Virus record (IMG/VR): IMGVR_UViG_3300009500_000012
DNA length: 20,000 nucleotides
Origin: an uncultured virus (IMG/VR IMGVR_UViG_3300009500_000012)
Lineage: Duplodnaviria; Heunggongvirae; Uroviricota; Caudoviricetes
Direction: 5' to 3' (one strand)
Of the stretch, positions 1 to 20,000 are shown one piece after another (the first letter of the stretch is position 1; every line of letters starts with the position of its first letter). The position numbers and the translations under genes were made by a program. The notes under the pieces were generated by a model. It worked only from the letters and a program-made list of their open reading frames with translations, did no database searches and was not told the origin of the DNA.

Positions 1-2
1 AT

Positions 3-314
3 GAATCTTCCGTAAGAATTTTTGCTTCTGAAATTCATCCTGCTAATATTAATGAATGGTATGCAATCCATTTTAATGATAAAGGAAATGAACATCTTTC
101 AGATTATATTCGTAAAATTGCTAAACAGAGAGGCATTTTATTCAAAAGAGAATCACCAATTTTAAATGGTGATGACCTGATTGCATTTGGTATTCCACCG
201 GGCAAAAAACTTGGTAATTTTTTAAAAATTGCTTATATTGAACAACTTAACGATAGATTTAATAATCGTTCGGATGCTCATGAATGGTTGAAAAATAATA
301 CTATCTTGGAATAG
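3..314 (+). CDS. cca: C-terminal part of CCA-adding tRNA nucleotidyltransferase (5'-truncated by window)
   Basis: Frame 3 translates to ...PILNGDDLIAFGIPPGKKLGNFLKIAYIEQLNDRF...EWLK..TAG, the typical C-terminal tail motif (l-nG-dL---G--PG--lG--L------Ql) of class II CCA enzymes. Not in the ORF track because the start is missing. Confidence 0.8.
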   Translation, partial: ESSVRIFASEIHPANINEWYAIHFNDKGNEHLSDYIRKIAKQRGILFKRESPILNGDDLIAFGIPPGKKLGNFLKIAYIEQLNDRFNNRSDAHEWLKNNTILE

Positions 315-519
315 AAAATAAAGGTATTATTACTTGAAAATCAACAAGTAATAGTCCAATCAAAACCATTAATGAAGGTGTTAAATAATAAATACTATCT
401 ATCACCTGTTGATTGTTTTTTTCGTTCAATCCTTTTATCAACATTTCAAGAGGAAAATATACCAAAAATAACGTAGCAAATGTTGCAAATAAAACAATGA
501 AAATAATTAAACTAGCCAT
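301..519 (-). CDS. small membrane protein (2 predicted TM helices)
   Basis: Two hydrophobic stretches; TATAAT at 532-527 lies just upstream of the ATG. Confidence 0.6.
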   Translation of the reverse strand: MASLIIFIVLFATFATLFLVYFPLEMLIKGLNEKNNQQVIDSIYYLTPSLMVLIGLLLVDFQVIIPLFSIPR

Positions 520-526
520 GTTTATG

Positions 527-579
527 ATTATAACAACTTAGATACCGGATTTGCAATATCTCTTCGTAAATGTTACCAT
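527..579. promoter_or_regulatory. back-to-back divergent sigma70-like promoters sharing a palindromic TTGCAA -35
   Basis: TTGCAA at 551-556. Minus strand: 18 nt spacer to TGtTATAAT (532-527). Plus strand: 17 nt spacer to TGtTACCAT (574-579). Confidence 0.6.
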
Positions 580-585
580 AAATGC

Positions 586-825
586 ATGGAATATCCAGAA
601 GCAGATTTAAAACGCCCCTTACTAGAACCCGAAGATGTTGCTCGGAGAGTAATTGAGGAAAGTATATACCCAATTCTGAAAGAAGCAAAAATTGTTCTCA
701 TAGATTTCTTTGCAAATAAAAGTAATGATGTATATGAAGAAGAAAAAGGACTTACATTAACAGCAAAACAACGCAAATTACGTTTTGACCACATCAAAAG
801 TAAAGCGATGCAAGAGTTAATGTAA
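586..825 (+). CDS. hypothetical protein, 79 aa
   Basis: ORF bracketed by a promoter and a terminator; typical charged composition. Confidence 0.65.
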   Translation: MEYPEADLKRPLLEPEDVARRVIEESIYPILKEAKIVLIDFFANKSNDVYEEEKGLTLTAKQRKLRFDHIKSKAMQELM

Positions 826-856
826 AAAAGAGACAGTTGAAAAGCTGTCTCTTTTT
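825..856. terminator. bidirectional intrinsic terminator
   Basis: AAAAAGAGACAG-loop-CTGTCTCTTTTT between convergent genes. Confidence 0.85.
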
Positions 857-875
857 CATTCTTTGCGTTTCTAAA

Positions 876-1607
876 CTATCGTTTTAATATAGCTAATTCG
901 AATTCTTTTTCTTTGATAAGTTCATCTTCTGATAACCATTCAATGTTTATGATACGTTCTATTCTTTTAGAATCTTTATCAGGTTCTACTTCTAATGGAT
1001 AAGTTTGGCCTTCAAAAATTAATTTATCACGTAAACTACTAGGCATTCTATCTCCGCCCTTGTGATTAGAGATTTCATACTTATAAAGTTTTAAGACTTC
1101 TTGATTTGTTAAATCACTTGGAATAATATATTTTCTTTCATAAACTCTAAAATCATAATCTTCTGTGCTTTTAAGTTTTGCAGCATTAGGAGAATAACTT
1201 TCAAACCTTTTAGACCATGTAGATAATTGAACTTGAGACATTAGTTTATCAGTTTTTTCTTTAATAGCTAATTTTTTTAAATTAGAATTAATTAATTCTT
1301 CCATTTTTTCTTTTGGGATTGGTTCGTTGTTTGTAATATGATAATCCCAAATTCTGTATTGAAGATGTTTATCAATGTCAGGAATCAATGGGCTTACTTT
1401 ATCAGATAAAAATTCTTCCGTACTTTTATACGGTAAACTTCTTAAAAAAGTAGAAGCCTGTTCTTCTGAGTTTTGAAGAATTTTAGTATGATTTTGTTTA
1501 ATTGTTTTAAATTGTCTTAAGTAAAAACCTAAGAAACCTGCTATAATGATAGCAAGTGTTGTAAGTATTATATAAATAATAAAATCACGCACCTTTCTAT
1601 AATGCAT
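876..1607 (-). CDS. N-terminally membrane-anchored hypothetical protein
   Basis: 243 aa ORF with a single N-terminal TM segment. Confidence 0.75.
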   Translation of the reverse strand: MHYRKVRDFIIYIILTTLAIIIAGFLGFYLRQFKTIKQNHTKILQNSEEQASTFLRSLPYKSTEEFLSDKVSPLIPDIDKHLQYRIWDYHITNNEPIPKEKMEELINSNLKKLAIKEKTDKLMSQVQLSTWSKRFESYSPNAAKLKSTEDYDFRVYERKYIIPSDLTNQEVLKLYKYEISNHKGGDRMPSSLRDKLIFEGQTYPLEVEPDKDSKRIERIINIEWLSEDELIKEKEFELAILKR

Positions 1608-1624
1608 CTACCACTTGATTGTAT

Positions 1625-1653
1625 TTGACAATTCTGGAAAAAAGTGGTATATA
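1625..1653 (+). promoter_or_regulatory. sigma70-like promoter
   Basis: TTGACA-17 nt-TATATA with extended TG, upstream of the ORF at 1682. Confidence 0.65.
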
Positions 1654-1681
1654 TAAAGTATACAACAAACGCTAAAAAGAT

Positions 1682-2302
1682 ATGAAAAATAATAACAAAA
1701 TAGTAGTCACAAGGCATTTAGACCTTATTAATCTCTTATCAGATATGGGTTTAGTTGACGATTCAACCCCTGTGCTACTACATGCAAATGCAGAAGATAT
1801 TACAGGTAAAGATATTATTGGAGTTGCTCCACCTAAACTTGCTGTATATGCAAATTCTGTAACTGAGGTTCCTCTTTCAATTCCTAAAGATTTAAAAGAT
1901 ATGTGGGATGGAGAACTTCCGTTAGAAGAACTAAAAAAATGTGTTATTGGAGAACCTGTAACTTACAAAGTTGAAAAACTTAATACACGCGAAGATTTTT
2001 CAGAAGCAATTATCACAACGAGAGCGGCGACTTTTCTTCAATATCTAGTACGAGAAAATATTATTGAACGTCGAAGCAAACAGCATCTTGATGCTGTAGA
2101 TAGACAGTTTACCTTAAAAGAAGAAATAGAAGGAAAGCCAGTTTTAGGTCATTTGCCATATCATTTGGCTCAATATGCACTTGATGTAACTTCTTTGGTT
2201 AATTTGTATCCATACGAATTACGTGCTAAGATGCATACATATGAACTTACAAAACAATATACACAAGGATTGTTTACATATAAAGTAAAACAGATGGACT
2301 AA
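1682..2302 (+). CDS. tandem-duplicated Csx16 (Cas_VVA1548)-like domain protein; candidate cyclic oligoadenylate ring nuclease
   Basis: Two ~95 aa repeats (IVVTRH...EDITGKDIIGVAPPKLA...TYKVEK / IITTRA...EEIEGKPVLGHLPYHLA...TYKVKQ) resembling the Csx16 motifs (v-s/tRH, dvViGtLPvhLA, gELs-eel). Confidence 0.6.
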   Translation: MKNNNKIVVTRHLDLINLLSDMGLVDDSTPVLLHANAEDITGKDIIGVAPPKLAVYANSVTEVPLSIPKDLKDMWDGELPLEELKKCVIGEPVTYKVEKLNTREDFSEAIITTRAATFLQYLVRENIIERRSKQHLDAVDRQFTLKEEIEGKPVLGHLPYHLAQYALDVTSLVNLYPYELRAKMHTYELTKQYTQGLFTYKVKQMD

Positions 2303-3078
2303 AAATCCATCTGTTTTAATTTATTAATCACTTCTTCAGCAGTAATTGTTTCTACACATTTATGTATACGTATTGCATTTGGGTGTACACCCCAACGACC
2401 TTGTAATTCTAAAATTAGATTTAAGGTGTCAACGGCAAAACTTATATGAGATAATCCGGTCACAACTGAAAGAACTAATCTTGCTTTTGATATTATGTAA
2501 GCTACTTGAGGCAACGGTAAATCAAATATTATATTGCAATTTTTTTCATTTATAAATGGTTCATCATGTTTTGATGTTCCCATTAAAGCGAATCTTAAAT
2601 TTGGAAATGCTTTGACTAATTGTATCCATTTTTCATTTTGCCATTTTTGTTCTTTTGGTAAAGAACGGCTAAATGGGGCTAAAATAATATCATAAGATTC
2701 ATGCTCTATAGGGTCTAAATTTAGTGCTGCTTTAGGAGCAGCATTTGGAATTGGTAAATCAAAAAATGGAAAGTGTGCCTGCGACATATAATAACGGTCG
2801 GGATTAGAGGCTAATCTAAATGCACCTTCTAAATCAAATCGGTATTTTGTAATATAAAAATCAGGTTTATCTACTCTTACTATGTTGTAATCTTTAGAAA
2901 TTAAATCAAATAAATATTGATTGTTTGCCGAAGCTATTACATTTAGTTGCTCGTTTTTTGATAGTTCCATCATTACGGGAATCGACCCTACGAAATCACC
3001 AATAAGTGCGATATCATTTTCTATAATCATCTTTAATATCCTGTAATGGTATTTATAAATGACAAGATATTTAGTCAT
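2299..3078 (-). CDS. glycosyltransferase family 9 (heptosyltransferase-like); start may be ATG at 3030
   Basis: IGDFV..P, APFS...KW..EKW..L and TGLSHISFAV (variant of DSG-xH-A-A) motifs. Confidence 0.75.
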   Translation of the reverse strand: MTKYLVIYKYHYRILKMIIENDIALIGDFVGSIPVMMELSKNEQLNVIASANNQYLFDLISKDYNIVRVDKPDFYITKYRFDLEGAFRLASNPDRYYMSQAHFPFFDLPIPNAAPKAALNLDPIEHESYDIILAPFSRSLPKEQKWQNEKWIQLVKAFPNLRFALMGTSKHDEPFINEKNCNIIFDLPLPQVAYIISKARLVLSVVTGLSHISFAVDTLNLILELQGRWGVHPNAIRIHKCVETITAEEVINKLKQMDF

Positions 3079-3093
3079 TCAATTTGATTATAG

Positions 3094-3128
3094 AAAAAAG
3101 GACTCCTGATATAATCAGGAATCCTTTT
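3094..3128 (-). terminator. intrinsic terminator
   Basis: AAAAGGACTCCTGAT-AT-AATCAGGAATCCTTTT stem with a U-tract on the minus strand, downstream of 3147..3620. Confidence 0.8.
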
Positions 3129-3146
3129 CTGTTGCTAAAGTTTTAT

Positions 3147-3620
3147 TTAGAAAACTCTAGTAGTTAAACTAACTCCAACGAAACGGTTAGATTTTGCACC
3201 AGGTACATCCACAGCGTTATTAATTACTGCATTAGATTCAACTAAAGGAAGAGTACCAGCTTCGGCTGTTACACTAGTAGAACGAGAAAGACGATAAGTG
3301 CTTCCTAAATCATAAGTGTAAACATTGCCATAAAAACCATTAACTACAGAACCAGCACCGCGAGTTACATTCGTTCCAGTTTGGTCTGTGAAAAATGACC
3401 ATTTCTTGTTCAAGTCTAGAATTAGACGGGCTGATAAGGTGGTAAGATTGATTTGATTCTGAAAGACGTTGTTTTCAGCAGCATAACCACCTGTTACATC
3501 TAAATGAACCGCAGGGGTTGTTTCGTCAGCCATAGCAACGACAGGTGTACTTACAAATGCAACTGCTGCAAGAGCAAGTACGGAAAGAATACGTTTAAAC
3601 ATTAAATATTTAATCTCCAT
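3147..3620 (-). CDS. secreted small outer-membrane beta-barrel protein
   Basis: Sec signal peptide (…VVAMA|DE), alternating amphipathic beta strands, and a C-terminal aromatic beta-signal (VGVSLTTRVF). Confidence 0.7.
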   Translation of the reverse strand: MEIKYLMFKRILSVLALAAVAFVSTPVVAMADETTPAVHLDVTGGYAAENNVFQNQINLTTLSARLILDLNKKWSFFTDQTGTNVTRGAGSVVNGFYGNVYTYDLGSTYRLSRSTSVTAEAGTLPLVESNAVINNAVDVPGAKSNRFVGVSLTTRVF

Positions 3621-3672
3621 TAAAGTTCATATTTATTTACAAGTTCTATTTGTCGAACTTGCTTACCTATGA

Positions 3673-3701
3673 ATTATATAACAGTCCAATTAGTATGTCA
3701 A
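3673..3701 (-). promoter_or_regulatory. consensus sigma70 promoter
   Basis: TTGACA (3701-3696) - 17 nt - TATAAT (3678-3673). Confidence 0.85.
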
Positions 3702-3713
3702 CATCTTCTAGAT

Positions 3714-3789
3714 TTGGCCGATGTGTTTTTTAGTTTTTTCTAATATAATTTAATGTTTTCAACAAATATTGGCCGATTATTTGGCCGAT
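3714..3789. repeat. three copies of TTGGCCGAT
   Basis: Exact 9-mers at 3714-3722, 3769-3777 and 3781-3789 in AT-rich DNA. Confidence 0.6.
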
Positions 3790-3923
3790 GCTACGAATTT
3801 ACAAACAGTAGTTCCACATACAGAACATTTGCCTTTTTTAGCTGAACGACCGTTCTTTGTAACCGTGTCTACAACATCTTTTGCTGGTTGTGACTTTTTA
3901 CATTTGACGCAATAAATTTCCAT
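3777..3923 (-). CDS. DUF5679-like small zinc-ribbon protein (48 aa; below ORF-track cutoff)
   Basis: MEIYCVKCKKSQPAKDVVDTVTKNGRSAKKGKCSVCGTTVCKFVASAK*, with the YCxKC...KNGR...GxCxxCG pattern. Confidence 0.8.
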   Translation of the reverse strand: MEIYCVKCKKSQPAKDVVDTVTKNGRSAKKGKCSVCGTTVCKFVASAK

Positions 3924-4039
3924 TTTAATAATAAACCTTTCAAGATAAATAAAAAGAACTCATTAGTTCTTTCAATACATATAGTATATAAAGTAATGAG
4001 TTGCTTTTATTAGTATTTTAGAAATTTTCTTTTATTACA

Positions 4040-4726
4040 TTAAAGGCCATATCTTTTAAGATTATGAACTGCTGCACGTAGCCTTTCCCAATCAATACAA
4101 TTAGGTAAATTGTATGCAGATGCTACTTTACCTTGATTATTACCTTTAGGATTATTAAATGGCGTAACATATTTATCAATGATATTTTGTTTTGATTTTT
4201 GAGAATCATGACGACGAGGTTGATAACCTGGCATATTTGTTTGCTCAGGAGTAAGTAAACGGCGTCTTGGACGTTTGCCTTCCATAAATTCTTCAGGAAG
4301 ATGAACTCTATTTAAATCAAGCGTATCGTGGTTATCATCGTTTTCGTTTACCCATGCTGTTGTAGCATAAGGAGTCTTTTTATCAATTCTAATAGGCATA
4401 ACAACGTCTCTTCCATCGCCATGAGGACCACGCATTACAACCTTTGTTAAATCATTTCCGTTATGTTCTACCTCAACTGGTCGAAATCCTGAATCTGGAC
4501 CAGGAAATTTACCTTGAAGGCTAGGAATAGACATAGGATTAACAACTCCACGTTGTTCGGAACGCTCTTTAGCATGATTAGAAAAAGCCAAAGGTTTACC
4601 ACTATTTTGACTCATAAAATCATTTAGATGTTTATTAACTTTATCAGGTATTCCCGTTTTTTCATTAAAACGATAATCTTCTGGAATTGACGATTGACCA
4701 GGAATTATACCCATATCTCTTGGCAT
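4040..4726 (-). CDS. hypothetical protein with a putative BECR-fold (DUF4258/RegB-like) endoribonuclease domain
   Basis: FSNHAKERSEQRG helix motif, followed by a beta-rich segment and TTAWVNENDDNHDTLD. Confidence 0.45.
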   Translation of the reverse strand: MPRDMGIIPGQSSIPEDYRFNEKTGIPDKVNKHLNDFMSQNSGKPLAFSNHAKERSEQRGVVNPMSIPSLQGKFPGPDSGFRPVEVEHNGNDLTKVVMRGPHGDGRDVVMPIRIDKKTPYATTAWVNENDDNHDTLDLNRVHLPEEFMEGKRPRRRLLTPEQTNMPGYQPRRHDSQKSKQNIIDKYVTPFNNPKGNNQGKVASAYNLPNCIDWERLRAAVHNLKRYGL

Positions 4727-4771
4727 ATTAGCATACCTCTATTTAGATTAATCCAAATAAAGAATATGCTA

Positions 4772-5383
4772 TTAGTCAAATATTTTTAATACAAGCTCTC
4801 TAATATGTTTACAGGAAAGACAACCACCGTCTTGCCCGCCGCAAGTTTTATGTCCATCATCGTCATCTACATAATCGCCATAAAATCTTTTTACAAGGTT
4901 AGCTAATTTGACTAAAGCCTCATCAAAAGTAGGAGCGCCACAATCTAACTCCCAATCATGACTTCTATTTTCACGACAATACATTTCAGGATAAATTTCT
5001 GCTTGCCAATTTTCACGATTGGCATTCAATTCTTCTTCCAAATCGCCATCATAGTGTGCAGGACCAAATTCTAGCCATACTTCCGTAAAAGTACGTTCTT
5101 CTTTGGGAGCATCAGTTGTGCCATGTTTGTTGACCAAAACATAATGCACAAATAAATCTCGTTCAATAGCATACCAAAACATGTGAGGGTCTTGATAAAT
5201 ATAAACATCGCCTGGTTTTTCAATAATATAAGGCTTTTGATAATCAGCAATATTTTCTTTTTTGACTAACGTGCGATAAGGCAAACGAAACTTTGGATGA
5301 TTCCTTAAGAACCACCATGCTTCATAAGGGAAGAGAATTTCGTCTTTTGCTTTTAATTTAGGAGGCTTTTTCTTATTACTCAT
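4772..5383 (-). CDS. conserved-type phage hypothetical protein
   Basis: 203 aa; HDWELDCGAPTFDEALVKLA motif; C-terminal Cys cluster. Confidence 0.7.
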   Translation of the reverse strand: MSNKKKPPKLKAKDEILFPYEAWWFLRNHPKFRLPYRTLVKKENIADYQKPYIIEKPGDVYIYQDPHMFWYAIERDLFVHYVLVNKHGTTDAPKEERTFTEVWLEFGPAHYDGDLEEELNANRENWQAEIYPEMYCRENRSHDWELDCGAPTFDEALVKLANLVKRFYGDYVDDDDGHKTCGGQDGGCLSCKHIRELVLKIFD

Positions 5384-5730
5384 ATCTTCTTATGTAGGCT
5401 TTTGGGCCAGAAATCTTTGGAAAATCGACCTTGCTTTTTCTTTATTTTAAGAATGTATTTAGAAGTATCAAAACATCCACATGAAGAAAGGTATGTATTA
5501 GGTATTGTATTATACTTTCTACATTGTTCATAATGTTCCCCACCATTACGTAGAGGTAGCCATTCTTCTTTCAAAGAATCTTTCCACCTTACTAATCCAA
5601 GATGTAAGATGACTTGCTCACCATGAGAATCAAAAGAACAAGGACGAAAATCTTCATCAATTATTTCATATGCAGGTTTTTTAGCCTCCATAATGGAATT
5701 GCGAATATTTTGAAGTTCTTGTTCTTCCAT
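5380..5730 (-). CDS. hypothetical protein
   Basis: 116 aa; AGGA SD; ATGA overlap with the next gene. Confidence 0.7.
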   Translation of the reverse strand: MEEQELQNIRNSIMEAKKPAYEIIDEDFRPCSFDSHGEQVILHLGLVRWKDSLKEEWLPLRNGGEHYEQCRKYNTIPNTYLSSCGCFDTSKYILKIKKKQGRFSKDFWPKSLHKKI

Positions 5731-5751
5731 ATTATTCCTAAATTATTTAAT

Positions 5752-5836
5752 TGGCAGGGGAGGTGGGACTCGAACCCACGAAGCCCAAAGGCGACAGTTT
5801 TGGAGACTGTTGGAATAGCCGCTATCCGACTCCCCT
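5752..5836 (-). tRNA. tRNA-Trp (anticodon CCA) with long variable arm, CCA encoded
   Basis: AGGGGAG/CTCCCCT acceptor, G73, ACAGT-CTCCAAA-ACTGT anticodon arm, extra arm CGCCTTTGGGCTTC, T arm GTGGG-TTCGAGT-CCCAC. Confidence 0.9.
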
Positions 5837-5847
5837 ATGCAATATCT

Positions 5848-5876
5848 ATATTAACATCTTATGCTAGAAATGTCAA
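5848..5876 (-). promoter_or_regulatory. sigma70-like promoter for tRNA-Trp
   Basis: TTGACA-17 nt-TAATAT with extended TG, 11 nt upstream of the tRNA 5' end. Confidence 0.75.
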
Positions 5877-5877
5877 A

Positions 5878-6027
5878 CTAGCAACATTCATCTGTATCTT
5901 TTGTTTGATGAATATTAAAATCATTAGAATAAATTGTTGGTAAATGTATTTCAAAAGAGGTTGTTTCAGCAATATAATGGCTTAAAATCTCATTTATTTG
6001 TTCTGCTAAAATTTTATTTTCTTCCAT
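5878..6027 (-). CDS. small hypothetical protein (49 aa)
   Basis: MEENKILAEQINEILSHY...ECC*, preceded by AGGA; fills the gap between the nuclease and the tRNA promoter. Confidence 0.45.
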   Translation of the reverse strand: MEENKILAEQINEILSHYIAETTSFEIHLPTIYSNDFNIHQTKDTDECC

Positions 6028-6035
6028 ATCATGTC

Positions 6036-6419
6036 CTATTTATTATATAGTTTATCGTAAAAATTAATACCATGTTTTTGTATGACATATTTAAGAATTG
6101 GTGCCATTTCTTTTCTGCGTAAAATTGTTAAAGGATGAGGAAAGTAGCGATACTTCGCATGTGTTCTCGCTACTTCTCTACCCTTAACTTCAACATAACT
6201 TCCATCTACTATGAAATCAGGAATATAATTATATATTCTGTTTCTAAAAGTATAAGGAAATTTCTTTATGTTTCTTTCAATTTTTTTACCTTGGTCCTCA
6301 CACCAAATTACATATGCAAGTTCCCAGGAACTATCTAAAGACATTCCTTTATAAATGCCTTTATGAAATCTGGACTTTTTCTTTTTGCGACGAACAATTT
6401 TTTTAATTAATCTTTTCAT
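6036..6419 (-). CDS. PD-(D/E)XK endonuclease (TnsA-N / T7 endonuclease I-like)
   Basis: DSSWE...YIPDFIV...YVEVKG catalytic motif. Confidence 0.8.
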   Translation of the reverse strand: MKRLIKKIVRRKKKKSRFHKGIYKGMSLDSSWELAYVIWCEDQGKKIERNIKKFPYTFRNRIYNYIPDFIVDGSYVEVKGREVARTHAKYRYFPHPLTILRRKEMAPILKYVIQKHGINFYDKLYNK

Positions 6420-6442
6420 GCATAATAAATATGCAATTAAAA

Positions 6443-6802
6443 TTAAACTGGTTCTTGTTCGGTTCTCATTTCGATTGGTGCAGTTTCAGGGTTGTATTTC
6501 CACAATTTAAATTTAGACAACACACTTCTTTTGTTTCTATTTGAGAGCGCCTCTGTACAAATTGAAGAATAACCCATATCATTGTCAGGTTCAAAGAACT
6601 TAGTAAATTTAATATCATTTTCTGAAAGAAGTCTTTCTACATCAAAAAGTTCTTCTTCATCCTTGACACCAATCATTACTAAATTATAGTGAGGATTATC
6701 AGTAAATAAACGACCTGCATCCAAGGCAGCATGAATTCCTTGCACCATCTGTTGGGCAAGAGAAATATCCTGTCGGATAAAAATATATGTATATGTTCCC
6801 AT
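6443..6802 (-). CDS. peptidyl-tRNA hydrolase, Pth2-like (likely start ATG 6802; TTG 6853 is an alternative)
   Basis: YIFIRQDIS...QQMVQGIHAA...LVMIGV..E.EL......L....I....F.EPD.....SICTE pattern of Pth2-fold proteins. Confidence 0.8.
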   Translation of the reverse strand: MGTYTYIFIRQDISLAQQMVQGIHAALDAGRLFTDNPHYNLVMIGVKDEEELFDVERLLSENDIKFTKFFEPDNDMGYSSICTEALSNRNKRSVLSKFKLWKYNPETAPIEMRTEQEPV

Positions 6803-6806
6803 TTTC

Positions 6807-6849
6807 TTTCTTTCATTGAATAAGTGATAAAGTTTAACAATGAAAGAAA
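6807..6849 (-). promoter_or_regulatory. RBS-occluding hairpin upstream of the Pth2-like gene
   Basis: Perfect 12-bp inverted repeat TTTCTTTCATTG (6849-6838) / CAATGAAAGAAA (6818-6807), ending 4 nt before ATG 6802. Confidence 0.75.
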
Positions 6850-6882
6850 TCAAGGAGGTCGTGAATGATTGTTCTATAACAT
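6850..6882 (-). CDS. amber-interrupted leader peptide, copy 1 (M-L-*-N-N-H-S-R-P-P-stop)
   Basis: ATG TTA TAG AAC AAT CAT TCA CGA CCT CCT TGA; AAGGAG 14 nt upstream; second copy at 9270-9299. Confidence 0.65.
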
Positions 6883-6904
6883 TAAAAATTATTAAACTCC
6901 TTTA

Positions 6905-7252
6905 TTAATAATCAGAAAAATTAACTTTGATTTTTTCAAGTTCCTCAATGCTCGGACATTCTTCTGGAAGAACATCACATTCATTTTCAGGACTTACTTT
7001 TAATAATTTACCAGTCTTTTTATCATGTAATTCGCTTACATTTGCATCACAACTTCCTGAACAGGAACAACCAGAAGAATAGCAATAGAATACTACCCCA
7101 TCTTTATCAATTCCAATACCTGAATAGGAATGATTATTCCATCCATAATCTTCATTAGAAATTTCCTTAACAATGACTAATTTTTTATCATTGAAAGAAC
7201 TTTCTGGAAGCGTTTGATAGTTTTTCTTAACGAATTTAAGTATGTTATTCAT
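6905..7252 (-). CDS. hypothetical protein (GCSC motif)
   Basis: 115 aa ORF coupled to the upstream gene by an ATGA overlap. Confidence 0.75.
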   Translation of the reverse strand: MNNILKFVKKNYQTLPESSFNDKKLVIVKEISNEDYGWNNHSYSGIGIDKDGVVFYCYSSGCSCSGSCDANVSELHDKKTGKLLKVSPENECDVLPEECPSIEELEKIKVNFSDY

Positions 7253-7791
7253 TTTTGTTTATTCTTGTAATTTCGATTATTAATGATAGACCAACTATAT
7301 TTATTATGCTGAAAATTCAATATATCTAATGTTCTAAAATCTATCTTAGGAAATATTTGAAAATTTCCATTTTCAAATTCTTCTTCAGTCGGTGTACCAA
7401 ATATTGGTTTATCATCTTTGTTTACCCAGCACAATCTATTACCATTGCTATCATGATTAAAAACAATATAACCTGGCTCTAAACCATGTCCACAACACGC
7501 GCTACTTACTCCTGGCAAAATACCTAGACAACCATCTGCGCCATCTTCAATACCGCAAAAACCATCAAATTTTTCTTGCTTTAGATGACAAAAAACACAA
7601 GTTCTATCACCTAAAATAGGACCAGAAAAACCATACTCTACAGGAGTTAAATCCTCACACCATACGTATTCGCCAAATCTTTTGCCTTTTACAGGCTTAA
7701 TTTCAACATTTAAATCTTTAGCGTTATGAGCGAAAACACCTCCGATAATTTCGGCATCTATATGTTTATGATTTTCGTCAAAACAAATCAT
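7249..7791 (-). CDS. Cys/His-rich phage hypothetical protein
   Basis: CxxC...DGCLGILPGVSSACCGHG motif. Confidence 0.75.
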   Translation of the reverse strand: MICFDENHKHIDAEIIGGVFAHNAKDLNVEIKPVKGKRFGEYVWCEDLTPVEYGFSGPILGDRTCVFCHLKQEKFDGFCGIEDGADGCLGILPGVSSACCGHGLEPGYIVFNHDSNGNRLCWVNKDDKPIFGTPTEEEFENGNFQIFPKIDFRTLDILNFQHNKYSWSIINNRNYKNKQK

Positions 7792-8174
7792 TATGCGGAT
7801 TTCTTTTCTACTACTTTTTGCATTGCTGCTGCCAAAAGTTCTGCATTAACTTTATCTAACCCTTTACAAACCGATTGAGAACGCATTTCAAATTGTTCTT
7901 TTTCAAAATCATAAGATGCAGACCAGCCATGTTTGTCCGACCAATGTTCGAAGTTTTGTTCTTTTAATTTAAATTTAACTTCGCTTTGAAGCAATCTACA
8001 AAGGGAATAAACTTCTCTAAAAGTAAGAAGTCCTTTGCCTTTACCACTCTTAACCGGCAAAAATTTTTTTTCTTCAACATGGTAAAATAACGTCCATGTT
8101 TTTTGGTCCGCATTTGCGACAAAATAGGATGGCATTTCAGCCGGATATTTACGTGCTAGTGCTGCGAGTTTCAC
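7791..8174 (-). CDS. hypothetical protein
   Basis: 127 aa; AAGGAG SD; TAATG coupling to the next gene. Confidence 0.7.
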   Translation of the reverse strand: MKLAALARKYPAEMPSYFVANADQKTWTLFYHVEEKKFLPVKSGKGKGLLTFREVYSLCRLLQSEVKFKLKEQNFEHWSDKHGWSASYDFEKEQFEMRSQSVCKGLDKVNAELLAAAMQKVVEKKSA

Positions 8175-8391
8175 AATGCTCCTTAAAAAAATCTTCTGCT
8201 TCTTTTTCTAATTGCTCTTGCTTTTTTAGATACTTTGCATCCACCTCGAAAATAAATACCTTAGCACCATCACCTTCTAATTCAAGTTTGTAATTTCGTG
8301 CTTCATCATATGTCATTTGTTCAGATTCGAGAGGTAACTCAGAATGACTACCATTTTTCCCGGTTGGTGGATAGATTTTAAGATAATACAT
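8149..8391 (-). CDS. hypothetical protein (80 aa; start re-assigned to ATG 8391)
   Basis: MYYLKIYPP...; the longer start in the ORF track overlaps the upstream gene extensively. Confidence 0.6.
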   Translation of the reverse strand: MYYLKIYPPTGKNGSHSELPLESEQMTYDEARNYKLELEGDGAKVFIFEVDAKYLKKQEQLEKEAEDFFKEHCETRSTST

Positions 8392-8590
8392 TTGAGTTAT
8401 CTTTCTTAGCAGGAGCAGAAATTCCACAACTTTTGCAAAAAATCCAAGGCCAATTCTCTGCTGCATATTTTCTTTGAACGCCAGCAATAGAATAAGTTCC
8501 CGTTTTTTGTATAGTTAAACGCATTTCAATTTCTAAAGTTTTATTACTACATTGAGGACAAGATGTTTCTTTAATATCCATAATATCCAT
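8378..8590 (-). CDS. zinc-ribbon protein
   Basis: CPQC...CKSC. Confidence 0.7.
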   Translation of the reverse strand: MDIMDIKETSCPQCSNKTLEIEMRLTIQKTGTYSIAGVQRKYAAENWPWIFCKSCGISAPAKKDNSNVLS

Positions 8591-8596
8591 TTATTA

Positions 8597-8667
8597 CGCC
8601 CTGCACAGGAATCGAACCCGTACCTCCCAGATTAGAACCTGTTATGCTCCCACTACACCAGCAAGGC
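8597..8667 (-). tRNA. atypical tRNA with CUA at positions 34-36 (amber-suppressor-like); CCA not encoded
   Basis: GCCTTGC/GCAGGGC acceptor, G73, D arm GTGT-AGTGGGA-GCAT, T arm ACGGG-TTCGATT-CCTGT. The anticodon arm ACAGG-TTCTAAT-CTGGG is irregular. Confidence 0.7.
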
Positions 8668-8678
8668 ACTCCATAAAC

Positions 8679-8707
8679 ATCATATCATTCTGCTAATGAT
8701 TAGTCAA
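8679..8707 (-). promoter_or_regulatory. sigma70-like promoter directly upstream of the CUA tRNA
   Basis: TTGACT-17 nt-TATGAT with extended TG; 11 nt to the tRNA 5' end. Confidence 0.75.
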
Positions 8708-8740
8708 ACAGGAAGGCAGGACCAACCTACCTTCCTGTTT
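8706..8740 (-). terminator. stem-loop terminator after 8746..9201
   Basis: AAACAGGAAGGCAGG-ACCAA-CCTACCTTCCTGTTT. Confidence 0.75.
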
Positions 8741-8745
8741 AAGTC

Positions 8746-9201
8746 TTACTTAATTAGTTGTTCTAACTCTTTAAGTTTTTGTTTAACTTTTTCTTTAACT
8801 TCTGGACGAAGCGTGATGACAAATTCAGGAAGTCTTGTAGGCTTTGCAGCATAGAAGGTTCCATAAATATCTTCATATTTTTCTCTTGAACTATATACAA
8901 TATTATTTGTTAAAATATAATAGTTGTATTTATTATCTTTGCTATAGGAAAAAGCATCTGATAATTCATTGATTGCTTTTTGCAATTTCCAGTATTTATT
9001 TCGACCTTGAGCCGCATATCCCTGAATTCTTTTTTCAGTTTGTAAGGGCTTCCAACATTTTAAAACATCTTTATCAGAAATAATTAACCATAAAAGATGA
9101 TTCCATGAATGACCAGGAATTTTCTTTTCAAGATATTTCTTGATGGTTTTTTTGTTTTTAAGATATTCTTCTTTAGTAAGAGTATATTCTTTAATTTTCA
9201 T
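8746..9201 (-). CDS. hypothetical basic protein, preceded by the second amber leader
   Basis: 151 aa; GGAG SD partly inside the hairpin at 9211-9265. Confidence 0.8.
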   Translation of the reverse strand: MKIKEYTLTKEEYLKNKKTIKKYLEKKIPGHSWNHLLWLIISDKDVLKCWKPLQTEKRIQGYAAQGRNKYWKLQKAINELSDAFSYSKDNKYNYYILTNNIVYSSREKYEDIYGTFYAAKPTRLPEFVITLRPEVKEKVKQKLKELEQLIK

Positions 9202-9210
9202 TTAATTTCT

Positions 9211-9265
9211 CCAATTTAAAATAATAAGTGTTAAAGTAGTAGTAACTTAGATTAATTTAAATTGG
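9211..9265 (-). promoter_or_regulatory. RBS-occluding hairpin upstream of 8746..9201
   Basis: CCAATTTAAATTAAT (9265-9251) pairs with ATTATTTTAAATTGG (9225-9211) at 14/15 positions, overlapping the GG of the GGAG SD; an inner TAAGT/ACTTA pairing extends it. Confidence 0.7.
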
Positions 9266-9269
9266 TTAA

Positions 9270-9299
9270 TTAAGGAGGTCGATTAGCGGTCTACAACAT
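9270..9299 (-). CDS. amber-interrupted leader peptide, copy 2 (M-L-*-T-A-N-R-P-P-stop)
   Basis: ATG TTG TAG ACC GCT AAT CGA CCT CCT TAA, preceded by TAAGGA about 9 nt upstream. Confidence 0.7.
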
Positions 9300-9318
9300 T
9301 TATGATTGTCCTTAAAAT

Positions 9319-9408
9319 TGGCGGAAAATGTGAGAATCTAACTCACGAAAGGCTCATCACCTCCAGGCGTTTTCAAGACGCTTTCCTCGTACATGCCGGA
9401 CATTTTCC
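9319..9408 (-). tRNA. tRNA-Ser (UGA), long variable arm, non-canonical D/T loops
   Basis: GGAAAAT/ATTTTCC acceptor, G73-CCA, loop CT-TGA-AA, T loop TTAGATT. Confidence 0.85.
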
Positions 9409-9430
9409 AAAATTTATTTTTTCTTTTTAT

Positions 9431-9520
9431 TGGAGGAATCGGCGAGATTTGAACTCGCGACCGTTTTAAGACGGTGTTTCCTTTCCAGGGAAATGGTTTA
9501 AGCCGCTCACCCACAATTCC
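9431..9520 (-). tRNA. tRNA-Ser (GGA)
   Basis: GGAATTG/CGATTCC acceptor, TTTCC-CTGGAAA-GGAAA, long variable arm ACCGT/ACGGT, U73-CCA. Confidence 0.92.
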
Positions 9521-9532
9521 TTGTACTTTTAG

Positions 9533-9543
9533 ATTATACCACA
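9533..9543 (-). promoter_or_regulatory. extended -10 promoter for the tRNA-Ser pair
   Basis: TGTGGTATAAT 12 nt upstream of tRNA-Ser(GGA). Confidence 0.7.
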
Positions 9544-9589
9544 TTTGTCAAGATGTATCGAATCTAAAGTTAATTAGTATTTTATTAAT

Positions 9590-9865
9590 ATGAAACTTAT
9601 AGATTCGGACCCTAATTGGATTATTTCTGGCGAAAACCGTAAAGGTATGGGTATTATTTTTAATTGCCCACATTGTAATGGTAATATTTGCGTTTGGTTT
9701 TCCAATCCTATAGATGGAGGACCACCTGCTCCATCTGAAATTTTACCGTCACCTAGATGGGACAGAACAGGTGATAATTTTGAAAATTTGACTTTAATGC
9801 CATCTATTAATACTTTAAATCATTGGCATGGATTTATAATTAATGGAGAAATTATTAATTGCTAG
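9590..9865 (+). CDS. DUF6527-like small metal-binding protein
   Basis: CPHC...RWDRTGD.FE.LTL.PSI....WHG.I.NG. Confidence 0.65.
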   Translation: MKLIDSDPNWIISGENRKGMGIIFNCPHCNGNICVWFSNPIDGGPPAPSEILPSPRWDRTGDNFENLTLMPSINTLNHWHGFIINGEIINC

Positions 9866-10772
9866 ATGAAGTTACCATCCATTGTGTGTAAGCAGGTTCC
9901 CAAATCAATGTATTTGTATTTCCTGGTGATGTAAAGCATTGCCCAAAATACGATTGACTTCCATTATCTATATTAGATGGTAGAACATCTACCCAATTAT
10001 TTGAATTTGTAAGTAACTTAATATTTGAAGATACAATTGTACTTACCATACTACATTCGCCAGGAGTATAATGCGTTTCAAACATATCCCATGACTCACC
10101 ATTATAGTTATTAGAAGCAGCGATAGAAGTATAAACTAGTTCCCAATTTTGATTTTTATAGTTATAAATTAAAACTCTTGTTGAATAGTCTTGTCCTAAT
10201 AAGATTTCTGTTGTAAATTGTAATGCGCCATTTCCAAAATCTCGCAAATAACTAGAGGCAAATGCCGCATCAATTACTTTATCTGCTCCTGTTCCCCATC
10301 CTGCACTACAAAAATCATAAGGTCTTAAATCTCTATAGGTATCACCTGTTGAGGTTCTCCAATAATCTGTACTAAATTCAATACAACCTCCGCCAAGTTT
10401 TGTAGTTGGAGCGTAAAGATAATTAACTAAAGAAGAATTTGTTGTAGGATTTAATTCAAGATTAGGGTCTGCACTATTATTTGCATAAATACCAATATAT
10501 GTTGGACTACTTATGAGAAATAAACCTGCTTGTCCTCCATCATCCTGAACTGTAACAATAGATTTAGATTGTTCTGTTCCATATTTAGGACCATTACCTA
10601 ATGGTAATGATTTTGGTAGTGGGTTCGGAGTTGATGTGCTAAAACTTGTTTGCAAAAGTAATACAGGCGCTACAGGAGTTTGATATGAACTCGGAGCAGG
10701 AGTTGGAACAGTAGATGGAACTTGATTACACCCAAATAATACTAATAGGCATAATAAAAATATATTTTTCAT
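9855..10772 (-). CDS. lipoprotein with Pro/Ser/Thr-rich linker and beta-rich extracytoplasmic domain
   Basis: Lipobox LFG|C after a short hydrophobic signal; Ser/Thr/Asn/Tyr-rich; paired cysteines. Confidence 0.7.
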   Translation of the reverse strand: MKNIFLLCLLVLFGCNQVPSTVPTPAPSSYQTPVAPVLLLQTSFSTSTPNPLPKSLPLGNGPKYGTEQSKSIVTVQDDGGQAGLFLISSPTYIGIYANNSADPNLELNPTTNSSLVNYLYAPTTKLGGGCIEFSTDYWRTSTGDTYRDLRPYDFCSAGWGTGADKVIDAAFASSYLRDFGNGALQFTTEILLGQDYSTRVLIYNYKNQNWELVYTSIAASNNYNGESWDMFETHYTPGECSMVSTIVSSNIKLLTNSNNWVDVLPSNIDNGSQSYFGQCFTSPGNTNTLIWEPAYTQWMVTSSSN

Positions 10773-11371
10773 GATATAGAATCAAATCTAGATGAATAAG
10801 TGAATATTTCTGTTTTTGAATTTACAGGCGAGTATATATGAAATGGCTTATCAACACTAGAACAATTTGCAGCAGCCGCTTGAAGCGCAATCATTATTTT
10901 TCCCCAAGGCTTACCAAGATATTCTTTTTGTAATGCGTACAAAGCACCTAATGCATATGAAGACCCCGAACCAACAGAAGCATAAGGTACAATAGATTCA
11001 GCCACTTGATAATCTGAAAATATAGTAAATAATCGACCTTGATAACCTACAAGGAAAACTCCGCCTTCTTCTTTGTCTTTTTCTTTTGAAGCAAATCCAC
11101 CATCTTTTAATTTTTCTCTAACTGCTTCAACAAAATCAGTTACCATATATTCAAAAGTATCCTGATTTTCTTTTTGTTTAGGAATTTCCAATTTGTATTG
11201 AAGAAGTTGACCCATCCTAAAAGATGTAGTAAATCCGATTACAAAATCATCCTTTAAAAAGATTTTTTTATCTTTCCTAGAAGTTATTCGTCCATTATCA
11301 GATGTTCCAGCACTATCTGCGCCCATATAAACATCTTTGTTGTCATCTATAAATCCAACTATACAAGTCAA
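10769..11371 (-). CDS. HslV/proteasome-beta-like Ntn hydrolase
   Basis: N-terminal M-T-C-I-V-G, GADS, KIF and VGSGS..A.GAL motifs. Confidence 0.85.
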   Translation of the reverse strand: MTCIVGFIDDNKDVYMGADSAGTSDNGRITSRKDKKIFLKDDFVIGFTTSFRMGQLLQYKLEIPKQKENQDTFEYMVTDFVEAVREKLKDGGFASKEKDKEEGGVFLVGYQGRLFTIFSDYQVAESIVPYASVGSGSSYALGALYALQKEYLGKPWGKIMIALQAAAANCSSVDKPFHIYSPVNSKTEIFTYSSRFDSIS

Positions 11372-11844
11372 AATGAAATATACCCCGTTTCTTCCTTTTC
11401 TTTTAAAAATCCAGGTAAATCTTTTATAGGATTTTCTTCTTTGTAATCAAAAGACTTACTGTGATTATGTCCCCAATCTAATTCAACATCAATTCCGTCA
11501 TGTTCCCATAACATCTTGACTCCATATGGTCGAAGATAATAACCAAATGATTGAGTTGCTTGCTTCTTTTTATCAGAATAAAGTTTATATTTTTCGCTTT
11601 TAATTTTAAATTCTGCTTCAATTTCACGAACAGTTTTATCAGGAAAATCTTTATAATTTGGAGAATATCCAGGATATTTAATTTCTTGAGTATTTTCCCA
11701 ATCTTTTAAAGCATTAAGATAATCTTGTTGTGCTTTTTCAGCAGCAAGTTCTAATTCTTCTTTTGTCCATTCATCTGGAATCCAGACATATGTTCCTGCA
11801 TCATGTTCATTGCAACGAATATGAGTAATTCTTGCTACTTTCAT
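11368..11844 (-). CDS. hypothetical protein
   Basis: 158 aa ORF with SD. Confidence 0.75.
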   Translation of the reverse strand: MKVARITHIRCNEHDAGTYVWIPDEWTKEELELAAEKAQQDYLNALKDWENTQEIKYPGYSPNYKDFPDKTVREIEAEFKIKSEKYKLYSDKKKQATQSFGYYLRPYGVKMLWEHDGIDVELDWGHNHSKSFDYKEENPIKDLPGFLKEKEETGYISF

Positions 11845-11881
11845 ATTTTAACCTTTCCTTTTAATTCAATAATCAGCATTA

Positions 11882-12193
11882 TTATTTGACTCGCTTTCCA
11901 TTCATACTGCACACACAAATACTGCGGCAACCTGAATTTAAGTGTGGTTCATCTACATGATGAACGCCATGACACTCGTAGCAGAATTTATATGGAGATA
12001 GGCTTTCTGCTTTTCGTAGTGCTTCACCACCATCGAATTTTGGATGCGCTACAACTACTGCTCGTTTCCAAGCATGATTGCGAAAAGCACACGTTTCATC
12101 AATGCGATTGCATCCGGCAGGTTTTCCACAGCACAACGGATATTTCTTAGCCGTAGATTTGAACCCAATATGATTAATTTTTTGTAATTTCAT
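11882..12193 (-). CDS. Cys/His-rich hypothetical protein
   Basis: Multiple Cys/His clusters. Confidence 0.6.
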   Translation of the reverse strand: MKLQKINHIGFKSTAKKYPLCCGKPAGCNRIDETCAFRNHAWKRAVVVAHPKFDGGEALRKAESLSPYKFCYECHGVHHVDEPHLNSGCRSICVCSMNGKRVK

Positions 12194-12196
12194 GCT

Positions 12197-12409
12197 CTAA
12201 CCTCTTCCTTTGTTCCAATATTCATAATCTTCATCATTCCAGTCGTCACCTGTAATAGGTTCAGCATTTTGAGGATTAGAATAATAGCCTCCTCTGCCAT
12301 CATTTATCCAGATTCCTTTGTTACAGCCGCAAGTTAAAATAGGTCCATCCCCCATACGACCGTCATAATAGGCTCTTGTTCCACATCGAGAACATTTATA
12401 ATTATTCAT
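12197..12409 (-). CDS. small zinc-finger-like protein (start likely ATG 12409)
   Basis: CSRC...CGC; ATGA overlap with the Nudix stop. Confidence 0.65.
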   Translation of the reverse strand: MNNYKCSRCGTRAYYDGRMGDGPILTCGCNKGIWINDGRGGYYSNPQNAEPITGDDWNDEDYEYWNKGRG

Positions 12410-12855
12410 TTCAAGTTTATCCAATAATCCTGTGGAGAAAAAATTTGTTTATATGTTTGTTCAGAAATGGCAAATAATGGTGAAGGTAATTCATCAATTG
12501 AATACCAATCCCAACCTTCACACTTATTAGGTTCCATATTCAATACATCGCCTTCTAAACCGATTAATCCTGCCATCATGAAATATGTTTTATATAAAAT
12601 GCCGTTGAAAATATCATATTGACAACATATAAAAGAAAGAGTTGAAGCATCTAAAGAAAGATTTGTTTCTTCTTTTACTTCTCTTATAGCAGTATCATAA
12701 ATATCTTCGTAAATTTCCGCATGTCCACCAGGAAATTGATATGTACCATCGCCAAATTTACCTATTCTTTTACCTAAAAGAACTTTACCATCCGAATTAT
12801 AGATAGCAACAGCAACACCTATTTTTAAAAGACCTGTATATTCGGGTTCACCCAT
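12406..12855 (-). CDS. Nudix hydrolase (NUDT15/MTH2-like)
   Basis: Nudix box PGGHAE.....TAIREVKEETNL plus EPNKCEGWDW. Confidence 0.9.
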   Translation of the reverse strand: MGEPEYTGLLKIGVAVAIYNSDGKVLLGKRIGKFGDGTYQFPGGHAEIYEDIYDTAIREVKEETNLSLDASTLSFICCQYDIFNGILYKTYFMMAGLIGLEGDVLNMEPNKCEGWDWYSIDELPSPLFAISEQTYKQIFSPQDYWINLK

Positions 12856-12856
12856 T

Positions 12857-13495
12857 CTAAACTCCTACAAAAATACTGGTTGGTTTATCTGTCCAACCTT
12901 CTTGCCTTTTTTCCAAGTATTGCTTTACTAAAGGCTTAATATCTTTTGCATTAAGCAACTCAGCACGATATGATTCAAAAAATTTGTGCAATTTTGGATT
13001 TGTAAATTCTGACCACTTATCAAATTCATCATAGAACAACCATTCACGCATTTGTGTTGCACTAATATTATGACGTTCTCTTGCTACTATCATTTCGGTC
13101 ATATGTTTTGTTTGTAAAATTAATTCAGGTGAACACTTAAACCAATTATGATTTTTAGGTTCATGACCATAGATATAAATATCCGGCATTTTGCGAGTAT
13201 ATTGTTTTACAGTTAAAAGAACGTGATTCGCCCAATTTTCATCAATTGTTTTTCCGTCAATATCATTGATTGCACCAACAATAACTTCATGACCAGGAAA
13301 AACTTGTTTAATCATATTATGACGAGTAATTGCTGGAAATGGATTTTTAATTGTTCCGTATTCTTGAGCAGAACCAAGAAGCACAAGAACTCTATCAGAT
13401 ACAGATAAAGCAGTATTAATTAAATGTTCATGACCTACATGAAACATTTGCATTCTACCTACAATAAGACTTAAATCAAAAGGTTTATTTGTCAT
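12857..13495 (-). CDS. nadM: nicotinamide mononucleotide adenylyltransferase (NadM-like)
   Basis: GRMQMFHVGH (HxGH), GSAQ...KNPF...R..M and ISAT..R motifs; in a cluster with NAMPT. Confidence 0.8.
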   Translation of the reverse strand: MTNKPFDLSLIVGRMQMFHVGHEHLINTALSVSDRVLVLLGSAQEYGTIKNPFPAITRHNMIKQVFPGHEVIVGAINDIDGKTIDENWANHVLLTVKQYTRKMPDIYIYGHEPKNHNWFKCSPELILQTKHMTEMIVARERHNISATQMREWLFYDEFDKWSEFTNPKLHKFFESYRAELLNAKDIKPLVKQYLEKRQEGWTDKPTSIFVGV

Positions 13496-13497
13496 AA

Positions 13498-13737
13498 TTA
13501 ACCAGCATCAAAAAATACTTCACCACTTTTAGTAACTTTTCCAGGATTTAAATTAACATCTATATCCCATTCAAATGTAGGATGAAAGTCACCATCACCA
13601 TCTGCAAAGAAAACTATATCTCTAGATGAACCTAATTCACCAAGGTATTGCATTCTATCTAACATTCCAAGGAAAAATGGAATCCATCTTTTTTCCATTT
13701 TAACTTTTACTGTAAACTCTTCGGTATTATCACTCAT
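13498..13737 (-). CDS. phage hypothetical protein (GSSR...DGDG...DAG)
   Basis: 79 aa, tightly coupled ORF. Confidence 0.75.
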   Translation of the reverse strand: MSDNTEEFTVKVKMEKRWIPFFLGMLDRMQYLGELGSSRDIVFFADGDGDFHPTFEWDIDVNLNPGKVTKSGEVFFDAG

Positions 13738-13738
13738 A

Positions 13739-13942
13739 TTAATCTCCTGTCATTCCATTTGGGTTTCTTGGTATATTTGGTATTCCTGCGGTAAAAGATT
13801 CATCTATTCCTTCAATAATTCGCAATTTATATAGTTCATCAAATACTTGCTCATCAAGTTTTAATAATTGCATTCGATAAAGTTCTGTCAATTGTTCAAC
13901 TTTGATTTCTTTGGATTTTTTTAGTGCTTTTTCAAATGACAT
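13739..13942 (-). CDS. hypothetical protein
   Basis: 67 aa, tightly coupled ORF. Confidence 0.65.
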   Translation of the reverse strand: MSFEKALKKSKEIKVEQLTELYRMQLLKLDEQVFDELYKLRIIEGIDESFTAGIPNIPRNPNGMTGD

Positions 13943-13945
13943 TTT

Positions 13946-14659
13946 TTACCATCCAAAAGTTTCAGGAACATAAACTTGGATTTGTGTTCTCAAAATATCA
14001 CGCAAATCTGTCCAGGGTTCAAGATAATCAGATTCTGTCACTCGAATAAGATAGCGCCAACCTTTTTCTTTAGCAGGAACACCACGATGAAGATTCCACC
14101 AATCAAATTCATAAATTTGATTTGGCCAAGCTATATCAATATAGTCTTTATTGGGTGTATCTTCATATAAACTATCAACATATCTAGTCAAATGATTATA
14201 AAGCGAAGGCTTTGGGTGTAAAGGAACACGAATAGTCAATGACTGTTTTAAAAATTCTGTAAAAGAATTTCCGCCATCTGTTACCATTAAATGATAACGA
14301 GGTGAAATTAATTGATTTTGTAAAAACATATTAGGTGGGCCTGAACCAATCGGGCTAAATTTTTCATCGCGTGGAGCCCCATCTGTATGCCATCCTGGGA
14401 TTGCAGGAGACATTCCAGGCATCAACATATGAACTTTAGTATCGACAACAACATATTTACGGTCGAAACGCAAATTCATTTGAGAAATTGCTAAACGAGT
14501 TAAATCTCCACCATATTTCAATGCATCATCTAAACTGGCATTAACCATTTGAGTAGATGATTTTACTTCTGTTTGAGAAGGTGGTTCAATACTTTTGCCT
14601 GTATTTATTAATCGAGCAGTATTGAATGTTAAAAATTCAGATTCCAATTTTATTTCCAA
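13946..14659 (-). CDS. putative 2OG-Fe(II) dioxygenase-fold protein
   Basis: PAIPGWHTDG (HxD) ... LHRG (distal H) ... R.LIRV (2OG-binding R). Confidence 0.7.
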   Translation of the reverse strand: MEIKLESEFLTFNTARLINTGKSIEPPSQTEVKSSTQMVNASLDDALKYGGDLTRLAISQMNLRFDRKYVVVDTKVHMLMPGMSPAIPGWHTDGAPRDEKFSPIGSGPPNMFLQNQLISPRYHLMVTDGGNSFTEFLKQSLTIRVPLHPKPSLYNHLTRYVDSLYEDTPNKDYIDIAWPNQIYEFDWWNLHRGVPAKEKGWRYLIRVTESDYLEPWTDLRDILRTQIQVYVPETFGW

Positions 14660-15207
14660 CTTGAAAGAGAAGGGAATAAAGCATCTAAATTCATAGATTT
14701 AAACACATATTCTTTTAATTTTTCCATTGCATCAGGAAAATTTTCTCCACAAGTAATCATTTTATCATCCTGATAATTAACCACCATCCAAGCAGGAATT
14801 TCGTGTAAAATATCTGTATGAATAGAATCTCTTTTTAATAATATTCTTGGCAATAAAGTAACTGTCATTAATTCAATGACTCTTTTTGGGTCTGGTGGAA
14901 TAATAGGTTTTAAGGTATAAGATTCTTGTAAATGAATTATAGAATGTGGTAATGTTGCAGCAGTAGAGACAAATTCTTTCCAAATTGAATGCGGATTTGT
15001 TCCTGAAAAGATTTTATATGGGTCGTCAAAATCTCGACCTATAGACGCTTCTCTACGCCCAATAGTAATTTGAAAAACCTTAGTTTCTTTGATAGTTGAT
15101 TCGGTCAATCGGTCCCATTTTTTAGTTACTTTAAACCTAAATGAAGGCTGTGAAGCTCCGCTTGAATTATTTTTATCAGCCATTACACAACCATATTTGT
15201 TGTTCAT
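14650..15207 (-). CDS. hypothetical protein
   Basis: 185 aa; TAATG coupling to NAMPT. Confidence 0.7.
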   Translation of the reverse strand: MNNKYGCVMADKNNSSGASQPSFRFKVTKKWDRLTESTIKETKVFQITIGRREASIGRDFDDPYKIFSGTNPHSIWKEFVSTAATLPHSIIHLQESYTLKPIIPPDPKRVIELMTVTLLPRILLKRDSIHTDILHEIPAWMVVNYQDDKMITCGENFPDAMEKLKEYVFKSMNLDALFPSLSSWK

Positions 15208-16700
15208 TAGCCTTGCGCCCCTATAACATGACCTTCTTTATTGAGTAAAATTTTCTTCCCAAAATTCAAGACATTAGATTTAATTCTTTGATTTACTCTT
15301 CTACGAACTTCATCAATTGTGGTTTGATTAAAAAGTTCGCCGTTACGATAAACTAATTGAAGTTGACTTAGTTCTTCGACAGGGCTTGGATGACCCGGAG
15401 TTATAAAAGCACTACTACGGTCAATTGTCTTATATTCTCCGTCAAAATACACTAAATCTAAATCTCCAGACTTTGATTTTTTACCTGGGTCTGTTTTTGG
15501 ATTTTTAGATACATCACGATACACGCCGTTAACTTTAGCAAGTGAAGCCTTATAAGCAAATTTATATGTATCACGGTTACATTGTTGAAGAAGTGCGCCG
15601 CCCATACCGAAGGCTACGTTATCTAAAGAGAAACCTGCATGAATACAAACTCGTTCAATAATTTTATTGATAGTTGCTTCTTCAATACCATCGCCTTGAA
15701 TAACACGAACATTGTTAAGCACCTTGTAACCCTTATTGTTAATTGTATATCCGTATTTGTCTGCTAATCCTTTAACAGTACGTAAAACAATTTCTTCAAT
15801 TGGAGAACCAGAATCAGGTCGGACAACAACTGTTTTTCCTGATTTAATGACTTCTGCTTTAAGTTCATCACCCCAAATATTTTGAACTGCATTGTCAAGG
15901 TCATAACTATCAGATACAACGGCCACCAGAGGGGTATTAAAACGTTCAAGCATCATCCTAAATGCTGCTGCTTCATTATCTTTGCCCCAAGTAGTAATGG
16001 TGCTGTGTTCGGCTGCTGGAATTGAAAATCCAGTCATTGCGCTACCATAATATTTATTAGCGGCAAGCACACCAACAACGGTATCCGAACCCATGAAATT
16101 AGCAAGATGCGCTGCGCCGCCAATAGCGGCTGATTCTCTTGAACTTACACCTCGGGCACCAAAGTCATGAAGTTTAAAGTCAATTTGACTATCTGGGTCA
16201 TCAGAAGTTTTTACAAGTGCTTTATAAATAATTTCTTTAATACGGTTAGAGATGGTCGAAACTGTGATGGGATACCATACGCGCAATAATTGAGTCTCAA
16301 ACCAAGAAGTCATCCAAAATAAACGCGGGTCTGTCGAACGAACTGTTACCAAAACATTATGGGAAGGAACAAAAGTACCTTCGGGTACAGCCTTGATTTC
16401 CAAAGGAATACTGCCATCATATTTTTCAACGACATACATCCAATCTTGATAAGGAAATATACCAGGTCCAATATGAGCATCAACAAATGCTTTGGCTTCT
16501 TCAACATCTGCCTTAGTAATTTTTTGTTTCAATTGGTTGAGAATTAACTGCAATCCAAAAAACAAAGTACCAGGATTTTCGGTCGGGCCTCCACGGCTTT
16601 CAATATAGCAGAGAATTTCTTCTGTTCCCTCTGGATATTGTAAAGGATGAGTAAACTTGTATGAGTCGGTATCTAAAATCGGATTGTGAATATCTAGCAT
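15207..16700 (-). CDS. nadV: nicotinamide phosphoribosyltransferase (NAMPT)
   Basis: DTDSYKFTH, LHDFGARG, SIPAAEHST, VSDSYD, VRPDSG, IQGDG and FGMGGALLQ...RDT motifs. Confidence 0.95.
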   Translation of the reverse strand: MLDIHNPILDTDSYKFTHPLQYPEGTEEILCYIESRGGPTENPGTLFFGLQLILNQLKQKITKADVEEAKAFVDAHIGPGIFPYQDWMYVVEKYDGSIPLEIKAVPEGTFVPSHNVLVTVRSTDPRLFWMTSWFETQLLRVWYPITVSTISNRIKEIIYKALVKTSDDPDSQIDFKLHDFGARGVSSRESAAIGGAAHLANFMGSDTVVGVLAANKYYGSAMTGFSIPAAEHSTITTWGKDNEAAAFRMMLERFNTPLVAVVSDSYDLDNAVQNIWGDELKAEVIKSGKTVVVRPDSGSPIEEIVLRTVKGLADKYGYTINNKGYKVLNNVRVIQGDGIEEATINKIIERVCIHAGFSLDNVAFGMGGALLQQCNRDTYKFAYKASLAKVNGVYRDVSKNPKTDPGKKSKSGDLDLVYFDGEYKTIDRSSAFITPGHPSPVEELSQLQLVYRNGELFNQTTIDEVRRRVNQRIKSNVLNFGKKILLNKEGHVIGAQG

Positions 16701-16726
16701 TTTGTGTTTCCTTTCTTACATCTTTT

Positions 16727-16754
16727 ATTATAGCACTTAGGAAAGATTTTGCAA
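16727..16754 (-). promoter_or_regulatory. sigma70-like promoter of the NAD cluster
   Basis: TTGCAA-16 nt-TATAAT with extended TG. Confidence 0.7.
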
Positions 16755-16770
16755 GTGCTGTTTTGACACG

Positions 16771-16797
16771 AAAAAGGCACCCGTCAAGGTGCCTTTT
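16771..16797 (-). terminator. intrinsic terminator after hsp20
   Basis: AAAAGGCACC-loop-GGTGCCTTTT. Confidence 0.85.
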
Positions 16798-16801
16798 GTC
16801 T

Positions 16802-17242
16802 TTATTCTATTTCAATCATTTTCGTGGTTTTAATATTTAAATTTTTAGGAATTCTAAAGTTTAAAATTCCATCTTTTAAAGTTGCTTTAGAAACATTAGT
16901 TTCATCAATATCTTGTGGTAATATCACAGTACGAGTAATGCTTTCAGCAACAGATTCTTTAAGATAATAAGACTCGTTTTTCTTTACATCTTGATATGTA
17001 ACTGTTAAACGACGATTATCAAGATGTAATTTAATGTTTTCTTTGCTTAAGCCAGCCACATTGATATTTACTTCATAATCTTTTTCGTTATTTAAAATAT
17101 CTATAGTTAGATTTTGAGGCTTAGTATTATTTTTTAAGGGAGCAAAGAAACTGGAAAAAGATGGTATTGTTGGTTCAAAAAATTCTTTTTCAAAATTAAG
17201 AAAAAGATTGTCGGTGTTAATTGGTTTTAAAAAGCTATTCAT
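16802..17242 (-). CDS. small heat shock protein (Hsp20/alpha-crystallin)
   Basis: DI.....Y.V...VAG..KE.I......L.V...R.V.LP..ID.....A...DGIL...IPK. Confidence 0.9.
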   Translation of the reverse strand: MNSFLKPINTDNLFLNFEKEFFEPTIPSFSSFFAPLKNNTKPQNLTIDILNNEKDYEVNINVAGLSKENIKLHLDNRRLTVTYQDVKKNESYYLKESVAESITRTVILPQDIDETNVSKATLKDGILNFRIPKNLNIKTTKMIEIE

Positions 17243-17322
17243 AAAAGATTTCTCCTTTTAATAATTAAATTAATTAAAGTTATAATTTATGTTTGGCGAT
17301 TTAATAATAATCACCATCTTGT

Positions 17323-17351
17323 ATTATAGTACAGTTTTTTGGATTTGTCAA
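17323..17351 (-). promoter_or_regulatory. consensus sigma70 promoter for hsp20
   Basis: TTGACA-17 nt-TATAAT. Confidence 0.85.
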
Positions 17352-17356
17352 AATTT

Positions 17357-17728
17357 TTAGTTCACTTCTAAAGGAGTTTTAACTTCTTGCGCCTTGAAAG
17401 TAAAAATATTAGAAAAATTACTGTTAGCATATCCTTTTGAAAAATCGGTAGCAACCAAAATACATTTTTCATATTCGCTAACAAAAATTTTTCCAATATC
17501 ATTTTTGTAAATCGTTTGTATGTAAAAAGTCTTTTCGTTTTGATATATATTTTTATTTAGAAAATTTGGATTATGAAGTGTTAAAGTTATTTCTGAAGTA
17601 TTTGGCATATATCTACGTACAACAGCCATACCAACTTTTTCCATATAACTTTTTGGTTCGCTCATTTCTACTTGAATATCTCTACATTCTCCGATAATTT
17701 CTGTATCATCAAATATTAATACTAACAT
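17357..17728 (-). CDS. hypothetical protein, possibly tail-tube-like beta fold
   Basis: Beta-rich 123 aa ORF ending FTFKAQEV; fold call is weak. Confidence 0.55.
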   Translation of the reverse strand: MLVLIFDDTEIIGECRDIQVEMSEPKSYMEKVGMAVVRRYMPNTSEITLTLHNPNFLNKNIYQNEKTFYIQTIYKNDIGKIFVSEYEKCILVATDFSKGYANSNFSNIFTFKAQEVKTPLEVN

Positions 17729-17751
17729 TATTTTACCTCAATAATCGGATT

Positions 17752-18543
17752 TCAAGAACTTTTCAAAACTTTATTAAATACTGCAAAATTTCCACCCACA
17801 GCAACAAAGTGTGCTAACTGCGACTTATTTAGTTCTTTAAAATCATTAATTGCTCCACTAGCACCTCTATTGTACATAGAAGTTGCTAATGCTTGAGCAT
17901 CAGATAATGTCGTAGTATTTAGTGAATGAACTGCCGATGCTAAAACTGTATCAGTTTTAAGATGTTCTGCTGATTGATTTAAATATTCTGACATAATACT
18001 TGCCATAGTGGGAACAGACCATTCAGCAGTAAATGCAAGAGCAATCATTTCATTTTGCCATTTAGCTATGGCAGAAGTTGCCTCTGTAGTCGTCATATCT
18101 TTAGTATCAGGTGCAGGAGGCATACCAGGACGAGAAGGTAAATATGTGCCACTTTGTTGAGTCATGCCCCAATCAGTCCCTTCAAATGAAATAACACCTT
18201 TATGTTCTACTAAATTATGATTAAAACATTTTTCGCTAAATCTACTTTCTTCAACAATACATGCTGCTAAGTAAACCGGGTCAATACCATATTTTTTTGA
18301 ATTTTCTTCAATCAAATTAGCAATAACTGCATTGCGTTCAGGAGTATTTTTAAAAATCTGTGCATCAATTACTTTACCGCCAAGTTCAGGATAATATCTT
18401 ATATAAACTTGATTATAAGTATTGACTAAATCTGTCATTGTCATTGGATTATTTGTCACTTGGCTCTCACCTTTAAGAAATTCAGTTGTAAAATAAGATT
18501 TCGTTGCTATGTAAATCTCTTTAAAAAAGTAAAATAAATTCAT
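17752..18543 (-). CDS. lytic transglycosylase (SLT/lysozyme-like)
   Basis: YGIDPVYLAACIVEESRF (catalytic E-S), DWGMTQ and YNRG motifs. Confidence 0.8.
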   Translation of the reverse strand: MNLFYFFKEIYIATKSYFTTEFLKGESQVTNNPMTMTDLVNTYNQVYIRYYPELGGKVIDAQIFKNTPERNAVIANLIEENSKKYGIDPVYLAACIVEESRFSEKCFNHNLVEHKGVISFEGTDWGMTQQSGTYLPSRPGMPPAPDTKDMTTTEATSAIAKWQNEMIALAFTAEWSVPTMASIMSEYLNQSAEHLKTDTVLASAVHSLNTTTLSDAQALATSMYNRGASGAINDFKELNKSQLAHFVAVGGNFAVFNKVLKSS

Positions 18544-18570
18544 ATATTATTCCTCATATTAGGATGATAT

Positions 18571-18596
18571 AAAAAAGACCCCTTGAGGAGTCTTTT
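18571..18596 (-). terminator. intrinsic terminator
   Basis: AAAAGACTCCTC-AA-GGGGTCTTTTTT on the minus strand. Confidence 0.7.
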
Positions 18597-18615
18597 AAGA
18601 ATTTATTTTGTTATA

Positions 18616-18837
18616 TTATTGCCAATTTACAGCGCCATCGTTGCATTCAGTAACATAATAGAAATTCTGTCCATTTTCAACTTCTTTTACAGGTCCATCA
18701 ATTTTTCTAACACCATTATGCGAAGCACAAGAAAAAACAGGAGAAGGATGTAAAATACTCATAATAGTAAAAGTTTCTATCCAACATGTAAACCCTAAAA
18801 CTATTAAATAGACTAATATCCATACATGTTTACTCAT
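18616..18837 (-). CDS. small membrane-anchored protein with two extracytoplasmic Cys
   Basis: N-terminal TM segment; C...C. Confidence 0.65.
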   Translation of the reverse strand: MSKHVWILVYLIVLGFTCWIETFTIMSILHPSPVFSCASHNGVRKIDGPVKEVENGQNFYYVTECNDGAVNWQ

Positions 18838-18846
18838 ACTTTAATT

Positions 18847-18921
18847 TGGTGTCCCTATTAAGAATCGAACTTAAACTTCAGCCTTCGGAAGACCGCGCAC
18901 TATCCATTATACTATAGGGAC
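18847..18921 (-). tRNA. tRNA-Arg (CCG)
   Basis: GTCCCTA/TAGGGAC acceptor, A20, CGGTC-TTCCGAA-GGCTG, TTCGATT loop, A73-CCA. Confidence 0.93.
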
Positions 18922-19217
18922 GATTCCAAATTCTCTTGTTTCTTTTCTTTAATATAAAGATTGTAAACTGAATTACATTTATCAATAACTACTTGAGCAG
19001 ATTTTACATGTCCCAAGTCAATAAATAATGTTTCTGGTCCGTTTCCAAGAGCGTGTTCATAACGTCGAGTACGAACTAAACCATCTTCTTGCTTATCTCC
19101 GTATTCTCCTCTAACTCGAACATGAAGACTTGTCATTCTGCTATATGGTGTAATTTCTTCTACATCTTTAGAATACTTTTCAAAAAGACGTTCTGGATAA
19201 TTCTTTAATGCTTTCAT
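18912..19217 (-). CDS. hypothetical protein (stop codon inside tRNA-Arg)
   Basis: 101 aa; AAGGA SD. Confidence 0.7.
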   Translation of the reverse strand: MKALKNYPERLFEKYSKDVEEITPYSRMTSLHVRVRGEYGDKQEDGLVRTRRYEHALGNGPETLFIDLGHVKSAQVVIDKCNSVYNLYIKEKKQENLESSL

Positions 19218-19226
19218 TTTTAATCC

Positions 19227-19430
19227 TTATTCGATTGTAAAGTCGCGTTGTTTTTCTACAGCAATAACATTGGAAACTTGGCTTATATCTTTTAATTTAT
19301 CATCAGAAATTTCTCCGGTAATACAATTAAATTTATCATAAACCGTATGGAAAACTAAACCTTTATCTTTTAATTCTAAACAAGTTACAGCAAGTAAATT
19401 TCTGTCTTTAAGAGTTACTAGAACCTTCAT
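19227..19430 (-). CDS. small ferredoxin-like/peptidase-inhibitor-I9-like protein (67 aa; start re-assigned to ATG 19430)
   Basis: MKVLVTLK...ITGEI....L..I.QV.NV.AVE pattern; the promoter at 19437-19465 lies inside the longer ORF-track call. Confidence 0.55.
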   Translation of the reverse strand: MKVLVTLKDRNLLAVTCLELKDKGLVFHTVYDKFNCITGEISDDKLKDISQVSNVIAVEKQRDFTIE

Positions 19431-19436
19431 GGATAT

Positions 19437-19465
19437 ATTATGTACCTTGCATAATGATATGTCAA
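19437..19465 (-). promoter_or_regulatory. sigma70-like promoter, leaderless transcript
   Basis: TTGACA-17 nt-CATAAT, 6 nt before ATG 19430. Confidence 0.7.
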
Positions 19466-19476
19466 TATATGAATAA

Positions 19477-19568
19477 AAATAAATGGGAGTTGATAACATA
19501 ATGGTATAGTGTCTGTATATTTTTCCATTATCCACTCATCCTTACGGGTAGAGTCATCCCATTTATTT
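19477..19568 (-). ncRNA. candidate three-way-junction structured RNA or branched terminator
   Basis: 12-bp closing stem enclosing a GTAA-tetraloop hairpin and a 7-bp hairpin. Confidence 0.4.
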
Positions 19569-19728
19569 AAGGTTTTACATATTGAACATCAAAATTAGAT
19601 TCTAGAATTAATTTATAACCATCTTCAGTTATCAGAGTAACTCTTGCTCCAGGGCCATGCTTTAAGGATTCGATTATTTTACCTTTGAATAAAGATTCAA
19701 GATTAATTGTTTCTTCTTTATTCATCAT
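19567..19728 (-). CDS. small hypothetical protein (53 aa)
   Basis: MMNKEETINLESLFKGKIIESLKHGPGARVTLITEDGYKLILESNFDVQYVKP*; overlaps the upstream stop. Confidence 0.55.
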   Translation of the reverse strand: MMNKEETINLESLFKGKIIESLKHGPGARVTLITEDGYKLILESNFDVQYVKP

Positions 19729-19999
19729 CTAAGATTTCGTACCCTGCACCTCTGAATACTGATTTAGCAATTTCAAGAGGGGTAGAATTCATTTGAATAT
19801 TTAAAGCACCAGCAACAACATCAGAAATATTCACTTTCTTTAAAGGAGGCTGCGTAACCATAATATGAGCAAGTTTCTTAGCCTTCAGATTATTAATATA
19901 ATTAATTCCATCAAAACCAAGATTATTTAAAACTTTGCTTGCAACAGATGTAGTTTCTTTAATTAAACCAATTAATAGATGTTCTGTTCCAACATAGTT
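19718..19999 (-). CDS. Clp amino-terminal (Clp_N) repeat protein, 5'-truncated; no AAA+ domain follows
   Basis: NYVGTEHLLIGLIKE..SVASKVLNNLG, then about 65 aa to TAA. Confidence 0.8.
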   Translation of the reverse strand, partial: NYVGTEHLLIGLIKETTSVASKVLNNLGFDGINYINNLKAKKLAHIMVTQPPLKKVNISDVVAGALNIQMNSTPLEIAKSVFRGAGYEILDDE

Positions 20000-20000
20000 A

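Follow-up and report, generated by a model that had tools for sequence, protein, structure and literature searches.

Short leaders with an early stop codon as probable suppressor-tRNA gates of Pth2-like and partner genes in an uncultured virus and related phages

Two genes of an uncultured virus, one coding for a Pth2-like protein and one for a protein of 151 aa, are probably made only when the UAG-reading tRNA encoded by the phage itself is active, as suggested by the DNA upstream of both and by its counterparts in relatives. Each gene follows a short leader ORF interrupted by an early amber codon, and a hairpin in which its Shine-Dalgarno (SD) region is paired; there is a good chance that each leader is a translational gate reporting whether the stop-codon-reading tRNA works. 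The window, i.e. the whole stretch of DNA analysed, is 20,000 nt long (IMG/VR IMGVR_UViG_3300009500_000012), and its minus strand carries every gene. The relevant features are the following:

6443..6802, minus strand: Pth2-like gene, 119 aa; Pth2 fold predicted by AlphaFold2 plus Foldseek
6807..6849, minus strand: hairpin 1, dG -15.4 kcal/mol, 12 of 13 SD-region bases paired; z -4.1 against mononucleotide shuffles, for the segment from leader end to gene start, its bounds chosen with the hairpin known
6850..6882, minus strand: leader 1, M-L-amber-N-N-H-S-R-P-P-stop; leaders of the same design precede homologous genes
6897..6902, minus strand: SD-like AAGGAG of leader 1, from sequence reading, 14 nt from the leader ATG
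8596..8668, minus strand: tRNA with anticodon CUA, presumed amber suppressor; loop TTCTAAT, 41.5 bits with the Rfam tRNA model
8679..8707, minus strand: sigma-70-like promoter match (TTGACT, 17 nt, TG-TATGAT), by consensus only, just upstream of the tRNA
8746..9201, minus strand: gene of 151 aa, no assigned family, in the partner-gene position (leader, gene, tRNA-CUA)
9202..9274, minus strand: hairpin 2, dG -11.9 kcal/mol, 10 of 13 SD-region bases paired; z -3.3, for a segment bounded and shuffled as for hairpin 1
9270..9299, minus strand: leader 2, M-L-amber-T-A-N-R-P-P-stop, from sequence reading
9309..9313, minus strand: SD-like AAGGA of leader 2, 9 nt from the leader ATG

Leader 1 reads ATG (6882-6880), TTA, TAG (6876-6874), AAC AAT CAT TCA CGA CCT CCT, TGA (6852-6850), and leader 2 reads ATG (9299-9297), TTG, TAG (9293-9291), ACC GCT AAT CGA CCT CCT, TAA (9272-9270). 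The amber codon is 24 nt from the stem in the former, 25 nt in the latter. The spacing between the SD-like sequence and the ATG of leader 1 is long, compared to 7-9 nt in relatives. The preliminary description had placed this architecture upstream of both genes, with hairpins occluding the RBS at the same position in the two copies, the amber-to-stem distances given above, and a CUA tRNA between the copies; all of these are present in the window.

Two copies of CGACCTCCTT are found in the window vs. 0.36 expected, and two or more were obtained in 8 of 200 shuffles. ATGTTRTAG occurs four times vs. 0.46 expected, a number reached in none of 200 shuffles; two of the four copies (3869-3877 and 15221-15229) reside within coding sequence, in another context. 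A DNA-level signal or chance as the origin of the shared motif, with for instance the reverse complement AAGGAGGTCG serving as a plus-strand ribosome-binding site, is scarcely credible. The two copies have 10 identical bases in common, and a plus-strand AAGGAGG does lie 6 nt upstream of an ATG at 6866 opening the ORF M-I-V-L-stop, but in the other copy 23 nt separate AAGGAGG from the plus-strand ATG, the design is specific to one strand and one frame, and relatives keep the peptide frame with different codons (CCG CCG, CCA CCA).

Hairpin 1 begins immediately 3' of the leader TGA with a perfect stem of 12 bp (6849-6838 with 6818-6807). It masks positions -16 to -5 of the Pth2-like gene, the 3' arm stopping 4 nt short of the ATG at 6802. 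The inner stem of hairpin 2, 10 bp long (9265-9256 with 9220-9211), begins 4 nt past the leader TAA, and is extended by further pairs and by an outer stem built from the last bases and the stop codon of leader 2; its 3' side masks the GGAG (9212-9209) of the 151-aa gene, the ATG of which is at 9201. Thus both a leader with its own RBS and a hairpin pairing with the next SD, the sequence hallmarks of a leader-controlled RBS hairpin, are found. Folding of whole leader regions, four in all, gave unremarkable z-scores, only -1.5 and -1.8 for the 117- and 133-nt regions of the window, and -0.3 and -0.1 for the others.

The same organization was monitored in 31 distinct sequence types other than the window, those with readable upstream DNA out of 46 loci, after removal of duplicates. 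An early-stop leader of the same design is found in 28 of the 31; these loci share descent, and counts of leaders, stops and hairpins do not represent independent events. The leader precedes the Pth2-like gene itself in six types (L001, L002, L033, L018, L019 and L020), and in 22 it stands ahead of a partner or another upstream gene. The remaining three types (L022, L028 and L043) feature no separate leader, the stop being part of the Pth2-like gene itself, in its first 3-7 codons. All of the 30 leaders, about 8-33 codons long each, have a stop at codon 3-7. A GGA/GAG-type SD is located 5-14 nt upstream of the start in 24 of the 25 leaders tabulated, the exception, L039, starting at the first base of its contig; all 25 have a purine immediately 3' of the internal stop. 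A strict pattern (start, one or two codons, TAG, 3-7 codons ending in Pro, TAA or TGA) has 15 matches in 175,119 nt vs. a mean of 4 in 50 shuffles, 11 of the 15 just upstream of a module gene.

In 21 out of 21 types in which a suppressor tRNA was found nearby, its anticodon corresponds to the internal leader stop, with zero mismatches. TAG leaders are accompanied by tRNA(CUA) in the fetched stretch in 19 types, window included; L039 has a TGA leader with tRNA(UCA), L048 a TAA leader with tRNA(UUA). The hypothesis that leaders sense RF1 activity, inhibited or depleted in infection, rather than a suppressor tRNA, can be viewed in this light. Read-through is a competition between RF1 and suppressor tRNA, and low RF1 would also raise it; yet low RF1 in the absence of a cognate tRNA gives a stall, not read-through, and the hypothesis is highly improbable. 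Since TGA and TAA variants are paired with UCA and UUA tRNAs, the tRNA, rather than RF1, appears to be the variable that matters. One leader, L004, has TAA as internal and TAG as final stop, and no suppressor tRNA was found in its 34-kb record; an ochre suppressor is expected to read the final TAG too, and this arrangement counts against the gate. So does the tRNA in the L030 slot, which ARAGORN calls Arg(tct) though its loop holds CTCTAAA.

In an alignment with 22 other suppressor tRNAs, the CTA in the loop of the window tRNA coincides with theirs. Two non-standard pairs are marked in its anticodon stem in the Rfam alignment, and ARAGORN assigned no anticodon to the 8596-8668 sequence; the tRNA may be a weak suppressor. 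Sigma-70-like matches are no more numerous in the promoter-scanned region as a whole than in shuffles. Seven of the 36 window ORFs end in TAG, and TAG is therefore an ordinary stop in the 20 kb of genome covered; none of the ORFs needs TAG as sense, and the window does not qualify as a stop-codon-recoded (code 15) phage, though TAG may be recoded elsewhere in this phage.

These data bear on the alternative that the leaders are ordinary coupling uORFs with a hairpin, residing in phages in which TAG codes for an amino acid everywhere (code 15), the leader TAG being incidental. Suppressor tRNAs are a hallmark of recoded phages, according to the available text of 10.1101/2021.08.26.457843, and L001, at least, reads TAG inside genes, its Pth2-like gene having an in-frame TAG at codon 36. 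The alternative is nevertheless unlikely, given the TAG-terminated ORFs of the window, the constant presence of a stop at codon 3-7 in leaders so short, and the replacement of this stop by TGA or TAA in precisely those loci that have a UCA or UUA tRNA nearby. Furthermore, in XacN1 no gene with an amber stop, out of 18, is extended by read-through, as stated in the available part of PMC5852040.

The stretch 3' of the internal stop evolves like coding sequence, judging from the substitutions. For 12 leaders belonging to one class, minority letters downstream of the stop number 16, 4 and 20 at the three codon positions, and the fraction of codon differences that are synonymous is 0.40 in the reading frame vs. 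0.22 and 0.14 in the shifted frames. Eight different codon pairs, CCG CCG and CCA CCA among them, are used to encode Pro-Pro. For 19 of 25 leaders, the in-frame final stop falls between -3 and +9 nt from the base of the stem, vs. 4 and 3 of 25 for the other frames. The partners of the SD region are located at the leader end or within 15 nt past its stop in all 25 leaders, while stem sequences are unrelated between leader classes. Folding of the 25 leader-end segments, with bounds set knowing the hairpin and against mononucleotide shuffles, gave a mean z of -2.6, and 20 of 25 values below -1.64. As for covariation of the stems, suggested earlier as a check, RNAalifold finds 7 pairs in the largest class and just one compensatory change, a point against the gate. 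As a whole, the comparison (28/31 for design, 21/21 for stop and anticodon, 19/25 for frame) lends support to the core of the preliminary description, according to which the hairpin stays closed upon termination at UAG and is opened when a suppressor tRNA allows read-through.

M-L-stop, in its ATG-TTR-TAG form, could also be regarded as a minigene of two codons, like lambda bar, which sheds peptidyl-tRNA and senses or titrates Pth activity, the Pth2-like gene being autoregulated without read-through. The succession of SD, ATG, one codon and stop upstream of a Pth2-fold gene would fit. Bar minigenes are not known to have a conserved in-frame continuation, and the coding-type substitutions found in that of the leaders would be left unexplained, as would the coincidence of second stop and stem base and the match between stop and anticodon; in addition, the in-gene variants make protein only via read-through. 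This explanation is very unlikely.

Leader ends vary. Among the 30 leaders, 13 end with Pro-Pro, 2 with Pro preceded by another residue, 12 with two Ser/Thr residues, 2 otherwise. The arrest-like R-x-P-P motif proposed earlier is not conserved: RAPP is found in L041 only, which ends R-A-P-P-Y-stop, and the Arg before Pro-Pro is replaced by E, S, K, G or N. The window leaders end R-P-P-stop, and were rejected as RAPP/RAPG arrest peptides by motif. Pro-Pro-stop, also put forward as a shared feature, holds true for only about half of the leaders, the 13 above with those of the window among them, and not for the Ser/Thr-ending ones; because of these, a termination pause cannot be essential, as far as leader sequences tell. 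The terminal codons of many leaders are themselves paired to the SD of the following gene, so that CCUCC at the leader end is partly an anti-SD.

The Pth2-like protein of the window has a Pth2 fold according to its AlphaFold2 model (pLDDT 94). Thirteen PDB matches at E <= 0.001 were obtained by Foldseek, the top ones being the Pth2 entries 2zv3, 3erj, 1q7s, 1xty and 1wn2 (probability 1.00, TM 0.66-0.72). No match at E <= 0.01 was obtained for this protein in a Pfam search; PF01981 is matched at E <= 1 by 49 of 58 family members, with a best value of 6.2e-8, and the family profile matches in PDB the peptidyl-tRNA hydrolase 24bt_A (2.8e-5). The protein is likely a peptidyl-tRNA hydrolase, on the basis of the modelled fold. 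In most relatives its gene and the partner gene form one overlapping pair behind a single leader, directly followed by the suppressor tRNA gene. The partner is a small helical protein featuring the motif W...FKPI(T/S)N..KL.NG..P. The 151-aa protein has one homolog, 90% identical, and no family match in Pfam and PHROG. Likeness to the L017 partner, one member of the family, is weak (BLASTP, E 9e-4), as is that to the family, on a K-x-F/W-K-P motif (hhalign, P 0.012); searched with the partner profile, the 151-aa ORF ranks first among 102 window ORFs, yet with an E of 0.74 (hmmsearch). Homology to the partner is thus suggestive only. The two genes downstream of the leaders had been described as unrelated; this may not hold, as the 151-aa gene occupies the partner's place.

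The gate would operate as follows. A ribosome terminating at the early UAG would stop about 14-22 nt short of the stem, the hairpin would stay closed, and the gene would be off. Insertion of an amino acid by tRNA(CUA) would allow the ribosome to reach the real stop and unwind the 5' arm, setting the SD free and turning the gene on; in many relatives, the advancing ribosome would also unpair the last leader codons from the SD. In leaders ending Pro-Pro-stop, those of the window included, slow termination after proline probably prolongs the stay of the ribosome. The Pth2-fold protein and its partner would be produced in step with suppression, and the likely purpose of the pair is the handling of peptidyl-tRNA or stalled ribosomes arising from suppression.

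The gate has parallels in known systems. In the attenuation of ermC, cat and cmlA, an antibiotic stalls the ribosome on a sense codon of the leader, and the SD hairpin opens. There, too, a short leader ORF equipped with an SD is followed by a hairpin masking the next SD, but in the phages the signal would be the read-through of an early stop by a phage tRNA, and a stalling motif is not obvious in about half of the leaders. In prfB (RF2), an early in-frame UGA is escaped by +1 frameshift, and release factor is sensed. There too an early in-frame stop gauges the activity of the machinery decoding it and sets gene output; escape in phage leaders would be by suppressor tRNA, and no frameshift site was seen. 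In MS2, long-range pairing hides the replicase RBS, and translation of the upstream coat ORF melts the structure, as proposed for the leaders; the MS2 upstream ORF, in contrast, is a full gene and has no stop-codon gate. A C-terminal Pro-Pro ahead of a hidden RBS is also found in the regulatory leaders ApdA, ApdP and SecM (RAPP/RAPG), but 12 of 30 phage leaders are without proline, and a pause, if any, would occur at termination and not in elongation.

In trp and his leaders, the supply of one charged tRNA is read out from how specific codons of the leader peptide are translated. Engineered tna and trp leaders carrying UAG make downstream expression dependent on a suppressor tRNA, as reported in the available part of PMC6412442. 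Both act on transcription, through terminators or Rho, whereas the phage gate would act on an RBS hairpin; the TAG, man-made in the constructs, is apparently natural in phage leaders, and the gate would be the natural counterpart of these synthetic-biology switches. In recoded phages, tRNA(CUA) has been proposed to time the expression of TAG-containing genes (10.1101/2021.08.26.457843, available text); TAGs are scattered through late genes there, while here one small module would be gated, TAG being otherwise a stop as far as seen. The words leader, uORF, hairpin, attenuat- and hydrolase are absent from the available main text of that paper.

Many large phages with a standard code carry a suppressor tRNA of no assigned purpose. 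In papers on jumbo phages of this kind the targets of these tRNAs are stated to be unknown, and those on RsoM2USA and phiKp24 leave the question open; the gate provides a specific, conserved candidate target and a readable mechanism. Taken jointly, leader, partner, Pth2-fold gene and suppressor tRNA may form a self-contained cassette, a tentative reading given somewhat less than an even chance. The tRNA would be mainly a trans-acting switch and not a means of genome recoding, the stop of the gate would co-evolve with the anticodon (UAG/CUA, UGA/UCA, UAA/UUA), and the Pth2-fold protein would be the target of the suppressor tRNAs of standard-code jumbo phages. Because the tRNA directly follows the gated pair on the same strand in most relatives, transcription reaching the tRNA gene could also be promoted when the pair is translated, making the switch to suppression self-reinforcing and all-or-none. 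If the Pth2-fold protein indeed clears by-products of suppression, the cassette would show how phages tolerate a change of stop-codon meaning in the middle of infection.

The gate is directly testable in cultured phages of laboratory hosts. The cultured jumbo phages Arash, ME3, GAP32 and RsoM2USA have the in-gene stop form, largely mis-annotated. Gated genes are truncated or missed in public annotations, and the tRNA is mislabelled.

Sequence comparison indicates that the early-stop leader with its hairpin is a real, conserved regulatory design. In the window, where every gene of the region is encoded on the minus strand, the following elements make it up.

6882-6850, minus strand: leader 1, ATG TTA TAG AAC AAT CAT TCA CGA CCT CCT TGA, before the 119-aa Pth2-like gene (6443..6802)
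6849-6838 with 6818-6807, minus strand: hairpin 1, a perfect 12-bp stem directly after leader 1, ending 4 nt before the ATG at 6802
9299-9270, minus strand: leader 2, ATG TTG TAG ACC GCT AAT CGA CCT CCT TAA, before the 151-aa gene (8746..9201)
9265-9256 with 9220-9211 and further pairs, minus strand: hairpin 2, its 3' side overlapping the GGAG of the 151-aa gene (start 9201)
8596-8668, minus strand: tRNA with the loop TTCTAAT, between both leader copies (Rfam tRNA model, 41.5 bits)

The two leaders, the two hairpins and the interposed tRNA of the preliminary description are thus confirmed, with the caveats that the tRNA is odd and that the SD of leader 1 is separated by 14 nt from its ATG. Two copies of CGACCTCCTT are found in the window vs. 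0.36 expected, a number reached in 8 of 200 shuffles. ATGTTRTAG is found four times vs. 0.46 expected (four copies in 0/200 shuffles), two of these copies residing inside coding sequence, in other context. No convincing third gated gene came out when the window was scanned for other early-TAG starts, and the DNA from 6000 to 10000 has no match in 50,697 phage records. A plus-strand reading of AAGGAGGTCG was considered and dropped. A TTG at 6851-6853 (minus strand) overlaps the stop of leader 1 (ccTTGA); the ORF it opens (6443..6853, 136 aa) runs in frame into the Pth2-like gene, and reinitiation at this codon would add a 17-residue N-terminal extension to the Pth2-like protein. The longer TTG-started ORF was dropped because the closest relative, locus L018, has no start codon there and the extension is not kept.

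Related phage loci (L numbers) were gathered by a Pth2-like protein search and then by alignment searches (3, 14 and 32). Duplicates (L007, L010, L011, L014, L021, L023, L031, L037, L038) were dropped before counting, as was one copy of each viral/metagenome contig pair, many loci being the same contig in two collections or near-identical. L024, L044 and L049, devoid of upstream DNA, were left out, and 31 distinct types remain besides the window. Looked for in these relatives, as the preliminary description had proposed, the early-stop design was found in 31 of 31 assessable types, a count overstating independence because the loci are related by descent. An early stop appears to gate the module in all of them, since six types have a leader directly before the Pth2-like gene, 22 a leader further upstream, and three an early stop inside the gene. 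The leaders read as follows.

L001, before the Pth2-like gene: M-T-R-amber-I-N-E-P-P-stop
L002 and L033, before the Pth2-like gene: M-K-amber-V-L-N-N-S-P-P-stop
L018, before the Pth2-like gene, closest relative of the window (65% identity): M-H-T-amber-A-T-T-R-G-P-stop
L019, before the Pth2-like gene: M-L-amber-I-T-K-P-P-stop
L020, before the Pth2-like gene: M-L-amber-V-H-K-Q-S-P-stop
Ten types, upstream: M-M-amber-(V/I)-Y-(F/L)-N-S-S-stop
L008 and L017, upstream: M-Q/K-amber-(V/I)-L-N-N-G-P-P-stop
L025, L027 and L042, upstream: M-...-amber-V-R-N-(K/N)-S-P-P-stop
L041, upstream: M-S-amber-N-S-S-V-G-P-R-A-P-P-Y-stop

Most of the 22 upstream leaders precede the partner, a small gene whose end the Pth2-like gene overlaps, usually via ATGA or a nearby stop, and whose place is taken in the window by the 151-aa gene. 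A different gene fills the partner slot in L036, and at least one extra gene is found between partner and Pth2-like gene in L030 and L041. For L022, L028 and L043 the amber is inside the Pth2-like gene, among its first 3-7 codons, and L009 features both forms, leader and in-gene amber. In L028, an extra ATG TCG TAG mini-ORF follows the second tRNA(CUA) (about 1625-1760), then comes a terminator-like hairpin with a T-run, and the Pth2-like gene opens with an identical ATG TCG TAG ATT. A strict pattern (start, 1-2 codons, TAG, 3-7 sense codons, the last being Pro, then TAA or TGA) has 15 matches on both strands of 35 sources (175,119 nt), vs. a mean of 4 and a maximum of 11 in 50 block shuffles; 11 of the 15 are located just before a module gene.

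Leader endings vary (n=30): x-Pro in two, RAPPY in one and another ending in two, the bulk being split between two kinds. The likeness to arrest peptides read earlier from the Arg-Pro-Pro-stop of the window holds at most for Pro-Pro-stop, found in 13 of the 30 leaders, and fails for the Arg, which is not conserved, and for the 12 leaders ending in Ser/Thr-Ser/Thr. This part of the first reading would be valid for half of the family at best.

The hairpin was analyzed in 25 leaders, over a segment that begins with the final two codons of the leader and closes 3 nt past the next ATG. Wherever a base of the SD region is paired, its partner belongs to the leader end or to the 15 nt past the leader stop, without exception in the 25. 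Segment folds have a mean z of -2.6, 20/25 being below -1.64, figures which are generous because shuffles were mononucleotide and bounds were chosen knowing the hairpin; whole-region folds are unremarkable (z -1.5, -1.8, -0.3, -0.1). Stem sequences are wholly different between classes, as exemplified here.

Window: UUUCUUUCAUUG with CAAUGAAAGAAA
M-M class: UCUUCUUAA with UUAAGGAAGA
L020: AUGAUGAAU with AUUCAUCAU
L036: GUGAU with AUCAC

The final in-frame stop is found -3 to +9 nt from the stem base in 19/25 leaders; for the other two frames, the first stop falls in this interval in 4/25 and 3/25. The internal stop is set 14-22 nt upstream of the stem base in most leaders, just beyond what a ribosome held at this stop would cover, given the ribosome footprint. 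In many leaders the SD pairs with the final codons and the stop codon of the leader, which makes CCUCC, on predicted pairing, partly an anti-SD. Spacing is tight in two GC-rich loci, the leader stop being 18 nt from the next start in L016 and overlapping it in L048 (TGATG). When 11 M-M class leaders were analyzed by RNAalifold, only a 7-pair closing stem was kept, with one compensatory change, the class being too conserved for covariation. The hairpin loop of this class (alignment A6, including L003, L012, L015, L032, L045-L047 and others) includes a nearly invariant CATTGCAATTTTG, a conservation exceeding the need of a plain loop.

Four lines of evidence argue that the internal stop of the leader is read through. 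In addition to the window, 18 types with a TAG leader have a tRNA(CUA) detected by ARAGORN within the stretch retrieved, most often immediately downstream of the Pth2-like gene on the same strand. In L039 the internal stop is TGA, and the tRNA following the Pth2-like gene has the anticodon UCA; in L048 the stop is TAA and the anticodon UUA. No mismatch of stop and anticodon was observed among types with a suppressor tRNA. Nine leader types are listed without a clear suppressor tRNA in the DNA examined, L041 figuring both there and among the 18; none was found in the examined DNA of L001, L016, L018, L034, L036 and L046. The tRNA in the corresponding slot of L030 (4455-4531) is called Arg(tct) by ARAGORN, and has a 4-bp anticodon stem and a 9-nt loop holding CTCTAAA. 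L004 features TAA as internal and TAG as final stop, and none of the 26 tRNA-model matches listed in its 34-kb record (25 above cut-off, two odd) is read as an ochre suppressor (UUA). One match in L066, the record behind L004 (1821-1935, minus strand), is 115 nt long, its anticodon arm being enlarged by an insertion of 54 nt, and possibly represents a tRNA with an intron.

In 25/25 leaders the internal stop is followed by A or G, and a purine at this position is a context favouring amber suppression. Across the six post-stop codons of 12 M-M class leaders, most variation falls on the first and third codon positions (minority letters 16, 4 and 20 by position), and the synonymous share of pairwise codon differences is 40% in frame vs. 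22% and 14% when the frame is shifted. Pro-Pro is spelled eight ways, including CCT CCT, CCG CCG, CCA CCA and CCG CCA. From the in-gene variants, no protein can be made without read-through. It is quite likely that, as proposed, read-through by the suppressor tRNA opens the hairpin hiding the RBS.

The tRNA of the window has an unusual anticodon arm, as does that of L030. In the window tRNA, the Rfam model places two non-standard pairs in the anticodon stem, and ARAGORN names no anticodon. In alignment, the CTA of this tRNA coincides with the anticodon of suppressor tRNAs from related loci (n=22); it may be a poor suppressor. Two elements precede it.

8679-8707, minus strand: sigma-70-like promoter match (TTGACT, 17 nt, TG-TATGAT), just before the tRNA(CUA)
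8704-8742, minus strand: strong 15-bp hairpin without a clear U-run, directly after the stop of the 151-aa gene and overlapping the -35 of the promoter match

The promoter match predicts a transcription start few bases ahead of the tRNA(CUA), which, given also the hairpin, probably has its own promoter. Stops of the 36 window ORFs taken as genes are TAG in 7, TAA in 23 and TGA in 6. None of these ORFs requires TAG as a sense codon, and TAG is not recoded by this phage within these 20 kb; read-through of the TAG-ended genes would extend them by 2-104 codons. A further tRNA-like gene missed by ARAGORN (9322-9409, minus strand; tRNA-Sec model 33.5 bits, below the cut-off of 47) has the anticodon loop CUUGAAA (UGA, Ser-like) and a long extra arm, and is located between tRNA-Ser(GGA) (9431-9520) and leader 2, ending 9 nt before the leader 2 SD.

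The 119-aa window protein has no Pfam match of its own at E <= 0.01. A profile of eight Pth2-like relatives retrieves 2,367 representative proteins at E <= 0.001, 49 of 58 aligned family members match PF01981 (PTH2) at E <= 1 (best 6.2e-8), and the family profile matches the solved peptidyl-tRNA hydrolase 24bt_A at 2.8e-5. The best Foldseek PDB matches of the AlphaFold2 model (pLDDT 94) are archaeal and human Pth2 structures (TM 0.66-0.72, probability 1.00). The Pth2-like identity assigned earlier to the gene starting at 6802 is therefore borne out for the fold, the protein being a predicted enzyme only. The 151-aa protein has one relative in protein searches (90% identical), no family match, and no relative among viral contigs. 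Similarity to the partner family is weak (BLASTP E 9e-4; hhalign P 0.012; hmmsearch E 0.74, rank 1 of 102), the signals agreeing in position and synteny being shared too; the two are possibly homologous. Partners are 100-160 aa long with the motif W...FKPI(T/S)N..KL.NG..P, and belong to no Pfam family, 3 of 18 members matching a PHROG of unknown function. The partner model (pLDDT 86) is all-helical, with no Foldseek PDB match at E <= 0.001; VIA-align gives generic helical matches only (best Z 5.7) and no recognisable fold relative. The ESM Atlas holds nothing usable for the 151-aa protein or a partner protein. The predicted complex of partner and Pth2-like protein scored 0.00, which gives no verdict and counts neither for nor against. 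Production of a Pth2-fold enzyme in parallel with suppression would suit a need for recycling of peptidyl-tRNA, or for release of ribosomes past stops. A permuted tmRNA gene located 1-3 kb ahead of the gated module in four of the related phages points the same way, and suggests a cluster of ribosome-rescue functions (ARAGORN tmRNA*: L003 594-963, L015 204-660, L030 1181-1644, L035 1185-1544).

A leader ORF with an RBS hairpin belongs to a design class already known. What appears not to have been described in nature is the input, in which a suppressor tRNA encoded by the phage reads through the stop, and stop and anticodon co-vary: a full-text literature search, with most subscription journals outside its reach, found no paper on natural gating of a leader, uORF or gene start by a suppressor tRNA of a phage, and the main text of a recoding preprint (10.1101/2021.08.26.457843) lacks the words leader, uORF, hairpin, attenuat- and hydrolase. 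An analogue with TAG put into tna/trp leaders is treated in a passage of a review (PMC6412442); those leaders are engineered, whereas the present design appears to be natural. In passages of phage-genome papers, targets or purpose of suppressor tRNAs are declared unknown (PMC5852040, PMC8386662, PMC8504454). The gated module is a concrete candidate answer to their role in standard-code jumbo phages.

Large-phage context is provided in the window by these genes.

15207-16700, minus strand: nicotinamide phosphoribosyltransferase (PF04095, 1.9e-53)
10769-11371, minus strand: HslV-like peptidase (phrog_1040, 1.3e-27)
5752-5836 and 18847-18921, minus strand: tRNA-Trp and tRNA-Arg genes

A tblastn search with one family member matched 35 phage records, the majority belonging to jumbo phages of Enterobacteria, Xanthomonas, Acinetobacter and Ralstonia. 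Seven were examined (Arash, GAP32, ME3, RsoM2USA, XacN1, RaK2, CM1), and four have these Pth2-like starts.

Arash (L052): M-L-amber-N-K-H-W-I-Y-T-F-V-R
GAP32 (L050): M-A-Q-amber-N-E-K-T-W-I-Y-V-F-V-R, CDS truncated in the record
ME3 (L054): M-T-amber-I-H-E-N-K-K-H-T-Y-V-F-V-R
RsoM2USA (L055): M-L-amber-I-S-D-K-T-Y-S-Y-C-F-I-R, gene unannotated

Because of the early TAG, the gene is truncated or omitted in the public annotation of all four. In Arash the C-terminal third alone is annotated, as "peptidyl-tRNA hydrolase", and the tRNA(CUA) 1 kb downstream is annotated as tRNA-Phe; in ME3 a tRNA "anticodon CTA" resides 450 nt upstream of the gene. No early stop was found in the Pth2-like gene of RaK2. 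In XacN1 an in-frame ATG AAG TAG lies 7 codons ahead of the annotated start of ORF364 (L053 1947-2806), the C-terminus of which is the Pth2-like domain. In Xanthomonas and Stenotrophomonas jumbo phages (XacN1, CM1/L056) this domain is fused to an N-terminal domain of about 180 aa featuring an H-D-M-A/D-F-H stretch.

Follow-up and report, generated by a model that had tools for sequence, protein, structure and literature searches.

Can a phage that ends its genes freely with TAG also encode a tRNA that reads UAG? The question is raised by a tRNA gene on the minus strand at 8597-8667 of a stretch of 20,000 nucleotides of DNA (the window). The anticodon loop of this tRNA can be read as CUA, and its anticodon stem is ambiguous. 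The best explanation, which we hold tentatively, is that this is an amber-suppressor-type tRNA, built on a scaffold of Trp and CUA tRNAs and having a compromised anticodon arm. Suppression itself is putative; judged from its sequence, the tRNA would be weak at best as a suppressor, and is possibly a relic.

Suppressor tRNAs have been proposed as the first step in a change of the genetic code of phages. A suppressor-type tRNA found where TAG stays a free stop, and outside the gut where suppressor-tRNA phages are best known, would therefore be a snapshot of such a change, or of its reversal.

The window and its genes

The window has a GC content of ~30-35%, and is densely filled with short ORFs, the majority of which lie on the minus strand. 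We read it as part of a large uncultured phage. The public runs that contain the stretch are moss metagenomes, and a soil metagenome contains a relative. The genes that are used below are the following.

15207-16700: nicotinamide phosphoribosyltransferase (NAMPT)
12857-13495, minus strand: NMN adenylyltransferase-type cytidylyltransferase (NMNAT)
12406-12855, minus strand: Nudix hydrolase
5755-5836, minus strand: tRNA-Trp(CCA), found by Rfam and ARAGORN
8597-8667, minus strand: the tRNA in question, 71 nt with a G73 discriminator and without encoded CCA, found by Rfam (RF00005) and ARAGORN
9434-9520, minus strand: tRNA-Ser(GGA), found by Rfam and ARAGORN
18850-18921, minus strand: tRNA-Arg(CCG), found by Rfam and ARAGORN

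Other recognisable genes encode an HslV-family peptidase, Hsp20 and a Clp N-domain fragment, along with several PHROG families of unknown function. ORF 1682-2302 (plus strand, 206 aa) matches Pfam PF09652, 'putative CRISPR-associated protein Cas_VVA1548', with E = 3.2e-12 in this phage context.

The proteins of the window are less than 60% identical to those of cultured phages, the best being ~50% among the matches listed, and a megablast search of phage records with positions 8000-12000 gave no match. A flanking protein of 151 aa has one relative of 90% identity in a set of 5.8 billion proteins, where it comes without genomic context, and none in IMG/VR. A search with NAMPT found one IMG/VR locus (L062, 42% identity), where the tRNAs are those for Ile, Thr and Gln. 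This locus is not a close relative.

A tRNA gene with a defect confined to the anticodon stem

Rfam and ARAGORN agree on four tRNA genes in the window, all on the minus strand. The gene at 8597-8667 scores 41.5 bits with RF00005 (E = 6.7e-06), above the gathering score of 29 and thus within the family, although lowest of the four, the others scoring between 50.7 and 55 bits. All the pairs of the acceptor (7/7), D (4/4) and T (5/5) stems are formed, the acceptor stem beginning with G1-C72, C2-G71 and C3-G70. The conserved nucleotides U8, A14, G18, G19 and A21 are intact, together with the GGTTCGATTCC T-loop. The first-pass annotation had proposed a real tRNA with good acceptor, D and T arms and no encoded CCA, and this is confirmed on both counts. 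The gene is followed by TAATAA, whereas CCA is present after the other three tRNA genes. The defect is confined to the anticodon stem. ARAGORN, which had been recommended as a check, calls the gene as 'tRNA-??? (ct)' with the label '?(Arg|Pyl)', a 6-nt loop ttctaa and a four-pair stem CAGG/TCTG. A contig from a second run (X2), possibly sampled in one campaign with the source, spans 8403-9300 with 0 differences from the window, so that a one-base assembly error is unlikely.

The anticodon arm can be drawn in three registers.

8631-8637, minus strand: 7-nt anticodon loop UUCUAAU in the homology register, with CUA at 8633-8635
8632-8637, minus strand: 6-nt loop UUCUAA of the slipped register
8631-8638, minus strand: 8-nt loop GUUCUAAU, formed if the closing G-U pair opens

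In the homology register A26 is followed by ACAGG (27-31), the loop UUCUAAU (32-38), CUGGG (39-43) and then AGGU. Numbering from the 5' side gives U32 U33 C34 U35 A36 A37 U38 as the loop and CUA as the anticodon. In the Rfam alignment the stem ACAGG/CUGGG has three standard pairs out of five, with A27 opposite G43 and A29 opposite G41, and however the arm may fold, these two internal mismatches in the canonical register remain a fact of the sequence. Slippage by one base creates four pairs and brings the variable loop to the standard 5 nt. This is the fold drawn by ARAGORN, in which CUA is absent from positions 34-36. In the 8-nt loop (G U UCUA A U), U33 and A37 flank UCUA and the stem is reduced to three Watson-Crick pairs. 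The ambiguity had been described correctly beforehand, both as a 7-nt loop with 3/5 pairs set against CAGG/TCTG with a 6-nt loop, and as an 8-nt alternative presenting UCUA. Such an arm illustrates why tRNA finders assign no anticodon, and surveys of suppressor tRNAs can consequently miss or misname tRNAs of this kind.

With the other arms held fixed, the calculated cloverleaf energies are -16.2, -20.1 and -19.9 kcal/mol for the 7-, 6- and 8-nt loops respectively. In the corresponding ensemble the slipped pairs have a probability of 0.84-0.91, and the canonical pairs one of at most 0.002. As a control we folded 46 other distinct tRNAs, left from 107 ARAGORN calls on removal of duplicates and unparsable structures. 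The mean probability of the annotated anticodon stem was at least 0.5 in 34 of these, but below 0.3 in 12. Since these 12 ordinary tRNAs fail the same calculation it cannot decide the register, and thermodynamics was dropped for this purpose. A search of the literature on six-nucleotide anticodon loops found nothing relevant.

Spacing in scaffold relatives favours a CUA register

The window's own contig is absent from both IMG/VR and the JGI metagenome contigs. Exact and partial patterns of the tRNA gave 0 matches in IMG/VR, and a pattern specific to it gave 0 matches in JGI metagenome contigs. No homologue was thus available from which conservation or covariation could be judged. The scaffold of the tRNA, comprising D-arm UGGUGUAGUGGNAGCA, the 4-nt variable loop AGGU and T-arm NCGGGUUCGAUUC, is more widely found. 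The top match by E-value in the phage database is a tRNA on the unannotated gut phage contig MT836538 (78.8% over 52 nt, E = 4e-3), which ARAGORN reads as CUA with a perfect stem. From the positions common to the two tRNAs (the D-arm, AGGU and the 5' half of the T-arm) we constructed a body pattern, in which a gap of 15-25 nt was allowed between the two conserved blocks. It matched 43 loci in IMG/VR (42 CUA and one Trp) and four in GTDB genomes (two CUA and two with an 8-nt loop, 'agcc'). With one extra C, which excludes the gut family, it matched seven loci in metagenomes, of which four are Asp(GUC), two 'agcc' and one 'cgtg'.

The gap is 19 nt in 49 of these 54 scaffold relatives, all of which have 7-nt loops (44 CUA, one Trp and four Asp). 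It is 20 nt in the five with 8-nt loops, and 18 nt in none. In the window tRNA the gap is 19 nt and the variable loop is still AGGU. The spacing is therefore that of the relatives with 7-nt loops, indicating that there has been no net deletion and that the anticodon is CUA in the homology register, in agreement with the earlier count from the 5' side. The number of CUA anticodons, 44, is not independent support because the pattern was partly built from a CUA tRNA, and because one near-identical gut-phage family contributes 42 of the 43 IMG/VR loci. On the sequence comparison it is the spacing that independently supports a CUA register. The first-pass annotation had advised aligning homologues to fix the register; scaffold relatives have served this purpose and give CUA, while no true homologue was found.

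Other phages use the same body for tRNA-Trp, tRNA-Asp and amber-suppressor tRNA(CUA). Among those BLAST matches covering at least 65% of the query that were checked by ARAGORN or annotation, Trp(CCA) is the class most often seen, with Glu, Cys, Met, Val and CUA tRNAs coming next. The loops of the Trp relatives are UUCCAAN, and a single change of C35 to U35 converts CCA into CUA (UUCUAAN). U11-A24, U13-G22 and G73 had been taken as hints of a Glu/Gln-type identity. They are common to the Trp, Asp, Glu, Cys and CUA tRNAs of this scaffold, and as shared features they are not evidence for such an identity, which we have rejected. Scaffold relatives with normal anticodons also show imperfect stems.

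The five natural tRNAs with 8-nt loops on the D-arm/AGGU/T scaffold (L050, L051, L053, L054 and L055) are given the anticodons 'agcc' and 'cgtg' by ARAGORN. L050 and L051 come from Actinomycetota MAGs. The neighbours of L053, read by eye, are ordinary cellular genes encoding an aminopeptidase, a cobalamin adenosyltransferase and a 2OG oxygenase. In the gut-phage tRNA(CUA) family (L005-L047 from IMG/VR, plus L048-L049) the 3' strand of the T-arm is GATTCGGTGG or GATTCGATGG, in which no normal five-pair T stem is seen by eye, and CCA is encoded in some copies and absent in others.

The gene has promoter-like signals of its own

The sequence around the tRNA gene contains the following elements.

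8679-8707, minus strand: TG-extended, sigma-70-like promoter (TTGACT-17-TATGAT), its end lying 11 nt upstream of the tRNA
9533-9561, minus strand: TG-extended site before tRNA-Ser
5848-5876, minus strand: TG-extended site before tRNA-Trp
8704-8742, minus strand: terminator-like hairpin of 17 pairs, directly after the stop of ORF 8746-9201, its 3' arm overlapping the -35 box
8378-8590, minus strand: zinc-ribbon ORF of 70 aa, starting 6 nt past the 3' end of the tRNA

Promoter-like sites taken all together are not enriched (19 found against 19.4 expected), but there are just three TG-extended -10 sites in the region 5500-9800, and each lies 11-12 nt upstream of a tRNA gene. The signals of the tRNA in question thus resemble those of the neighbouring normal tRNAs. 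tRNA-Arg(CCG) has no TG-extended site, and abuts its upstream ORF. An own promoter had been claimed beforehand, and a good candidate for it is present; from these signals the tRNA gene looks to be expressed. The claim of an upstream terminator fares less evenly. The hairpin is strong (-27.5 kcal/mol, z = -6.86, with 0/200 shuffles folding as well), but a consensus terminator scan did not call it. The same scan found no terminator-like site on the minus strand from the tRNA down to 5500. With the next ORF only 6 nt away, this makes plausible the co-transcription with downstream genes that the first-pass annotation had suggested, and ORF 8378-8590 and the tRNA are probably on one transcript. Family matches of that ORF are weak, with E = 0.0042 for Zn_ribbon_3 and E = 0.0022, below the cut-off, for the Lar family.

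The relative in the soil run (X4) is 90-99% alike and covers 8709-9300. One X4 contig stops short of the tRNA side; both of its ends match 8775-8804, giving a layout that is uninterpretable. Contigs from RNA runs do not extend over the tRNA, which says nothing for or against it.

TAG is an ordinary stop within the window

We selected 37 ORFs by hand from 66, taking the longest non-overlapping ones in place of a gene caller. Their stops are TAA in 22, TAG in nine and TGA in six, and in all the minus-strand frames TAG makes up 263 of 1348 stop triplets (19.5%). TAG is not depleted as a stop within the window. That TAG ends many ORFs had been stated before, and all seven of those named are included in the nine. 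Two of the TAG-ended genes have family matches, and in both the protein ends at or near the end of the profile; the DUF6527 protein ends at profile position 63/63, and the GT9 protein leaves 41 residues against 44 profile positions. Translation of the window with TAG=Q creates no sensible gene fusion, but only tails, spacers or runs into neighbours, and there is no in-frame TAG in the genes of these 20 kb. The tails that would be added by read-through are 2-104 aa in length with a median of 22. These are not short, and so give no sign of back-up stops. There is no release factor or synthetase gene near the tRNA.

The first-pass annotation had viewed the tRNA as acting on amber leaders. Upstream of 36 ORFs, the in-frame stop nearest to the start is TAG seven times, TAA 20 times and TGA nine times, so that TAG is not enriched there. 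With no sensible fusions either, the proposal is left without support. The window argues against general reassignment of TAG. The earlier statement that the genome is not recoded therefore holds for these 20 kb, while its extension to the whole genome is unsupported.

Upstream of ORF 6443-6853, at 6860-6905 on the minus strand, a Shine-Dalgarno sequence AAGGAG is followed by a mini-ORF, ATG TTA TAG. Neither read-through nor a +1 shift on this mini-ORF reaches the frame of ORF 6443-6853, for which the candidate starts are TTG at 6853, an internal ATG, and ATT 7 nt past the Shine-Dalgarno sequence.

A study of recoded phages (10.1101/2021.08.26.457843) bears on the suppressor reading in both directions. 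It describes replication and early genes as remaining in the standard code, the recoded stops being concentrated in structural and lysis genes. It also describes low-GC phages as acquiring suppressor tRNAs, sometimes under the standard code, and a standard-code relative of recoded phages as able to carry such a tRNA already. On this account the suppressor reading stays open for the rest of the genome. The same study has the stop that is due for recoding as usually depleted in standard-code relatives, and this speaks against a suppressor here.

A putative weak suppressor

If the tRNA is an amber suppressor, it might function in the following way. Transcription would begin at its own extended -10 promoter, the tRNA being the 5' element of a multi-gene transcript from which it would be excised by RNase P and 3' nucleases. 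CCA would be added by a CCA-adding enzyme, either that of the host or a phage candidate at 3-314. The latter had been named outright as a CCA enzyme; it does have matches in that direction, but they are weak (PF13735 with E = 9e-4, below its cut-off, and PDB 3wfo with E = 0.0076). A host synthetase would charge it, Gln and Trp being the likeliest amino acids. UAG would then be read inefficiently, with only 3/5 pairs in the canonical stem and competition from the helix with the one-base slip and 6-nt loop. The targets, if any, might be TAG codons outside the window, for example in late genes, or there might be low-level read-through of TAG stops.

The suppressor tRNA(CUA) of code-15 phages and their standard-code relatives (10.1101/2021.08.26.457843) is similar in several respects. 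The window tRNA also has CUA in the homology register, and the window phage is likewise low in GC, with the tRNA lying amid standard-code genes. It differs in its 3/5 stem pairs and competing slipped helix. In contrast to code-15 phages as described there, the window has no in-frame TAG, no depletion of TAG as a stop (9/37), and no release factor or synthetase gene nearby, and the habitat is moss or soil and not gut. With the gut-phage CUA family the window tRNA shares the D-arm, the AGGU variable loop and the 5' half of the T-arm.

A comparison may also be made with classical suppressors. The E. coli amber suppressor su+7 is tRNA-Trp with CCA changed to CUA, charged mostly with Gln, while supE is tRNA-Gln with CUG changed to CUA. 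The window loop UUCUAAU is the same as that of supE. Like su+7 the window tRNA points to a Trp body, its best long matches being Trp(CCA) with UUCCAAN loops, and the G73 discriminator is shared. Its acceptor stem, starting G1-C72, C2-G71, C3-G70, differs from those of su+7 and supE.

Other explanations

The main rival to the amber-suppressor reading, and one that we regard as rather unlikely, is a relic or non-decoding tRNA-like element. Its anticodon arm would have drifted, and it might be decaying or act as an RNase P/RNase Z signal that sets the 5' end of the downstream mRNA. The defective canonical stem with its predicted 6-nt-loop fold is consistent with this, as are the lowest Rfam score of the four tRNAs, its being the sole one without encoded CCA, the start of the next ORF only 6 nt away without an intervening terminator, and the lack of any sign of TAG read-through within the window. 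Yet the other arms and the conserved tertiary nucleotides are all intact, and a strong promoter-like site is kept, as with the normal tRNAs. Moreover ordinary tRNAs often have anticodon stems that are predicted to be weak (12/46 below 0.3 in the control), and imperfect stems occur in scaffold relatives with normal anticodons. It is improbable that the gene is instead a tRNA-Arg(UCU) that has lost one base from an ancestral loop NUUCUAA, with a variable loop GAGGU, leaving a pseudogene or a poor reader of AGA. The first-pass annotation had named this as the scenario that would overturn its own. The ARAGORN label includes Arg, the string UUCUAA is shared with phage tRNA-Arg(UCU), the 3' half (query 27/31-63) is 82-85% alike, and the slipped register yields four pairs with a standard 5-nt variable loop. 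AGA is also the commonest Arg codon of the window (86 of 212, counted in 5336 codons of 31 ORFs). These BLAST matches are, however, short and restricted to the 3' half, with E = 2-7, and the body is that of another scaffold, on which none of the 54 relatives is an arginine tRNA. The block spacing is equal to that of the 49 canonical relatives with a 4-nt AGGU variable loop. UCU cannot be placed at 34-36 in a 7-nt loop, only a 6- or 8-nt loop presenting it. A20 is a major identity element for ArgRS in bacteria. It is present in 4/4 arginine tRNAs compared (the window tRNA-Arg(CCG) and three phage or metagenome tRNA-Arg(UCU)), whereas the D-loop AGUGGGA of the tRNA in question has G20. This argues against a damaged tRNA-Arg(UCU), and since comparison with the scaffold relatives shows no net shortening, we disfavour that scenario.

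Some proposals retain a function other than simple UAG decoding. The tRNA might be a decoy or escape tRNA directed against host anticodon nucleases, or have another non-decoding role, but this too has a low probability. Escape from anticodon nucleases by phage tRNAs whose anticodon loops are altered has been described (PMC10264068), and the tRNA set of the window is odd, with its long-arm tRNA-Trp and a tRNA-Arg(CCG) where CGG does not occur in 5336 codons. Against this, the context lacks any defence or nuclease element, no conserved family of RNAs of this kind turned up, and since a CUA anticodon occurs in no host tRNA there would be nothing to mimic. Least probable of all, if by little, is a tRNA with an 8-nt loop (G U [UCUA] A U) which would decode UAGA as a quadruplet and so shift the frame by +1, the candidate target being the TAG-A-ATG junction of NMNAT and Nudix. 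The 8-nt form lies only 0.2 kcal/mol above the 6-nt form, U33 and A37 flank UCUA, and natural 8-nt-loop tRNAs exist on the same scaffold (5/54). Of four TAG-A stops, only that of NMNAT leads into a long +1 frame without stops (149 aa). The product read with TAGA=X is covered to at least 80%, as one place, in 198 of 363 matching phage records; the matches are single pieces in all 30 rows listed, and matching records are annotated as bifunctional NMN adenylyltransferase/Nudix hydrolase. If true, four-base reading would thus restore a fused bifunctional enzyme that is found in other phages. But the hypothesis was formed after inspection of the data, and the junction falls in an insert of 13 residues that contains its own GGAG, stop and ATG, making it an ordinary coupled two-gene junction. 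A junction of like kind, TAA-T-ATG, is present at 13739, so the layout is common, and A follows TAG in four of the nine TAG stops, as expected from base composition. +1 frameshift-suppressor tRNAs with 8-nt loops and engineered UAGN decoders (PMC4764823) keep a five-pair stem. The window tRNA can similarly form GU-UCUA-AU with U33 and A37 in place, but its stem would have only three Watson-Crick pairs, and the target is only a candidate.

A switch between registers, which we also think improbable, would combine these forms. Most of the tRNA would be in an inactive slipped helix with the 6-nt loop, and a minority would adopt the 7-nt CUA or 8-nt UCUA loop, perhaps conditionally, in response to temperature, base modification or a phage factor. 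If true, this would allow dosed, conditional read-through or a +1 shift in a phage with about a quarter of its genes ended by TAG, and one possible product would be a fused NMNAT-Nudix protein translated through TAGA at 12856-12859 as a four-base codon.

Other tRNA genes of the window

tRNA-Trp(CCA) at 5755-5836 (minus strand) has a variable arm of 13-14 nt and a class II-like build, with A1-U72, G73 and the loop CUCCAAA. In the phage database it is matched best by tRNA-Tyr genes from jumbo phages (82% over 68 nt, E = 1e-10) and by the long tRNA-Trp genes of the Vibrio phages VBP47 and VBP32. tRNA-Arg(CCG) is encoded at 18850-18921 (minus strand), yet CGG accounts for 0/212 Arg codons. The TAG stop of ORF 18912-19217 falls inside the tRNA-Arg(CCG) gene.
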